From positions 64,001 to 128,000 of IMG/VR virus record IMGVR_UViG_3300032304_002285: a DNA stretch of 64,000 bases, one strand, 5' to 3'. Position 1 is the stretch's first letter. Each line of letters starts with the position of its first letter. The notes below the pieces were generated by a model. The model was given only the letters and a program-made list of their open reading frames with translations. It made no database searches and was not told where the DNA came from. This stretch comes from a virus. This document shows positions 1-64,000 of this stretch, in pieces. The position numbers and the translations under genes were made by a program.

Positions 1-1
1 T

Positions 2-469
2 TATTTATATTTGCGCCGGATGCGTAATGAGCGAGAGATGATGGTGCATTGGTGGAGTCAGTGGATGGATAAGGTAGTTGAGGAGAGGGGTGAGTATTTA
101 AGTTGTCCTGGTTTTTGGTGGAGTAACAATCCTGCATTAAGGCGAGTGAAGGCATTATATGATTGTGGGACATTGCCATTGAATGAGGGGTTAGATGGGA
201 AGAAGGGTGAGGCTGGTTGGAGTATGCCTGAGTTGAAGGCTGGGAGACCAAGTAAGGCATGGATACATAGATGGGGGATGTTTAGTCATGAGCGGTTATT
301 GGGATTAGAGTTTCCTGAGATGAGGGGTTGCGGGAAATTTGGTCCATATGGGACATCGAGTTGTAAATATGGTTTTTATATGAATACTGGGAATAGTTTT
401 TGTTTATGTTGTGATGAGAGACTTGGCTATGAGGAGATGGGCGAGCACGAGAGGCGTTATAGGTTATAA
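2..469 (+). CDS. Hypothetical protein, 5'-partial
   Basis: The frame is open from position 2 to TAA at 467-469. Codon style matches neighbouring genes. No family recognised. Confidence 0.6.
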   Translation, partial: YLYLRRMRNEREMMVHWWSQWMDKVVEERGEYLSCPGFWWSNNPALRRVKALYDCGTLPLNEGLDGKKGEAGWSMPELKAGRPSKAWIHRWGMFSHERLLGLEFPEMRGCGKFGPYGTSSCKYGFYMNTGNSFCLCCDERLGYEEMGEHERRYRL

Positions 470-498
470 ATGAGATTTCTTTAAGGAGACGAATTGTT

Positions 499-2343
499 AT
501 GGATACTGGTTTACGGATCAAGGTAATAATATTTCATCACAATGAGCCTGAGAATGCTGACAGGTTATATGATCAATTGAGTGAGGTATTTAAAGGTGTA
601 GAGTTATGGGATAGTGGATCTGATTGTGAGAAGATTCCGAAGAATATGACTCATTCGTATGGGAACATATATGGGACTGGGGCATGGAATGAGATTTTGA
701 AGCGGTATGGGGATTGGGATGTTGTGTGGTTGGTATGTGCTGATATCAAGTTATTGAGTGATGTAAAGAGTTATAAAGAGAGTATTGAGTCTGCATATCC
801 ATTTGGTTGTTGGAGTCCATGTGTAGAGGGCAGGGCTCATCCGTTCATGTTAGCTGAGAATTATACGGGTGAGAATGCGAAGATGGTATATGTAAAGAAT
901 GTTGAGAGTCAGGCGATGGCGATGAGTGGTTCATTGCTGAGAGAGGTTAAGGAGTTATTGCCTGGGAGTAAATATGGATTTGGTCATGATTATTGGTTAT
1001 GTCATAGAAGCAGGAAGATGGGATTAAAGAATGTGATAGATGGGCGGGTAAAGATTTTTCATCCATTTGGGACTGGATATAACGAGGAAGAGGCTGAGAA
1101 GCAGATGGAGGAGGCTTTTGGTAAGGTATATGGGAAGGATTTTCGGAGGAGTGTTTTTGAATATTCTTCTACATTTTCTGGGAATTTATTTTATGGGAAT
1201 GTCATAAAAGAGATAAAGAAGGAGGAGGAGGATCATATGTTGACGATTTTCACGGTTGATAATGGTTGGGGATTAGTTGAGTTTTCTAAGATTGTTAAGG
1301 GTTATGACAATGTAAATAAGCTATTGATTAAGAAGGGGTTATCTACTTTTAGTTCTATTCCTGATATAAAGGTAGTGGAATATAGTTCTGATTTCAGTCG
1401 ATATGCTGATGGGAATTTCATTGCATTATTTCCGAAGGTTGGTCCATCTAATTTTGAGGATTTCAAAGAGATAGTTAGATTGGGGATTCCGACGATTGTT
1501 CATGTTGCATATAATAAGGAAGTTGTTGATCACGAGAAGACTGGTTATTTATATCAAGATGAGTCTTGGGTTCATAATTGGTTAAAGGAGTTGATAGGGA
1601 ATAGGGAAATGCGATGTAAGAATTTTAAGAATGATTTGTCTAATTTTCTTGAGGTACAAAAGAAGGCAGGGGATGCACTTAAAGAGGTAGCTAAAGGATT
1701 TAGTTTAGTTGAAGAGAAGAAGACAGAGAAGGTAGAGGAAGGGATATTGGTAAGTGTGATTACTCCTACTTTCAGGCGTGAGCCGAAGGTGGTAAGGCGT
1801 TGTTGTAATTGTGTGCAATTGCAGACTGTATCGAATTGGGAGCAATTGGTATGTTCGGATGGTGTAGAGGAGCCTGTGATTAAGGAGATGATAGAGGGAT
1901 TAGGAGATAAGAGAATTCAGTATTGTCATACGAATACAAAGAAGCCAGGGGATTTTGGGAATACTGTACGTTCTGAGATGTTAAAGAAGGCTCGGGGTAA
2001 GTATGTAATTTTCATGGATGATGACAATGTAATTTTGCCTGAGTATTTAGAGAAGATGATTAATGCGATTGAGAAGGGCAAGGTTGATTTTGGGATTTGT
2101 CAGGTTGTTCATTTTGGTCCATTGAACGAGAGTGAGGTAGGGAAGGCTCCTCAGGTATTGACAGGGAATCCTGTGAAATTATATCACATTGATTCGTTGC
2201 AGGTAATGGTAAGGCGGGAAGCCATGTTAGATGTTGGATGGGATACTGATTCTGGGTATATAGCTGATGGTGTTTCATTGGAAGCTTTGGGCAAGAAGTA
2301 TAAGCCTGTTCATTTGAATGAGATTTTAGGGTTTCATTTGTAA
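499..2343 (+). CDS. Multidomain glycosyltransferase (N-terminal GT-A-like, central GT-B-like fragment, C-terminal GT2)
   Basis: The C-terminal domain has VSVITPTFRR...RGKYVIFMDDDN (GT2 DxD). The centre has LGIPTIV...EVVDHEKTGYL, typical of the GT4/group-1 C-lobe. The N-terminus has ELWDSGSD...VVWLVCADI. AGGAG RBS upstream. Confidence 0.8.
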   Translation: MDTGLRIKVIIFHHNEPENADRLYDQLSEVFKGVELWDSGSDCEKIPKNMTHSYGNIYGTGAWNEILKRYGDWDVVWLVCADIKLLSDVKSYKESIESAYPFGCWSPCVEGRAHPFMLAENYTGENAKMVYVKNVESQAMAMSGSLLREVKELLPGSKYGFGHDYWLCHRSRKMGLKNVIDGRVKIFHPFGTGYNEEEAEKQMEEAFGKVYGKDFRRSVFEYSSTFSGNLFYGNVIKEIKKEEEDHMLTIFTVDNGWGLVEFSKIVKGYDNVNKLLIKKGLSTFSSIPDIKVVEYSSDFSRYADGNFIALFPKVGPSNFEDFKEIVRLGIPTIVHVAYNKEVVDHEKTGYLYQDESWVHNWLKELIGNREMRCKNFKNDLSNFLEVQKKAGDALKEVAKGFSLVEEKKTEKVEEGILVSVITPTFRREPKVVRRCCNCVQLQTVSNWEQLVCSDGVEEPVIKEMIEGLGDKRIQYCHTNTKKPGDFGNTVRSEMLKKARGKYVIFMDDDNVILPEYLEKMINAIEKGKVDFGICQVVHFGPLNESEVGKAPQVLTGNPVKLYHIDSLQVMVRREAMLDVGWDTDSGYIADGVSLEALGKKYKPVHLNEILGFHL

Positions 2344-2365
2344 AGAGAGCTAGGCTTTAACAATT

Positions 2366-2409
2366 AAACCACAGGATTTAAAAGGTTCTGTGGTTTTTGT
2401 TTTTTTTTG
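2366..2409 (+). terminator. Intrinsic terminator
   Basis: AAACCACAGGA/TTCTGTGGTTT hairpin followed by a T tract. Confidence 0.7.
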
Positions 2410-2443
2410 ATATTTGAGCTAAGATATAAATCAAGGAGTTTTT

Positions 2444-2950
2444 ATGAACAAGGTAAAAATAGCTCAAGAGTTGATTAAGTTGGCCAAGGAATTGGTTGGT
2501 AATTCTTCTAGGACCAAGAAAGCTTACGGTAAAAAGCCGAAGAGTTGGCGTGGAGTTCAAGGCGAATTGAGTTTTGAAGTTGGAGATATGGAGCATCATA
2601 GGGATTCGGGGGTTAGGTCTGCTTATAAGGAAATTGTAAAGTTATTGCCTGAGGGTTCTGAGCCAGGAGATTGGGATATTTTTATTGAATTTGAGAGTAG
2701 TGGTTCTTATTGTCCTGGGCGGTTATCTGGTCCTCCTGAGGATTGTTATCCTGAGGAATCAGAGGATGCGAGAGAGGCAACAAGCATGGAGCTTAGATGG
2801 GCTGGTGATGGGGAAAAGATAAAGAATATTGAGATAAGGCATGGTGCTTCATTTGAAAAAATAGAAGAAGGGTTGTCTGTTCTTATAGAAGGCGTCGAGT
2901 TGAATCATGAGCAAGGATATGATGGTCCTGAGCCAGATGATTGGGATTAA
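2444..2950 (+). CDS. Acidic hypothetical protein with shared N-terminal leader (KIAQELIKLAKELVG)
   Basis: 168-aa ORF with AAGGAG RBS. The leader recurs in other ORFs of this window. Confidence 0.75.
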   Translation: MNKVKIAQELIKLAKELVGNSSRTKKAYGKKPKSWRGVQGELSFEVGDMEHHRDSGVRSAYKEIVKLLPEGSEPGDWDIFIEFESSGSYCPGRLSGPPEDCYPEESEDAREATSMELRWAGDGEKIKNIEIRHGASFEKIEEGLSVLIEGVELNHEQGYDGPEPDDWD

Positions 2951-3011
2951 GTTGTTTAATATTTTTTTGATATTATTCTTTTTGGTATAAAACTTAAAAG
3001 GAGTTTTCGTC

Positions 3012-3263
3012 ATGGATGAGAAAACTATGGTAGCTAAAGAGTTGGTCAAGGTTGCGAGTCTTTTGGTTGCTGAGGAGGGTGAAGCCCCGGAAGCTGAAGA
3101 TGAAGCCTTTGTTCAGAAGTTACGTGACATTCGTACTGGTCTTTTGAGCATTAACAAGAAAAAGAATACACGGTTGAGTGACTACGGGATTGGAGTCATT
3201 CGACCAACGACAAAAGTTCATGAGTTGGTTGATGTCCTTCTCAAGGTTGTAGCTACAAAATAA
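3012..3263 (+). CDS. Hypothetical protein with shared N-terminal leader (MVAKELVKVASLLVA)
   Basis: 83-aa ORF with AAGGAG RBS and the leader motif. Confidence 0.75.
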   Translation: MDEKTMVAKELVKVASLLVAEEGEAPEAEDEAFVQKLRDIRTGLLSINKKKNTRLSDYGIGVIRPTTKVHELVDVLLKVVATK

Positions 3264-3290
3264 GGTAGAGTACAACAAAGAGGTTTGAGA

Positions 3291-3330
3291 GGGACTTAGA
3301 AGGAAAAATCCTCTAAGTCCCTTTTCTTTT
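3291..3330 (+). terminator. Intrinsic terminator
   Basis: GGGACTTAGA/TCTAAGTCCC stem followed by TTTTCTTTT. Confidence 0.75.
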
Positions 3331-3391
3331 TGGTTTGATGGTGGAAATTACAGGGAGGCGAGTATAATAGAATCACAAGGAGAGGTAGTAA

Positions 3392-3715
3392 ATGGTAAAG
3401 AGCAAATCTCAGAAGCAAGTAGAGAGACGTAAGAAGATTGAGCATAACCGAAATGTTATGCAGAATCAGGGAAAGCCTCGTTATCTTCTGTATATCAAGG
3501 TTGACGGTGGTTGGAAAGCTGTGATGAGGTTTAAGACTATTACGGATGTAGATAAGCATTGTGAAAGTATGGAAGATATTCGGAAGAGAAATGCTTCTGA
3601 GTTGGTTGAGGCGAATATTGTTGAGGTGAAGACGGGTAAGGTAATTAGGCATGTTGCGCCTCATAAGGTTAGTGATCCGGCTATGTTGAGTGGATCGTTG
3701 GTGGCGAAGGTTTGA
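3392..3715 (+). CDS. Basic hypothetical protein
   Basis: 107-aa ORF with AGGAGAGG RBS. GGCGAGTATAAT (-10-like) lies upstream. Confidence 0.7.
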   Translation: MVKSKSQKQVERRKKIEHNRNVMQNQGKPRYLLYIKVDGGWKAVMRFKTITDVDKHCESMEDIRKRNASELVEANIVEVKTGKVIRHVAPHKVSDPAMLSGSLVAKV

Positions 3716-3734
3716 AAATAAATTTCAGGAAGTT

Positions 3735-3763
3735 TTGGATTTTCGGGTTCTCGCGGGTAAGAT
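3735..3763 (+). promoter_or_regulatory. Bipartite promoter motif, copy 1 (upstream of the tRNA island)
   Basis: TTGGAT-N17-TAAGAT. The motif recurs at 7738, 9345, 9805 and 11117. Confidence 0.6.
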
Positions 3764-3794
3764 AGGGTGTGACAAGAAGGTTGGTTGTAAGTGT

Positions 3795-3869
3795 TGCGGG
3801 ATATATCAGTGGTAGATTGCTAGCCTCATAAGCTAGATGTCGTGGGTTCGAGTCCCACTCCCGCTACCA
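3795..3869 (+). tRNA. tRNA-Met(CAT); fMet/Met/Ile2 identity unresolved
   Basis: Cloverleaf with anticodon arm CTAGC-CTCATAA-GCTAG, GGTTCGAGTCC T arm and encoded CCA. It has a 1:72 mismatch but lacks the three G-C pairs typical of initiators. Confidence 0.9.
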
Positions 3870-3879
3870 GTTTGAGATT

Positions 3880-3954
3880 CGGGTTGTCGTTTTAACATTT
3901 AAGACACAAGCCATGGGGCTTGAGATGCTGGTGTAAATCCAGCCGACTCGACCA
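3880..3954 (+). tRNA. Degenerate tRNA-Pro(TGG)-like gene
   Basis: Acceptor CGGGTTG/CGACTCG + A + CCA. T arm GCTGG-TGTAAAT-CCAGC. Anticodon arm CAAGC-CATGGG-GCTTG has a 6-nt loop. The D loop lacks GG. Confidence 0.55.
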
Positions 3955-3960
3955 AGTGTT

Positions 3961-3982
3961 GTTCTTTCAAAACTGAATAGTT
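3961..3982 (+). promoter_or_regulatory. rrn boxA/processing-like motif, copy 1
   Basis: GTTCTTTCAAAACTGAATAGTT, 6 nt upstream of tRNA-Ile. Recurs at 4864 and 8441. Confidence 0.55.
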
Positions 3983-3988
3983 CTTTTT

Positions 3989-4062
3989 CGGCATGTAGCT
4001 CACTTGGTTAGAGCACCACCCTGATATGGTGGGGGTAGAAGGTTCGAGTCCTTCCATGCCGA
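3989..4062 (+). tRNA. tRNA-Ile(GAT), CCA not encoded
   Basis: Acceptor CGGCATG/CATGCCG. Anticodon arm CCACC-CTGATAT-GGTGG. Followed by A-CTT. Confidence 0.9.
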
Positions 4063-4078
4063 CTTATTTTCCCTGAAT

Positions 4079-4153
4079 GCCAGCATAGCTCAATGGTAGA
4101 GCACCTTACTTGTAATAAGGATGTCGGGGGTTCAAATCCCTCTGCTGGCTCCA
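4079..4153 (+). tRNA. tRNA-Thr(TGT)
   Basis: Anticodon arm CCTTA-CTTGTAA-TAAGG, canonical D and T arms, CCA. Confidence 0.95.
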
Positions 4154-4207
4154 TTTGCTTTTCTTGGTTTTAGTTCTATTTTGGGCTAAAGCAAATAGGG
4201 GGCGATT

Positions 4208-4846
4208 ATGAGAAGTGGGATGAGTTGTTCTGATGCTGGTAGGCTTGGTAAAGAAAAATCGCTTGCCTTGCAGCAAGCAATGAAACAAGAAAGAATAAAT
4301 AAATACTTAGAAAATCCGAAATTGTGTGGTACGTGTGGAGCAATCATACCATATAATAAAAGAGTAAATAATTTTTGTTCTTCTTCTTGTTTCGCATGCC
4401 ATAACAACAAACAAAGAAGTCTATTAAATCCTTGTGTTAATTTTTGTATGAATTGTGGTAAGGATCTGAAATCAAAAACTCTTTTGTTTTGTAGTGGAAG
4501 TTGTCATAAAAAACATTCACATAATAAATATATAGAGCGGTGGCTTGCTGGAGAAGAGTCTGGCGGTATTGGCAAGGATAAAGATATTACTAGCCATACA
4601 GTTCGTGACTGGGTTTTTAAAAAAAGTGGTGGTAAGTGTTCAGTTTGTGGCGGAAGTGATTGGATGGGCAAGAAGATGCCTTTGATTCTGGATCATATTG
4701 ATGGTCATTCAAAAAACAATCGTCCTGAAAATCTAAGGGCTGTTTGTGGTAATTGTGATATGCAGTTGCCGACATACAAAAGCAAAAACAAAGGAAATGG
4801 AAGGCATTATAGAAGGGAAAGGTATAAGAATGGATTGAGTTATTAG
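4208..4846 (+). CDS. Free-standing HNH endonuclease with Cys-rich zinc-binding repeats
   Basis: CSVCGG...LILDHIDGHSKNNRPENLRAVCGNCD is an HNH motif. There are several CxxC...FCSxxC repeats N-terminal to it. Confidence 0.9.
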   Translation: MRSGMSCSDAGRLGKEKSLALQQAMKQERINKYLENPKLCGTCGAIIPYNKRVNNFCSSSCFACHNNKQRSLLNPCVNFCMNCGKDLKSKTLLFCSGSCHKKHSHNKYIERWLAGEESGGIGKDKDITSHTVRDWVFKKSGGKCSVCGGSDWMGKKMPLILDHIDGHSKNNRPENLRAVCGNCDMQLPTYKSKNKGNGRHYRRERYKNGLSY

Positions 4847-4863
4847 ATTTGTGATTCAATTTA

Positions 4864-4885
4864 GTTCTTTAGTAATTGAATAGTT
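4864..4885 (+). promoter_or_regulatory. rrn boxA/processing-like motif, copy 2
   Basis: GTTCTTTAGTAATTGAATAGTT, 5 nt upstream of tRNA-Ala. Confidence 0.5.
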
Positions 4886-4890
4886 TCTAT

Positions 4891-4967
4891 GGGGCATTAG
4901 CTCAGTTGGCTAGAGCGTTTGGTTTGCATCCAAAAGGCCATCGGTTCGAGCCCGATATGCTCCACCA
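4891..4967 (+). tRNA. tRNA-Ala(TGC)
   Basis: GGGGCAT acceptor with G3:U70. Anticodon arm TTTGG-TTTGCAT-CCAAA. CCA. Confidence 0.95.
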
Positions 4968-5046
4968 GTTTTTGTATCTTAGTTTATTGCCAAAGATGTT
5001 TGCAAGTTAAGCTATATAGCTTATATTCCTAAAAAAGGAGTAAGCC

Positions 5047-5538
5047 ATGCCAACTTGCAAAAGCTGTGGAGATAGATTTCCTACTTGGATCAAGATAGAT
5101 GGAAAGCAGAGATGTTTAAACAATAGAAAGTTTTGTTTAAAATGTTCTCCATTTGGAAGGCACAATACTAGTCCAACTCTTCATGTAGGATGCGAAAAAC
5201 TTTGCAATAAATGTGGTGAAAAAGATCCCAGTAAGTTTTATGGCAATAAGAGGCATATTTGTGGGAAATGCCATGCCAAGTATACTACTGAAAGAGGAAA
5301 ACGTAAAAAACAATTTGTTTGTGAAAAGCTGGGTGGTAAGTGTGTCTCATGTGGATATGATAAATATGTAGGTTCTCTTGATATTCATCATAAAGATCCA
5401 GCAAAGAAGGATTCTAATTTTAGGTCTAAAAGAGGATGGTCTGAAGAAAGAATATTAAAGGAAATAGAAAATTGTATCTTGCTTTGTCGGAATTGTCATG
5501 CAGCTTTTCATGCTGGAGAGTTAGCAATCGGTGTGTAG
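5047..5538 (+). CDS. Free-standing HNH endonuclease
   Basis: CVSCGY...LDIHHKDP...ENCILLCRNCHAAFH. AAGGAG RBS. The last codons overlap the 5' end of tRNA-Pro. Confidence 0.9.
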   Translation: MPTCKSCGDRFPTWIKIDGKQRCLNNRKFCLKCSPFGRHNTSPTLHVGCEKLCNKCGEKDPSKFYGNKRHICGKCHAKYTTERGKRKKQFVCEKLGGKCVSCGYDKYVGSLDIHHKDPAKKDSNFRSKRGWSEERILKEIENCILLCRNCHAAFHAGELAIGV

Positions 5539-5607
5539 CGCAGTTTGGTTTAGCGCGTCTGCCTTGGGCGCAGAAGGTCGGGGGTTCAAATCCCTCCACA
5601 CCGACCA
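5529..5607 (+). tRNA. tRNA-Pro(TGG)
   Basis: Acceptor CGGTGTG/CACACCG. Anticodon arm TCTGC-CTTGGGC-GCAGA. CCA. Confidence 0.95.
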
Positions 5608-5614
5608 TTTTCAT

Positions 5615-5916
5615 GAGGTTTCCAACTTGTGGCTGATTTCATCTTTTGTTCGGGATGAAGGCACTTACAAGAGGAGAACTGTAAGGTCCCAAGTAGGGCA
5701 GGAAGGGTAAGGCTGGGTCAATGCGGGTAAGAGTTTTCCTAACCGCAGTAGCCCGATATCTGGTAAATTAAAACACTGAACAACCAGATATAAGAGTAAA
5801 ATCTCTTCAATGCGGTGATGAACTTGTTGATCAGAGTTCTGAGCATTGTGGCTGAACAACTCGACTTGTTTGAGATGGGTAGGAAAGGTGGTTCCTTTCT
5901 TCTAGTTGGAAACCTC
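5615..5916 (+). ncRNA. Candidate ~300-nt structured ncRNA of unknown family
   Basis: A perfect 13-bp closing stem GAGGTTTCCAACT (5615-27)/AGTTGGAAACCTC (5904-16) encloses at least 6 hairpins. It fills the gap between tRNA-Pro and tRNA-Arg and has no credible ORF. Confidence 0.65.
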
Positions 5917-5924
5917 TCTATTCT

Positions 5925-5996
5925 GCTCCCGTAGTCTAATGGATAGGCACTTGCCTCCTAAGCAAGTCTATGAGAGTTCGATTCTCTCCGGGAGTA
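5925..5996 (+). tRNA. tRNA-Arg(CCT), CCA not encoded
   Basis: Acceptor GCTCCCG/CGGGAGT. Anticodon arm CTTGC-CTCCTAA-GCAAG. Followed by A-CTT. Confidence 0.9.
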
Positions 5997-6049
5997 CTTT
6001 TTGTCTTTTATATTTATGGTCTAATAGGGATAATATTTTAGGAGAGACC

Positions 6050-6526
6050 ATGAAAAAGAATTTGAAGATTGCTGGTGAGATATTAAAGCTTGCTAAGGGT
6101 TTGGTGGGAATGACCAAACAAGAGGCAGATAAAGTCGCTTTTGTCATGAGGGAGTTTCCTAATCATAATAAAGTGAATGATAAGGTTAGGAAGGAAGTAA
6201 AGAAGTATAAGTTTTTAACCTTGGATAACATTAAGAAGTTTGGTCAATCTGCTTCTTTTATGAGAGGCATTGATGATTGGATAGATTATGTGATTTCGCA
6301 AGGTATGGAAAACGTTTATTCAACTAGCGGTTTTGATTATGAAGATGACAAGGATGTTCTCAATGCAATGAAGCATTATGAAGACATGGATTCTGAATTG
6401 TACAAAAAATCCAGAGATGTTTTAGAGGAAAGAGCGACAGATTTGGCTATAAATTCTGTAATGGAAGCACTCTATCAAGAGATTTCTTCTATTGAAAAGG
6501 CCATAGATAGGTCCAAAAAGTTATAA
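6050..6526 (+). CDS. Hypothetical protein with shared N-terminal leader (KIAGEILKLAKGLVG)
   Basis: Start re-assigned to ATG 6050 behind AGGAG, because the longer track ORF overlaps tRNA-Arg. Confidence 0.75.
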   Translation: MKKNLKIAGEILKLAKGLVGMTKQEADKVAFVMREFPNHNKVNDKVRKEVKKYKFLTLDNIKKFGQSASFMRGIDDWIDYVISQGMENVYSTSGFDYEDDKDVLNAMKHYEDMDSELYKKSRDVLEERATDLAINSVMEALYQEISSIEKAIDRSKKL

Positions 6527-6532
6527 TTAGTT

Positions 6533-6606
6533 GCGGGTTTAGCATAGTGGTAATGTGCCACCTTGCCAAGATGGTTACGCGGGTTCGACTCCCGCCATCT
6601 GCTCCA
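6533..6606 (+). tRNA. tRNA-Gly(GCC)
   Basis: Anticodon loop TTGCCAA, T arm GCGGG-TTCGACT-CCCGC, TCCA end. Confidence 0.9.
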
Positions 6607-6616
6607 AGGTTTTTAT

Positions 6617-6694
6617 TCTCCGGTAGCTCAATTGGCCAGAAGCACTTCACTCTTAATGAAGGGGTTGGGGGTTCAAGTCCCTCCCGGAGAACCA
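6617..6694 (+). tRNA. tRNA-Lys(CTT)
   Basis: Anticodon arm CTTCA-CTCTTAA-TGAAG. CCA. Confidence 0.95.
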
Positions 6695-6708
6695 ATTTTT
6701 GTTTGTAT

Positions 6709-6785
6709 GCTCTGGTAGCTCAATTGGTTAGAGCACCAGCCTTTTAAGTTGGTTATTGGGAGTTCGAGTCTCCCCCAGAGCACCA
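6709..6785 (+). tRNA. tRNA-Lys(TTT)
   Basis: Anticodon arm CCAGC-CTTTTAA-GTTGG. CCA. Confidence 0.95.
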
Positions 6786-6792
6786 ATTTTAT

Positions 6793-6866
6793 TCCCTCGT
6801 GGTGTAATGGTAGCACGAAACACTGTTAATGTTTCTGTCTTGGTTCAAATCCAGGCGAGGGAGCCA
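6793..6866 (+). tRNA. tRNA-Asn(GTT)
   Basis: Acceptor TCCCTCG/CGAGGGA, G73, loop CTGTTAA, CCA. Confidence 0.95.
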
Positions 6867-6869
6867 AAT

Positions 6870-7010
6870 ACCTACATGCTCAATTGCCAGTCTGACGCAT
6901 GAGGTTTTAATGACTGGCTAAAGTCTGGGTGTATTAGGAAACTTACGGTGATGGAACCCAGAACAGAGGGTAAAGCCTCTGCCAAAACTTCAAATAAAAG
7001 GTTTTGGTAA
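6870..7010 (+). ncRNA. Candidate structured RNA (four consecutive hairpins)
   Basis: GCCAGTC/GACTGGC, TCTGGGT/ACCCAGA, CAGAGG/CCTCTG and CCAAAAC/GTTTTGG lie between tRNA-Asn and tRNA-His. Confidence 0.45.
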
Positions 7011-7034
7011 ACCGTTTTAGAGATTTCTATGGAT

Positions 7035-7110
7035 GGTGGTTTTGTTGTAAAGGAAGCATGGATGGTTGTGAACCATCAGGTGTAGGGTTCAAGTCCCACA
7101 TTCCACCCCA
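7035..7110 (+). tRNA. tRNA-His(GTG), weak acceptor and T stems
   Basis: Anticodon arm GATGG-TTGTGAA-CCATC. G-1/C73-compatible ends and CCA. Some mismatches in the acceptor stem. Confidence 0.8.
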
Positions 7111-7130
7111 AGTTTTTAGCGTAGGTGTTT

Positions 7131-7207
7131 GGGGGTATAGCTCAATTGGCCAGAGCATCGGTTTGTCACGCCGAAGGTTGCGGGTTCGATTCCCGCTACT
7201 CCCGCCA
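7131..7207 (+). tRNA. tRNA-Asp(GTC)
   Basis: Anticodon arm TCGGT-TTGTCAC-GCCGA, G73, CCA. Confidence 0.95.
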
Positions 7208-7216
7208 GTTTTATAA

Positions 7217-7293
7217 GGGATTGTAGCTCAATTGGATAGAGCATCTGATTACGAATCAGAAGGTTGGGAGTTCAACTCTCCCCATTCCCACCA
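7217..7293 (+). tRNA. tRNA-Arg(ACG)
   Basis: Anticodon arm TCTGA-TTACGAA-TCAGA. CCA. Confidence 0.95.
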
Positions 7294-7298
7294 GATTT

Positions 7299-7370
7299 GT
7301 CCCGTTCGATCAATGGTAAGGTCATTAGGTTCTCAGCCTAGGGATAGCGGTTCGACTCCGCTACGGGATA
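7299..7370 (+). tRNA. tRNA-Glu(CTC), CCA not encoded
   Basis: Acceptor GTCCCGT/ACGGGAT, loop TTCTCAG. Followed by A-CTT. Confidence 0.9.
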
Positions 7371-7386
7371 CTTTAAGAAGGGATTT

Positions 7387-7460
7387 GACCCGTTGGAGGA
7401 AATGGATAACTCACTTGGTTTTCATCCAAGAGATTAGCGGTTCAACCCCGCTACGGGTCA
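7387..7460 (+). tRNA. tRNA-Glu(TTC), CCA not encoded
   Basis: Acceptor GACCCGT/ACGGGTC. Anticodon arm CTTGG-TTTTCAT-CCAAG. Followed by A-CTT. Confidence 0.9.
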
Positions 7461-7467
7461 CTTTAAC

Positions 7468-7718
7468 GCCACTAAGGGACTAGGTTGCAAGTAGTCCAGA
7501 GTGGAAATCATCCAGGATCTTGGATAATCTCTTTACATAGGGATTATAGAAGAGAATGGGTGTAGTCGGAACTTGTGGGCAGGAAAGTTGGGCATACTCT
7601 TCGCCATCCGACTCTAAATAATTCACGTAATGTCACGAAAGCAGGGTACGGCTGTATAGCCCGATGGAGATTGTCCTGCTTGCTGGAGGGTGATGGTCCT
7701 AGCCCCTCCAATTTTTTT
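7468..7718 (+). ncRNA. Candidate ~240-nt structured RNA ending in a terminator hairpin
   Basis: Stems GGACTA/TAGTCC, ATAATCTCT/AGGGATTAT, AGTCGGA/TCCGACT and AAGCAGG/CCTGCTT, then TGGAGGG/CCCTCCA + T7. Confidence 0.45.
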
Positions 7719-7737
7719 CAAAACTTTTTTAGGATCT

Positions 7738-7769
7738 TTGGATTTAGAAGTAGTTCTGGGTGATATAAT
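7738..7769 (+). promoter_or_regulatory. Bipartite promoter motif, copy 2
   Basis: TTGGATTT...GGGTGATATAAT upstream of the 7806 ORF. Confidence 0.6.
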
Positions 7770-7805
7770 GATGTAAAGAGAACGTAGTGAGAAGGGGATT
7801 CGAGA

Positions 7806-8084
7806 ATGAGTGAAAGTGTTGAAGATCTGAAGCGTCAGGTTGCCCAGTGGAAATCGGTTGCGGCTTATCTGGCTGAGTGTCATGCTGCTTCTGCTGAGAC
7901 TGTTGCTGAGCAGAAGAAGTCTTCCAAGTATGAGAAGAAGCGCCATGCTGAGATTTGCAAGAAGGCGGCTATGATGTTGAAGCATGGGGATCTTGTTGGG
8001 GTAGTTGATCGGAGGTATGCCAAAGAAGGTTTCATTGAAGTGATTGAGCGTTGTGAGTTGGCGAAGGTTGAGTGTGAGAAGTAA
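7806..8084 (+). CDS. Hypothetical protein
   Basis: 92-aa ORF behind the promoter motif with a GAAGGGG RBS. Helical and coiled-coil-like. Confidence 0.7.
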   Translation: MSESVEDLKRQVAQWKSVAAYLAECHAASAETVAEQKKSSKYEKKRHAEICKKAAMMLKHGDLVGVVDRRYAKEGFIEVIERCELAKVECEK

Positions 8085-8095
8085 GTTTTGATAGT

Positions 8096-8169
8096 GCAGG
8101 TATCGTATAGTGGCAATACCCTAGTTTTCCAAACTAGCGCGGTGGGTTCGATTCCCACTACCTGCTCCA
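8096..8169 (+). tRNA. tRNA-Gly(TCC)
   Basis: Anticodon arm CTAGT-TTTCCAA-ACTAG. TCCA end. Confidence 0.95.
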
Positions 8170-8181
8170 AAGGTTTAAGAT

Positions 8182-8328
8182 TGGTCGGCAAGGTTTGGAT
8201 GTTCTGTGAAAGCTGACACTTGACTGTTATCAGATAGGATCGCAACCTGTTTGAGTCAAGATGCCTGGGGAACAGGCTTCAGGCGGAACGCAAGAATATC
8301 ACGGGTTCAAATCCCGTCCGATCAACCA
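8182..8328 (+). ncRNA. 147-nt tRNA-shaped RNA with a ~70-nt structured insert at the anticodon position
   Basis: Acceptor TGGTCGG/CCGATCA + A + CCA. T arm ACGGG-TTCAAAT-CCCGT is identical to that of tRNA-Leu(TAA). Variable-arm-like GCG-GAA-CGC. Internal stems CTTGACT/AGTCAAG and GCCTG/CAGGC. Confidence 0.65.
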
Positions 8329-8332
8329 ATTT

Positions 8333-8417
8333 TGAGGTCTTAATCGTACGGTGTTGAGCAGAACACAGAGGCGATGAATCCCATAGAACTGCTAATTCTA
8401 TGATGGGAAAGACTTCA
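8333..8417 (+). ncRNA. Candidate three-way-junction RNA with complementary (kissing) loops
   Basis: Closing stem TGAGGTCTT/AAGACTTCA. Hairpin loops GAGCAG and CTGCTAA are complementary (AGCAG/CTGCT). Confidence 0.5.
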
Positions 8418-8440
8418 TCTAAGTTTTGAGTAAGAGGTTA

Positions 8441-8462
8441 GTTCTTTAAAAATTGAATAGTT
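8441..8462 (+). promoter_or_regulatory. rrn boxA/processing-like motif, copy 3
   Basis: GTTCTTTAAAAATTGAATAGTT, 4 nt upstream of tRNA-Val. Confidence 0.55.
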
Positions 8463-8466
8463 CTGT

Positions 8467-8543
8467 GGGCAGTTAGCTCAGTTGGTTAGAGCATTTGGTC
8501 TACACCCAAAATGTCGGGGGTTCGAATCCCTCACTGCCTACCA
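8467..8543 (+). tRNA. tRNA-Val(TAC)
   Basis: Anticodon arm TTTGG-TCTACAC-CCAAA. CCA. Confidence 0.95.
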
Positions 8544-8554
8544 TTTTAAGTATT

Positions 8555-8639
8555 GGCCGGGTGGCGAAAAGGCAGACGCAACAGACTTAAAATCTGTCGG
8601 ATTTTATCCGTACGGGTTCAAATCCCGTCCCGGCTACCA
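8555..8639 (+). tRNA. tRNA-Leu(TAA)
   Basis: Anticodon arm ACAGA-CTTAAAA-TCTGT, long variable arm, CCA. Confidence 0.95.
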
Positions 8640-8642
8640 ATT

Positions 8643-8860
8643 TCAAATAAGTGGTCCCTGCTTGATCGTCCCAGTGATAAAAGCAAAGATCATTAAAAAT
8701 TGCTGCCACTTATTTGAGAACTTTTCGGCTTTCTTGTAAAGCCGATGGTGGAGGCGGTTAGGGAAACCTAATTGCCCTAGCGACACATGCTGGACTAGTG
8801 AGGCTGTAGTCTCATGAAACAAGTTGTGTGGCTTTCCGGTAAGAAGTAACCGGGCTTTCG
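8643..8860 (+). ncRNA. Candidate structured RNA(s) between tRNA-Leu and tmRNA
   Basis: 12-bp perfect stem TCAAATAAGTGG/CCACTTATTTGA, TCGGCTTT/AAAGCCGA, GGCGGTTAGG-GAAA-CCTAATTGCC and further hairpins. Confidence 0.45.
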
Positions 8861-8867
8861 TTCAATT

Positions 8868-9271
8868 GGGCCTGACATGGTTTCGATCAAGTGAATGAGG
8901 GTTAGGATTGCATGCAGAGGATGATCGTTGGCCTCTTAAAACTTCGATCAAGTAAGTAACTGCGGAAACTCTTGAGTTCCCCGCTATGCCCATTGCTGCC
9001 TGATCTAGGGTAGTAAAGGGTATGGTCTAAGCCATCAGCAAAGTCTATAAGGCTGATGGGGTTGTCTTAATGATTCGCTCTTGAGACACACAGAATGATA
9101 GGCTGGCTTCAAGGTGATGCCGGATAGCTAAGAAGCGAGAGTTCTGACGGCTGGATGCGCTTAACCTGCTGTGAGGGGAAAAGGCATTGAGAAAAACAAA
9201 TCACAGACAAGCATGTAGAGTCTTGCCGGAAAGCATTTGAGACCGGGGTTCGACTCCCCGCAGGTCCACCA
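8868..9271 (+). ncRNA. ssrA: tmRNA
   Basis: 5' GGGCCTGACATGGTTTCGA. 3' T arm GGTTCGACTCC followed by CAGGTCC-A-CCA with a G3:U70 pair. The tag ORF at 8962-9003 follows TAACT and encodes AETLEFPAMPIAA*. Confidence 0.92.
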
Positions 9272-9278
9272 CAAACAT

Positions 9279-9319
9279 AGGGATATCAAGGAGTTACGGC
9301 TTCTTGGTATCCCTTTTTT
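9279..9319 (+). terminator. Intrinsic terminator after tmRNA
   Basis: AGGGATATCAAGGAG/CTTCTTGGTATCCCT followed by a T run. Confidence 0.75.
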
Positions 9320-9344
9320 ATTTCCCAGGAATTCTTTAAATGTT

Positions 9345-9372
9345 TTGGATTTTCGAGATTGTTGGGTAATAC
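9345..9372 (+). promoter_or_regulatory. Bipartite promoter motif, copy 3
   Basis: TTGGAT-N16-TAATAC(AT). Confidence 0.65.
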
Positions 9373-9421
9373 ATGGATGAAAAAATAATTTACTGTAAGA
9401 ATTTGTGGAGGGTTATTAGGG

Positions 9422-9778
9422 ATGATTACTGCCAAAATTAAATCTGAAGATCAAGAAGTTTATATTGGTTGTTACTATGAAATGCCTGATGGAAAGATTG
9501 CTTGTCTTACTTGTTGGAACGGGATAAAGAAGACTTTTAGTTTTTATTGTGATGATGGGCTTGGCCTTCAGGAATCGCCATGTGAAGAATTGAAGAAGTG
9601 GGTTTTGTGTCGAGACTTGAATGATTTTCCTAATAGCAGTGATCCAAGGTTGCCTTATGTCTTTGATCTTTTTTGGGATCTAAAGAGGGTTTCTGAGCTT
9701 CGGTATGGGTTGGAACATGGTCATGAGGATTCTGATTTAATAAGGGATGAAATGGTTCGGTGGGGGATTTCTCTTTAG
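9422..9778 (+). CDS. Hypothetical protein
   Basis: 118-aa ORF with GGAGGG RBS, behind the promoter motif. Confidence 0.7.
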   Translation: MITAKIKSEDQEVYIGCYYEMPDGKIACLTCWNGIKKTFSFYCDDGLGLQESPCEELKKWVLCRDLNDFPNSSDPRLPYVFDLFWDLKRVSELRYGLEHGHEDSDLIRDEMVRWGISL

Positions 9779-9804
9779 TTTTTTCAAAGAATTAGAAAAA
9801 CGCT

Positions 9805-9832
9805 TTGGATTTTGATTGCTTGATGGTAATAC
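9805..9832 (+). promoter_or_regulatory. Bipartite promoter motif, copy 4
   Basis: TTGGAT-N16-TAATAC(AT). Confidence 0.65.
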
Positions 9833-9880
9833 ATTGTTGTCGATAAGAGATTGAGTTAATCACGATAGGAGATTGGCAAA

Positions 9881-10498
9881 ATGTTGAACATTTGCTTGTT
9901 GAAAATCTTGGATAAAAACAATCCGACTCCCGCTATTGATGCATTGATGAAGGTTGGATTGAGCAATGTTGAGGCTCAAGATGCTGTTGTTGAGCTTTCG
10001 GGGTCATTTCTTTCTTTGGTTGCTGTTAGGACTGAAGATATCTGGCCTGTTGATTTGAGTGAGTTTTTCGTTTTTGAGTTTATTCAAAGGGTTGAAATTA
10101 CTCTTGAGACAGCTTTGTTTCCCAAGGAAAAGATTCATGGGATTCAGGCTATCCGTGCTGCCACGGGAATGGGCTTGGTGGATTCCAAGGATACGATTGA
10201 GAATCTTTTTATGGGAGTGCATACCAAGATTCAGTCTAAGCCTGAAGAGGTTGAGAATTTGAGGAAATGGTTTACTCTTACTGCTGAGGAGTTGGGTCCG
10301 GTTCCTCAGCCTTATGTTCCTGGTCGGGTTGTTCAAAAAAACACGATTAGCCATTGTGTTGGTAGTAGTCATAAAGAAGAGGCAATGGAGCACATGTCTG
10401 CCTTTGCCAAGGAGCTTTTGGATGAAAAGAAATGGGAAGCTGCTCAGAACATTTGCAACTTGTTGAGCATTTTGAAGACTGTTGAAGAATATCAATAA
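9881..10498 (+). CDS. Ribosomal protein bL12 (L7/L12) CTD-like domain protein, paralog 1
   Basis: EKIHGIQAIRAATGMGLVDSKDTIE resembles the bL12 CTD pattern KI.VIK.VRA.TGLGLKEAK.LVE. The C-terminal helix pair is shared with the paralogs. Confidence 0.7.
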   Translation: MLNICLLKILDKNNPTPAIDALMKVGLSNVEAQDAVVELSGSFLSLVAVRTEDIWPVDLSEFFVFEFIQRVEITLETALFPKEKIHGIQAIRAATGMGLVDSKDTIENLFMGVHTKIQSKPEEVENLRKWFTLTAEELGPVPQPYVPGRVVQKNTISHCVGSSHKEEAMEHMSAFAKELLDEKKWEAAQNICNLLSILKTVEEYQ

Positions 10499-10512
10499 GG
10501 AGCATTGAGGAA

Positions 10513-11100
10513 ATGAAGAGGATTCGGCTAGGTTTTATTAAGCATACTTATAGTTCTCAGGCTGCTATTGGCGCTCTTGAGGTGAACGGTGTGGTTCGAG
10601 AGCAAGCCAAAGAGGCTGTTGCTTGTATGATTAAAGGGATTAGGTCTTTTATTGTTACGACTAATGACAAGTGGGTAGCTGATTTGAATGAGTTTTTTGA
10701 TTTTGAGTTTGTTGATAAATATTATGTTTCTCTTATCAAGGTTTTCTATCCCAGCCAGAAATTTGAAACCATCAGGAGTCTTCGGGCTGCTACTGGTTTG
10801 GAGTTGAAAGAAGCCAAGGAAGTTTATGAGGCGGTTCTGGGTGGGGGAACGAAAAGGATTGAAGTTAACCCTGATGTTGTGGATGATTTGAAGAAGTGGT
10901 TTGATATTATTTATGAGCAATATGTTATTAAATCGGAAGAATTGCCTGCTGTTGTGAGTCCGGTTGGTAGTAATAAGGATTTGGCGATAGAGCATCTTTC
11001 TTCTTATGTCAAAGAGCTTCTTGATGACAGGAAGATGATGGCTGCAAAGAGTGTGTGTAATCTTTTGGGTATTTTGAAGAATGTTGAGGATTACCAATAA
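10513..11100 (+). CDS. bL12 CTD-like domain protein, paralog 2
   Basis: QKFETIRSLRAATGLELKEAKEVYE. C-terminus ...CNLLGILKNVEDYQ. Confidence 0.7.
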   Translation: MKRIRLGFIKHTYSSQAAIGALEVNGVVREQAKEAVACMIKGIRSFIVTTNDKWVADLNEFFDFEFVDKYYVSLIKVFYPSQKFETIRSLRAATGLELKEAKEVYEAVLGGGTKRIEVNPDVVDDLKKWFDIIYEQYVIKSEELPAVVSPVGSNKDLAIEHLSSYVKELLDDRKMMAAKSVCNLLGILKNVEDYQ

Positions 11101-11116
11101 AAAGCTTGTGAATGGT

Positions 11117-11144
11117 TTGGATTTCTGTCTTTTTTGGGTAATAC
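11117..11144 (+). promoter_or_regulatory. Bipartite promoter motif, copy 5
   Basis: TTGGAT-N16-TAATAC(AT). Confidence 0.65.
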
Positions 11145-11185
11145 ATAGATGTCAATAAGGATTGAGAACAAAGGAGATCGGCAAA

Positions 11186-11758
11186 ATGGCTAGTGTGACT
11201 TTGAAGAACATCAAGGGTGGGATTTCCATGAAGGATGCGGAGTTGGCTCTTTGTGGGGCTGGTGTTAGTAATTATCAGGCGGAACAGGCTGTTGCTAATT
11301 TGTCCAGGAATGTTCCCAATCATTTTGTGGTTGAGACCAATGATCCTTGGGGTGTTAATCTTTATAATTACTTTGATCTTGAGCTTAGTCAGGCTGTGAG
11401 TGTTCGTTTGCATCGGATGTTGTTTCCTGGGGAGAAGATTGCCACCATCAAGGAGCTTCGGGCTGCTACGAATATGGGCTTGAAGGATTCCAAGGACATT
11501 GTTGATGCGGTTCATGTTGGGGATTCTCGGATTGTCAATGTGATGAGTGTTGATCGTATTAATAAATTGAAGGACTGGTTTGATCTTAAGGAAGTTTCTC
11601 CGAATGGCTCTTCGGTTCAGGTTGGAAACAACAAAGAGGAAGCCATGAAGTATATGGCTGCTTTTGCCAAGGATCTTTTGGATGAGAAGAAGTGGGAGTC
11701 TGCTCAGAACATTTGCAATTTGCTGAGCATTTTGAAGACGGTTGAAGAATATCAATAA
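11186..11758 (+). CDS. bL12 CTD-like domain protein, paralog 3
   Basis: EKIATIKELRAATNMGLKDSKDIVD. Start set to ATG 11186 behind AAGGAG. The C-terminal ~35 aa are nearly identical to paralog 1. Confidence 0.7.
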   Translation: MASVTLKNIKGGISMKDAELALCGAGVSNYQAEQAVANLSRNVPNHFVVETNDPWGVNLYNYFDLELSQAVSVRLHRMLFPGEKIATIKELRAATNMGLKDSKDIVDAVHVGDSRIVNVMSVDRINKLKDWFDLKEVSPNGSSVQVGNNKEEAMKYMAAFAKDLLDEKKWESAQNICNLLSILKTVEEYQ

Positions 11759-11772
11759 GGAGGATTGGGAGA

Positions 11773-11907
11773 ATGAAGAAGGGTGGGACTCCGAAATACA
11801 CAAAGCCTGATAAGAGTGGGCATAGCCGGATGAAAAAGAGTTCTGGGATTTTAGGAATGATTCGAGGGAAGTTACGGGAAGCCAAGAAGAGGGCAAAGAG
11901 ATTGTAA
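11773..11907 (+). CDS. 44-aa highly basic small protein (absent from the ORF track)
   Basis: GGAGGA RBS. MKKGGTPKYTKPDKSGHSRMKKSSGILGMIRGKLREAKKRAKRL*, followed by a terminator. Confidence 0.5.
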   Translation: MKKGGTPKYTKPDKSGHSRMKKSSGILGMIRGKLREAKKRAKRL

Positions 11908-11933
11908 GAGAGGTTTGTTGATTTAGTTGATTC

Positions 11934-11976
11934 AAGCCGGGAATCCTTAATTGGATATCCCGGCTTTCTTTTTTTT
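11934..11976 (+). terminator. Intrinsic terminator
   Basis: AAGCCGGGA/TCCCGGCTT followed by a T tract. Confidence 0.75.
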
Positions 11977-12016
11977 AATATTTGAGGTTTTTATAAGAAA
12001 TGGTTTTGGAGATTTT

Positions 12017-13567
12017 ATGTTTAATAAGTCTATGGTTGCCAAAGAGCTATTGAAAATATCCAGCTTGATTTTAGGTGGTAGGGGCTGGAGTTGGAGCAAT
12101 TACGGGGCATGGGTTTTACCAGATGGTAAGGTATTGCCTGTTGCTGTTGAGTTTACTCATTATGATGTTGCGGCTGAATATTTTCAGAAAAAAGATCCTA
12201 AGCATTTCAATAACATTTATTCCTTGGATCAGTTTTTCAATGAGGGTTGGGTTAGGGTGGTTTTTAGGCAGTCGTTGAGTGTAGAGATTAAGAGCCGGGT
12301 TTATCCTGCTCAGAGAGAAGTTTTATTGAAAATGGTTGAGGATTATCCAAGGCGGAATTTTTACATAGATGACTATCCCTCTTCGATTGTGACTGAGGAT
12401 GCTGAGGAGGCTAGGGATAGGATAAGGGCTGCAAGTCTTAAGAAGGCTACCGAGATTAAGTGGAGTGATTATGGGGCATGGATTTTACCTGATGGTAAGG
12501 TTTTAAGAGTTGGGTATCAAGAGCACATGGAGACTGCTGAGGAGTATTTTAATAAACACAAGATTGAGATTGAGACCAATCCTTATGTTGAGGCTTTCAA
12601 GAGGGATTGGGTAAGGGTTGTCTTTAAGGAGATGGGGATAGAGATGGGGAGTAATCTTACTTCCAAGCAGAGATATGTATTGGAAGATATGGTTGATGAT
12701 AATCCTTATACGTCAAAAGTGTTTTTTGATAGGAATGGTACTACTAATATTAATTTCAGCACGGATGATAAAGAGTCGGCAATCAATAAGATTAGGGCTG
12801 CTGGTTTGGTTAATGCTGCTTCATTTCATTTTACAGATTATGGGGCATGGATATTGCCGACTGGGGGAGTGTTGAGGGTAGAGGATCATCAACAACATGG
12901 CGCTGTTGCCTCTAAATATTTAGCAGGTAAGGGCATTGAGGTTGATAGTTATAATAGTTACAGTGAGGCTTTCAAAGAGGGGTTGATTCGGATTCAATAT
13001 GGATCTGATTTGAATATTGAGATCAATAGTCGTATTACGCCAAGGCAAAGGAATACTCTTCTTGCCATGGTAGATTCTTTCCCGAAGAAAACGGTTATGA
13101 TAGACAAGGATATTTATACGACTCATTCTCAGACTTTTGCTTTAGAGAATAAGGAAGATGCGAAAGAGAGAATAAGGTCTGCTAGTATGAGGGTTGCTAA
13201 GGATTGGAGTTTTCGGGATTACGGGGCATGGGTATTGCCTAATGGAGATGTTTTACGGGTCAAGGGTTTTTTTGAGCATTCGGAGGTTGCTGGTAGTTAT
13301 ATGAAATTCAATGATATTGTTTTTAAGGGAAGTCCTTATGATAAGGCGTATAAGATGGGATGGGTTCGTGCTGTATTTCTTCCTGATTTAAATTTTGACA
13401 TTCAAAAGGGTTTAACTTCTCAACAGCGTTCGGTTCTCACTGACATGTTAGATGATTATCCTAAAGAGACTGTTATTATTTCTAGACCATCTAGAGAGAT
13501 ACAATTTGATGAGAAAGAAAAGGCTTTGAATTTACTTAGGGTTGCTTCTTTAAAAAAAGTTGGATAA
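12017..13567 (+). CDS. Leader-bearing protein with four tandem ~125-aa repeats
   Basis: Start ATG 12017 (MFNKSMVAKELLKISSLILG). Four units of YGAW.LP.G.VL.V...H...GWVRV...QR..L..M, each ending RIRAAS-like. Confidence 0.8.
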   Translation: MFNKSMVAKELLKISSLILGGRGWSWSNYGAWVLPDGKVLPVAVEFTHYDVAAEYFQKKDPKHFNNIYSLDQFFNEGWVRVVFRQSLSVEIKSRVYPAQREVLLKMVEDYPRRNFYIDDYPSSIVTEDAEEARDRIRAASLKKATEIKWSDYGAWILPDGKVLRVGYQEHMETAEEYFNKHKIEIETNPYVEAFKRDWVRVVFKEMGIEMGSNLTSKQRYVLEDMVDDNPYTSKVFFDRNGTTNINFSTDDKESAINKIRAAGLVNAASFHFTDYGAWILPTGGVLRVEDHQQHGAVASKYLAGKGIEVDSYNSYSEAFKEGLIRIQYGSDLNIEINSRITPRQRNTLLAMVDSFPKKTVMIDKDIYTTHSQTFALENKEDAKERIRSASMRVAKDWSFRDYGAWVLPNGDVLRVKGFFEHSEVAGSYMKFNDIVFKGSPYDKAYKMGWVRAVFLPDLNFDIQKGLTSQQRSVLTDMLDDYPKETVIISRPSREIQFDEKEKALNLLRVASLKKVG

Positions 13568-13611
13568 TTTTTTTAGTTATGTAAGTGAAAACCATTTAAG
13601 GAGTAAAAGAC

Positions 13612-13815
13612 ATGAGCTATCGTCCCAATGTAACGGATAAGAGTCAGAACGAGTTAGAGAGTGCTGCTTTTGAGGGTGGTATTCCTGTTCATGTTGATCA
13701 GAAGGTAGTTGTTGATGTTAAGGGCAAGGGTGGTGCTGAGAGGAAGATTGGTGGGGTTATTGTTTCTTGGAAGGACAATCCTGGTAAATTTATGGACAAC
13801 GTTGGGAAACCATAA
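13612..13815 (+). CDS. Hypothetical protein
   Basis: 67-aa ORF with AAGGAG RBS. Confidence 0.6.
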   Translation: MSYRPNVTDKSQNELESAAFEGGIPVHVDQKVVVDVKGKGGAERKIGGVIVSWKDNPGKFMDNVGKP

Positions 13816-14064
13816 ATGAAAACATTTCTTGTTGAATTGGTTCTTGGCTTATTGGGGAAGTTTATCGGTTGGCTTTCCAATAAGAAGAAGGAGGCGGATA
13901 AGAAGACGGTTGATTCTCAGGATCAATCTATTAAATCCGTTGGGGAATCAATTAAGAAGGAAGATGAAATTAGGAAGGAGCAGGAAAATGTTGACAAGAA
14001 TCCTTCCGATGTTCGGAAAGAGGATGGTTCTATTGATGTTAGCGGTTGGAATGCTGGGAAGTAG
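13816..14064 (+). CDS. Putative inner-membrane spanin (Rz-like)
   Basis: N-terminal hydrophobic segment LVELVLGLLGKFIGWL followed by a charged coiled coil. Its 3' end overlaps a lipoprotein gene. Confidence 0.55.
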   Translation: MKTFLVELVLGLLGKFIGWLSNKKKEADKKTVDSQDQSIKSVGESIKKEDEIRKEQENVDKNPSDVRKEDGSIDVSGWNAGK

Positions 14065-14305
14065 TGGTTGTGGCATATTTAGAGGTGCTGACTACTACAG
14101 TCCTCGTTATCCTGTAATTCCTCTTCCTGATCGTCCTCAGTTACAGAACGTTTCTGGTTCTGAAATGGGCAAGATGTCTGAGGATGCACAGAAGGCTGTG
14201 GCAGGGAACATGAATTCTTTGATGGATTATTCTCGTAAGCTGGAGATAGGGGCTCGTGAGTATAACGAATATGCGGAAGAACACAACAAGGTTTTTGAAA
14301 AGTAA
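13988..14305 (+). CDS. Putative outer-membrane lipoprotein spanin (Rz1-like)
   Basis: Signal peptide KRMVLLMLAVGMLGSSG-C ending in a lipobox-type Cys, then a Pro-rich segment (PRYPVIPLPDRP) and a helix. Start could be 13988, 14009 or 14024. Confidence 0.6.
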   Translation: MLTRILPMFGKRMVLLMLAVGMLGSSGCGIFRGADYYSPRYPVIPLPDRPQLQNVSGSEMGKMSEDAQKAVAGNMNSLMDYSRKLEIGAREYNEYAEEHNKVFEK

Positions 14306-14315
14306 GGATGGTTTT

Positions 14316-14615
14316 ATGAATCAGGAAGCAATTGCTAATCGTATTGCAAGTAAGATGGTGAAGGCGGCTGATCCATCTGTTGCTGTTTATAATTACTTGA
14401 TGAAGAATTCGGATGAAGACGTAAAGGACATGAAGAAGTTAATTGAGGGTATTGAATCCGAGTTGAAAGAGATTAGGAAACAGCTTAAGGGATTGGATGC
14501 TCTTGGTTCGGGGGTGATGGAGTCACAGAGTTTTCTTCCTCGTTTGGTTGCGGTGATTAAGCCATTAAATACTTTGTCGGGAAATATTTTAAAGAATGCT
14601 GAGAAGTTTCAATAA
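14316..14615 (+). CDS. Coiled-coil hypothetical protein (leader-like MNQEAIANRIASKMVKAA)
   Basis: ATG 14316 behind AAGGA. Confidence 0.65.
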   Translation: MNQEAIANRIASKMVKAADPSVAVYNYLMKNSDEDVKDMKKLIEGIESELKEIRKQLKGLDALGSGVMESQSFLPRLVAVIKPLNTLSGNILKNAEKFQ

Positions 14616-14737
14616 GGTTTGTTTTTAGCCTAACTGCCCATACGGCTGGTAAGGACAGGACAAAGGTTGTCTTGGACCTTACTGAAGGTTATCGCTTGTT
14701 GAGACCTTCTAAGGGCGAAAGAAAGCGAAGGTGTGTT

Positions 14738-15175
14738 ATGACAATGCAGGGAAGTACGGGGAAAAGCTGGTGGCAATACAGCGTATGGACAAAGAACATT
14801 GCTCGGAATTCTAGAATCACTGAGCCAAGTGCTTCTGTTAGTCCGGACATGTTGGCGTTCATCAAGTCTTTTGTCAAAGCCATGTACAATCCGGTTACTT
14901 CGACAGGGACTCGTCCATGGTTGAAGGAAAAGTTTCAACGTTTGTCTGTTAATAGTAATTATCAGGGAGACATTGATACAGAACCGACTCATGTGCTTAT
15001 CAAGATGCTTGAGGTTGTTGGTCGGGATTTCAAGAAGATTCCGATTACTGAGTTTGAGGCTGCTGGCGTTGATATCTTGATTGGGTTGGCAAGCCATCGT
15101 GAGGCTGGAACTGGTCCGTATTATGGTGGTGTAATTAGTTCGGCTGTTGTAGTTCCTCCTTCTGAGCCAACCTGA
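14738..15175 (+). CDS. Hypothetical protein
   Basis: ORF followed by a terminator. The start is uncertain (14672-14744). Confidence 0.6.
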   Translation: MTMQGSTGKSWWQYSVWTKNIARNSRITEPSASVSPDMLAFIKSFVKAMYNPVTSTGTRPWLKEKFQRLSVNSNYQGDIDTEPTHVLIKMLEVVGRDFKKIPITEFEAAGVDILIGLASHREAGTGPYYGGVISSAVVVPPSEPT

Positions 15176-15188
15176 GAGGGTTAAAACA

Positions 15189-15230
15189 AAAAGCCAAGTT
15201 AGATGTAAAAATTTAACTTGGCTTTTTTTT
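15189..15230 (+). terminator. Intrinsic terminator
   Basis: AAAAGCCAAGTTAGAT/ATTTAACTTGGCTTTT followed by a T run. Confidence 0.75.
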
Positions 15231-15336
15231 ACGATTTTTGGAAAGATTTTGTAAGTAAGTTAATGAAGATTGTTAAAAAGTTGCTTTTTTATAAAGATTA
15301 GGGATATTAGAACAGATTACGGAAAAGGGGTTGTTT

Positions 15337-16572
15337 ATGAACAGTACTAGGAAAAGAGTTGCGGCTGAACTTCTTAAGATGGCTCGTGAGTTAACTTCTT
15401 TTGAGTTTGATACAGAAGATGCTCTTAAGAAATATTTGCATGATCATCCTGGTGCAGACAGAAGCCACCATTCTGTAAAGACCAAAGAGAATAAGCCGAC
15501 TACTACTGAAAACCCTTCTACTCAAAAACAGGAAAAGCCAGAACAGGTTCCTTCTCCCAAGAAGGAGGCTCCGGTTGAGGAGAAAAAGGATACTGTGGTT
15601 GAGACAGAGGATATTCTTCCGAAGGGTGGTTTTTTGAAGGAAGAGGAATCTTCTTTGCCGAAGAAGACAAAGCAGGAAGTGAGTGATCCTGATCAACTCT
15701 TCAAGCAGGCTGAAGAGACTAGAGAGCTTATGTTTGATTGGCTTGATAGGGGTAAGGGAATTGACAAGGCGATTGGAGCCAGGACTTATGATTCTAGTCC
15801 TGATAATGAAGAATTGGACAAGCCGGGTCCAGTTGTTTTGATTGTTCACAATAAGGAGAGAGAGAAGTCAGAGAAGAAGGTAAAGAAGAATTATAAGGGA
15901 GATTGGTCTGAGTTGTTGGATGTTGTTAGAGCATCTGTTGCTGTTGATGGTATTGATGATGTTCCTGGGGTAATGGATGCCTTGAGGAAGTCGGGGATGA
16001 AATTAGCCAAGAAGCCTAAGGATAGGTTTTCTGAGCCAACTGATGTTGGGTATAGGGATATTCTTTTAAGTGTGAAATATCCCAATGGGCATGTTGGTGA
16101 ATTGCAGGTTCATGTAAAGCCTGTTCTTAAGGCTAAGAGTATTGGTCATAAATATTATGAAAACATTAGACCATTTGAGGAGAAGGCAGAAGCAGAGGGT
16201 AGAACCGTGATGACTCCTGAGGAGCAAAAGGAGATAGATCATTGGAATGGGTTAATGAAAGATGTCTATGGAAAGGCTTGGGATGAGGTTATAAAGAAGA
16301 AGAAGGCGGGTGGGGCTAAGGTTGAAAACAAAGAGCCGGGGAAAGTAGAGGCATCAATGGTTGCTTCTCAGGTCTCATATTATGAATATGAGGATAAACC
16401 GGCAATGTGGGTTCAGGGTCATTTCCCTCAGTATTTGATGAAGGGAGAGATGGCTTATACTTATGATTTGTTTAAATTTTTCACTCTTGTAAAAACGATT
16501 AACAAGTCAAAGTTTGATGAGTTGATGGAAGAGCACAGACAAGAGCACATGTCTGATAAATCTAACAAGTAA
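15337..16572 (+). CDS. RelA/SpoT-type (small alarmone synthetase-like) nucleotidyltransferase with shared N-terminal leader
   Basis: KEREKSEKK..NYKGDWSELLDVVRAS...KDRF..P...GYRDILL...GHVGELQVH...GHKYYE follows the RelA_SpoT SYNTH motif order. Leader RVAAELLKMARELTS. Confidence 0.7.
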   Translation: MNSTRKRVAAELLKMARELTSFEFDTEDALKKYLHDHPGADRSHHSVKTKENKPTTTENPSTQKQEKPEQVPSPKKEAPVEEKKDTVVETEDILPKGGFLKEEESSLPKKTKQEVSDPDQLFKQAEETRELMFDWLDRGKGIDKAIGARTYDSSPDNEELDKPGPVVLIVHNKEREKSEKKVKKNYKGDWSELLDVVRASVAVDGIDDVPGVMDALRKSGMKLAKKPKDRFSEPTDVGYRDILLSVKYPNGHVGELQVHVKPVLKAKSIGHKYYENIRPFEEKAEAEGRTVMTPEEQKEIDHWNGLMKDVYGKAWDEVIKKKKAGGAKVENKEPGKVEASMVASQVSYYEYEDKPAMWVQGHFPQYLMKGEMAYTYDLFKFFTLVKTINKSKFDELMEEHRQEHMSDKSNK

Positions 16573-16639
16573 GGTGTTATTTGTTAGTTGTCTCAAATGT
16601 CATGATGGCATTTGAAAATATGAAACAAAATATGGAGAG

Positions 16640-17635
16640 GTGACTATGGAAAAGTATGTTGTTGCTGCTAAACAGTGGGCTCTTGGCTTTTTGAAGGAGA
16701 CACTGTACCAAGGGAATGTGATTACTGTAGACAGGGAAGCCAATCAGATTGTAGTAGACGGGAGGGCATTAAAGGATATTCGGGATATTGATATTGCCAA
16801 GAGACAGGCTGAAAAATTCCCTCACAATCCTTTAATCGTTCCATTTACTGAAGAGAACCTTAGGAAATACAAAGAGGCTGGGGCTGTTGCTCCTATGTCT
16901 CTGAAGAAGAATAAGGTAGGTAAAGAGTTGGAAGTTGTAAGGGCTGATGAAGATCTTCACGATACCATTGATATTTCCAGCACTCAGATTTCCAAGAGGA
17001 AGCGGGAAGCGGAAGATGCTTCTAAGGTTCGAGGAAAGAATGAGAAGTTGCCTGTAATTACTGGTGATGAAAGTTCTCAGGAACGTCTTGAGAGATTGAG
17101 AGAGATTAAGGCTTCCGAGAAAATTCCTATTATCAGGGATGATAGTCTTGGCGTTGAGGGTGGGAGCAAGTCTGTTGCTTTAAATGCTGGACAGAAGCTT
17201 CCTTCTCGTCAAGAGGTTGAGTCTCGTGAAAGTATTGCTCGTCAGCAGGCAGACATCAGGAAGAAGGCGGCTGAGGCTAAGCGTGGGGATGTTATTGCTG
17301 ATGCAGAAAGCCCTTCTGAGATTCAGACTCTTTTGAATGATGCGGATAAGAAGCCTGTTATTCCTGTTGTTAATCCTCGGGTTAAAGTGGCTGATGTAAA
17401 GCCACCTCTTGAATTAAGGATTGATGGTTTAGAGAAACGGATTGATGGGTTGAATGATACTTTGTCTAAGTTAAATGGTTTTGTTACCAAGCTGATGGAT
17501 GAGTTTAACAAAGCCAAAGACTTAGGAGCAAAGATTGACAGTCTTTTTGAGAAGCCTTCTGTAAAGAAAATGGCTAAGAAAAAGAATAAAGAGGAAGTTG
17601 TAGTCAAGAAGGCGAGGAAGGTTCGCAAGGTTTAA
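16640..17635 (+). CDS. Hypothetical charged protein
   Basis: 331-aa ORF with GGAGAGG RBS, coiled coil and Lys-rich tail. Confidence 0.7.
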   Translation: MTMEKYVVAAKQWALGFLKETLYQGNVITVDREANQIVVDGRALKDIRDIDIAKRQAEKFPHNPLIVPFTEENLRKYKEAGAVAPMSLKKNKVGKELEVVRADEDLHDTIDISSTQISKRKREAEDASKVRGKNEKLPVITGDESSQERLERLREIKASEKIPIIRDDSLGVEGGSKSVALNAGQKLPSRQEVESRESIARQQADIRKKAAEAKRGDVIADAESPSEIQTLLNDADKKPVIPVVNPRVKVADVKPPLELRIDGLEKRIDGLNDTLSKLNGFVTKLMDEFNKAKDLGAKIDSLFEKPSVKKMAKKKNKEEVVVKKARKVRKV

Positions 17636-17673
17636 TGGTTATAGAAGATTAAACAATTGGGGGAAATTTAATT

Positions 17674-17970
17674 ATGCTTTATGGGTATAGGTGTCCAAAA
17701 TGTTCATTTTCTTTTGATTTAGTTTTCTCTATTGGGAAAGCTACTTCTACAGGGAAGTGTCCGGAATGTGGTTCTGATGCGAAGAGGGAGTTTTCTCCGT
17801 TGAGTTTTAAGATTACTGGTGGTTCTATTTCAGCAGCTTCTTCTGGCAAGTCTTTTGGGCAAGAAATGCTCAAGAAGAATCAGGATGCAGCGGAGAGGAT
17901 GAAGGGGAATAAGCCTCCGGTAAGACGGGTTGGAACTCAGTATCAAGATGGTAGAGTTGAAGCAGTCTGA
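17674..17970 (+). CDS. FmdB-like zinc-ribbon protein
   Basis: MLYGYRCPKCSFSFD...KCPECGSDAKREFS. Confidence 0.75.
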   Translation: MLYGYRCPKCSFSFDLVFSIGKATSTGKCPECGSDAKREFSPLSFKITGGSISAASSGKSFGQEMLKKNQDAAERMKGNKPPVRRVGTQYQDGRVEAV

Positions 17971-17990
17971 ATCTGTTTCTGGAGTCTAAG

Positions 17991-18242
17991 ATGGATAAAA
18001 AAGAAATTTTGTATAGGACCAGCGATTTATATTTCGGTGCGTATCTATGCAGCTTAGATATTCCATTGATGACTTCGGAAAAAGAGCATGAGGGAGATTT
18101 CAGCAAGGTTGTCTTTGTTTTTAAAATCCCTCAGGAAGACTTAGCGAGGCTCAAGGCTTCTTATTTTGGCGGGAGTGGGACCATTCGAGCCAGGAAGTTT
18201 GTTGACAGTCTGAGAAGCCTTAAAAGCCTTTGTCATACTTAA
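17991..18242 (+). CDS. DUF5659-like small protein
   Basis: YRTSDLYFGAYLCSLDIPL resembles the DUF5659 pattern, from memory. Confidence 0.5.
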   Translation: MDKKEILYRTSDLYFGAYLCSLDIPLMTSEKEHEGDFSKVVFVFKIPQEDLARLKASYFGGSGTIRARKFVDSLRSLKSLCHT

Positions 18243-18265
18243 CTTTTGTTTAAATAAACTTCTTC

Positions 18266-18292
18266 AAGCCCCGGATAAAACCGGGGCTTTTT
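18266..18292 (+). terminator. Intrinsic terminator
   Basis: AAGCCCCGG/CCGGGGCTT followed by a T run. Confidence 0.8.
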
Positions 18293-18340
18293 ATTTATTG
18301 ATAAAGTTTTGTTTTGTAAAAGAGGGTAAGGTTTAGAATT

Positions 18341-19135
18341 ATGGCATACTATCCTGGGACATATATCACTACGGGTGTAGCAGGTAGTTCAAACTACAAT
18401 GATCTTGTGGATAATTATTTAACCCCAAGATTGTTGACGTTTAGGCAAATTATTATTAATGATGAGCCTGCTGTTTTAAAGCCAGACAAGGTTACTTGGA
18501 AAACTACTTATGGGAATTGGAATCAGGGTTCTGACCTTTTTGTTAGGAAAAATGGAACTGTTATTAGTTCAGCAGGGGTTACAAATATTGATTATAGTCA
18601 TGGGTGTTTTCGGGCTAATCCGGTAGATGTTGGATTAGATGGAAAGTCTAGTGACACGGTTGAGGTTACATACGAGTGGGATTATTTCCCTGTTATTGTT
18701 TTAAAAAATTTTTTAATGCAATCGGTTCAGATTGTGAATACTAGTGCTTGGGGTTCTGCGACTTCTTATGAGATAGATACGATGCCTGGATACTGGAAGG
18801 GTGTTGTTACTGATTTGGCATTTGCATTAGCGATAGAAAGAATTTTACTTGATTATGATTTGTGGAAGTGGAGATTAGTTTACGCCATTGGTCCTGGGGA
18901 CGTAGAATCAAGCGGTGGTGATATTGTGGGTCAATTACAGACTCTTAAGCAGAATGCTGAAGAGAGGGCTTATCGTACTCTTGAGAATGAGAAGTTTAAG
19001 ATGGGGAATAGAGTATCTGTTCCTACTGTTCATTATTACGATTCTGTTCGTGGTATGGGTACAAGTGCTGGAAGGCATGGTATTCCTTTTGTAGGTGGAA
19101 GATTACGGGGATGGACTCCCAATCGCATAATGTAG
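18341..19135 (+). CDS. Putative virion (head-completion/neck) protein
   Basis: First gene of the structural operon. The VEVTYEWDY beta-strand followed by helical ...DLAFALAIER is reminiscent of head-tail adaptors. Confidence 0.45.
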   Translation: MAYYPGTYITTGVAGSSNYNDLVDNYLTPRLLTFRQIIINDEPAVLKPDKVTWKTTYGNWNQGSDLFVRKNGTVISSAGVTNIDYSHGCFRANPVDVGLDGKSSDTVEVTYEWDYFPVIVLKNFLMQSVQIVNTSAWGSATSYEIDTMPGYWKGVVTDLAFALAIERILLDYDLWKWRLVYAIGPGDVESSGGDIVGQLQTLKQNAEERAYRTLENEKFKMGNRVSVPTVHYYDSVRGMGTSAGRHGIPFVGGRLRGWTPNRIM

Positions 19136-19148
19136 GGAATTTTATTTT

Positions 19149-19451
19149 ATGTCAAAAGATTCGGATATTTTTGGTGAGATAAAAGAAATTAGGAAGATGA
19201 TTTCTGGTGCTAGTTCTTTGTTGGCTATTAGGCAGGAAGTCTCAAAGGTTATGAAGTCGGGATTTTTGGTGATGGATGGAAGGCATCATGTTGCGGGGAA
19301 TGGGTATGACGTTGTTGTTAAGTGTGGGAGTGAGGAGGAGTCAGTAGCTAGACGATTGAGGGCATCAATTCCTGATGCTAAAATTGAGAGAATTACATCT
19401 GGGGTTTTGGGGATTAAGACTGCAAGAAGAATGAAAAACTTCAAGATATAG
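19149..19451 (+). CDS. Hypothetical protein (weak leader-like N-terminus)
   Basis: 100-aa ORF in the structural operon. Confidence 0.65.
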   Translation: MSKDSDIFGEIKEIRKMISGASSLLAIRQEVSKVMKSGFLVMDGRHHVAGNGYDVVVKCGSEEESVARRLRASIPDAKIERITSGVLGIKTARRMKNFKI

Positions 19452-19463
19452 GTTGGAGGCTTT

Positions 19464-19952
19464 ATGGCTGTGGATATATCTCCGGTTACGGGACAATTGT
19501 TTTACTCGGGCTCTTGGGCTGAGATAAAAGAGATCCTTCGTACTCTGAATATTGGGGATGGGAAATTGGCTCAAGTTACACAAGAAATGACGAATAATTA
19601 TCAGGAGATGGTAGACAGAGAGATAGATGCTCTTCTTGAACCATTGTACCATGTTCCTTTAAGGGCAATGAATCAGGTACAGCCTGACGGTGTAACTAGG
19701 AAAGTTTTCCCTGGTGATATTCGGCGTTTAGCTAAATATTGGGTTTCGGGTTACATGCTTTTGAGTCAGTTTCAGAATCTTTCTCAGAATGTAACGGATC
19801 AGGCTCAAAATTATATTGAGGATGCAAAGAAGGCGATGTATTCGATTAGTAGATGGAATCATAGGATTCCGGGTCAAGAGAGGAAGAGTAGTTTGTCTAG
19901 GACTATGCCACCTAATATGCAACCTTCATCAATTCCTGAGCCTAATTTTTAA
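19464..19952 (+). CDS. Putative head-tail adaptor/neck protein
   Basis: REIDALLEPLYHVPL...IRRLAKYWVSGY resembles the gp36/gp15-like adaptor pattern. GGAGG RBS. Confidence 0.5.
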   Translation: MAVDISPVTGQLFYSGSWAEIKEILRTLNIGDGKLAQVTQEMTNNYQEMVDREIDALLEPLYHVPLRAMNQVQPDGVTRKVFPGDIRRLAKYWVSGYMLLSQFQNLSQNVTDQAQNYIEDAKKAMYSISRWNHRIPGQERKSSLSRTMPPNMQPSSIPEPNF

Positions 19953-19955
19953 TCT

Positions 19956-20270
19956 ATGAAAAGAATAGCCAAAGAACTGGGTGAGGTAAGCAACTCTCTG
20001 ATGGGATTGCTCGATTTTACTTTTGATGGGATTGAGCAAGGGGATTATGATTTTATAAATAGGATTTGTGGGGAGATAGATGATTTTGCGGATAGGATTA
20101 GAAGGAATGAGGGATTGGATATGTCAGTTGAGAAAGTGTGTGGCGGGGATTCTACTTCTGTAAAGATTCGCATGACAGATCATGAGGCATTGAAAGCGAT
20201 AAAAGAAGAGTTGGCGAGGAAGCTGACAAAGATGAGTAAGAAAAAGAATCTTAATTTACGGGTTGGTTGA
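19956..20270 (+). CDS. Hypothetical protein with leader-like N-terminus (MKRIAKELGEVSNSLMG)
   Basis: 104-aa ORF. Confidence 0.65.
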   Translation: MKRIAKELGEVSNSLMGLLDFTFDGIEQGDYDFINRICGEIDDFADRIRRNEGLDMSVEKVCGGDSTSVKIRMTDHEALKAIKEELARKLTKMSKKKNLNLRVG

Positions 20271-20833
20271 TGTATACAAACCCCCACAATTTAGTTTTAA
20301 CTCTGGTTGCATTGCTTGAAAGGAGTTCAGAGCAAATAAATCAAACTATTGGTATTTATTTGCCAAGCAAAACTCTTTCTGTTTTTGAGGGACAGAGGGC
20401 TCTTTTACCTGCTGATGCTTATCCGTCTTTAGAGATTGAGCCGACGAATGGGGCGAATAATTGGGCAACTACAAGATCACAAAGACCCAGATACAGTTTC
20501 AATTGTACTCTTACTACTTTATGTGACAATGAGAAATATGCTGTTGAATATATAACAACCGTTGCCACAACGATTGTTTCTATTATGACTGATCCTCAGA
20601 ATTTACAGCTTCCTGTTATTGGTGAAACGGTTTGGTCTCCTACTGGTGGTTTATATCCGACAAAGATTTTGGATAGTTTGGTTGAGGATGTCACTTACAA
20701 TGCTGAGAAAGAGGGTTCGATTAGGCGTTGTGAGTTTACTTGGTATGCTTTGATTCACGAGCCATTTCCCGATGTAAAGTTTCGCCAAGGGGAGTCTTCT
20801 TCCCCTACGGTTTTGAGACCTCCTGTGATTTGA
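20270..20833 (+). CDS. Putative tail-completion/terminator protein
   Basis: YPSLEIEP...YSFNCTLT...CEFTW pattern, upstream of the tube-like genes. ATG overlaps the upstream stop. Confidence 0.5.
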   Translation: MYTNPHNLVLTLVALLERSSEQINQTIGIYLPSKTLSVFEGQRALLPADAYPSLEIEPTNGANNWATTRSQRPRYSFNCTLTTLCDNEKYAVEYITTVATTIVSIMTDPQNLQLPVIGETVWSPTGGLYPTKILDSLVEDVTYNAEKEGSIRRCEFTWYALIHEPFPDVKFRQGESSSPTVLRPPVI

Positions 20834-20879
20834 TAACTTTTTTTTTATAAGTTTAACCTTTTAATAAAAGGGTATCTCG

Positions 20880-21167
20880 GTGAATAAGGATAAAATCAAG
20901 GATTTAGATAAGGTTCTGGATGAAGAGATTCTACCAGATGCTTTTAATTTTTTAGTTAAGGTTGGTGAGATTCCTTATAAGGCTAATCGTCGCGCCATGG
21001 TGGAGTTAGACTTAAAGAGGAATGTGAGTAAGGGGCTAAAGAAGGCTGAGGATACGGTTAAGGGAATAGATGGTTGGGTTGGCGAACTGGAGCTTTTTAG
21101 AGATGCCACAGAACGAGTTGCCAAAGAAGCGGTTGCCGTTTTTCGTTCACCTGAAAACGGTGGCTGA
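20880..21167 (+). CDS. Hypothetical protein
   Basis: 95-aa ORF with a GTG start. Confidence 0.6.
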   Translation: MNKDKIKDLDKVLDEEILPDAFNFLVKVGEIPYKANRRAMVELDLKRNVSKGLKKAEDTVKGIDGWVGELELFRDATERVAKEAVAVFRSPENGG

Positions 21168-21168
21168 T

Positions 21169-21408
21169 ATGTCTGCTGTGGCGAAAGCCTTAGCAGAAAT
21201 CAAAGTGGAGATTAAGGCAATCGAACAAGCCAGGGCTTCTTTGCATAGTGAGGACCCTCAGATTCAAAGGGTTGCTGTGAGGGATTTGGCATTAAGTGGT
21301 ATGGCTGCTTCTAAGAAAGCAGAGGAAATTATAGATCAGATTTTGGGGATCAAGAAGAAGGTTCAGAAGTACTTGAAGCAGGTCAGGGAAGTAGATGTCA
21401 TTAGTTGA
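21169..21408 (+). CDS. Hypothetical helical protein
   Basis: Start re-assigned to ATG 21169, just after the upstream stop. Confidence 0.6.
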   Translation: MSAVAKALAEIKVEIKAIEQARASLHSEDPQIQRVAVRDLALSGMAASKKAEEIIDQILGIKKKVQKYLKQVREVDVIS

Positions 21409-22192
21409 TACAACAACTTTATTGAAGGTGGCTGATAGAGCCGCAATGCAGTACAAGCATTTGTACGATGCATTTGCTCAATTAGTTGTTCAAGGGAATG
21501 GCTATTACTCAGAGATAGTAACTGAGACAGATAATCAGGAATTGGAGATCACAACTCAGGGTCCGTATTATTTTGTTGATAATAATTTGAACATTGATTT
21601 TAATATAAAGAATGGAACGTGTTTGGCATCTGTTGTGGGAGCAATGGAAGTGCATTTCAATGTAAGAGATATAGGTGGGAATCCTTTGCAGATTGGTGGT
21701 TGGGATGGATATCTCAACAGTCATAATAGCAGAGTTAGTTGGTATTTTAATAGATTATTTCATGCAGTTAAGGGTTTGTGGATGTTGGCGGTAAATGTTT
21801 TTTCGGAGACGGATGATGTTTTTGGAACTGTTGCTATTGGTGCTGGTCCTGTTGTGAATTTTGTTGATGGAGTCAATTACGGGAATGGTGCTGTGACGAA
21901 TCCGGCTAATGGTAATTATTTTGCAGCTACACAGTTGAAGGTTGTTGTTGGGTCTATGGGAAGTACGGGTGTTGATTTAAGATTAAGCGTTAAAGATTTA
22001 AATGATAATCCTGCTTTAATTGACGTTGTGATTCCCGGAGGTTCGGCTCCTGGGACAGAGATTCTTGTTGGAACAAGTTCTAATCGTTATTTGGATGTTA
22101 TGACAGTTGGGTTTGTTCCATCGGGATCAACAGGGACGGTTGGTGATCAATTTACCATCCACAACAAAAAAGAGCGTCAAATTTCCCTGTAA
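21395..22192 (+). CDS. Putative virion structural protein
   Basis: 265 aa, rich in G/V/N/T and beta-prone, within the tail operon. Confidence 0.55.
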   Translation: MSLVDTTTLLKVADRAAMQYKHLYDAFAQLVVQGNGYYSEIVTETDNQELEITTQGPYYFVDNNLNIDFNIKNGTCLASVVGAMEVHFNVRDIGGNPLQIGGWDGYLNSHNSRVSWYFNRLFHAVKGLWMLAVNVFSETDDVFGTVAIGAGPVVNFVDGVNYGNGAVTNPANGNYFAATQLKVVVGSMGSTGVDLRLSVKDLNDNPALIDVVIPGGSAPGTEILVGTSSNRYLDVMTVGFVPSGSTGTVGDQFTIHNKKERQISL

Positions 22193-22250
22193 CGTCAAGT
22201 GTGTTTGTTAATAGGAGCATATTGCTTCACAAGAGAAGGAGTAAGTTATC

Positions 22251-23345
22251 ATGGGAATGGGTTATCAAGGGTTTGTAAAGTTCTACAAGACAGGTCCAGC
22301 CACCAGCCCGGTTATTTTGCTGGCTACTGGTGCAAGCGTAAATCTTGCATTGGAGCCAATCACAAGCTCGGCTGTTTGGGGTGCTGGTTGGTACAATGCT
22401 GGCGTTGCTCACTATGCGGATTCTGCAATTCGCTATGAGGGTAATGTTGACTTCGAGATGCAAGGGAACAATGACGTTTGGGATTTCTTGGAAGGCTGGA
22501 TTTCTAGCCAACGTGCGTATGCTCGTTCATTAGACATTTCGCCTGATGGTGCTCGTGTTTATCAGTACCGTACTTCTGGTGCTTATAATGCTGCTCTTGA
22601 TACCTATGGTGCTTGGAATACTTCGGCTGGATTCAATACTTCTGAAGGTAGTTTCCTTTCTTGTTCGGCTGGTGTTGTTGCCTTTAGACGTGCAGAGGTA
22701 GATCCTGCTGGCGGGTCTGGTTTCTCGAATTACAGCTACATCAAGCAGAAGCAGGGTGTTATCGGACAGTCTTGCTCTTTGATGGCTACAACTAATCCGT
22801 TGAATCCGGATGTTGACAACGTGAATCCGATTCCGTTTTGGAGGACAAAGGCTGTTCTTAGTAAGGGAACCTATGCTAATCCTTTTGACTTGACTCAACC
22901 TGCTGATACAGGTCTTGAGACAGTTGAATGGAGTGTGGATGTTTCGCAGAACAATGTGATTCTCTATACTTGCAATGGCCAACGTCTTCCTACAGCCTTC
23001 TTGCAAGGTCCTCAGGATGCCAGTGGTTCTGTTATTCTTTATAACCCGAATGGTGTTTTTGACCCCATTATCGGGCCTGCTGGAACTGGTACTCTGACAA
23101 CTCCTTATCTCTATGCAGAAGTTACTTGGTTCACCGTTGAGATTACCAAGAATGCTGCTGGTGATAAACTCTTCCTTGAGCTTCCTGCTGTTTTGGTTGA
23201 GTCTGACGATTACAGCATTCCGGGTCCTGACAGTGTTGTGAATCGTACCTTCTCGTTGAAGGGTTTGGCTGGACGTTGCAATAGCACTGTTACAATGCCT
23301 CCTTTCATTATGTCGAGTTCTGCTGGAGCTTTCGTTGCTCCGTAA
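22251..23345 (+). CDS. Tail tube-like protein, paralog 1 (probable major tail protein)
   Basis: GYQGFVKF...ATGASV...YEGNVDFEM...IPFWRT...EWSVDVSQN. Shares motifs with the 23358 and 25586 ORFs. AGAAGGAG RBS. Confidence 0.6.
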   Translation: MGMGYQGFVKFYKTGPATSPVILLATGASVNLALEPITSSAVWGAGWYNAGVAHYADSAIRYEGNVDFEMQGNNDVWDFLEGWISSQRAYARSLDISPDGARVYQYRTSGAYNAALDTYGAWNTSAGFNTSEGSFLSCSAGVVAFRRAEVDPAGGSGFSNYSYIKQKQGVIGQSCSLMATTNPLNPDVDNVNPIPFWRTKAVLSKGTYANPFDLTQPADTGLETVEWSVDVSQNNVILYTCNGQRLPTAFLQGPQDASGSVILYNPNGVFDPIIGPAGTGTLTTPYLYAEVTWFTVEITKNAAGDKLFLELPAVLVESDDYSIPGPDSVVNRTFSLKGLAGRCNSTVTMPPFIMSSSAGAFVAP

Positions 23346-23357
23346 GGGGTTGATCTA

Positions 23358-24254
23358 GTGGCACTTGGTTACGAGGGATGGGCTAAGTTAGATATAAATG
23401 GGACTGAAGACTTGGTACTTTGTACTGGGGCTTCAGTCCCAATTTCTCGTTTACGCCTTGAATCAAATTCCGGGTATGGCGGAAGGTTAAAGACTCCTGT
23501 TAATGAAATAGCGATTGGGATGCCTCATACTTATGATTGGGATGAGTATGATGGTTCTTTGAGTTTTGAGGTTCATCCAGCCATTATAACTAATCAATTG
23601 AAGCCTTGGGTCTTTGATAGGCAGAAAGCTGGGACTATTAAGATTAGTTCTAGGAAGGGAAATGAAAATTTTCATACATCTTGTTTTTGGAGCAGTATTT
23701 CTTTAAATACTTCTTCGGGATCTAATGTTGAAGGTTCAATTGGTTTTGTTGCAATTGATAGTGGGACTTACGCCGTAGGAGGAGATTATATTGGGAATAA
23801 ACAGGGTAGTAATTTTTTAAGTGATCCTGGTTCTTTGGGGATTCCTAATCCATTGCAAGTTGACAACCAATTTCCTTTTACAAACACCGGATTGATTCCT
23901 TATTGGCAAACAAGAGTCAAGATGGATTCTGTTTATGTTGATTTCATTTCTTGGAATTTGGATTTCACACAAGATGTTGTGAAGTTCTTTGCATGTGAGA
24001 AGAATGCAAGTCCCGTAGAGCCGAAGTTTTTGGCAGTTGGTCCGATGAGTCTCGTTTTTTCTGGGGAATATATGTTTGTTGGTACTTCTCCTTGGGCTGT
24101 TCCAGATTTTTTGAATAATTTATCTGTAGATATAGGTCCTGAGGTAATTAAGATGAAAAGGGGAGAGAAAAACTCCTATAGAGATGACGTGGTTTCGGGT
24201 GAGTCTCTTGTTCCTATTTCGGTTGAGTATTCGGTTTATGAGTTAGAGTCTTAA
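23358..24254 (+). CDS. Tail tube-like protein, paralog 2
   Basis: GYEGWAKL...CTGASV...YDGSLSFEV...IPYWQT...SWNLDFTQD. Confidence 0.55.
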   Translation: MALGYEGWAKLDINGTEDLVLCTGASVPISRLRLESNSGYGGRLKTPVNEIAIGMPHTYDWDEYDGSLSFEVHPAIITNQLKPWVFDRQKAGTIKISSRKGNENFHTSCFWSSISLNTSSGSNVEGSIGFVAIDSGTYAVGGDYIGNKQGSNFLSDPGSLGIPNPLQVDNQFPFTNTGLIPYWQTRVKMDSVYVDFISWNLDFTQDVVKFFACEKNASPVEPKFLAVGPMSLVFSGEYMFVGTSPWAVPDFLNNLSVDIGPEVIKMKRGEKNSYRDDVVSGESLVPISVEYSVYELES

Positions 24255-24368
24255 GGTTGGTCCAGGTTGAAAGACCTGAAATTATGATAAAACATATGAT
24301 ATTTAGTATTACACAGAAATGGCGGTATTTTATCGCTGCATTTCTGTGTTTTTTTTTGGAGTAAACCA

Positions 24369-24854
24369 ATGCCAGTAATCGAACCAAAGCAAGAGAAGAG
24401 CAAAGAGTTGGCTTCACAGGATCGTCTTGATGAGAAGCTGATGAAGGCTGGTAAGTATGAAATTACTCAGGAGGATGTTTTTACCATTGAGATATGGTTA
24501 AAGAGAGTTGAAAAGAGATGGATTCTTTGTAATGCAAACGAAAAGAATTCAACAAAAGAGGAAGTTGCTTTTAGAATGTGGACTTATGATGAGATGATTA
24601 ATCTTCGGAAGATGGCAACTTCTTATGATCCGATCAAGAGGCTTCATATGGTTGATCATGACGCATTGAATCGTTTGAAGATTCAGAAGTTTTTATTGAC
24701 TTGGACTTTTGATAGAGACAATCCGAGACTTAGAATTCATCATTCTGGTGGAGTGATGACGGATGAGAGTTGGGGTGCTTTTACAAAGCTTCATCCAAAT
24801 ATTTGTACTTTTATAATTGAACGGATGAATATGGTTTTTGAATATAACGGGTAA
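24369..24854 (+). CDS. Tail assembly chaperone-like protein, paralog 1
   Basis: FRMWTYDE...FLLTWTF. Located between tube genes and the tape measure. Confidence 0.5.
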   Translation: MPVIEPKQEKSKELASQDRLDEKLMKAGKYEITQEDVFTIEIWLKRVEKRWILCNANEKNSTKEEVAFRMWTYDEMINLRKMATSYDPIKRLHMVDHDALNRLKIQKFLLTWTFDRDNPRLRIHHSGGVMTDESWGAFTKLHPNICTFIIERMNMVFEYNG

Positions 24855-24857
24855 ACA

Positions 24858-25580
24858 ATGTCTCTTAGTCCAGAAGAAATTGCCAAGAGGGAGTTCGAGC
24901 TTTTAACCTCGCCAGATACGGTGAGGGTAAAGGTTTTTGTTCGGCGTTTTGGTTCTTTTGTTTTGCCTGATGAGAATGGCAAGGAAGAGGTTGAGGCAAT
25001 TTTCCGGATGATGACGTTTGGGGATAACTTGATAATAGAAAAGGCTTGTACTTACAGAATAGACAATAAGGAAACGAGAGAGAAGAGAGATGAAGTTGAT
25101 ATTAATGAAATACGTAGGCTTATTGTGAAGAGGAATCTTCTTTCTTGGTCTTTGCCTATTCCTGTTGTTAGGGAAAATGATTGGATCACAAAGGAGAGTT
25201 ATGCAAGAGTGAGTAGTGTTCCTGCTCCTTTACTTGATGCTTTGTTGGATAGGTATGAAGAGAGAATTAAGATTACTCATGATGATGAGGAAATAATCAA
25301 TCGTCAATGTTCTGTTTTGTTTTCTAAGAATAGCAGAGGTGTTGCTGATTCATGTGAGGCTGTGAGTTTGTATTGTACCTTGGGGAATTATTGGGACAAG
25401 TTTGGGCTTGATAGGTTTAGTATTTTGAGCTTGCCTTATAGAGAGTATTTGATGTTAAAGATCATGCTTGGGAAAGAAGGGGAGTCTCATAAGGCTGCTG
25501 CTGCTCAGCGGAATCACTCTCCATCAAAGGTTGCGATGGGTGGTGGGAAAGTAAGAGCAAGTCGGGCAACTGCTGGATAA
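24858..25580 (+). CDS. Tail assembly chaperone-like protein, paralog 2
   Basis: FRMMTFGD...NLLSWSL. Confidence 0.5.
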   Translation: MSLSPEEIAKREFELLTSPDTVRVKVFVRRFGSFVLPDENGKEEVEAIFRMMTFGDNLIIEKACTYRIDNKETREKRDEVDINEIRRLIVKRNLLSWSLPIPVVRENDWITKESYARVSSVPAPLLDALLDRYEERIKITHDDEEIINRQCSVLFSKNSRGVADSCEAVSLYCTLGNYWDKFGLDRFSILSLPYREYLMLKIMLGKEGESHKAAAAQRNHSPSKVAMGGGKVRASRATAG

Positions 25581-25585
25581 ATTTT

Positions 25586-26404
25586 ATGACAAACGTAGCT
25601 AAAAATTTAGGGTATGCTGGATCTGGAGTTGTTGACGGGGTTCAGGTATTGATTACTGGTGGCGGCTTCGATAAGGCTGTTACTCCTTCTTATTTGAATC
25701 CTCTTGATATTTCTCCAACTGCGGTTTCTCGTTCTCGGGTTTTACATGCAGATGGTGTAGAGGCTTATTCTGGTTCTTTGTCTTTTGATGTTACTCAGAA
25801 TTTTCTAAATATTTTGACAACAAGCAAGCTTTTCAAAAGAAGATACAGTTTTGCGGTTGGATTTGATGATGGGGAGGCAAGTAAGGGATTAACAAATTGC
25901 TATGTGACTTCTCTTTCTATTAATGGTGCTGCTGGTGGTTTAATGTCAGCTTCTATTTCAGTCGTTTCTGCTTCAGCTTTGGCGACTATGGTAGTCGCAA
26001 ATAATTATATTGGTTTTCAGGGTTCTCAAGGGGTTAATGATAATATGCCAATGGGCTATTGGTATTCTGGTAATACAAATGTTAAAGAATGGTCTTTGTC
26101 AATGAATCAGGATGCTAGTCCTGTTTATGGGAATAAAAACGTCAAGACTCCTCAATATATAAAAATAGGGTTGGTTTCTTACACATTGACGGTGACAACA
26201 TATGAGCAGCTTTATCCTTATACCCCTGCTCCATCCGGGGGAACGGATGCTATTTATATTTCTACTTCTTCGTTTACATTAAAGGGTGCAATTACGTCTG
26301 AGAATAGTTCTTACAATGGGACGGGTGATTTAGGAGGGTACGTTCACACATTTGAATCAGCAGCAGACGCATCGACGGGTTCGGGCGATAGTATCATCAC
26401 ATGA
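25586..26404 (+). CDS. Tail tube-like protein, paralog 3
   Basis: LGYAGSG...ITGGGF...YSGSLSFDV...GYWYS...KEWSLSMNQD. Confidence 0.55.
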   Translation: MTNVAKNLGYAGSGVVDGVQVLITGGGFDKAVTPSYLNPLDISPTAVSRSRVLHADGVEAYSGSLSFDVTQNFLNILTTSKLFKRRYSFAVGFDDGEASKGLTNCYVTSLSINGAAGGLMSASISVVSASALATMVVANNYIGFQGSQGVNDNMPMGYWYSGNTNVKEWSLSMNQDASPVYGNKNVKTPQYIKIGLVSYTLTVTTYEQLYPYTPAPSGGTDAIYISTSSFTLKGAITSENSSYNGTGDLGGYVHTFESAADASTGSGDSIIT

Positions 26405-26420
26405 AAAGGAGTAGGGGATT

Positions 26421-27035
26421 ATGTCGGAAGTAGATCAGGTTGTGAAGGTAGAGGGTGAGACTTCTGTTTCTCAGGTTCCGGTTGTTGAAACGGGGATTGA
26501 TGAGAAGAGAATTGGGAACAAAGAATCCGGGGTAAACTTGGATGCTCTTGCTTCTGATTCTGTCAAAGAGGTTCCTGAGGTATGTGCATTTCCATCCTTT
26601 TTTATTGACGAAAAAGATAGGCAACGCATTGAGTTGGATATTCTTTGTGACAAAAAAACAGGGAAGATCGAGAGTATTTCCCGTGCTAATATTGGGATTG
26701 ATTTCACACAATTCAAATATTTTAGTCATACAGTAGAGTGGTTTGAATTTTCGGTTCCTACTTATGAGGATATGGCTTCTTATCGGCAAAGGAGTTCGAT
26801 CTATAGGAGAGAAGCCGGGAAGATGTTGGTTGATGCAAATCAGCTTCGGAACTTCTTTATTGTTTGGCATTTGAAGGATTGGAGTCTTAGAGATTCCAGG
26901 GGGAATAAGGTTGAGTTGTCGTTTACGGATGAGGGTGCTTTGGACAACGCAACGATCAAGGTTGTTTATAAGACTCCTCCAACTTTGTTGGATGTTCTCA
27001 TGACAACCTTTGAGAAAGAGGTTGTTCTTACTTGA
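26421..27035 (+). CDS. Tail assembly chaperone-like protein, paralog 3
   Basis: FSVPTYED...HLKDWSL. Immediately upstream of the tape measure. Confidence 0.5.
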   Translation: MSEVDQVVKVEGETSVSQVPVVETGIDEKRIGNKESGVNLDALASDSVKEVPEVCAFPSFFIDEKDRQRIELDILCDKKTGKIESISRANIGIDFTQFKYFSHTVEWFEFSVPTYEDMASYRQRSSIYRREAGKMLVDANQLRNFFIVWHLKDWSLRDSRGNKVELSFTDEGALDNATIKVVYKTPPTLLDVLMTTFEKEVVLT

Positions 27036-27052
27036 TATAATGGAGACGTGTC

Positions 27053-30000
27053 ATGGCTGGAGTTGAAGACTTCAAAGATCTTTCGGATGCTGTTGTAGAT
27101 AGTGGCAACAGAATGCGTTCATCTTTGTCTGAAGCAGTTGGTGCTGCTCGGGAGATGGATCGTGTTCTTGAGGCTGTTTCTAAACAGCAAACAAGATCCT
27201 TGAGGGTTTCTTCCAGCTATGATTCGTCAATTAAAAGTACTGCTGTTCAGCTTAAGCAGATAAAGAAGGGTGCTGCTGGGGTTAGAGATACGATTCGTGC
27301 AGCAACAGCAGCGTTTACTTCTGCAAATAAGGCTTTGAAGGATTTTAATAAGTTAACGGAAGATTCTGTTGATGAATTAAAAGAGATTTCCAAGGTTGAT
27401 CTTTCGCTATCTGGTCTTGATTCTGCCTCAAAAAATATGTCTGCAATGGCAAAGGCGGCTTTGGAATTAAACAAGGCACAGAAGGGATCTGTAGCCATTT
27501 CAAGACAGTATGAATCGACAACCAGAGATCTTTCTGAAAATCTTTTGAAGATTGTTGGTTCTTTAAAGAGTGCTGCTACAAATATTCGTTCCTTCAATCG
27601 GGAATTAAAGTCGGGGAAAAAGCTTGGTGAGTCTTTTAGGGATTCATTGGGTAATATGAATTTTGAAGGAAAGATCAGTTTTTCAGTTGATGATTCTAGT
27701 TTGGCAAGTGTTCAGGACGTGATTAACAATTTACAAAAAGAACTTTCTGCTGATTTGAGTGTTGATCTTGGGGGTGGAAAGAAGAGTAAGGAAGAAGTTC
27801 TTACTGAAAAACATTATAAGCTTGATGAAGCGTATGCTAAGAGAAAACTATCCAAAGGAGAGAGTGAATCTATTGAGGTAAGCCAGAAGATATTGAGAGA
27901 GCAAATTCGTTCAAGGAAATCAGAAGGGATTTCTGCTACTGCTGCTGGCAAGTCTTTAGATGCAGCAAAAGTACCAAAATTAGAAGGTTCTGATTTTTCC
28001 AAGCCTAAAGGTTTGTCTCTTGATTATTCGATGTTTGATAAGGTTATTGCTCAATTAACCAAGAATAATCGTTTTACAAAAACAATGGGTAGGGACTCAT
28101 CTACAACCTCTAAAGACATTGGAGCAATGGCAGATGAGGCTTTAACCAAGGGTTCTCTTTATACACATGATGCTGTTTTGGAAAACCTGCTCAAGAAGCA
28201 AATTGACATTTTAAATAAGCAGGTTGATATAGAGAAATCTGGCCCTCAGAATTCCGCTTCGATTACTCGCCAGATAGACTTGTCGGCAGAGCTTGCCAAA
28301 TTCAAGAAGATGTTGTCTTCCTTGGATGATTTGGGGGCTGGGGTTCAGACAAAGGTTCGTCAAAGGATTCGTCGTAAGAAGAATTCAATGTCAGCCGAAG
28401 ATGCTTTTTCGGATGTGGTTCCTTCTTTAAAGGGTGAGTTGGATGAGGCTGGGAAAAAATCAAAGGGTGCGGCTACTGCTGATTTAGTTCCCAAGGAATG
28501 GGATAAAGAAATAAAGAAGATCAATAAGGGGATGCTTGTCTTAAAAAATACCATGAAGAATTCATCTTCGTGGTTTGAGATGGAGCATGCTAAGGAGAAG
28601 TTAGAAGAGCTTGCTGTAGAAGCTCAGAATCTTAGGTCTTTCAAGGAGATAGTAAAGGACTTTGATGAGGCTGAGCTTGCTGAATTAAGATTGGCGATTG
28701 CTACTGGGAAACTCAATGAGAAGATGGTAGAGATCATTGGCAATAAAGATGAATTTTCGGATGTGTTCAACAGTCAGGCGGAAGCGGCAAAGGCTGCTGC
28801 TGAATCGGATTCATCTTTAGAGAAAGAGATGAATAAGAAGTTTAGTGTTATGGGGAAATTGAATAAGAAGTTTGAGGAGGGAAAAGAGGAGGCAATTAAA
28901 TTTACTGGTGGATCTACGATGGCTGGTGGCGCAATGGCTGCTGGTGGTCTTGCTGCTTTATTTTTGGCAAAGGAATTGGGGGAGCTTGCTGAAAAATACA
29001 AAGAGGCGGCGATTGGTCTTTCTGAGTTTAACGTTGAAATGGATGCTCAATCTACAAAAGCTTTTGGTTCTGGTGCAACGGATACAGCATTTAAGAAAAT
29101 AAGGAGTGAGTTGCATTTAACCAAAAAAGAAGCTGGTGGGTTTTTCGATGTTTTGACTGAAGGATATCTTGGAGGAGTTGTTAGTGTTCAGAAGTTGGTT
29201 GCTGCTGGTAATCAGTTAAAGCATACATTTGGAGGAGATCAGACAAAAAGGCTGAAGGAGTATGTAGAATTACTTAAAGAAATTCCGACGATTGAAACAG
29301 ACTTGTCTATTTCTGCAAATTCGGATGACAAGACTGCTGCTTTGTTTGCTTTAGCACAAAAGGGAAAAATCAGCACTGTTATGGAATTACAAGCTGCTGG
29401 TTTGGCTGGTGGCGTAAAGACAATGGATCGAGCTTCAAAAGAAGATGTTAAGCTTTTAAATGCTGCTCATTCTACAGAGAAGGCGGTACAAGATATAAAA
29501 GACGCCATGTTGAATAAGTTTTTTCCGACATGGGGACCTCAATTTGCTGCCATTACAGAAAACACTGCTGAGATTTCAAAGTTGTTATTGAAGGTTGTCG
29601 TTCTTGCAGGAGCAATGAAGGCTTTTGGGGCTATGTCAAAGCTTGGAGGTATTTCTGGTATTGCAGGGAAGATGGGAATGGGTGCTGCTGCTGGTGGTGC
29701 TCCTGGGGCTGCTGGTCTTGCTGCTGGGGTTTCTGCTAAGGCGTTTGGAGCATTAAATGTAGCACTTGGTTCTTTTGCAACAACAGTGGCTTTGGCTGGT
29801 GTTGCTTTTGGGGTGGCTGGACATCTTGTTCAAAAATCTGCTGACAAATCGGAAGAAGCGGGGGATACAGTTGCAGCAGAACAGAAAAGATTTAGTGCTG
29901 GAATATTAAAAACAACTGCTACTATTGCAACTTTTGCTGTGATTGGGTCTTTAGTTCCTGTTATTGGAACGGTTGCAGGAGCCCTTGCTGGTTTGGCGGT

Positions 30001-33000
30001 TGGTATTTATCAGAATGAGAAAAACCTATCTGGATTAGAAAGCGATAAGGTTATTACCGGGACGCTTGGTAAGGTTAATGAAATTTTGGAAAGAGGCATG
30101 ATGGATCGTCAATCCAAGCAGCAAACGGCTGCTTTGGAATTCCAAAAAACATTTAACAGGCTTAATTCTGAAACCAACAATGCCAAGAAAGAGTTGTTCG
30201 AGTTTAGGAAAGGCTTGGCAGAAGTAAATCTTAAAAGTTTGGCAGAACTTGGTGGAACTGCTGCTGAGTTTGATCAGGCGTTTAAGACGTTGACAGGTTC
30301 TATTACTGGTCGATTTGATTTGATGAAAAAGGCTTTTGATAAGTCTCGTTTTGACATATTAAACAATGGAAAACTTGATGCTCAGACAAGAAGGATGGCA
30401 CTGGATAAACTGCATAAGTCAGAGCTAGATTCGGCTAGAGAATTTGTTGAAGGGATGAAAGCAGCAGCCGAATCTTTATATAAAAGTCCTGAGTTGATCA
30501 AGAAGCAATTACAAGCAAAAATTGCTAAGGCTACTTTTGATTTAAATTTGGAAGGTAGGGTTTTTGAGGCTAGTGAGTCTGGCGAAATGCTCATGAAAGA
30601 GATTCATACTGCTGTTTCAGAGCAGAAGAAGACAGTAGAACAAGCAAATAAAGCGGTAGGTATTGCGGCTAAAACCCAGATTGGCATGTCTCAGGATAAA
30701 ATTAATACCCAAGGGAAAATGGTAAAAAAGTTTTCTTCTGGGAATGATGATGTTTCTAGGGGTATTAGGGAGAGTGTAAACATTAATCCGGAGATGGTTG
30801 CTGCTGTTGAATTTGACCAAAGCAAGATGGGGGATATCTCATCTGAAGCAGCAGAAGTAATCACAAAGAATCTTGTACAATCTGCTGACGGAAAGATTGC
30901 TATTCCGAAAGACATTTACAATTCTCTTACCGATAGTGCTAAAGAGGCTCTTGGTGAAACAGCAGATATTATTACATCACGTTATAATATTGATTTTAAC
31001 CAGCTACAAGCATCCCTCAAAAAGGTTAGTGATGAATTGGATTCTGTTCAGAAGGAGTCGGATGACTTTGCTGCTAAGGTTTCGTCAACAGCATCAACTA
31101 GCCTTCCTGGTTTGATTATGGCCATGAAGAAAAACAATTCTGAGCTTAGGGCTTATGATGAGGCAATTGCAAAAAGCGAAAAGACCTTGAGTACAGAGAC
31201 AGACACAGGGAAAATCAATGCTGCAAGAAGAGATATTAAGGAGGCTCGTGAGAATAAGCAGCAATTACAAGAAGAGCAGGGTAAGAATCAGGATATTTTG
31301 AATAAAAAGGCGGGACAACTAGTTGAGACCATGAAGACAAAAGGTGGTCCTAATAAAGATAAGGTAATCGAAGGGTTTCATGCTTACATCAAGTCTGTTC
31401 AGGATGGGGACTCAGAAAAAGAAGTTCTTAATGAAAAGGAATTGAGTCGGCTTTTCCAAGTAAAAGATGGCTTGACGGGAATGGCTGGTCAGGATTTCCA
31501 AAATCTTCAAAAGATGATGGAGAATGATTCAAAACAAGACGCCCTCTTGAAGCAAAAAGAGGCTCTTTCTTCTTTGAATGTAGACACTTCTGAGAGCATT
31601 AATATGATTCAAGAAGAAGAATTGAGGCGTATTGATGAAACAGCAAAGACAGAGATGGCTGTTCGTGAGTCTATAAGGAAAATGGCTCAAATGTTGTCTG
31701 TTGAATTGGATGATAGGAGTCGAGAGTTAGAGCTTTTAAATATTCGATCTTCCGTGGATGCTGCAATTGGAGATTCGGTTGAGAATCAAGTTGCCAAGAT
31801 GTCTAAGCAGGTAGAGGTTTATGAAGAGCGTTTAAGTCTTAATAAGGAATTAAACGGAAAAATTCAAGAAGAGCTTGTTAATTGGAATCAACAAAAGGGT
31901 GATTTGGAGAAGGCTATAGAGAAAGCGGAAGAAAGTGGAGATACTGATGCTCTGAAAAAATTCAAAGGAGATCTTTCTTATGTAAAAGGAAGAATCAAGG
32001 TTGCCAACGAGGAGTTGAAAAGCGTAGAAGGGTTGGCAAATGAGATGGGGCAAAAGATTTTAGAGGCTGCTTCTTCATTCCAGGATGTTTTTAGCTCATT
32101 ATCTGAGGATGTTAAGTTCAAGGCTGTTTCTAAAAAGATGGACTTAAGCTCAGCCATGAATGAGCTTGCTAATTATTCGGATAGCTGGAAATCCATGACA
32201 AAGGAATCTTTTGAAATTTCATTAAAGGCTTCCCAAGAACGTCTTAAAATGGAGAAAGAGGCAATTAAATCCACACTGCCTGAGAAGATGAAAAGCATTA
32301 ATGATTATTATGATTCTTTGTTAAAGAAGGGTGAGGACCCTAATAAGGTTGAGGCTGGAAGACAAAGTTCCATTAATAGTCTTCAGGTGGGTGTATTGGA
32401 AGAGTTGGCGAAGAAAGAGGTTGAGCAAAAGAGATCGGTTGTTGAGGCTGCTAAAAAAGAGATGGATCTTGCTGATGCTCATATAGAAGCAAGACAGCAG
32501 GTTGTAGAGGCAGAGGCTTCATTCTTGGCTGATATTGGTGGAAGCTGGAAGCAGGTTCTTGATCTTCAATATCAGAGTGTTGCCTATGAGAAAGAGAAAG
32601 CTGATATAGCTGCCGAATATACTAGGAAGCTGGAGGCAAGCGGGGAAAGGGGCTTGGTGTTAGATCAGGCAAGAAGCGCTGCACGTTTGGCTGAATTAAA
32701 GTATCAACAGAAGGCTCTTGGTGCTCAAAGAAATGCCTATGAAAAACTGGCTGGTATGGCTTTCGGTTCCATAAGGGATTCTTATGGTATTCGTAGCAAT
32801 ACCAATTCGCCTACGTTTATGATGGGAAGAGAAAATACCCAAGTAAAGACAAGATCGGGTATGTATAGAAGCGCAGGCAAGGAAGGTGTTTTGTCTATTG
32901 AGCAGCGTTCAGCAAATGCTCAGCTTGCGGGTTTTGGTACACCAGCAGGGGCTAAAAAGCCAACAGATGAGGTATTGGACAAATCCATGTCCGAATTAAC

Positions 33001-33703
33001 TCAGTCTATGGCTCAAAAGAGTGACATTGAAAAGCAAGTGGCTTTTGCCATGAACTCTGCTAAATCCAATGAGGAGACATCGAAAGCAACCCAAGAGTTG
33101 GTAGGGTATGCTTCTGATACTGTTGATGCTATAACAGAGTTGGCTGGTTATTTGACAAAATCCGGGTCTGGTCAGGGCATCAGGAAGCAAGAAAAAGAGC
33201 AAACACTTTCTTTGAAGAAGGTGGCTATCAATGAGAAGAAGGTTCTTTCAAAAGAAGAGCTTCAAAAGAAAGAGGATGATAAAATAGCTAAGGAGTTTTC
33301 AAATCCGTTTGTTGGTAATTATGCTGTTAGTGGACAAAAAACAGATGATTACCAAGCTCAATTGGATGAATCTCCGGGAGAAAAATGGAATAGAGAGCAT
33401 GGAATGAATACAGGAGTTTCTACTGAGACTGCTGGTGTTGGTGCTCAAAAAGAAACCGTATTCCAACGTTCTGCTGGCGGATTGGAGACTGCTCCGGGTC
33501 AGTCTGTTGGGTTTGCTGGTATGGGCGGGGAGTCTAGCTCTGCTGGTGGTGTTGCTAAGGTTACTGGTGAAATCACTGTAAAGTTTGATAATAAGTTGTT
33601 TAAGGCTCAGGTTGCCCAAATTGTTGGAGAGGTTATTAGAACTGCTGATATTCGTAAGGCACTTACTCAGCAAGGTTTTACAAATAGGATGAACGGTGCA
33701 TGA
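27053..33703 (+). CDS. Tape measure protein
   Basis: 2216 aa, A/K/E/S-rich and helical, with a central Gly/Ala-rich hydrophobic region. Canonical position after tube and chaperone genes. Confidence 0.85.
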   Translation: MAGVEDFKDLSDAVVDSGNRMRSSLSEAVGAAREMDRVLEAVSKQQTRSLRVSSSYDSSIKSTAVQLKQIKKGAAGVRDTIRAATAAFTSANKALKDFNKLTEDSVDELKEISKVDLSLSGLDSASKNMSAMAKAALELNKAQKGSVAISRQYESTTRDLSENLLKIVGSLKSAATNIRSFNRELKSGKKLGESFRDSLGNMNFEGKISFSVDDSSLASVQDVINNLQKELSADLSVDLGGGKKSKEEVLTEKHYKLDEAYAKRKLSKGESESIEVSQKILREQIRSRKSEGISATAAGKSLDAAKVPKLEGSDFSKPKGLSLDYSMFDKVIAQLTKNNRFTKTMGRDSSTTSKDIGAMADEALTKGSLYTHDAVLENLLKKQIDILNKQVDIEKSGPQNSASITRQIDLSAELAKFKKMLSSLDDLGAGVQTKVRQRIRRKKNSMSAEDAFSDVVPSLKGELDEAGKKSKGAATADLVPKEWDKEIKKINKGMLVLKNTMKNSSSWFEMEHAKEKLEELAVEAQNLRSFKEIVKDFDEAELAELRLAIATGKLNEKMVEIIGNKDEFSDVFNSQAEAAKAAAESDSSLEKEMNKKFSVMGKLNKKFEEGKEEAIKFTGGSTMAGGAMAAGGLAALFLAKELGELAEKYKEAAIGLSEFNVEMDAQSTKAFGSGATDTAFKKIRSELHLTKKEAGGFFDVLTEGYLGGVVSVQKLVAAGNQLKHTFGGDQTKRLKEYVELLKEIPTIETDLSISANSDDKTAALFALAQKGKISTVMELQAAGLAGGVKTMDRASKEDVKLLNAAHSTEKAVQDIKDAMLNKFFPTWGPQFAAITENTAEISKLLLKVVVLAGAMKAFGAMSKLGGISGIAGKMGMGAAAGGAPGAAGLAAGVSAKAFGALNVALGSFATTVALAGVAFGVAGHLVQKSADKSEEAGDTVAAEQKRFSAGILKTTATIATFAVIGSLVPVIGTVAGALAGLAVGIYQNEKNLSGLESDKVITGTLGKVNEILERGMMDRQSKQQTAALEFQKTFNRLNSETNNAKKELFEFRKGLAEVNLKSLAELGGTAAEFDQAFKTLTGSITGRFDLMKKAFDKSRFDILNNGKLDAQTRRMALDKLHKSELDSAREFVEGMKAAAESLYKSPELIKKQLQAKIAKATFDLNLEGRVFEASESGEMLMKEIHTAVSEQKKTVEQANKAVGIAAKTQIGMSQDKINTQGKMVKKFSSGNDDVSRGIRESVNINPEMVAAVEFDQSKMGDISSEAAEVITKNLVQSADGKIAIPKDIYNSLTDSAKEALGETADIITSRYNIDFNQLQASLKKVSDELDSVQKESDDFAAKVSSTASTSLPGLIMAMKKNNSELRAYDEAIAKSEKTLSTETDTGKINAARRDIKEARENKQQLQEEQGKNQDILNKKAGQLVETMKTKGGPNKDKVIEGFHAYIKSVQDGDSEKEVLNEKELSRLFQVKDGLTGMAGQDFQNLQKMMENDSKQDALLKQKEALSSLNVDTSESINMIQEEELRRIDETAKTEMAVRESIRKMAQMLSVELDDRSRELELLNIRSSVDAAIGDSVENQVAKMSKQVEVYEERLSLNKELNGKIQEELVNWNQQKGDLEKAIEKAEESGDTDALKKFKGDLSYVKGRIKVANEELKSVEGLANEMGQKILEAASSFQDVFSSLSEDVKFKAVSKKMDLSSAMNELANYSDSWKSMTKESFEISLKASQERLKMEKEAIKSTLPEKMKSINDYYDSLLKKGEDPNKVEAGRQSSINSLQVGVLEELAKKEVEQKRSVVEAAKKEMDLADAHIEARQQVVEAEASFLADIGGSWKQVLDLQYQSVAYEKEKADIAAEYTRKLEASGERGLVLDQARSAARLAELKYQQKALGAQRNAYEKLAGMAFGSIRDSYGIRSNTNSPTFMMGRENTQVKTRSGMYRSAGKEGVLSIEQRSANAQLAGFGTPAGAKKPTDEVLDKSMSELTQSMAQKSDIEKQVAFAMNSAKSNEETSKATQELVGYASDTVDAITELAGYLTKSGSGQGIRKQEKEQTLSLKKVAINEKKVLSKEELQKKEDDKIAKEFSNPFVGNYAVSGQKTDDYQAQLDESPGEKWNREHGMNTGVSTETAGVGAQKETVFQRSAGGLETAPGQSVGFAGMGGESSSAGGVAKVTGEITVKFDNKLFKAQVAQIVGEVIRTADIRKALTQQGFTNRMNGA

Positions 33704-36192
33704 GCAATCCAACAGTAACAGTAGGTAGTACTATTCCGGTTCCTGCTGATCCATCTTTGGTTCGGAATGTATTTTCGTTATTGCAATTTACTTCTCAAAC
33801 ATTTAAGAATTATAAATTAGCTGAGAGGGCAACTTTTTCTCCCTCTGGTGCTGGTGATTTATTTTTCATGTCTGTTCCTCTTGGTGATTTATTGGCTGCT
33901 AAGCCTGGGTTTACAACACAAGAGGCATGGGATAAGAATGATAAGAATTTCATGTCTGTTTTTGTGACTCCTGCTGAGACAATGAATGCAGTAATGCCAA
34001 AGATAATAATTCCGTCAGATGCTCTTGTTTCTAATGGGGTGGATTCTTCTGGCGGTTCTAGTGCATGGTGGGCTTTTGACGCTAGCTATAAAGACTTGTT
34101 TAATTGGAAGATTTTAACTGTAAATGGTAGTGCTATATCTGCCAGTGATTATTATCAATATGCTCAGGTTGGTGGCAATTTTGCGTCTCAATATGTTGTT
34201 TCTAAAAAGCCAGATGATACAACCGCGAATAATGTAGTGGTTTGGGAATTGAATAACCCAGCTAATCCCCCTTTAGGAAGCTGGGATGAGACAAAGCTAG
34301 TTGGGGGTGGGGCTTTCATTATGATGTTGAATGTTACCCCGCTAAATCCTTCAAATGTTGATCCTGATCAGGTTCAACAAAAATCATGGAGTGTAAAAAT
34401 AGAGTTTGGTGATGTTACCATGACGTTGAACCAAACTGGAGCATTGGATGTTGTATTGACGGGGACAGGATCTTCTCAAGATAATCAAAAGGCGAATTTG
34501 ATTTCTGGTCAGGCTTCTCAGGCTTCTCCACAGAAGGAGCAAATGAACGAAAAGAATCCTTATTGGATAACTGTTTATCCGGTATGGAATGGCATTGTTG
34601 TAACAAGTGGTATTTCGGATTCACCGGCTGCTTTGGCTTCTACTGCTCAATATATTGTAAAAAACAGAAAAGCATCCATTAGGAATTCTCCATATTCTAC
34701 TTGGTTTAATCCAGTATCCCCAGCAGACGTTGCTGTTACTTCTCCTGCTGATGTAAGTGTAAATTTTGGGACCAAAGTAACTCTTACAGCAACAGCTTGT
34801 GGTTTGGATTTTTCTTATGTTCCTTGTTTTTATACAACGGATGCTTCTTTTGATCAATTCTTTATAGCCAATGATGATATTCCGAATCAAATATCTTATG
34901 ATTTTGATATGTATGCTATTTATACATTAAATGGCACAGCTTATACTTTAACAAAAACAATTTCTAGTACTGGCGTTGCTGGCTCTGCTGCTCAAACTCA
35001 TTTTGAAAAATGTGCATGGGATATGGCATTGGCTGGTGGAAAGTTTTTAAGATATGCTCCTCAAGTTTTTGGTTCTGTTTTGGCAGTAGAAGAGACAAAT
35101 CAATATCCGATAAAAAATGGCAATGGGGCATTTAGTCTAACTTGGTCGGGTGGTACTCCGGGTGATCCTAGTCCATCAGCAAGCTGGCAGGATTATATCC
35201 AATCTATAAGTGTTACCTTGAGTGAAGACGGTTCAATGGGATCTATTGTTGTTGATAAATATGGGATTGCAGGACAAGATGCTGTGGCTGTTCAGAGCAT
35301 TGGTGCTATTACGATTGATGCAACAGGGGGATTTGGGACTGTAGCAGGAACCATTTTTAAAGGCTTGGGAATGGGGATTGCTGAAAACATAAATTCAGAC
35401 GGGTCTTCCTGGACAATTCCTCTTGTTGGGTTGGAAAAGAAGCTTGATGATATTGCCTTGATAAATATTCCATACTTTGATGGGAAGACAATTTCTGACG
35501 CTGTGATCTTCTTATGTAAGTATGCTGGAATTACTTATGATTTTACTTCTGCTGCTGGTACTACAGATAAGCTTGGAATTTCTGAAGATTTAAATGTTCC
35601 TCGTTTTGATTGGAAAACAGGTACAACTGTAAAAACAGCTTTGGATCAAATAATGGTTGAGATGGGTTTTCGTTATTTGGTTATTGATGGGGTTGTTCAT
35701 TTGTATGATATTAATACTTCGGGTATGCCATCAACTCCGGGTCCTGATAGAAATGCAGGAGGAACGGTTTACCCAAATACCAAAGTGATCACAATAGATC
35801 GGACTCCTGATTTTGAAGATTTAAGAAATGAGGTTGTTTCTACTGCGATGAGGGCAGTTACGGATGGGGAGAATGCTCAATTTGATGATATTCCTGTTGA
35901 TCCTCTTTTGGTTGCAAAATCTCAAACAACTACTCCGGATATTCCATGGTCTCGTGCTGCATTTTTTGCTGAATCTGGCTTGATGACGTTGAGCGAATTA
36001 ACTACCATTGTAAATAAAAGATTGAAGTTGTCTAAGAAATATAACATTTCCGGGAAGACAACAATTCCAGGAAATGCTAATATTAAACCCTTTGATGTGT
36101 GGAATGGATCTTATATTGGAAGTGTGACGCATAATTTGGATTTTATAGGGAAGTCTTGGACAACGGATATAGAGTTGTTTACATATGGATAA
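33700..36192 (+). CDS. Putative distal tail/baseplate hub protein
   Basis: 830 aa directly after the TMP. The C-terminal part (GSIVVD...KTTIPGNANIKPFD...SVTHNLD...WTTDIEL) resembles a hub/Tal fold. Confidence 0.55.
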   Translation: MSNPTVTVGSTIPVPADPSLVRNVFSLLQFTSQTFKNYKLAERATFSPSGAGDLFFMSVPLGDLLAAKPGFTTQEAWDKNDKNFMSVFVTPAETMNAVMPKIIIPSDALVSNGVDSSGGSSAWWAFDASYKDLFNWKILTVNGSAISASDYYQYAQVGGNFASQYVVSKKPDDTTANNVVVWELNNPANPPLGSWDETKLVGGGAFIMMLNVTPLNPSNVDPDQVQQKSWSVKIEFGDVTMTLNQTGALDVVLTGTGSSQDNQKANLISGQASQASPQKEQMNEKNPYWITVYPVWNGIVVTSGISDSPAALASTAQYIVKNRKASIRNSPYSTWFNPVSPADVAVTSPADVSVNFGTKVTLTATACGLDFSYVPCFYTTDASFDQFFIANDDIPNQISYDFDMYAIYTLNGTAYTLTKTISSTGVAGSAAQTHFEKCAWDMALAGGKFLRYAPQVFGSVLAVEETNQYPIKNGNGAFSLTWSGGTPGDPSPSASWQDYIQSISVTLSEDGSMGSIVVDKYGIAGQDAVAVQSIGAITIDATGGFGTVAGTIFKGLGMGIAENINSDGSSWTIPLVGLEKKLDDIALINIPYFDGKTISDAVIFLCKYAGITYDFTSAAGTTDKLGISEDLNVPRFDWKTGTTVKTALDQIMVEMGFRYLVIDGVVHLYDINTSGMPSTPGPDRNAGGTVYPNTKVITIDRTPDFEDLRNEVVSTAMRAVTDGENAQFDDIPVDPLLVAKSQTTTPDIPWSRAAFFAESGLMTLSELTTIVNKRLKLSKKYNISGKTTIPGNANIKPFDVWNGSYIGSVTHNLDFIGKSWTTDIELFTYG

Positions 36193-36204
36193 GGAGAATT
36201 TTTA

Positions 36205-36408
36205 ATGTCTAGCGTAGGTAAGTGGTTTAGAGGAGCGATGACAAGTGATTCTGCTGCTAGGCTTTCTCAATATAGGACAATGGCAAAGACGGGTCCTAAT
36301 TATGTTATGACAGGGGAACCAACAAAAGATCCAGATAAAGCTCCTCCTGATGTTAATTATATTATAGCGGGTCAGTCTGAAGTTGGCGGGGATGAGGTGG
36401 CAGGATGA
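36205..36408 (+). CDS. Small hypothetical tail-region protein
   Basis: 67 aa with AAGGAG RBS. Confidence 0.6.
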   Translation: MSSVGKWFRGAMTSDSAARLSQYRTMAKTGPNYVMTGEPTKDPDKAPPDVNYIIAGQSEVGGDEVAG

Positions 36409-37325
36409 TTTACAAAAATAAAACTAAAATTCTTGGCATTCCTGTTCATGGTCTTGGAGATCGTATTATTCCAGAAGTGGAATTGCAACGATTTCAGATT
36501 ATTGAGAACATGCTTATTGCAGGAACACAGGGAGTAAAAAATTGTGTTTTTGATGATGGGTTGTTTTCTATTGATCCAGAAACAGAAAACACTTTCATTG
36601 TTACACTGAAGGCGACTGGTTGTTCTCCATCGGCTTCAGGGTTGGTTGGTGGGGCTTATTTTTTTGGTTCTCCAGTCCTTTCATGGAAAAACTTAAACAG
36701 GGGTTATGTTTATCATCTTTATCTTCGTGGGTTAAACAAAACCTTTGAAGATCCGTCTTCTATTGCAGAGGTTTCTTCTTTATATCCAATAGAGGGGGAT
36801 AATGTCTTAATCGCCATTGCAGATTGTAGGGCAGATGTTCCAAAAATTAACACCAATCCCGATGGCAAGGTTTATTCTTGTGATCTTGCTGCTCATATTA
36901 ATGACGTTGAAAATCCTCATGGTAGGTCTGTGATTCAAGATAAGCTTTATGTTCGGGAAAAAATTTGTTTATATAGTCCTGAAGGTAAAGGAGCAGAAGT
37001 TGAGATTTTGGTTGATGGTGTTGCAAAACAAATTCCTGTAAATTTGCTCCCCGGAGCGGCATTAGAGCTTGCAGGAAGAAAGGTTGTGACTATAGATTTT
37101 CTTTCTTTAGGTTCCGCTGGAAAAATAATTGAAATTCCAGATATTAATAAGGTGTTGTTTGTTCAGGTGTCTCGGAGGTTTTCCGATAATATGGATAAGG
37201 TTTTGGGAGAAACTATGATCGGTTATTATTCAGAAGATCCAAGCCTCCACCTTCCTTCCGAATTCTCTGTTTATAATTCCGGGGATTCTGATATCCCTTT
37301 GAGAGCATTAGCTTATTGCTGGTGA
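36405..37325 (+). CDS. Putative tail/baseplate protein
   Basis: 306 aa, translationally coupled, upstream of the fibre gene. Confidence 0.55.
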   Translation: MIYKNKTKILGIPVHGLGDRIIPEVELQRFQIIENMLIAGTQGVKNCVFDDGLFSIDPETENTFIVTLKATGCSPSASGLVGGAYFFGSPVLSWKNLNRGYVYHLYLRGLNKTFEDPSSIAEVSSLYPIEGDNVLIAIADCRADVPKINTNPDGKVYSCDLAAHINDVENPHGRSVIQDKLYVREKICLYSPEGKGAEVEILVDGVAKQIPVNLLPGAALELAGRKVVTIDFLSLGSAGKIIEIPDINKVLFVQVSRRFSDNMDKVLGETMIGYYSEDPSLHLPSEFSVYNSGDSDIPLRALAYCW

Positions 37326-37331
37326 GATTAA

Positions 37332-41528
<4,197 letters not shown>

Positions 41529-41530
41529 GT

Positions 41531-43747
41531 ATGGCTCAAATAATCACAGGAAGTCGTTGGTCTAGTCCAAGACCTTTGACATATCGGTTATTAAACGGGA
41601 ATGATATTCTTTTAGATCCTTATACAAGCGTTGCTGAGGCTGATCTTGGTGTTATTGAAAGTCCAGTAGAAGGGCAGATGGCTATAGATTCATTAGGGAT
41701 AAGTTGGCAGTATTTGTCTGGGAGGTGGGGTGCATTTATTTTTGACCCATATACAAAATTACTATTGCACGGATTTAGTTATAATGGTTCAACAACTATT
41801 ATAGATAGTTCGCCATATCCTAAATCTTTATCCATTGTTGGAAATACTAATATATCAACAACTACATCAAAATTTGCTGATAAAAGTAGTATATATTTTG
41901 ATGGAAGTGGAGATTATTTAAATGCTGAAAACTTTGCTAGCTGGAATTTTTCAACTAATAATTTTTGTTTAGAATTTTGGCTTAGAAGTTCAGCTTCTAT
42001 TACAAACTCAAAATATATTTGTTATTTAGAAAATACTGCTGGTACAGAATATATTAGCATTTCACTAAATAATCGTTATGATGTTGGTGGGCCAGATTAT
42101 GGAATTATTGTGGGTGTAAATGCGTCATGGATGGGTTATGGAGCAAATGGCAGTTTGACAGATACTAATTGGCATCATTTTGCATTAGTAAGAAATGGAA
42201 ATACTATACTAATGTATATTGATGGAAATTTAGGTAATAGTTTAGCATTTTCAAATCCTATAAATCTCCTTGGCACAAAGAAATATTTTGGTGGTTATGG
42301 ACCAGACTTACCGCAATATAGTATTGATGGATATATGTCTGATATTAAATTATCTGTTGGTACTGCACGATATACTGATGAGTTTACACTTCCTATTATT
42401 CCACATTCAGATTTATCAACGGGTAATGACGGATATACATCATTATTAATTCATGGTACAGGAAGTGATGGAAGTATATTAATCCAAGATTATAGCCCAC
42501 AAACAAAGAGCGTATCCATTGTTGGGAATACGAATATTTCAACGGCTCAAAGTAAATTAGGGAATGGTTCAATTTGTTTTGATGGGAGTGGTGATTCTAT
42601 AACAGTTGCAGATAATGTAGATTTTAGTTTGGGTAGTTTAGATTTTACTATTGATTGTTGGGTTTATTTGACAACATTGGATCAAAATCAAGTTTTTTGG
42701 TCTTCTGTTTATACTGATGGTGCGTTTTCTTTCAGTTTTAATCATGCAACTTCGGGGAAACAGGGTTTGAATATTGGTTGCTGGTCTACCGGATGGGTGT
42801 TGGTATTTTATATTTATCAAGGAAATAAAACTGGTTGGACTGTTAATAGTTGGAATCATGTAGCAGTAGTTAGAAGTGGGAATATAATTACATTATATCT
42901 TAATGGGGTTGCGGTTGCGAATGGGTCATGTTCTTCCGCTATTCCTGCTTATAATCAACATTCAATAGGCAGTGTGATTTCAGAACAATATTTAAACGGT
43001 TATATGCAAGAATTTAGATTTTCTAAAGGAATAGCCAGATGGGTAGATAATTTTACTCCTAACAGCCTGCCATACAAAGGTGGAGAATGGGACGGGGTTG
43101 ATGAATACACAAAGTTATTATTACGTTTTGATGGAGTTAATGGTCAAAATACAACAGTAGATAGTAGTCAGTATAATCACACAATTTCTATGTATAATGG
43201 GGCTAATTTAACAACAACCGTAAAATATTTTGGTACTACTGCATTGTTGTTAGATGGTTCAGATGATTATTTATCCACGCCTCAAAGTAGTGATTTTAAT
43301 TTTGCTGGTGATTTTACGATAGAGTTCTTTGTAAGCTTTAATAATCCTGCAAGTCTTGGATATTTAATAGGTAATGGTAATTTGCAACTTGGAACAGATG
43401 GGTGGTCAATTGGAAGGAATTCTGGTGGTTTTATTTGGATATCTTATACGGGGGTTTCTATAAGTTGTAATGCCGATGGTTGGACAGCAGGAATATGGCA
43501 TCATGTTGCTCTTGTTAGAAGTGGAAGTTCAATAAAAGTATATAGAGATGGAGTTCAAGATACTAGTCAATACGCAACAGCAACAGATTCGTCTAATTGG
43601 GTTTCTTCTAATCCACTACAGATAGGAAAGGCTCCTGCTGGCAATAGTTATATGTTTTCGGGGTATTTGGATGAGGTTAGAATATTGAATGGATATGCTA
43701 AGTATACCCAAAACTTCTCGGTTCCTTACAAGCAAGTTGGAGTATAA
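41531..43747 (+). CDS. Triple LamG/concanavalin-A-like domain tail protein
   Basis: Three repeats of T.LLLH/R.DG...FDGSGDYL...FTIEFW...WHHVALVR.G...Y.DG...GY.DE.R. Start at ATG 41531. Confidence 0.85.
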   Translation: MAQIITGSRWSSPRPLTYRLLNGNDILLDPYTSVAEADLGVIESPVEGQMAIDSLGISWQYLSGRWGAFIFDPYTKLLLHGFSYNGSTTIIDSSPYPKSLSIVGNTNISTTTSKFADKSSIYFDGSGDYLNAENFASWNFSTNNFCLEFWLRSSASITNSKYICYLENTAGTEYISISLNNRYDVGGPDYGIIVGVNASWMGYGANGSLTDTNWHHFALVRNGNTILMYIDGNLGNSLAFSNPINLLGTKKYFGGYGPDLPQYSIDGYMSDIKLSVGTARYTDEFTLPIIPHSDLSTGNDGYTSLLIHGTGSDGSILIQDYSPQTKSVSIVGNTNISTAQSKLGNGSICFDGSGDSITVADNVDFSLGSLDFTIDCWVYLTTLDQNQVFWSSVYTDGAFSFSFNHATSGKQGLNIGCWSTGWVLVFYIYQGNKTGWTVNSWNHVAVVRSGNIITLYLNGVAVANGSCSSAIPAYNQHSIGSVISEQYLNGYMQEFRFSKGIARWVDNFTPNSLPYKGGEWDGVDEYTKLLLRFDGVNGQNTTVDSSQYNHTISMYNGANLTTTVKYFGTTALLLDGSDDYLSTPQSSDFNFAGDFTIEFFVSFNNPASLGYLIGNGNLQLGTDGWSIGRNSGGFIWISYTGVSISCNADGWTAGIWHHVALVRSGSSIKVYRDGVQDTSQYATATDSSNWVSSNPLQIGKAPAGNSYMFSGYLDEVRILNGYAKYTQNFSVPYKQVGV

Positions 43748-43820
43748 GGACGTACTATAAGTGAATCCACAGATACAAGAAGGAACAACTAGCATTCTCA
43801 TCCTTGCTTCTGGGGATATT

Positions 43821-44060
43821 ATGGGTTTTTGTTGTTGTTCTGATGGATTTATTTACAGATATGATCCTTGTACTGTAAAAATTCAACCGTATGCTTTTAA
43901 GTATGATCCTTGTATTGTGTGGTTTTATAATTTTACTTATGAATATGCGGCTTGTACTTATTATGAAACTCAGCTTTCTTATGAATATGCGGCTTGTACT
44001 TATTATGAAACTCAGCTTTCTTATGAATATGCAGAATGTACTTATCCAAGTTATTATTAA
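43821..44060 (+). CDS. Tyr/Cys-rich small protein with tandem repeats
   Basis: MGFCCCS...(YEYAACTYYETQLS)x2 YEYAECTY. ATG 43821 behind GGGGA; GTG 43761 is an alternative start. Confidence 0.5.
   Translation: MGFCCCSDGFIYRYDPCTVKIQPYAFKYDPCIVWFYNFTYEYAACTYYETQLSYEYAACTYYETQLSYEYAECTYPSYY
43937..44045 (+). repeat. 42-bp tandem repeat, about 2.6 copies
   Basis: TTATGAATATGCGGCTTGTACTTATTATGAAACTCAGCTTTC twice, plus a partial third copy. Confidence 0.9.
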
Positions 44061-44084
44061 GATAAAGTTAAAGGATTTAGTTTT

Positions 44085-44870
44085 ATGGCTAATATTAGAG
44101 TTCCAATGAATTTTGGGGAAGCTTGTCGAGTTAATGGCATTGCTTATGGCAAGGTTTATGATGCGGGAGTTAGCGTAACGGGGGTTGTTTATGTTGCTAA
44201 TAATTTGTGGAGAGTCCCTTACGTTGCTCATGGTTTGGTTGCAGGATGCGGTGTTTATTTAAGTATATCTGGTACTGGTGGTTCGTATTCAGGGACCTTG
44301 CCTGTTTATTCAGTAATAGATGCTGATAATTTTTATGTTATGAATATTACTGGAATATATATAGGTCATTCTTCCAGTGGTATATGTAAGAAGACACAAC
44401 CTTCAGTTGGCCAAGCAACAGATTCGATAGAGGATGGGGACGCAACCGGATATGCTGATTATACTTGGTATTATGATGATAATGGAAGAGGGGGTGGGGG
44501 TGCTCATAGAATTTGGACGGCTTGCCAAATGGCTGTTTGTAATTTGCCAGTAAATTGTCACGATGTTTATGCTGGAGAACCTGTAAATGAAGTTTACAGG
44601 ACTCTTAGCTTAATTACAGTAACCAGAAGTGGAGTTCTGAGGGTGTGGCATGATTATCGGGAAAGAGGCGCGATAGCTGGTTATATTTATATAAATGATG
44701 TTTATGTAGGAACGACCGAAGGTGGTCAAAGTAATGCTGTTCCATATAGATTAATAGCAGGTGACGTAGTAACAGCAGCTACTAAATGGGCGAAGTCCCA
44801 TTATAGTGTGCCAGGGTATGACTTACAGGGTCATGTTGGATCTGTCTTTCTTCCTTATACTTGGCCATGA
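44085..44870 (+). CDS. Putative receptor-binding/fibre-associated protein, paralog A
   Basis: HGL..G..V.ISG...D.D.F beta-barrel pattern, then YTWYYDD.G.G...HR.W..C shared with the next gene. Confidence 0.5.
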   Translation: MANIRVPMNFGEACRVNGIAYGKVYDAGVSVTGVVYVANNLWRVPYVAHGLVAGCGVYLSISGTGGSYSGTLPVYSVIDADNFYVMNITGIYIGHSSSGICKKTQPSVGQATDSIEDGDATGYADYTWYYDDNGRGGGGAHRIWTACQMAVCNLPVNCHDVYAGEPVNEVYRTLSLITVTRSGVLRVWHDYRERGAIAGYIYINDVYVGTTEGGQSNAVPYRLIAGDVVTAATKWAKSHYSVPGYDLQGHVGSVFLPYTWP

Positions 44871-44878
44871 GGTGATTC

Positions 44879-45661
44879 ATGTCAGATGCTACTACTGTTT
44901 ATGCTCCTAATAATTATGGTTATGCTTGGAAGCATTTTTCTACCCATACAACAGTAACAGGGGGTGAAACTTCCCTTGCGACTTGTTATGGGTTGGTGAG
45001 GTTTCCTGAGACAAATGTAACGGGTGAGATCAATAGTAATTATGTAATGGAAATTGTATGGCCTAGTCATGGCATGGTATTAACAAATTTTGTAAAAGTA
45101 AATATGGTTAACAGTTCAGCGAATGTGGTTGATGGAACCTATCCTGTGGTGATGATTCCGGACGCTGATCATTTTGTTATTTCATTTCCAGGATGGATGT
45201 ATAATGGGAATTACACAGGGACGGCTCAGCTTCAACAGCCACTTCCTGGAGTTCCAACTATTTCTGTTGGCGCAACCGATGTTTTGAATTATCAGTCATA
45301 TACTTGGTATTATGATGATAGTTCTTTGGGTTTAGGACCTGTACACAGAACTTGGGACCCATGCGATGTATGTGTAAGTCAATTGCCTCAGCACTCTAGA
45401 TTAAACATCCTTCACACAGAGATGCCAGTTGAATTTACCGTTCCACTTGATGGAGTAATGAGATTTTGGAGTAGCACTGCTTTTTTTTTCCGTGTATCTA
45501 TCAATGGATATGTTTGGTATACTCCGACAAATCCCGCGTTTTATTATGCTTATCCATTGAGGGTAAAGGCTGGTGACGTAATAAAAATGGAGCTTGGAAG
45601 TGGAAGTGGTGACTTTTCTTATGTTTTTCTTCCCTATGAATGGCCCCCAACAACCCCTTAA
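44879..45661 (+). CDS. Putative receptor-binding/fibre-associated protein, paralog B
   Basis: YTWYYDDSSLGLGPVHRTWDPC and a C-terminal VFLPY.WP shared with paralog A. Confidence 0.5.
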   Translation: MSDATTVYAPNNYGYAWKHFSTHTTVTGGETSLATCYGLVRFPETNVTGEINSNYVMEIVWPSHGMVLTNFVKVNMVNSSANVVDGTYPVVMIPDADHFVISFPGWMYNGNYTGTAQLQQPLPGVPTISVGATDVLNYQSYTWYYDDSSLGLGPVHRTWDPCDVCVSQLPQHSRLNILHTEMPVEFTVPLDGVMRFWSSTAFFFRVSINGYVWYTPTNPAFYYAYPLRVKAGDVIKMELGSGSGDFSYVFLPYEWPPTTP

Positions 45662-45672
45662 TCTGTGTTTTT

Positions 45673-45903
45673 ATGATTGATGTAGAAAAACTTAAAGAAG
45701 CCTTGGTTCATTCTATTTTTGGGCGGTATAATGAGGCTGCACAGCTAATTGTAGCCAGTAGGGCTCCTGCTGTTGGGTTGAGAGTAGAAGACATTAGAGA
45801 GGCTATTTTAAGGGTAGAGAGTCAAGAATTACAAGAGGGTCATGATTTCCTTCCTCATCCTGATTGGAGACCCAACACGGGTTCTGGTTGTTGTTGTAAA
45901 TAG
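45673..45903 (+). CDS. Small hypothetical protein ending GSGCCCK
   Basis: 76 aa from ATG 45673. Confidence 0.55.
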   Translation: MIDVEKLKEALVHSIFGRYNEAAQLIVASRAPAVGLRVEDIREAILRVESQELQEGHDFLPHPDWRPNTGSGCCCK

Positions 45904-45919
45904 AGAAAGGTGGCTATAG

Positions 45920-47599
45920 ATGAGTTCTTTGTCTGTATCTATTATCATGAAAAACGAAGAGGGTTGTATTGCAAGGTGTTTATCTACAGTTTCTAAATTT
46001 GCCGATGAGATTATTGTTGTTGATACTGGATCAACTGACAAATCTAAAGAAATTGCAGCAACCTTCTCAAGAGTTAAGCTTTTTGATTCAGAATATTTTA
46101 ACAAAGATACTCATTTTTCTGATTTTGAGTTTGGTAAAGCAAAAAATGAGGCAATCAAGAAGTGTACGAAAGATTGGCTGCTTTGGTGGGATGCAGATGA
46201 TTACATAGATGAAGAGAATATAAATAAGATTTTGGGGATTATTAATACAGAAAAGAACCCTTGTCTTTTTTCTTTTGATATTTCTTATGGATTTTTGCGC
46301 TTTGAGCATTGCCGTCTTTTCAAAAATAATGCAGACATCTTTTTCGATGAGACGCATGCTTGTCATGAATATTTAAACACAAATGGCTTCCCTCTTTATA
46401 TTCGGAAGGACGTTGTTATTCAGCATCTTCCGGAGCACAAGACTGTTTCTTCCTCAAAGCGTAATATTGCTATTATGGAAAAGGATTATTACCGCAGGAA
46501 GCGTCAAGATCCTAGGACCATGTTTTACTTGGCTAATGGGTATAGGGAAGATGGTCAGTATGATAAAGCCATAGATTTTTATGATAAATATCTTCAAGTT
46601 TCCAATTGGAATGAGGAGAGATATTTTGCAAGGTATTATAAAGCTCAGTGTTTATTTCGTTCTGGAAAATTAGAAGAGAGCCGGAATGAGGTTCTTAGGT
46701 CTTTGACAGAAGATTTTCGTTTTGCAGAATCTTTTTGTTTTTTAGGTGATGTTGCTTTTTATTTTAAGGACTATGAAAAGGCGATTCTTTGGTATAAGAT
46801 GGCTTTGTCTACTCCATATCCGAAAGATGCCAGACTTTTTGTTTCTCGCTATTCTTATTCTGATTATCCAACCGCAAAAATTGGTGAGTGTTTATCTTTG
46901 GTTGGAGAAACCGGGCAATTAGCACAAGTAGTACAGCCAGTACAACCAGAAGCTAATCCTGAAGCAAAAGAAGTTACAAAGCGTATTTGTAATTTCACAT
47001 TGCCAGAAGATAAAGGTTTGGCAATGATTGCAGCAATGGTGTTTTCTAATTGTGTTAATAAAGGCTTGGCTGATATAAGCGTATTTGTTAAGGACGATTG
47101 GCAGAGGGCTTTGATGTCCAAATTTGCCAAAATAAGTCTTTCTAATGAATTAGGAGCAAAGATATCACTTCCTTCCAAGCTAAAAGAAAAGCATTTGTTG
47201 GAATGGGTTTCTAGATCTTCTGGTTTTTATGATTTAAATATTGATCCTGTTATTATCAACGGGGATTTTGAAAACCCTAGAGATACGATTTTACTTCAAA
47301 ACGTTATGGATTCTCCTGTTCTTGAGCGGGTAAAAATGTTGAATGGGGGTAAGAGGGCAATTGCAATGGTTAGTGAGGATGGTGGTTTTGACGAGACGGT
47401 TTCTTTTTTTATGAAGGGTTCAATATTTATTGGGAATGCGGGGTGGCTTCAGCATTTAGCACAATGGTTTAATATTCCTGCTTTTATTGTTATGGGAGAT
47501 AAAAATTTCAAAGAATATTCTTGGGGTAATCAAGAGAATGTTCCGACTATGGTTATACCAAAGCTGGAAAGTTTTTATTCTAGGAGTCAACAATGGTAG
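45920..47599 (+). CDS. GT2 glycosyltransferase with TPR repeats and a C-terminal GT9-like segment
   Basis: LSVSIIMKNEE..IARCL...EIIVVDTGSTD...KNEAI..C..DW....DADD. TPR pattern YLANGY...KAI..Y..YL. C-terminal FIGNAGWLQHLA. Confidence 0.85.
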   Translation: MSSLSVSIIMKNEEGCIARCLSTVSKFADEIIVVDTGSTDKSKEIAATFSRVKLFDSEYFNKDTHFSDFEFGKAKNEAIKKCTKDWLLWWDADDYIDEENINKILGIINTEKNPCLFSFDISYGFLRFEHCRLFKNNADIFFDETHACHEYLNTNGFPLYIRKDVVIQHLPEHKTVSSSKRNIAIMEKDYYRRKRQDPRTMFYLANGYREDGQYDKAIDFYDKYLQVSNWNEERYFARYYKAQCLFRSGKLEESRNEVLRSLTEDFRFAESFCFLGDVAFYFKDYEKAILWYKMALSTPYPKDARLFVSRYSYSDYPTAKIGECLSLVGETGQLAQVVQPVQPEANPEAKEVTKRICNFTLPEDKGLAMIAAMVFSNCVNKGLADISVFVKDDWQRALMSKFAKISLSNELGAKISLPSKLKEKHLLEWVSRSSGFYDLNIDPVIINGDFENPRDTILLQNVMDSPVLERVKMLNGGKRAIAMVSEDGGFDETVSFFMKGSIFIGNAGWLQHLAQWFNIPAFIVMGDKNFKEYSWGNQENVPTMVIPKLESFYSRSQQW

Positions 47600-48066
47600 A
47601 CGGGTTTGAGGCATATTATAATCCCCAGTCACTTCATCCTTGTGACTTGCTTGGTATTTTAATTAAAGAATCGAAGCTGATTGGTCTTGTTAATAATTAT
47701 CCGTTGAGGAGAACTGCTGTGCCATATGATGCTATAGAACTTTATGCTGGGAATAAACGTAGACTTAGGCTTTATGTTAAGGATGCAAGTCTTAATCCAA
47801 TTAATTTAACTGGTGCTGTTTGTACTTTTACTTTAAAGAAAATTAAAAGTGGTCCTGTTGTTTTTTCCAAGAGGACTAATTATCCAGCAGAAGGTATGAT
47901 TGGTTCAGCGGATCAGGGCGAGGCTTTCTTTTATGTTAATCCGGCTGATACTCAGAGTTTAGATATTGCTCAATATGTGTATGACGTAAAGGTTGTGCTT
48001 GTGGGGGATGATGGACCCTATACTACTAACGAGGGTGTAATAAATCTTAAGAAGCCTGTAGGGTAA
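47593..48066 (+). CDS. BppU N-terminal-like (Ig-fold) virion protein
   Basis: IELYAG...LYVKD...INLTGA...GEAFF...DT..L....Y.YDVKV. Confidence 0.55.
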   Translation: MVDGFEAYYNPQSLHPCDLLGILIKESKLIGLVNNYPLRRTAVPYDAIELYAGNKRRLRLYVKDASLNPINLTGAVCTFTLKKIKSGPVVFSKRTNYPAEGMIGSADQGEAFFYVNPADTQSLDIAQYVYDVKVVLVGDDGPYTTNEGVINLKKPVG

Positions 48067-48117
48067 ACTCCTATTCCTGTTGGTATAATATCTTAACTGG
48101 GGATCAGGAGTATTATT

Positions 48118-51100
48118 ATGTCTAGAATGTGGGTTCGCAATGATGGCTTTTTAATTATTGAATGTGATTATGAGCAACGGAATTTGGTAAAAGAGATAGG
48201 TGGGAGATGGGATGTAGTAGAAAGGGCTTGGGTTGTTGCATTTAGTATTTCCAATGTGGAATATTTAGTTGACGAGATTGATTCTTTAACGGTTGATCAG
48301 TCTGTTGAAGATAAGCTGCATCAACAGATAGAAAAAGAAGACAAGCTAAATAAAATCCGGGAAATGTCCAAACAGGATGTTCCGGTTCGTCTTCTTGTCC
48401 CTGGTCTTAAGGAGAATTGTAGACTCTATAATTACCAAAAACTGGGTGTTGTCTATTCTTTAACAAATGCAGAAGGGGTATTAATTGCCGACGAAATGGG
48501 TTTGGGAAAATTTTGTGCTATAAACACCCCCGTATTAACAGCTTATGGCTGGCAACCAATTGGTTCTTTGAAGGTCGGGGACATGGTTTATTCGAGGGCT
48601 GGAACCCTTAGCCGGGTAAATGGAGTTTATCCTCAGGGTGTGAAAGAATTACTGAAAGTAACTTTTAGTGATGGGTTTTCATGTGAGTGTGGGTGGGAGC
48701 ATCTTTGGATAGCCCAGACGGACAACAATGCGAAGAGGAAGCAGGGGTGGAGAGTTCTCGACACTCGACAATTATTTGGTGACTTACACTACAAGGATAA
48801 AAGGGCCAAGTGGCGGATACCCTTGGTCGAACCAATCGCCTATAACACTAAGACGTATATCATACCACCATATCTAATGGGAGTGTTGCTTGGGGATGGT
48901 TCCTTGACAGATGGAGTAACCTTTGTTCCTGGGGATGATGAAACTCCATTTCTTGTACAGAAGGCTGTACCTCCGGGTTATAGCTTGCATAAGAATGCTG
49001 ATTATGGAACGTCAACTCGGTATTCTATTGTTTATAAAGGCAGTGGATACGAGAACCCACTAAAAACTCAAATTGTTAAATATGGACTAAATGTTACTGG
49101 GGAAAGGAAGTTTATTCCTCATGAATATCTTGAAGGAAGCATAGAACAACGGAAGCAGTTGTTGGCTGGCTTATTGGATACAGATGGTTCTGCAATGAAA
49201 GCTAGGACTAGGTTTTCAACAGTATCGGAACGTCTTGCTGATGACGTTATCGAGCTTGTTCATAGTCTGGGTGGAATGGCTACTAAGTCTCTTGTTCCTG
49301 GCAGATTAAGGGTAAGGGATGGGAAGCAGGTTCAGGAGCAGGATTGTTGGCAATTGGTTGTTAGAACTAGTTTTAATCCATTTTCCCGTCCATCTTCTAT
49401 TGCGAAGTGGAAGAGATCATCAAAACTTGTCAGGAATATTGTAAGTATTGAGCCTGTACGGTATGATGATGCGGTATGTATTGCTGTTGATTCCAAAGAT
49501 CATTCGTATGTTATTCAGCATCATATTGTAACACACAATACCCTGCAAGGTCTTGCTATTTCGTTGGTTAGGAAGAATAAGAACGGGGCAAAAAAGTGTC
49601 TTATTGTCACTCCTGCTTCTTTAAAGTACAATTGGCCAATTGAAATCGAAAAATTTACAGATGAGAAGTTTGTGGTAATTGATGGGAGTCCAGAAGAGAG
49701 GATTGCTCAATGGATGCGGGATGACGTTTATTATTACGTTGTTAATTTTGAGCTTATTCTTGAGGATTTGTTTGGAGGTAGGGAATATAAAGAAGATCCA
49801 GATGATGATGAAGAGAAGACTGCCAGAAAAAAAGAATTAAAAGCTAAGGCTCAATTTAGGAAGAAAATTTTAAGTTCTGTAAAAGAACGAGATTGGGATA
49901 TGATCCTTGTGGATGAATCCCATGCCCTTAAATCTCATGCTAGCAAGAGAAGTAAGTGTATAAAGCAATTGAAGAGTAAATTCCGAGTGGCTTTAACAGG
50001 TACTCCGATGGATGGGAGATTAGAAGAGTTACATTCAGTTATGGAATTTGTTTATCCTGGGTTGTTGGAATCAAGAACCAGATTTCTTCAGAAGCATGCC
50101 ATTACTGATTTCTGGGGAAAGGTGACTGGGTATAAAGATATTGATGATGTAAAGAAGCGGATAGCTCATTGTTTTATTCGCAGATTAAAGGCTGATGTTT
50201 TAAAGGACTTGCCTAATAAAATCTATCAGAATAGGATTGTGGTTCTATCAAAGGAAGAAGAAAAAATCTACAAGGCGTTAGCTTCTTCGGGTCATGTAGC
50301 AACCCAAGATACTGAAGCCATGGTTACTGTGATCAGATGTAAGCAGTTTTGTGATTATCCTGGATTAATTGGTGAGAATTGCAAGGTGAATTCTAAGCTT
50401 GAGGCTTTTAAGGAGATTTTGGATGAGGTAATTATTCAAAATGGGCATAAGGTTCTGGTTTTTAGTCAGTATAAGCAGATGATAGATGTTTTGGTGAAAG
50501 TAATGGAAGAGATGAATCTGAAATATCTTCGGATTGACGGAGATACACCAAAGCAGCTTCGAGCGGGGATGCAAAAGCAATTCAACGAGGATAAATCAAT
50601 AGATTCGATGATTGGCACAGAGGCTATGTCTACTGGTTTGAATTTCACCTCTGCTGATTATGTAATTAATTATGATGACAATTGGGCTCCTGCTATTATG
50701 GCTCAGAGGGAGGATCGGTGTGTTATAGAGGGTCAGTATGTCAATACGGATCGCGGGATGGTTAAGATTGAGGATGTTAAGACTGGGGATATGGTTTTAA
50801 CTCATCGGGGTAGATATCGGAAGGTATTAGACGTATGGAATAAACTTCATAGATCTAATACAACTGGTGGATTAACAACGGAAATCAAATACAGAAGATA
50901 TGGCTATCCATTAAAAGTAACCCATGATCATTTAGTTTTGATCCTTAGGGGTGAAAAAATAGATTGGATGGAGGCAGTTGATGTCCGTCCTCGTGATTTT
51001 TTATTATCTCCTATTTTGTCTGAAGAAAGAAATGACCCTGGTGAATTGGAATTTCCAGAGGAGTTTTCTTTTAATAAGATGCAGAGATTAAATGGTTCTG

Positions 51101-52005
51101 CTGAATTTGTTAATGGTAGATATCATCCATTGCCAAGAGCCATCAAGATAGATGACGACTTCCTTTTTGTTGTTGGTTGGTATTTGGCGGAAGGGTTTTG
51201 TTCTATTTCAAATGACAAAGGCAAGTTTGTTTCTTTTTCTGGGCATGTTAAGGAGATGAGTATTCTGGAAAGGATAAAAAAGTATTCTAAGGAAATACTT
51301 GGAATAAATGGAACAATAAATAAGCCAGCAACTAACGGGATAGAATTAAGAGTATATAGCTCTGAGTTGGCTTTTTGGTTTGAAAGTTTATTTGGGGGCG
51401 AATGTTTTAAAAAACAAATACCCCACGATTGGCTTGTAAAGTGGGATATAAAATATTTAGAAAAAATATATGGAGCATATGTCCAGGGGGATGGGTATTT
51501 TAGAAGGAACACTAAAGAATGGGTTACTGTTTCTCCAATTCTTTCTTTACAAATGACGAAAATAACCGAAATGATGGGTTATCCTTCAACGTTGAGGCAG
51601 GTTGATAATTGCCATAATAAGGGCCATTGGATTGGCGCTTTAACGGCAAATGGAGATTACAGAAGTTCGCCTCTTTTAAATAAGAAAGTGGATGGTTATG
51701 TATGTCTTCCTGTTTCTGAGGTTATGACAAGAATAGAGACCAGTAAGAAAGTTCGGGTTTATGATTTAACTGTTGAGGAAGATTCTTCCTTTGTTGTTGG
51801 AAGGGCGGCTGTTCACAATTGTCATCGCCTTGGCCAGAAAAATGTAGTTAATGTAATTAATTTTGTTTGTAAAAATACGATCGAGGAAAGGATTCGTGGT
51901 GTTTTATATGGAAAGTCTGTTGTTTCAGCGGAGACACTTGGGGATGATGTAGACGATATGGTTTTACATCGGTTGGGACCTAAAGATATTGCTAAATTGC
52001 TTTAA
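48118..52005 (+). CDS. SNF2-family helicase precursor with two inteins (~585 aa after splicing)
   Basis: ADEMGLGK|TLQ (motif I), LVDESHALK (II), ALTGTP (III), KVLVFSQY (IV), AQREDR|CHRLGQ (VI). Confidence 0.92.
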   Translation: MSRMWVRNDGFLIIECDYEQRNLVKEIGGRWDVVERAWVVAFSISNVEYLVDEIDSLTVDQSVEDKLHQQIEKEDKLNKIREMSKQDVPVRLLVPGLKENCRLYNYQKLGVVYSLTNAEGVLIADEMGLGKFCAINTPVLTAYGWQPIGSLKVGDMVYSRAGTLSRVNGVYPQGVKELLKVTFSDGFSCECGWEHLWIAQTDNNAKRKQGWRVLDTRQLFGDLHYKDKRAKWRIPLVEPIAYNTKTYIIPPYLMGVLLGDGSLTDGVTFVPGDDETPFLVQKAVPPGYSLHKNADYGTSTRYSIVYKGSGYENPLKTQIVKYGLNVTGERKFIPHEYLEGSIEQRKQLLAGLLDTDGSAMKARTRFSTVSERLADDVIELVHSLGGMATKSLVPGRLRVRDGKQVQEQDCWQLVVRTSFNPFSRPSSIAKWKRSSKLVRNIVSIEPVRYDDAVCIAVDSKDHSYVIQHHIVTHNTLQGLAISLVRKNKNGAKKCLIVTPASLKYNWPIEIEKFTDEKFVVIDGSPEERIAQWMRDDVYYYVVNFELILEDLFGGREYKEDPDDDEEKTARKKELKAKAQFRKKILSSVKERDWDMILVDESHALKSHASKRSKCIKQLKSKFRVALTGTPMDGRLEELHSVMEFVYPGLLESRTRFLQKHAITDFWGKVTGYKDIDDVKKRIAHCFIRRLKADVLKDLPNKIYQNRIVVLSKEEEKIYKALASSGHVATQDTEAMVTVIRCKQFCDYPGLIGENCKVNSKLEAFKEILDEVIIQNGHKVLVFSQYKQMIDVLVKVMEEMNLKYLRIDGDTPKQLRAGMQKQFNEDKSIDSMIGTEAMSTGLNFTSADYVINYDDNWAPAIMAQREDRCVIEGQYVNTDRGMVKIEDVKTGDMVLTHRGRYRKVLDVWNKLHRSNTTGGLTTEIKYRRYGYPLKVTHDHLVLILRGEKIDWMEAVDVRPRDFLLSPILSEERNDPGELEFPEEFSFNKMQRLNGSAEFVNGRYHPLPRAIKIDDDFLFVVGWYLAEGFCSISNDKGKFVSFSGHVKEMSILERIKKYSKEILGINGTINKPATNGIELRVYSSELAFWFESLFGGECFKKQIPHDWLVKWDIKYLEKIYGAYVQGDGYFRRNTKEWVTVSPILSLQMTKITEMMGYPSTLRQVDNCHNKGHWIGALTANGDYRSSPLLNKKVDGYVCLPVSEVMTRIETSKKVRVYDLTVEEDSSFVVGRAAVHNCHRLGQKNVVNVINFVCKNTIEERIRGVLYGKSVVSAETLGDDVDDMVLHRLGPKDIAKLL
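48511..49539 (+). mobile_element. Class 3 intein (343 aa, N-terminal Phe) with LAGLIDADG homing endonuclease
   Basis: Inserted in Walker A (GLGK|T). WCT signature: EHLW, AVCIAVDSKDHSY, IVTHN. LAGLIDADG motifs LMGVLLGDGS and LAGLLDTDGS. Confidence 0.85.
50719..51819 (+). mobile_element. Class 1 intein (367 aa) with LAGLIDADG-like endonuclease
   Basis: Begins CVIEGQYV, block B VTHDHLV, ends VYDLTVEEDSSF...VHN|C in helicase motif VI. Endonuclease motifs VGWYLAEG and GAYVQGDG. Confidence 0.9.
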
Positions 52006-52017
52006 TGGGAGAGGTTT

Positions 52018-53841
52018 ATGTCTGGTTTTAATGACACTATGGAGCTAGAGCGTTCGCTTTTGCATCTTCTTGTTACTCAGAAGATGACTCTTCAGAAAAT
52101 CCACAATAAAATCAAAGAAGATTATTTTACATCTAAAGAAAGAAAGTTTATCCGGGATAATATTGTCCGTACCTTTAAGACTTCTAAGGGGTTGTTGACT
52201 CAAAACATTTTTGATTATGAGGTAAGAAGCCGGATTGATGTTAAGGATGCTCATTTTTATGAAATGGAATGGAGCCTTATTAATGGCTTGCAAGGTAAGG
52301 ATGAGCCTGAGGTTTTGTTAGAAAGATTAGGGAAGGCTCATGTTGGAAGGCAATTATTAGACGTTGCTGAATCTGTGGCTGAGTTTATTGAAAAAGGAAA
52401 GATTGATGAAGCTCAGCGTTTCATCAAAACTTCTCTTTCTAAGATATCGGATCAAAAGCAAACTCCTGATATTGTAGAGCTTACGGATTATAAGCATCGG
52501 CTTGAGGTTATTCAGGATAAGAAGGATCATCCAGAAAAATATCTTGGGATAAAGACAGGCTTTGCTACTTTTGATAATGCTACTGGTGGTTTATTCCCTG
52601 GTGAATTGACTTTGTTTTCTGCTATTACTGGTGTGGGTAAGTCTACTATTCTTAAGCAGATAGAGACGGGAATTATTAAGTGCAATAAGAATAAGAATGT
52701 ACTTCATATTTGTAATGAGGAGCATCTATTACAGGTTGAGACAAAATTTGATGCTCAAATGAGTGGAATCCCATATAGGGATTTTAAGTTGGCTACGATT
52801 ACTGATGAAAATTTGGAAAAATGGAAAACAATAATGGAGGTAGATTTAAGGCAACCCGGAATTGGGAGAATTTTTGTAAAAGAAGTTCCAGCTTTTACTG
52901 ATATCACTTTGATTGAGGAGGCGATTAGGGAATTAGAGGCAAAGGGAATTAAGATTGATGTTGTGATCATTGACCATTTGCCCCACGTAAAACCGGTTGA
53001 GCAGGCTTGGGGGGAATTTGATGAACAAGGGAAAGCTGCTACTGATTGTAAGGAGTTGGGTAGGGCTTTCCATTTGGCTGTGGTTACTGCAACTCAGGCT
53101 TCAACAGAAGTAGAAAAGAAACAGACTAAGGGAAAGGCTGCTGGGAAGATGGATGTATATGGATCTAAGGAGCAGGTTCATGTAGCAAATACCTCTATTG
53201 CTGTGACTGTAACCGGGAAAGACGATTCAGATCTCAGCATTCCAGAATGGGAAAGAGATGTTTATTGGAGTGTTGATATCAAAAAGAATCGTGATGGTGC
53301 TTGTTTCGCATTTAAGGCTGTTCATCATGTAAAATATGGATTTGTTGAGGAAAGGAAGGAGGAGCCTAAGCAGAATAAGGCGGTAGATAATTCATTAAAT
53401 AATGCTGTTGGCGAAGTAGGGAAAGGAACAGAGAAAGGGAAACAGAGCAAGAAGCAAGAAGAGAAGACAACGGAAGAAAAGCCAAAGGAAGAGAGTACAA
53501 AGGAAGTGGATCAAGAGGAAAAACCGAAAGAGGATTCACAGCAGGAAGAAAAACAAGTAGAGGATGATCCAAAGCCTCAAGAGGAAGTTAAAAAAGAGGA
53601 AGAGGTGGAGGTTGGTGTTGATGCGGGAGTTCCAATTTCTTTTCTTGATAAACAAAAGGCTTTGGAAAAAACAGGAATGAAACCAATAGCTAATAGTGAA
53701 ATAGAGACTTCGGATGAGGCTATGGAAGAAGTGAAAAAATTAGTTATTACTAATCAGCCGGTTGCCATTTCTCAGCCGAAGGTGGAAAAAACTTTGGTAA
53801 GTACAATTAAGAAGCCAAAAATTTTAGGTTTTAATTCTTAG
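52018..53841 (+). CDS. dnaB: Replicative DnaB-like helicase with a long charged C-terminal tail
   Basis: TGFATFDNATGGLFPGEL...AITGVGKS (Walker A), VVIIDHL, KELG...VVTATQ, KKNRDG. Confidence 0.9.
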   Translation: MSGFNDTMELERSLLHLLVTQKMTLQKIHNKIKEDYFTSKERKFIRDNIVRTFKTSKGLLTQNIFDYEVRSRIDVKDAHFYEMEWSLINGLQGKDEPEVLLERLGKAHVGRQLLDVAESVAEFIEKGKIDEAQRFIKTSLSKISDQKQTPDIVELTDYKHRLEVIQDKKDHPEKYLGIKTGFATFDNATGGLFPGELTLFSAITGVGKSTILKQIETGIIKCNKNKNVLHICNEEHLLQVETKFDAQMSGIPYRDFKLATITDENLEKWKTIMEVDLRQPGIGRIFVKEVPAFTDITLIEEAIRELEAKGIKIDVVIIDHLPHVKPVEQAWGEFDEQGKAATDCKELGRAFHLAVVTATQASTEVEKKQTKGKAAGKMDVYGSKEQVHVANTSIAVTVTGKDDSDLSIPEWERDVYWSVDIKKNRDGACFAFKAVHHVKYGFVEERKEEPKQNKAVDNSLNNAVGEVGKGTEKGKQSKKQEEKTTEEKPKEESTKEVDQEEKPKEDSQQEEKQVEDDPKPQEEVKKEEEVEVGVDAGVPISFLDKQKALEKTGMKPIANSEIETSDEAMEEVKKLVITNQPVAISQPKVEKTLVSTIKKPKILGFNS

Positions 53842-53920
53842 GATCAGGGTGAGGATTGGGTTCTCAACGGTATAATGGTTTGTCGTTCAATTTGGGAACA
53901 AAAGACAGAAGGGCAATCAG

Positions 53921-54928
53921 ATGAAGAAGGATCAGGAAGAAATGGTTAATCAAGCTGAAGAGCATGCCTTGCTGATGTCTCAGGGAATTGGGAGTTCTTT
54001 TGCTGGGATTTATTATGTTGAATCGGCTTATGTTAAGCTGACAGCCCAGAATAAGAAATATACCGATTTGATTCTGCGGGATAAGTCTGGTGGGAGAAAC
54101 GTAAAGTACTGGGGAACGGTTCAGGATGTGAATGCTGGGACCTTTGTTTTAGTTTCTGCAATGGTTGAGGATTATCAAGGTAGCCCTTCTATCATTGCCA
54201 AGAATCTGGAAAAGGTTGATGATCCAGATGATTTGTCAGATTTCATTGCTGTTTTTGAGAATATTAAAGAGGTTGAAGATCGGTTTGTTCAACTTGTGGA
54301 TCAGGTTGTAAAGATGGAGTCTCAAGAAGGGCAAGAAACCTGTACTCTTCTTCTTGGTGAGGTTTTTGATGCTAATGAGGCTTTGTATCAAAAGTTTGTG
54401 GAATCTCCGGGGAGTGAGAATCCCTATTATGGAAGGATGGGAGGATTGCTTGTCTCTACTGTAAACGTTGCTGAGAATGTTATGGCATTGGCTGGACGTT
54501 ATGAGATGTCTAATATGGAAAAGGCTATTGCTCTAACTTCTGCTCTGTTGCATAAGATTGGTGCAGTTGATGGTTTTGAGTTCAAGAATTGTTTGCCTAA
54601 AACAACCAAGAAGGGTTTGTTGTTGGGCTTGAACAATTTGACATTCAATCGGATGTCCATTGCTATTAGGAAGGCTGTTGCAGAGGCGAAGGCTCAGGGG
54701 AAGGCTGTATCTCAGGAATTGATTCTGCTTATTCTGCATGCGGTTTCTTCTTATGATGAGACTTCTGTAAAGCCGATGTCTAAGGAGGCATTGCTTCTTT
54801 CTGCTGCTGTTAAGTGTGATAAGGAAATGGTTGAATCTTTCGATTTCATTTCCAATGATCTTAATACTTCGGAAGAGTTTACGGCTTATGACGTTCGTAA
54901 GGGACGTAAATATCTTCGGGGTGCATAA
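53921..54928 (+). CDS. YhaM/Cbf1-like OB-fold + HD-fold protein with degenerate metal ligands
   Basis: N-terminal YTDLILRDKSG...KYW OB fold. PYYGRMGGLLVST replaces HHAY.GGL..H, and LLHKIG replaces LLHDIG. Confidence 0.65.
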   Translation: MKKDQEEMVNQAEEHALLMSQGIGSSFAGIYYVESAYVKLTAQNKKYTDLILRDKSGGRNVKYWGTVQDVNAGTFVLVSAMVEDYQGSPSIIAKNLEKVDDPDDLSDFIAVFENIKEVEDRFVQLVDQVVKMESQEGQETCTLLLGEVFDANEALYQKFVESPGSENPYYGRMGGLLVSTVNVAENVMALAGRYEMSNMEKAIALTSALLHKIGAVDGFEFKNCLPKTTKKGLLLGLNNLTFNRMSIAIRKAVAEAKAQGKAVSQELILLILHAVSSYDETSVKPMSKEALLLSAAVKCDKEMVESFDFISNDLNTSEEFTAYDVRKGRKYLRGA

Positions 54929-54931
54929 CCA

Positions 54932-56026
54932 GTGGAACTTGGAATTAAAGAACAGCTTCGGTATCGAGATATTTCCTGGTTAATGTCAGGGGTAGATATC
55001 GAAGCTGTTATGGGAAAGCTAGGGACTAAGATTCATGGATGGTCAGGGGATCGTGTCATAGGATTTTGCCCTGACCATCATCTTTTCATTAATAGGAGAC
55101 CGTCCCACCCTAGATGGATGTTAAGCATTAAGACTGGAGAGACTTTTTGTTTAACGGAAGGCAGGGGAAGCAATCTTCTTTGGACAATTTGCCGTCTCTT
55201 TGATTGTTCTCCTAAAGATGCGATTAGCATTATAACGGGGGAAGAGTCTGGGTCTTTGACTGAACAGAGGATTCAGTTGAATTCCATTCGGGGTAGATTG
55301 CGGAGGATGCGTGAGGTTGAAGAAGTGGTTGCTCCTAAGATCGTTCAGGGGTTGGACGATATTGGTAAGGATTTGGTAGAAAAGCCAATTTCCCAGAGGT
55401 GCTACGATTTTTTCATTAAGCCTCCCAATAAGCCTCATCCAACTAACATAAAAAAAGAGACGGTTGATCGGTATAGTATCTTTGAAAGAACGTGGGGGTA
55501 CTATTCGGATAGGGCTATTATTCCTTTTTACATGAGGAAGGAGCTTAAGGGTTTTGCTGCTATAGATCTTCTTGGGGAAGACGAGTGGAAGAAGAAGCAT
55601 CCTTTGTCCGATAATTACAGGAAGACTCTTACAGCTATAAACTTTCAGGTGGCAGAATATCTATTTGGCTTTGATGATTGTCAGAAGGGTGCAGACTGGC
55701 TAATCGTCACAGAAGGTCCCAGAGAAGTCATGAAGCTTTGGCAGGAGGGGTTTCCTAATGCTGTTGCTACTTTGGGGATAAACATTGCCCCAGGCCAGCA
55801 TAGGCTTTTTGCCGAGTTGATGCCCAAAAACATTGTTCTGATGTATGATGGGGATGCACGAGGTCTGGCTGCAATGGATAAGATCGGAGAGAGTTTTGTA
55901 AGAATTTTTGGAAAAAAACACGTTCATAAGTGCCTCTGCCCCAATGGTTATGATCCTAAGAACTTATCAGCCAATGAGTTAATTTCCCTATTTAATGGGT
56001 TGAAAGATAAGGGTTTTGGAGTATAA
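54932..56026 (+). CDS. DNA primase (zinc-binding + TOPRIM)
   Basis: CPDH...C zinc-binding region, VTEGPRE, MYDGDARG. Confidence 0.85.
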   Translation: MELGIKEQLRYRDISWLMSGVDIEAVMGKLGTKIHGWSGDRVIGFCPDHHLFINRRPSHPRWMLSIKTGETFCLTEGRGSNLLWTICRLFDCSPKDAISIITGEESGSLTEQRIQLNSIRGRLRRMREVEEVVAPKIVQGLDDIGKDLVEKPISQRCYDFFIKPPNKPHPTNIKKETVDRYSIFERTWGYYSDRAIIPFYMRKELKGFAAIDLLGEDEWKKKHPLSDNYRKTLTAINFQVAEYLFGFDDCQKGADWLIVTEGPREVMKLWQEGFPNAVATLGINIAPGQHRLFAELMPKNIVLMYDGDARGLAAMDKIGESFVRIFGKKHVHKCLCPNGYDPKNLSANELISLFNGLKDKGFGV

Positions 56027-56090
56027 TTGAGTGGTTGGCTTTATTAGGCTTTGAATAGGCTGCCGAATTATCGGCTTGTAGAAAAAAGGC

Positions 56091-56858
56091 GTGGGTATGT
56101 CAGACAATATTGCTCGTTTCCCTGTTTCTCTCCTTGATTTGGTTAGTTATTTTAATGGGACCAATCGGTGTAAAGACCCGAATTGTCGTTGCCATTTAGC
56201 TATGGCTAATCACTCTCACCTTGTCGAATCTTCCCCCATTGTCCGGGTCCCTGTCACTCAGAAGCATGCTGTTGCCATTCTTTCTGGCAAGTTTGTTTGT
56301 GAGGACAAAAACTGCAAGTGTCACAAAAGTAGTGCTTATATTGGCGATGCTTTCTATGAATCAATAAATAAATTGGTTTGGAAGTTGGCTAATAAATATG
56401 CAATCACTTGCAAATTAGATGACGTGAAGGACTTGGGAGGTATTTGTTTTAATCGAATCGTCAAGATGCTTCACAAGTATGATCCAAAGTACGAGTTCTC
56501 TACTTGGGTTTGGACGGTTTGTGAAAACATCCTTCGCCATCAGTGCGAGAAGACTAAGAGGTATATTGACGTTTTTCAGCCGGTTGACGATGATACTAAT
56601 TTAATTGGCAAGAAAGAAGGTGATTCTTTTCTTTTTGCTGAAATGGTATCAGCCATTGATGACTTGAAAGAAGAGTTCCCGGCTTGGGAGGGCTTCTTGA
56701 CTGCTTTATTTGGTAATACAAAGGAGGCTGGGTATTGCATGCCCGATGCTGTTTGTATTGCCAAGTCTGCTCGTGTTGCTGGAAGATCTTACAATGAGGT
56801 TCACCTCTTTATGAAAGAGGTTGTGAGACCTTTTTTTTCTGAGAGATTCGGGTTGTGA
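56091..56858 (+). CDS. Sigma-70-family (region 2) phage sigma factor with N-terminal Cys/His repeats
   Basis: LVWKLANKY...DL...IVKMLHKYDPKYEFSTWVWTVCENILRH. Confidence 0.7.
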   Translation: MGMSDNIARFPVSLLDLVSYFNGTNRCKDPNCRCHLAMANHSHLVESSPIVRVPVTQKHAVAILSGKFVCEDKNCKCHKSSAYIGDAFYESINKLVWKLANKYAITCKLDDVKDLGGICFNRIVKMLHKYDPKYEFSTWVWTVCENILRHQCEKTKRYIDVFQPVDDDTNLIGKKEGDSFLFAEMVSAIDDLKEEFPAWEGFLTALFGNTKEAGYCMPDAVCIAKSARVAGRSYNEVHLFMKEVVRPFFSERFGL

Positions 56859-56889
56859 TTTAACTGAAGAGAAGAGGAGATGTAAAAAA

Positions 56890-57648
56890 ATGGGAACGGA
56901 AGAGGCTGAGAAGAGTGTTGTTGCTGGAGCAAAGGTTCATCATTCGGCTACTTGCTGGGGACATTTTGATAAGAAAGCCAAGGAATGCTCACAGTGCTTG
57001 GTTTTCCAAGCGTGTCTGGAGGCTACTGTCAATATTAACACGCTACAGGCTTCTCCTGCTAAGGCAAAGCCGGTAGCTACAGTTACTCCTGCTCCTGTGG
57101 TTATTGCTACTCCTGTGGCTCCTGTTGTTGCTTCTGGGTGTGTTGCGTCCTCTTCTCCTGTCCATAAGAAAGTGGTTAAGCCAGAAATTTTGGCGACTCC
57201 TGTTAGGACGGCTGATGTTGAGGTTGTGAAAAAACAGGAAGAGGATGTTCCTGTTGAAGAAATTAAGATTGAGGTAAAAAAGGAAGAGCCAAAGGTTCTT
57301 GCGATTGTCCCGGAAGTTGCTCCTGTGTTGGTTGTGGAGCCTCAGAAGGATGATTTGGATCAGCTTCCTATCATTAACATGTTGAAGGAAAAGCTTGGAG
57401 TAGAGCCGAATGTTAAGGGTGGGTTTGGTTCTGATGTCTATCTCTTCATTTATGGAGAGGATAAGGGTTTGCAGGTTGTCCTTCAAAAGGCATCTGGTGA
57501 TGCTGTTTTCATGAATAAGGACGGGGTTAAGAAGGAGTTTTCTTATTTTAAGACAGTGAAGGTAAAGGGAGGGAAGCCAACGAAAGAAAGGCTTTCGTAT
57601 CAAGAGAAGACCAAGAAGATTCAAGAAATCTTTGACGCTGTTCTCTAA
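56890..57648 (+). CDS. Protein with an N-terminal four-Cys motif and a Pro/Ala/Val-rich linker
   Basis: CWGHFDKKAKECSQCLVFQAC, followed by a low-complexity linker. Confidence 0.7.
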   Translation: MGTEEAEKSVVAGAKVHHSATCWGHFDKKAKECSQCLVFQACLEATVNINTLQASPAKAKPVATVTPAPVVIATPVAPVVASGCVASSSPVHKKVVKPEILATPVRTADVEVVKKQEEDVPVEEIKIEVKKEEPKVLAIVPEVAPVLVVEPQKDDLDQLPIINMLKEKLGVEPNVKGGFGSDVYLFIYGEDKGLQVVLQKASGDAVFMNKDGVKKEFSYFKTVKVKGGKPTKERLSYQEKTKKIQEIFDAVL

Positions 57649-57649
57649 T

Positions 57650-58549
57650 ATGTATACGATTGACTTTCCTTATTATCAGCCTCCTTTTCCGGAATATAAT
57701 CCGGTCCAAAGTGCTGTAATTCCGTTCATTGATAAAGATATGAACGTGGTTGCAGCATTTGGAACAGCAACAGGGAAGACAGTCTTAGCCGAATGTGCTT
57801 TTGCTTATCACTTAAGTCAAAATGATTCGGCTAGGGTTGTCTTTGTCTGTCCTTTCCGTAGCCTTAGTGAGGAAAAGTTTAAGGCTTGGAAAGCGAACGA
57901 TCAATTGTCTAAGTACTCTGTGGTTATTAGCACTAGTGACCATGGAACTACTCCTGAGGAATTCATACAGGGGAGATTGTCGATTGTAACCTCAGAGTCT
58001 TTTGATTCAAAGGTTCGGGGAAGTCGGTACCGGGATTGGGTCAATTCAATTACTTGTGTTGTAGTTGATGAGGCTCATATCATGGGGGAAAGAAATGGTT
58101 CGATAGAGACATCATTGATGAGAATAACCAAGATAAATCCTCAAGCGAGGATTATTCTTCTTTCTGCTACGCTGGGTAATGCTATAGATTTGGCGAAGTG
58201 GTTGAAGAAGCTGAATGGTAAAACAACGAAATGTTTTACTAGTAGTTGGAGACCAACAGCTATTACTACTGAAATTCATGTGGTAGAGGATGGATATCAG
58301 GATAAGATAGATAAGGCTGTTGAGCTTGCTTCTAATAATGAAGGGAAGATCATTATTTTTGTTCATTCAAAGGTTCTTGGTGCTGATATATGCAAGAGGT
58401 TGAAATCTTCCGGTTTTAGATCTGCTTTCCATAATGCTTCTTTGTCATTTGCTTTAAGAAACAAAATAGAAAAAGCTTTTTCTGATCCAAGATCTGGATT
58501 GGATATTTTGGTCTCAACAAGCACTTTGGGTGCGGGTGTAAATTTATAA
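57650..58549 (+). CDS. Ski2/Hel308-like SF2 helicase, N-terminal half
   Basis: AFGTATGKT, VVVDEAH, LSAT, IIFVHSK, AFHNASL. Ends at LVSTSTLGAGVNL* within motif V. Confidence 0.85.
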   Translation: MYTIDFPYYQPPFPEYNPVQSAVIPFIDKDMNVVAAFGTATGKTVLAECAFAYHLSQNDSARVVFVCPFRSLSEEKFKAWKANDQLSKYSVVISTSDHGTTPEEFIQGRLSIVTSESFDSKVRGSRYRDWVNSITCVVVDEAHIMGERNGSIETSLMRITKINPQARIILLSATLGNAIDLAKWLKKLNGKTTKCFTSSWRPTAITTEIHVVEDGYQDKIDKAVELASNNEGKIIIFVHSKVLGADICKRLKSSGFRSAFHNASLSFALRNKIEKAFSDPRSGLDILVSTSTLGAGVNL

Positions 58550-58560
58550 TATGGTGTTTT

Positions 58561-59115
58561 ATGTCTTTGCAGGAAATTAAAGAAAATTGTTTGTCTTGTA
58601 AAGCTTGCCCTTTAGGTGGCAGGGGAGTTGTTTTTTCTAATATGAATGAACAAGCTTCTATCATGGTTATTGGTCAGAGTCCGGGAAAGGACGAGGTAAG
58701 GGAGGGAGAGCCTTTCGTTGGGGTTTCTGGTAAGAATTTTGATGAAGCAATAAAAGAACATGTTGGGCTAAACCGTTCATTCTTTTATTTTTCAAATGTA
58801 ATTCGGTGTTTGGTTCCGGAAAAGTATTTACTTACAGAGCAGAATTTTTCAGCTTGTCGAGTTCATCTTGATAGAGAGATAAAGGAAGTCAATCCAGTTT
58901 TGATTGTTACTTTGGGATCATCAGCTTTCGAGTCATTAACAGGGATGCATGGCTTGATGAAGCATCATGGGAAGTTTATTATTTCTTCCCGATATATGAT
59001 TCCGGTTCTTCCTTTGTTGCATCCTTCTCCTTTGGTGATGAACAATGTGGAGACTAGAGATCTTTTTATTAAAGACTTAAAGAAGATTCGGGAGTTTATT
59101 TCACAAAATGGCTGA
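58561..59115 (+). CDS. udg: Uracil-DNA glycosylase, family 4 (Fe-S type)
   Basis: CLSCKACPL...IMVIGQSPGKDE..EGEPFVG.SG...NVIRC...C...LLHPS. Confidence 0.9.
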   Translation: MSLQEIKENCLSCKACPLGGRGVVFSNMNEQASIMVIGQSPGKDEVREGEPFVGVSGKNFDEAIKEHVGLNRSFFYFSNVIRCLVPEKYLLTEQNFSACRVHLDREIKEVNPVLIVTLGSSAFESLTGMHGLMKHHGKFIISSRYMIPVLPLLHPSPLVMNNVETRDLFIKDLKKIREFISQNG

Positions 59116-60094
59116 TAGAGTAATTATTGTTGGCGCAAGTCGGCGTGGTGAGAGAATTCCCATTGGAAGTTTACGCCAAATGTGCGGACGAGCGGGAAGA
59201 GGGCATGAGTTAGGGGAGTGCCATGCTGATTTAATTGTGGCTGAAAGCGATGCTGATTATGTAGAGAATGGATTAAATCTTGCAAGTGAGTTGAGCATAT
59301 CTTCTGTCTTGAGTAAAAAGAATCTTTTGGCTTTTCATATTCTTCCTGAGATTGCATCAGAAGAAGTTTTGGATGTAGTTAGTGCTGAGTTATGGCATGA
59401 AAGAAGTTTTCATTCTTATCTTGGATTTGAGGTTAAGTGGGAAAAGATTTTTGAGTTTTTGTCTGAGCATGGTTGTGTAATTTGGGATGGTAATTTCGTA
59501 AAGATTACTCCTCTGGGGAGTATTACTGCTTCTTATTATTTCCATTCTTCAGATGTTTGTGATTGGAAGAATAATTTCTCTTTCATTTTTGAGCTTGGCT
59601 TAGAGAATGATGATCTTGCCTTGGCTTGGGCTTTGGGTAATGTAAGGAACAATCGTCGTTCTGGTGATTGTAGCAAGTTGGGTGAGATAATAGAGGATTG
59701 TCGCAACCGTCTTCCTGTTCCCTTGGAGATAGATGATGGTTGTGTATTGACTGTTCTTTTATGGTGGCATGTTTTTGGTGGTCCTCCGGTTGGCAAGTTA
59801 AAGAATCAATCAATCGAGTTAAAGAGTGACTTTGGAAGAATTTACAAGGTTCTTTCTGCTATTGATTCTGATGTATCTAATTGGGGAATGCAGAGTTTTT
59901 TTGATGATCTTTTGCTTAGGTCTAAAAAAGCAATTTCTTCGGAGCTTGTCAAACTTATCAAAATCGGCGGTATAACAAAGGGACAGGCAATAGCCCTAAA
60001 GGATAGGGGTATTAGCAATCGTAAGGAATTATTGGAGTCTAAAGAGCATATGGACCTTACAGATGTTCTAGGAGAGGGATATGACTTTTCCTGA
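59108..60094 (+). CDS. Ski2/Hel308-like SF2 helicase, C-terminal half
   Basis: MADRVIIVG...LRQMCGRAGR (motif VI). Winged-helix ITPLGSITASYY. C-terminal HhH LIKIGGITKGQA..L. Confidence 0.85.
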   Translation: MADRVIIVGASRRGERIPIGSLRQMCGRAGRGHELGECHADLIVAESDADYVENGLNLASELSISSVLSKKNLLAFHILPEIASEEVLDVVSAELWHERSFHSYLGFEVKWEKIFEFLSEHGCVIWDGNFVKITPLGSITASYYFHSSDVCDWKNNFSFIFELGLENDDLALAWALGNVRNNRRSGDCSKLGEIIEDCRNRLPVPLEIDDGCVLTVLLWWHVFGGPPVGKLKNQSIELKSDFGRIYKVLSAIDSDVSNWGMQSFFDDLLLRSKKAISSELVKLIKIGGITKGQAIALKDRGISNRKELLESKEHMDLTDVLGEGYDFS

Positions 60095-60539
60095 AAGGGC
60101 TGTTTTGACTTGTGCATCCCGGCTTAAATCCGGAAAGGTTTACGAAAGTGATATTCGTAATATCTTGAAGTGCATAAAAGTTGATGTTTCCCCGATAGAG
60201 CCTTTTTTAAATCATGTAGATTCCCTTGTACGGATGGCTGCAATTAGGATTATAGGGGCAAAGGGGAATGTTAGTTTGTTGTTTAATGTGTTGAGAGACG
60301 AGCAAGATAAATCAATTGTATTTGAGGCTATGAGGCATCTAGGGAAGCGAGGGGGAAATCTTGAAGATCTAGTTGGGATTTTAGAATCAAATGATTCTAT
60401 GATGAAGCAAGAAGCTATCGCCATGTTTAGACGTTCGGGAAATGTTGATTGTTTGTTCCCGTTATTATTTGATCAGGATCAAAATATAGTTAGTCAAGTC
60501 AAGGAGTATTTTGATGAGCGAGAAAGAAAATGTGTTTAG
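60081..60539 (+). CDS. HEAT-repeat protein
   Basis: FLNHVDSLVRMAAIRIIG...ILESNDSMMKQEAI...LLFDQDQNIVSQV. Confidence 0.7.
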   Translation: MTFPERAVLTCASRLKSGKVYESDIRNILKCIKVDVSPIEPFLNHVDSLVRMAAIRIIGAKGNVSLLFNVLRDEQDKSIVFEAMRHLGKRGGNLEDLVGILESNDSMMKQEAIAMFRRSGNVDCLFPLLFDQDQNIVSQVKEYFDERERKCV

Positions 60540-61197
60540 GGTTCCGGTTCCTAAGAACAACGTAGAATATTTCATTGGGATGGTTTATTCGTTTTCTGAG
60601 CTTTGTGGGATAAATAAGATTCCTGAGCTTCATCATCAAATTGAATTGTTAGCAAGAGCGGCTGACGTTCATTTGTATGAGAAGGATAAGGGACCCGTTA
60701 AGAATCCGGTTAACGATGAGAAAAAGAGGTTTATTTCAAGCTTCAAGAATCGGTTTTTGGTTAATTTGGGATATGAATATCCTAACACCATAAAACCTCT
60801 TGATTCTAAAATGATTGACCAGTTTATTTCCGGGAAAATTAGTCAAAATCACATTGATGCAGATTTTTACTTGGCTTGGTTTTTCGATGACTATCTTGAA
60901 GAGCGTCAATACTTGAATCCTCCGGAATTTACGACTGCTGTTTCTTCAAAAGCTTGGAACACCTTTATCTATGACAATAAGGATGCAATTAAGACGAAAA
61001 AAGAAGAGTTTATGCAGCAATCTGAAAGCATTAATTTGATTAATCGGGCTAGGGTTGTTGCTCGTTCTACAGAAGATATGGAAATTAGAACAAAAGTTTT
61101 GGAAATCCTAAAAAAGTTTCGGGACAAGGGTATAATGATTGCAGAGTTCAGGAAGGAAGTTCAGATTTTGGAAAATCAGATTAAGTCGAATCAGTAA
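60514..61197 (+). CDS. Hypothetical protein
   Basis: ATG 60514 behind AAGGAG, inside the replication block. Confidence 0.7.
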   Translation: MSEKENVFRVPVPKNNVEYFIGMVYSFSELCGINKIPELHHQIELLARAADVHLYEKDKGPVKNPVNDEKKRFISSFKNRFLVNLGYEYPNTIKPLDSKMIDQFISGKISQNHIDADFYLAWFFDDYLEERQYLNPPEFTTAVSSKAWNTFIYDNKDAIKTKKEEFMQQSESINLINRARVVARSTEDMEIRTKVLEILKKFRDKGIMIAEFRKEVQILENQIKSNQ

Positions 61198-61207
61198 AGG
61201 AGTTTTT

Positions 61208-61789
61208 ATGACAATGGCTGTGATTCAAAATATTGCTGAAATGTCTATGAAATTAGGCCAGCAAGACATTTGTGGGATTCGTCTTGAGGATGCAGGTCCA
61301 GATCTTCTTGACGTTAGTAAGCTTGATTTGGATATGCATGTTATTATGCAACCAAACGCAATTGCTTATTATGGTGCAGTGAAGAAGGAAGCTAGTAGGC
61401 AGTTGAGTAATTTAAAGAAGGCTTATGATCGTTGGTCTAAGAAGAAATATGCAGAAGCTAAGGCTAGTCTTGGTGCTGGAACCGGGAAAACCACCGTAGC
61501 AGATATTGAGGCAAGATTCATCGTTGATAATGAGATTCAGATTGAGGATTGGGAAAGGCGGATTGAGGAAGCTCAATTTGATTATGATACGATGGATTCA
61601 TATCTTGAGGCTTGGAGGCAAAAATCCTTTACGATCCGTGAATATGCCAATTTAAACAACATGGAAAACTATAACTCTAATTCCTCTTTGTCTGAGGAAA
61701 AGGCAAGGAATACGGGTTCGATGACAAGCAGTGTTAGTAGGGTTAAATCTGTGATTAGGCAAAGGCATGAGGAAAAACTTCAAGGCTAA
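61208..61789 (+). CDS. UvsY-like recombination mediator (tentative)
   Basis: Long helices (IEARFIVD...DTMDSYLEAWRQKSFTI). Sits just upstream of SSB-like and RecA genes, as in T4-like recombination blocks. Confidence 0.5.
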   Translation: MTMAVIQNIAEMSMKLGQQDICGIRLEDAGPDLLDVSKLDLDMHVIMQPNAIAYYGAVKKEASRQLSNLKKAYDRWSKKKYAEAKASLGAGTGKTTVADIEARFIVDNEIQIEDWERRIEEAQFDYDTMDSYLEAWRQKSFTIREYANLNNMENYNSNSSLSEEKARNTGSMTSSVSRVKSVIRQRHEEKLQG

Positions 61790-61826
61790 TGCCAAGGTAA
61801 AAAAAGGCAAACAAGGGAGTAGCGTC

Positions 61827-62768
61827 ATGAGTAGCGTACTGGACAAGATTCGTCGGATGAAGGAACGGGAACCGGTTCGGACTAACTTCAGTTCTTTCCG
61901 GGGTATCTTCCATTCTTGGAAAGATGCTGATAACATTGTCCGTCTGGTTGGGGAAATGACTGAGGTTCATACTCACTATGTTTGTCCCAATCCGAAACGT
62001 GGGGAACGTGGGCTGTGCCAAGGCAAGTCTTTTCAGGGTGAAGGGAAGATTCCCGCTACGGTGAATTGCCTTGATTGGGACATTGCCAAGGAAGAAATGA
62101 AGAAGGATCGTACTTGCCCCTTCTGCAAGCTTTCTGCTTTGGCAAAACAGGCTCTTAAGGAGAACCCCAACGCTGAAGAGAAGAAGTTCTTTGAGGCTCT
62201 TAAGCAGGCTTCTTATGCTCGTGTTGCTTTGAAGTGGAACATTATTGATCGTGATGACCCGTATATCATCAAGGTTGATAATGGGAACGAAATCAAGGTC
62301 CCTGGTTTGAAGATTGCTACGGTTGGAAAGGAATTGTGGCGTGATATCGAAGGTGTCTTCAATCAGTGTGGTTTTGATATCACTGATACTGATGAAGGCA
62401 TTGATATCTGTGTTACCAAGGGGAGTGGGGCTAAGACTACTTATGCAGCTAAGGCTGTATTGTTTGGGAAGCCTCTTTCCGTCAAGGTTACTCCTTTGAC
62501 TGCTGAAGAGCGTTCTTGGGATCTCCATGATTTGAAGACCATTTGTGGTAAGCAAACAGCTTTTGATTTGCTTATGGATGCACTCCATCCTGATCTTCGG
62601 GAGTTGCTGGATCTGAATTCTGGAGAGGAGGAAGCTGCTCCTGCTACTCCTCCTAAGTCTGCTGGGAAGATTCCCCGGAAGATGGCTGAAGAGGAAGAGC
62701 AAGATGATGCTCTTGGTGATGAGGATGAGGATGCAATTGGTGGTTCTTCGGGTGTAAAAAAAAAGTAA
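61827..62768 (+). CDS. Single-stranded DNA-binding protein (gp32-like, tentative)
   Basis: NIVRLVG...HTHY...CLDWD...CPFCK...WNIIDR...DITD...GIDICVTK...TTY and an acidic C-terminal tail. Start at ATG 61827 behind AAGGGAG. Confidence 0.65.
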   Translation: MSSVLDKIRRMKEREPVRTNFSSFRGIFHSWKDADNIVRLVGEMTEVHTHYVCPNPKRGERGLCQGKSFQGEGKIPATVNCLDWDIAKEEMKKDRTCPFCKLSALAKQALKENPNAEEKKFFEALKQASYARVALKWNIIDRDDPYIIKVDNGNEIKVPGLKIATVGKELWRDIEGVFNQCGFDITDTDEGIDICVTKGSGAKTTYAAKAVLFGKPLSVKVTPLTAEERSWDLHDLKTICGKQTAFDLLMDALHPDLRELLDLNSGEEEAAPATPPKSAGKIPRKMAEEEEQDDALGDEDEDAIGGSSGVKKK

Positions 62769-63052
62769 CTGAGGTTCAGGAGAAAAAGCCGGAACCGTCA
62801 AGGCAGTCTCAGGTTGCTCCTGTAGAATCTAAGCCTGTTAAGCCAGTTTCGGCTCCTGTTTCCCAGCCAGAACCGGAGAAAGAGATTCCGGTTCTAAAGT
62901 CAGAGTCTTCTGCTAGCTCGAAATCGGCTCTTGATTTCTCAAACATTGATCCTGAAAAAGACTGGGAATGTTTTGGGACTTATGACAAGAAGAGTCATGA
63001 ATGCAAAGAATGCCCATTTGCAGTTAAGTGCGAGCAGAAAAAAGGCGGTTGA
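62765..63052 (+). CDS. Start-less -1-frame extension of the SSB-like gene ending in a four-Cys motif (probable frameshift product)
   Basis: 95 open codons VTEVQEKKPEP...WECFGTYDKKSHECKECPFAVKCEQKKGG*. There is no ATG/GTG/TTG after the upstream in-frame TGA at 62726. Joined to the SSB frame by A9G. Confidence 0.7.
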   Translation, partial: VTEVQEKKPEPSRQSQVAPVESKPVKPVSAPVSQPEPEKEIPVLKSESSASSKSALDFSNIDPEKDWECFGTYDKKSHECKECPFAVKCEQKKGG

Positions 63053-63068
63053 GATAGAGGTTAAACCG

Positions 63069-63095
63069 GGGGATGGATTGTCCATCCCCTTTTTT
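63069..63095 (+). terminator. Intrinsic terminator
   Basis: GGGGATGGA/TCCATCCCC followed by T6, right after the -1-frame stop. Confidence 0.75.
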
Positions 63096-63108
63096 AGGAG
63101 AGTGGTTT

Positions 63109-64000
63109 ATGGCTTCAAATATTCAGATGACTCCTGATCGGCAAAAGCGGTTTGAACGGTTGCGGAAGATTTGTGATACGATTAAGAAGGCTGAAAAAGC
63201 CCAGGATATTATTACCTTTTTGGGTTCTGGTGATACTATTCCTATTGCTCGTTTTTCTTCTGGTTGTCCCGAATTGGATTCTGCATTGGGAGGAGGTTGG
63301 CCAAAGGGGAGGTTTATTGAACTTTTTGGGCCTGAATCTGGCGGTAAATCCACTACCTGCTTGCATGCTATCGCTGAGTTCCAAAAAGATGCTCCGGATG
63401 AAGATGTTGCTTTGGTTGACACTGAGTTTTCATTTGATGAAGAGTATGCTAGGAATTTGGGTGTAGATACTGATTTGCTTCTTGTGAATCAGCCTGAAAG
63501 TGGTGAACAGGCTCTTAAGGTTGTTCGTCATTTGATTCAGCTTGGGGTTGGTCTTATCATTGTCGATTCGGTTGCTGCTTTGACTCCTCAGGCTGAGCTT
63601 GATGGTGACATTGGCGATCAACATGTTGGGCAACAAGCTCGCTTGATGTCTCAAACAATGCGAATTCTTTGCGCTGAGGCTGGTAAGCGGGGTACTACTA
63701 TCTTTTGGACCAATCAGATGCGTGAAAAGATTGGTGTCATGTATGGGGATAAAACAACAACTCCCGGTGGTAGAGCCTTGCGCCATTACGCTTCTATTCG
63801 GGTGAATATCTCTTCTATTTCAAAAGAGAAGGATGGAGAGATTATTGTTGGGAGCAAGGTTCAGGCAGATGTAAAGAAGAACAAGACTGCTGCTCCTTTC
63901 AAGAAGGCTATCTTCTACATTTCCTTTGGAACAGGAATTGATCGGGTTGCTGCTATTTGCGATAAGGCAATTGCGATTAAGGTTGTTACAAAGAGAGGGG
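63109..64000 (+). CDS. recA: RecA recombinase, 3'-partial (absent from the ORF track)
   Basis: Translated by hand: SSGCPELDSALGGGWPKGRFIELFGPESGGKST...LIIVDSVAAL...QARLMSQ...NQMREKIGVMYG...TTPGGRAL...VKKNKTAAPFK. Confidence 0.97.
   Translation, partial: MASNIQMTPDRQKRFERLRKICDTIKKAEKAQDIITFLGSGDTIPIARFSSGCPELDSALGGGWPKGRFIELFGPESGGKSTTCLHAIAEFQKDAPDEDVALVDTEFSFDEEYARNLGVDTDLLLVNQPESGEQALKVVRHLIQLGVGLIIVDSVAALTPQAELDGDIGDQHVGQQARLMSQTMRILCAEAGKRGTTIFWTNQMREKIGVMYGDKTTTPGGRALRHYASIRVNISSISKEKDGEIIVGSKVQADVKKNKTAAPFKKAIFYISFGTGIDRVAAICDKAIAIKVVTKRG

Follow-up and report, generated by a model that had tools for sequence, protein, structure and literature searches.

A predicted Hel308-like helicase encoded in two pieces, with a UDG gene in the gap, in a clade of uncultured phages

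Organization of the locus

The 64-kb stretch of phage DNA analyzed here (the window) contains, on the plus strand, a helicase gene in two pieces with a third gene between them. The helicase N-half (299 aa; 57650..58549) runs from an ATG at 57650 to a TAA at 58547-58549; a TTG lies upstream at 57632, and the ATG is favored because relatives begin M.T..YPYY. An 11-nt spacer (58550..58560) leads to a family-4 (Fe-S) UDG of 184 aa (58561..59115; Pfam PF03167), and the helicase C-half (328 aa; 59108..60094), which begins MADRVIIVG, completes the arrangement. The stop codon of the UDG and the start codon of the C-half overlap in ATGGCTGA (59108..59115), a geometry typical of translational coupling, and the same or similar stop/start overlaps are found in relatives. 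The gap between the two halves is 558 bp long and is filled in the window by the UDG alone. The initial annotation had described these ORF ends (...TSTLGAGVNL* and MADRVIIVG), with a complete family-4 UDG in the gap and its stop overlapping the second helicase start, and all of this is confirmed.

The surrounding genes, likewise on the plus strand, are conserved. The upstream neighbors are a Toprim primase (54932-56026), a sigma-70 region-2-like protein (56091-56858) and a 252-aa protein without assigned function (56890-57648), and this order also occurs in L005, L006, L057, L063 and L065. Downstream lie a HEAT-repeat protein (60081..60539), which begins before the C-half has ended, and a RecA homologue (63073-63999) that is open at the window end; both are syntenic in relatives.

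A TATAAT hexamer does overlap the N-half stop (58545-58550), as had been noted initially, but we reject it as a recognizable promoter: it lacks a -35 partner, and with 9 promoter-like sites against an expected 8.0 the region shows no enrichment. To judge solely from their tight packing (the 11-nt spacer and the ATGGCTGA overlap), the genes for the N-half, UDG and C-half most likely share a single mRNA and are translated in a coupled manner.

Domains and motifs of the two helicase halves

The N-half comprises RecA1 and the first part (about 60%) of RecA2, and carries motifs Q, I (GTATGKT), II (DEAH), III (SAT), IV and the first half of V (TSTLGAGVNL). The C-half supplies the second half of motif V (the M-ADRVIIVG strand) and motif VI (QMCGRAGR), followed by a winged helix, a ratchet domain and a C-terminal helix-hairpin-helix (HhH). 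Two RecA-like domains with the SF2 motifs Q, I, Ia, II (DExH), III, IV, V and VI are present, then, across two polypeptides. In Pfam, the N-half matches DEAD and Helicase_C, the latter being cut off at profile position 81 of 110, and the C-half has no match; both halves continue a single PHROG, phrog_6819, of which they cover positions 21-302 (N-half) and 330-485 (C-half) out of 645.

Profile and structure comparisons point to the Hel308 group. The N-half matches Hel308 (E 5e-25) and Brr2 (E 5e-40), and the C-half profile matches Hel308 (2p6r) from residue 340 (E 1e-28). For the C-half, AF2 gives a model with a pLDDT of 90.7 whose top Foldseek matches are Hel308, Hjm, Pol-theta helicase and Brr2, over about 345 columns, with TMq of 0.55-0.66 and E-values down to 1e-10, and the model and these matches place winged-helix and ratchet (Sec63-like) domains after RecA2. 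The C-terminal HhH domain 5, characteristic of the Hel308 subgroup, is also present: the C-half profile matches Hel308 residues 615-668, and the pattern GI.KG.A..L...GI is conserved in this region. A putative beta-hairpin is formed in the model by two short strands, at residues 11-12 and 15-16, that precede the helix of motif VI. The split protein is thus predicted to be a Hel308/Ski2-like SF2 helicase.

The cut site in motif V

The N-half ends ...LVSTSTLGAGVNL*, that is, TSTLGAGVNL followed by TAA. No residue is lost at the cut, as initially claimed, because a fused relative of 675 aa reads ...TSTLAWGLNLPARRVVILG... across the junction; the alignment of GLNLPARRVV with GVNL* plus MADRVI is clean, and the start Met of the C-half occupies the position of Pro in the fused protein. 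No residues are missing in comparison with the fused relatives L001 and P0034. AF2 modelling of P0034, a fused orthologue, puts the cut site in a low-confidence loop of RecA2, between a helix (302-305) and a strand (314-317), and the split falls between the equivalents of Hel308 residues ~339 and 340.

The cut site is identical in all 29 related loci that hold both halves, a recurrence that is far more than chance. An apparent second split site at motif VI, seen in representatives starting MAGRAGR, was rejected as a set of gene-call artefacts, since L058 has MADRVVIVG in frame upstream.

Conservation and selection across relatives

Stand-alone C-halves that begin at this cut residue make up about 60 protein clusters (50% identity); among the 130 best-scoring cluster representatives classified, 67 are stand-alone C-halves starting at the cut site, mostly with MADRVI.... 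Of 46 distinct loci, 36 are informative, and in 34 of these a UDG lies upstream of the C-half. The split and the UDG insertion, whose recurrence the initial annotation had proposed as a check, do therefore recur. A DNA-level search of the phage collection gave no match, and a single-protein pattern scan of IMG/VR had one match only (L003), which was discarded as an unrelated defense-type helicase.

The cut, both halves and the catalytic motifs are conserved across relatives that are 27-60% identical, in keeping with the earlier statement that both halves retain their motifs. In the N-half, GK(T), DExH, SAT and TSTL..GVN are invariant in 19 homologues; in the C-half the invariant catalytic residues are R12 and Q..GR..R. 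Selection was measured on relatives only, because the window has no close relative (best 55-60% identity), and few pairs are usable as most are saturated at synonymous sites. For L008 versus L051 (dS ~1), dN/dS is 0.11 in the N-half, 0.16 in the UDG and 0.14 in the C-half, and other unsaturated pairs give 0.05-0.16. The N-half, UDG and C-half show correlated pairwise distances (r 0.68-0.84; Mantel 0/2000), the two helicase halves co-evolving with r 0.84.

One divergent lineage (L061/L062) has a C-half adjoining PrkA/SpoVR-like genes; an N-half is absent from the 2.8 kb upstream and from the rest of the 6.6-kb contig.

The UDG and other occupants of the gap

The gap ORF is, by its sequence, a family-4 UDG. 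It matches PF03167 with an E-value of 4.7e-26 (92 bits), and its best solved match is 4zbx (E 1e-26), other best matches being 1vk2/1l9g and 1ui0. Its Cys13, Cys16, Cys83 and Cys99 align with the cysteines of 4zbx, are invariant in 16 homologues and are the predicted 4Fe-4S ligands. Motif A reads GQSPG, with a phage-clade consensus of GQNPG and GEAPG in 4zbx; motif B is HPSP, and its His and the Asn of ..SNV.RC.. are conserved. The 181-kb record has no other UDG.

The gap is a variable cargo slot. Its length in relatives ranges from 2 to 2238 nt and is not a multiple of three. In L006 the gap holds a thymidylate-synthase (ThyA) homologue; a DUF559/Vsr-like endonuclease ORF occurs in the gap of L015, L024, L025, L042 and L065/L066; and some relatives have small ORFs of families X and Y. 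The gap endonucleases are 45-72% identical to each other; a sequence search against PDB with the gap endonuclease gave marginal matches only. No homing endonuclease is present in the gap of the window. A seemingly decayed endonuclease in L065 proved to be a gene-call artefact: the ORF is intact, and L065 shows 100% identity to L066 across 2800 nt. An empty gap between halves that are still split is seen in three lineages (L005, L049 and L063).

A tree of N-halves rooted on fused outgroups places the split lineages in one clade (support 100/99). The empty-gap L063 is sister to all remaining split lineages, and the empty-gap L049 is nested (100/100) with L024 and L025, whose gaps hold endonuclease and UDG. 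The initial annotation had implied that the UDG made the cut, a reading that has to be qualified in view of the empty gaps, one of them in a lineage sister to the UDG-bearing ones, and of the other cargo found elsewhere. The split would have come first and the UDG entered later, an order given by a single parsimony step that depends on one sister lineage, L063.

Two fused lineages, L057, with a helicase of 659 aa, and P0112, branch within the split crown (100/100) and have apparently re-fused; the junction of P0112 is 4 residues longer than the canonical one. Unsplit relatives had been named at the outset as a sign against a two-piece enzyme. Those found are distant relatives and these two nested lineages only.

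A two-subunit helicase and its alternatives

Purifying selection has preserved the split arrangement in dozens of uncultured phages that are only distantly related, and because of this we regard the two pieces as a working enzyme rather than a dead gene. The earlier preference for a two-piece helicase over a pseudogene therefore stands, on conservation of the cut and the motifs and on dN/dS of ~0.1-0.16. The likely explanation, in our view, is a gene fractured long ago, without an intein, whose products are the two non-covalently associated subunits of a Hel308-like helicase, the UDG being a long-resident, co-expressed passenger.

The events would have run as follows. In the ancestor of a large uncultured jumbo-phage clade, a Hel308-family gene, lying in a module of primase, sigma-like protein, a further gene, helicase, HEAT-repeat protein and, further on, RecA, would have been broken in the motif V loop, possibly, by analogy, through a homing endonuclease, and both cistrons would have been kept ever since. 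RecA1, some 60% of RecA2 and the motifs from Q as far as the first half of V would reside in the N subunit. The rest of the RecA2 strands would come from the C subunit, along with the putative beta-hairpin, the arginine finger of motif VI and the winged-helix, ratchet and HhH domains. Neither piece alone would be expected to hydrolyze ATP, and the two would reassemble non-covalently into one helicase. The intergenic cut may act as a permissive cargo slot, which the family-4 UDG would have entered early and in which it would have been co-inherited with the halves. Other cargo (a Vsr-like homing endonuclease, a ThyA homologue, two small families) would come and go, cargo would sometimes be lost, and the halves would sometimes re-fuse. 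Co-transcription would presumably match the expression of both halves and the UDG.

An unlikely alternative, which gives the UDG a larger part, is a three-protein machine with the UDG as a physical subunit or docking partner, its placement ensuring stoichiometric co-assembly for uracil-directed repair or processing. The near-universal presence of the UDG in the gap and its co-inheritance with the halves, the stop/start overlaps that tie it to both of them, the purifying selection on it, and another gap gene, the ThyA homologue of L006, that is likewise related to uracil/thymine metabolism would all fit such a machine. However, the three empty-gap lineages keep the split helicase without a UDG in the gap, the two nested lineages with a fused helicase have no UDG within 4-5 kb (L057), and a shared operon could equally well reflect descent. 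A search for UDG-helicase fusions found none, which is weak evidence; it returned only a UDG homologue with a LAGLIDADG-type endonuclease domain. Quite unlikely, too, is the bolder suggestion that the motif V cut is functional rather than a tolerated scar, with the UDG docking on the reassembling RecA2 and coupling helicase assembly or activity to the recognition of uracil or abasic sites; the split might also be a natural regulatory switch, one that phages can re-fuse. If true, this would be a three-protein uracil-sensing repair helicase without described counterpart.

There is little probability that each half has taken on a role of its own and that the pair no longer comes together, the C-half working, say, as a DNA-binding WH/HhH protein and the N-half serving as a partial ATPase module. 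The C-half without an N-half in L061/L062 would suit this idea, but the halves co-evolve and are adjacent in all other loci, and the apparent re-fusions yield normal-length helicases. In addition, the motif VI arginine finger and motif V strand of the C-half are invariant, as are motifs I and II of the N-half; such constraint is understandable only if the halves together restore a single ATPase site.

A product joined into one polypeptide, by a group I/II intron, split-intein trans-splicing, ribosomal bypass or stop-codon recoding, has very little probability. The two halves in the window do share a frame, 186 codons apart, and inteins are known elsewhere in this helicase, in motif II (L042) and motif VI (P0055), a sign that mobile elements target this helicase. 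At the break itself, however, no split-intein residues are found on either side: N-halves end 0-4 residues after GVN(I/L), and C-halves start M-A-D-R-V. With an 11-nt spacer on one side and an overlapping stop and start on the other, an intron could not be accommodated outside the UDG ORF, and Rfam finds no intron in the region, with two sub-threshold chance matches only. The helicase frame meets at least 17 stops of all three kinds across the gap, and the N-halves of relatives also end with stops of all three kinds. Against a joined product stand, besides, the gap lengths of relatives and the conserved initiator codon (Met/Val/Leu) of the C-half. No intein, intron or read-through is seen at the split.

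That the insertion killed the helicase and left remnants can practically be dismissed. A break within a catalytic motif would usually signal inactivation, but here both halves are full-length and under selection (dN/dS as above), with all catalytic residues invariant down to ~27% identity.

Relationship to known systems

Phage genes in pieces include nrdA of Aeromonas phage Aeh1, split by mobE, and the split gp43 polymerase. Fractured genes of phages, among them an intein-less SbcD-like case, were described by Dassa et al. 2009 (NAR; PMC2677866), together with the Vsr-like (DUF559) family of homing endonucleases, first reported there. The host genes in that study are gp41 helicase, IMPDH, DnaE, NrdA/J, ligase and terminase, with no SF2 Hel308-type helicase. 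The present locus resembles these cases in its adjacent, co-oriented phage ORFs that encode consecutive parts of one DNA-metabolism enzyme, in a cut within a conserved motif and, in several relatives, in a free-standing Vsr-like (DUF559) endonuclease in the break. Unlike most of them, it has no split-intein halves flanking the break, and fits the rarer intein-less variant only. Its near-universal resident is a housekeeping UDG and not a nuclease, which the window lacks altogether. The break is also ancient, being fixed across the ~60 clusters, and it serves as a multi-gene cargo slot with apparent re-fusions.

The helicase shares its motifs and the order RecA1, RecA2, winged helix, ratchet and HhH with archaeal Hel308/Hjm and Pol-theta helicase (2p6r, 9b15, 2zj2, 2va8, 5a9f), the Brr2/ASCC3 cassettes being more distant kin; it differs from them in being viral, on two polypeptides and only 19-30% identical. 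The UDG resembles the family-4 enzymes of Sulfolobus tokodaii (4zbx), Thermotoga (TM0511, 1vk2) and Thermus (UDGA, 1ui0) in fold, length and the four Cys, whereas the phage clade uniformly has GQ(N/S)PG as motif A, unlike the GEAPG of 4zbx. Phage UDG domains fused to family-A polymerases are reported in PMC13697223; unlike those domains, the gap UDG is free-standing and lies inside a split helicase gene. We found no description in the literature of a split Hel308-like helicase with a UDG.

Significance

Our analysis points to an SF2 helicase that is cut through its motor domain, in motif V, and yet is maintained by selection over deep evolutionary time. The cut would provide a natural, pre-validated split site for helicases of the Hel308, Pol-theta and Brr2 types. 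It would also permit dozens of ~330-aa 'hypothetical proteins' in jumbo-phage metagenomes to be named as the helicase C-terminal subunit.

The locus would extend the fractured-gene phenomenon as well: known cases are recent and tied to endonucleases or inteins, whereas this one is old and clade-wide, with a break that may be a stable landing pad for useful genes (the UDG, the ThyA homologue and others). The empty gap, the UDG, the UDG with an endonuclease and the apparently re-fused gene, all at one syntenic locus, make up a compact natural experiment, and the series bears on how mobile elements break genes, how broken genes survive and how they may heal.

Organization of the helicase locus

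With a CheckV completeness of 51%, the source record (180,758 bp, of which the window covers bases 64001-128000) represents only part of a jumbo-phage genome. The locus consists of three ORFs on the + strand: an N-terminal helicase half (N-half; 57650-58549, 299 aa), which ends ...LVSTSTLGAGVNL followed by TAA; a uracil-DNA glycosylase (UDG; 58561-59115, 184 aa) that starts after an 11-nt spacer; and a C-terminal half (C-half; 59108-60094, 328 aa) that opens with MADRVIIVG and whose ATG overlaps the UDG stop codon (ATGGCTGA). Pfam assigns DEAD and Helicase_C domains to the N-half, the latter ending at profile position 81 of 110, and identifies the middle ORF as a UDG (PF03167, E 4.7e-26); the C-half has no Pfam match. 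The two halves are united in a single PHROGs family, phrog_6819 (645 positions), in which the N-half covers 21-302 and the C-half 330-485. Among PDB structures, the N-half is related to Brr2 at E 5e-40 and to archaeal Hel308 at E 5e-25, and the match of the C-half profile to Hel308 begins at residue 340 (E 1e-28), with a second match in the C-terminal HhH domain. The AlphaFold model of the C-half (pLDDT 90.7) aligns over its full length to Hel308, Hjm, the Pol-theta helicase domain and Brr2. Coordinates and domain matches thus agree with the initial annotation of a helicase in two ORFs with a UDG between them, and the overlap it described between the UDG stop and the C-half start is present. 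The UDG, the only copy in the 181-kb record, is predicted from its sequence to be a family-4 Fe-S enzyme, with a clade-specific motif A, GQ(N/S)PG. Database names for these proteins are limited to 'hypothetical protein' and 'replicative superfamily II helicase'.

The break is clean and both halves are under selection in relatives

The proposal that the split removed no residues is borne out by a fused relative of 675 aa, encoded in the 595-kb uncultured phage LR756511. Its sequence ...ATSTLAWGLNLPARRVVILG... aligns with ...STSTLGAGVNL (stop) and MADRVIIVG... of the window; the initiator Met of the C-half takes the place of a Pro, and zero residues are missing. The same break is found in all 29 two-half loci among the relatives, where the N-half ends ...TSTL(G/S)AGVN(I/L/V/A/M) plus 0-4 residues and the C-half opens (M/V/L)A(D/S)xV(I/V)(I/V)VG. 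In L065 the N-half continues about 20 codons beyond ...GVNL before its stop.

Joining of the halves by an intein or intron can be dismissed: the helicase frame is closed across the 558-bp gap by 17 or more stop codons, with TAA, TAG and TGA all represented, Rfam found no intron, and outside the UDG ORF there is no space for intein residues or intron structure. The N-half stop differs by locus (TAA, TAG or TGA), and therefore recoding is ruled out as well. A decaying pseudogene, which the initial annotation had also argued against, is rejected because catalytic residues are conserved and dN/dS is low in relatives. As had been claimed, both halves hold their catalytic motifs: no variation occurs in GK(T), DExH, SAT or TSTL..GVN across 19 N-halves, and in 30 C-halves R12 and motif VI Q..GR..R vary little or not at all. 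The UDGs retain C-x2-C-x2-C, GQNPG, the Asn and Cys of ..N..RC.., and HPSP. Between L008 and L051 (dS about 1), the sole clearly unsaturated pair of related loci, dN/dS is 0.11 for the N-half, 0.16 for the UDG and 0.14 for the C-half, and the remaining usable pairs give 0.05-0.16; these figures come from relatives, the window's nearest kin being just 55-60% identical.

Distribution of the split

A HMMER search with the C-half against all 1.84 billion cluster representatives returned 431 matches. The best 60 of these are nearly all stand-alone proteins of about 330 aa that pair their residue 1 with residue 1 of the query at 27-43% identity, and most open with MADRVI; fused homologues (600-1500 aa) score lower. 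A tree built on the C-half region of 122 representatives has a branch with 97% support that parts a group of 61 split and 2 fused proteins from a group of 53 fused and 6 apparently split ones (2 fragment-like, 4 basal). IMG/VR, JGI metagenomes and other assemblies supplied 46 distinct related loci. In relatives, genes follow one another as they do in the window: primase, sigma-like gene, small ORF, helicase, HEAT protein and, further on, RecA.

An apparent second split at motif VI (P0019, P0027, P0040, P0064 and P0142, opening MAGRAGR) is a gene-call artefact; gene callers frequently begin the C-half at the motif VI Met (QMAGRAGR), dropping the first 24 residues, and in L058 the true start, MADRVVIVG, lies in frame upstream. 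In a separate lineage (L061:2796-3842 and L062; protein P0094), a divergent C-half (MADRVIVAG...) lies 3' of a PrkA-like fragment and a gene of the SpoVR family. Neither the 2.8 kb upstream nor the rest of the 6.6-kb contig contains an N-half, and the two halves may be unlinked in this lineage.

The gap as a site for cargo genes

Recurrence of the UDG insertion, proposed earlier as a check, is extensive: a UDG homologue (34-54% identical) lies between the halves in 34 of 36 informative distinct loci. Empty gaps measure 2 nt (L005), 51 nt (L049) and 57 nt (L063). Occupied gaps contain: the UDG alone, as in the window; the UDG with family X, a small conserved protein (62-107 aa) without Pfam match that directly follows it in many relatives (L012:900-1172, L017:5685-6005, L023:5724-6008, L022:5051-5347, L058:320-613 and others); the UDG with family Y, a Trp/Cys-rich protein of 142-161 aa (L007, L042, L024, L055); a thymidylate-synthase homologue with the UDG (L006); or a nuclease ORF of 264-317 aa with the UDG (L015, L024, L025, L042, L065/L066). 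Families X and Y are absent from the window's gap. The nuclease ORFs, 45-72% identical to one another, lie right behind the N-half and ahead of the UDG, and combine repeated Zn-ribbon modules with a DUF559/REase_MTES_1575/Vsr-like nuclease domain.

The thymidylate synthase match (L006:2568-3416; E 1.8e-10) spans only central Pfam positions 88-220 of 266, and the protein could be ThyA or another pyrimidine hydroxymethylase related to it. Among long relatives, the closest (L065:2363-3325), whose C-half is 58% identical, has the N-half first, then a complete Vsr-like endonuclease, the UDG and a family X ORF; the JGI call of 103 aa for this endonuclease is too short, since in L066, with 100% identical DNA, it is called as 269 aa.

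The helicase is also a host for inteins. The N-half of L042 (L042:2123-4120; Ga0180432_10002697; 666 aa) carries an insert of about 360 aa exactly at the DEAH box, with intein-like edges (DE, then C-F-T-G-T ... V-L-C-H-N, then C-H-L-M) and no Pfam intein match at E<0.01. Two C-halves, P0055 (L059:64-2358; 764 aa) and P0093 (742 aa), which start MADVVIVAG or MSDHVIITG, are lengthened by inserts of some 430 aa close to motif VI; that of P0055 matches Pfam Intein_splicing and LAGLIDADG_3, and that of P0093 is probably an intein. Inteins occupy other catalytic motifs of the same helicase, namely motif II (L042) and motif VI (P0055). A homologue of the gap UDG (P0185, ENA, 562 aa; 48% identity over 75% of the query) contains a LAGLIDADG_2 domain (PF03161), and the UDG itself is apparently open to invasion by an intein or homing element.

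Order of events

In the N-half tree, rooted on fused outgroups, the split clade has support of 100/99. L063, with its empty gap, branches as sister to the crown group, which has 100/100 support and carries a UDG in almost every member. The empty-gap locus L049 is nested (100/100) with the endonuclease- and UDG-containing loci L024 and L025, and L005 is nested too; these are therefore secondary losses of cargo in which the split was kept. Also nested in the crown are two fused genes, L057 (P0034, 659 aa, same synteny) and P0112. The P0112 junction, GVNI-LSSNDR-EHVVIVG, has four residues more than the canonical NLPARRV, which is the product expected from read-through of a short spacer. The simplest history starts with a fused gene that broke in two; along the stem of the crown the UDG then moved into a gap that was already there, and gains and losses of other genes, with occasional healing of the break, followed. 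The UDG may instead have arrived together with the break and been lost later from L063, which needs only one more step. Distances between loci correlate (r 0.84 for N-half and C-half, 0.68 for N-half and UDG, 0.74 for UDG and C-half), each correlation being exceeded in 0 of 2000 permutations; the UDG therefore moved along with the helicase rather than hopping.

Proposed working of the split helicase

In the AlphaFold model of the fused orthologue P0034 (pLDDT 84), the cut site falls in a loop (pLDDT <60) between a short helix (302-305) and a strand (314-317) of RecA2. The C-half model opens with that strand (residues 4-8); a short hairpin comes next, then the motif VI helix and a further strand. 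RecA2 is thus assembled from both polypeptides. Because it spans both chains, and motifs I and II lie on one and the arginine finger on the other, each half alone would lack ATPase activity and the two would form an obligate non-covalent heterodimer. The three genes are probably carried on one transcript with coupled translation, given the short spacer, the ATGGCTGA overlap, similar start/stop overlaps in relatives (ATGA, TAATG) and the lack of enrichment of promoter-like sites in the region.

A complex between the UDG and the helicase, as first suggested, appears improbable. Our search of longer proteins carrying the gap UDG found no fusion to a helicase, the sole find being a UDG with a LAGLIDADG endonuclease domain, and the empty-gap and re-fused lineages indicate that the helicase needs no UDG gene at this site.

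Comparison with other split phage genes

Phage genes in pieces are known, among them Aeh1 nrdA/mobE and split gp43. Other fractured genes combine split inteins with endonucleases of the Vsr-like or GIY-YIG type, and one intein-less SbcD-like fractured gene is also on record (PMC2677866). The window locus is likewise an intein-less variant; our literature searches gave no account of a split Hel308-like helicase with this UDG arrangement. In contrast to the known fractured genes, the host gene here is an SF2 Hel308-type helicase, the break cuts through motif V in the motor domain and is old and broad (about 60 clusters at 50% identity), the gene usually found in it is a housekeeping UDG and not a nuclease, and the gap is a multi-gene slot with apparent re-fusions.
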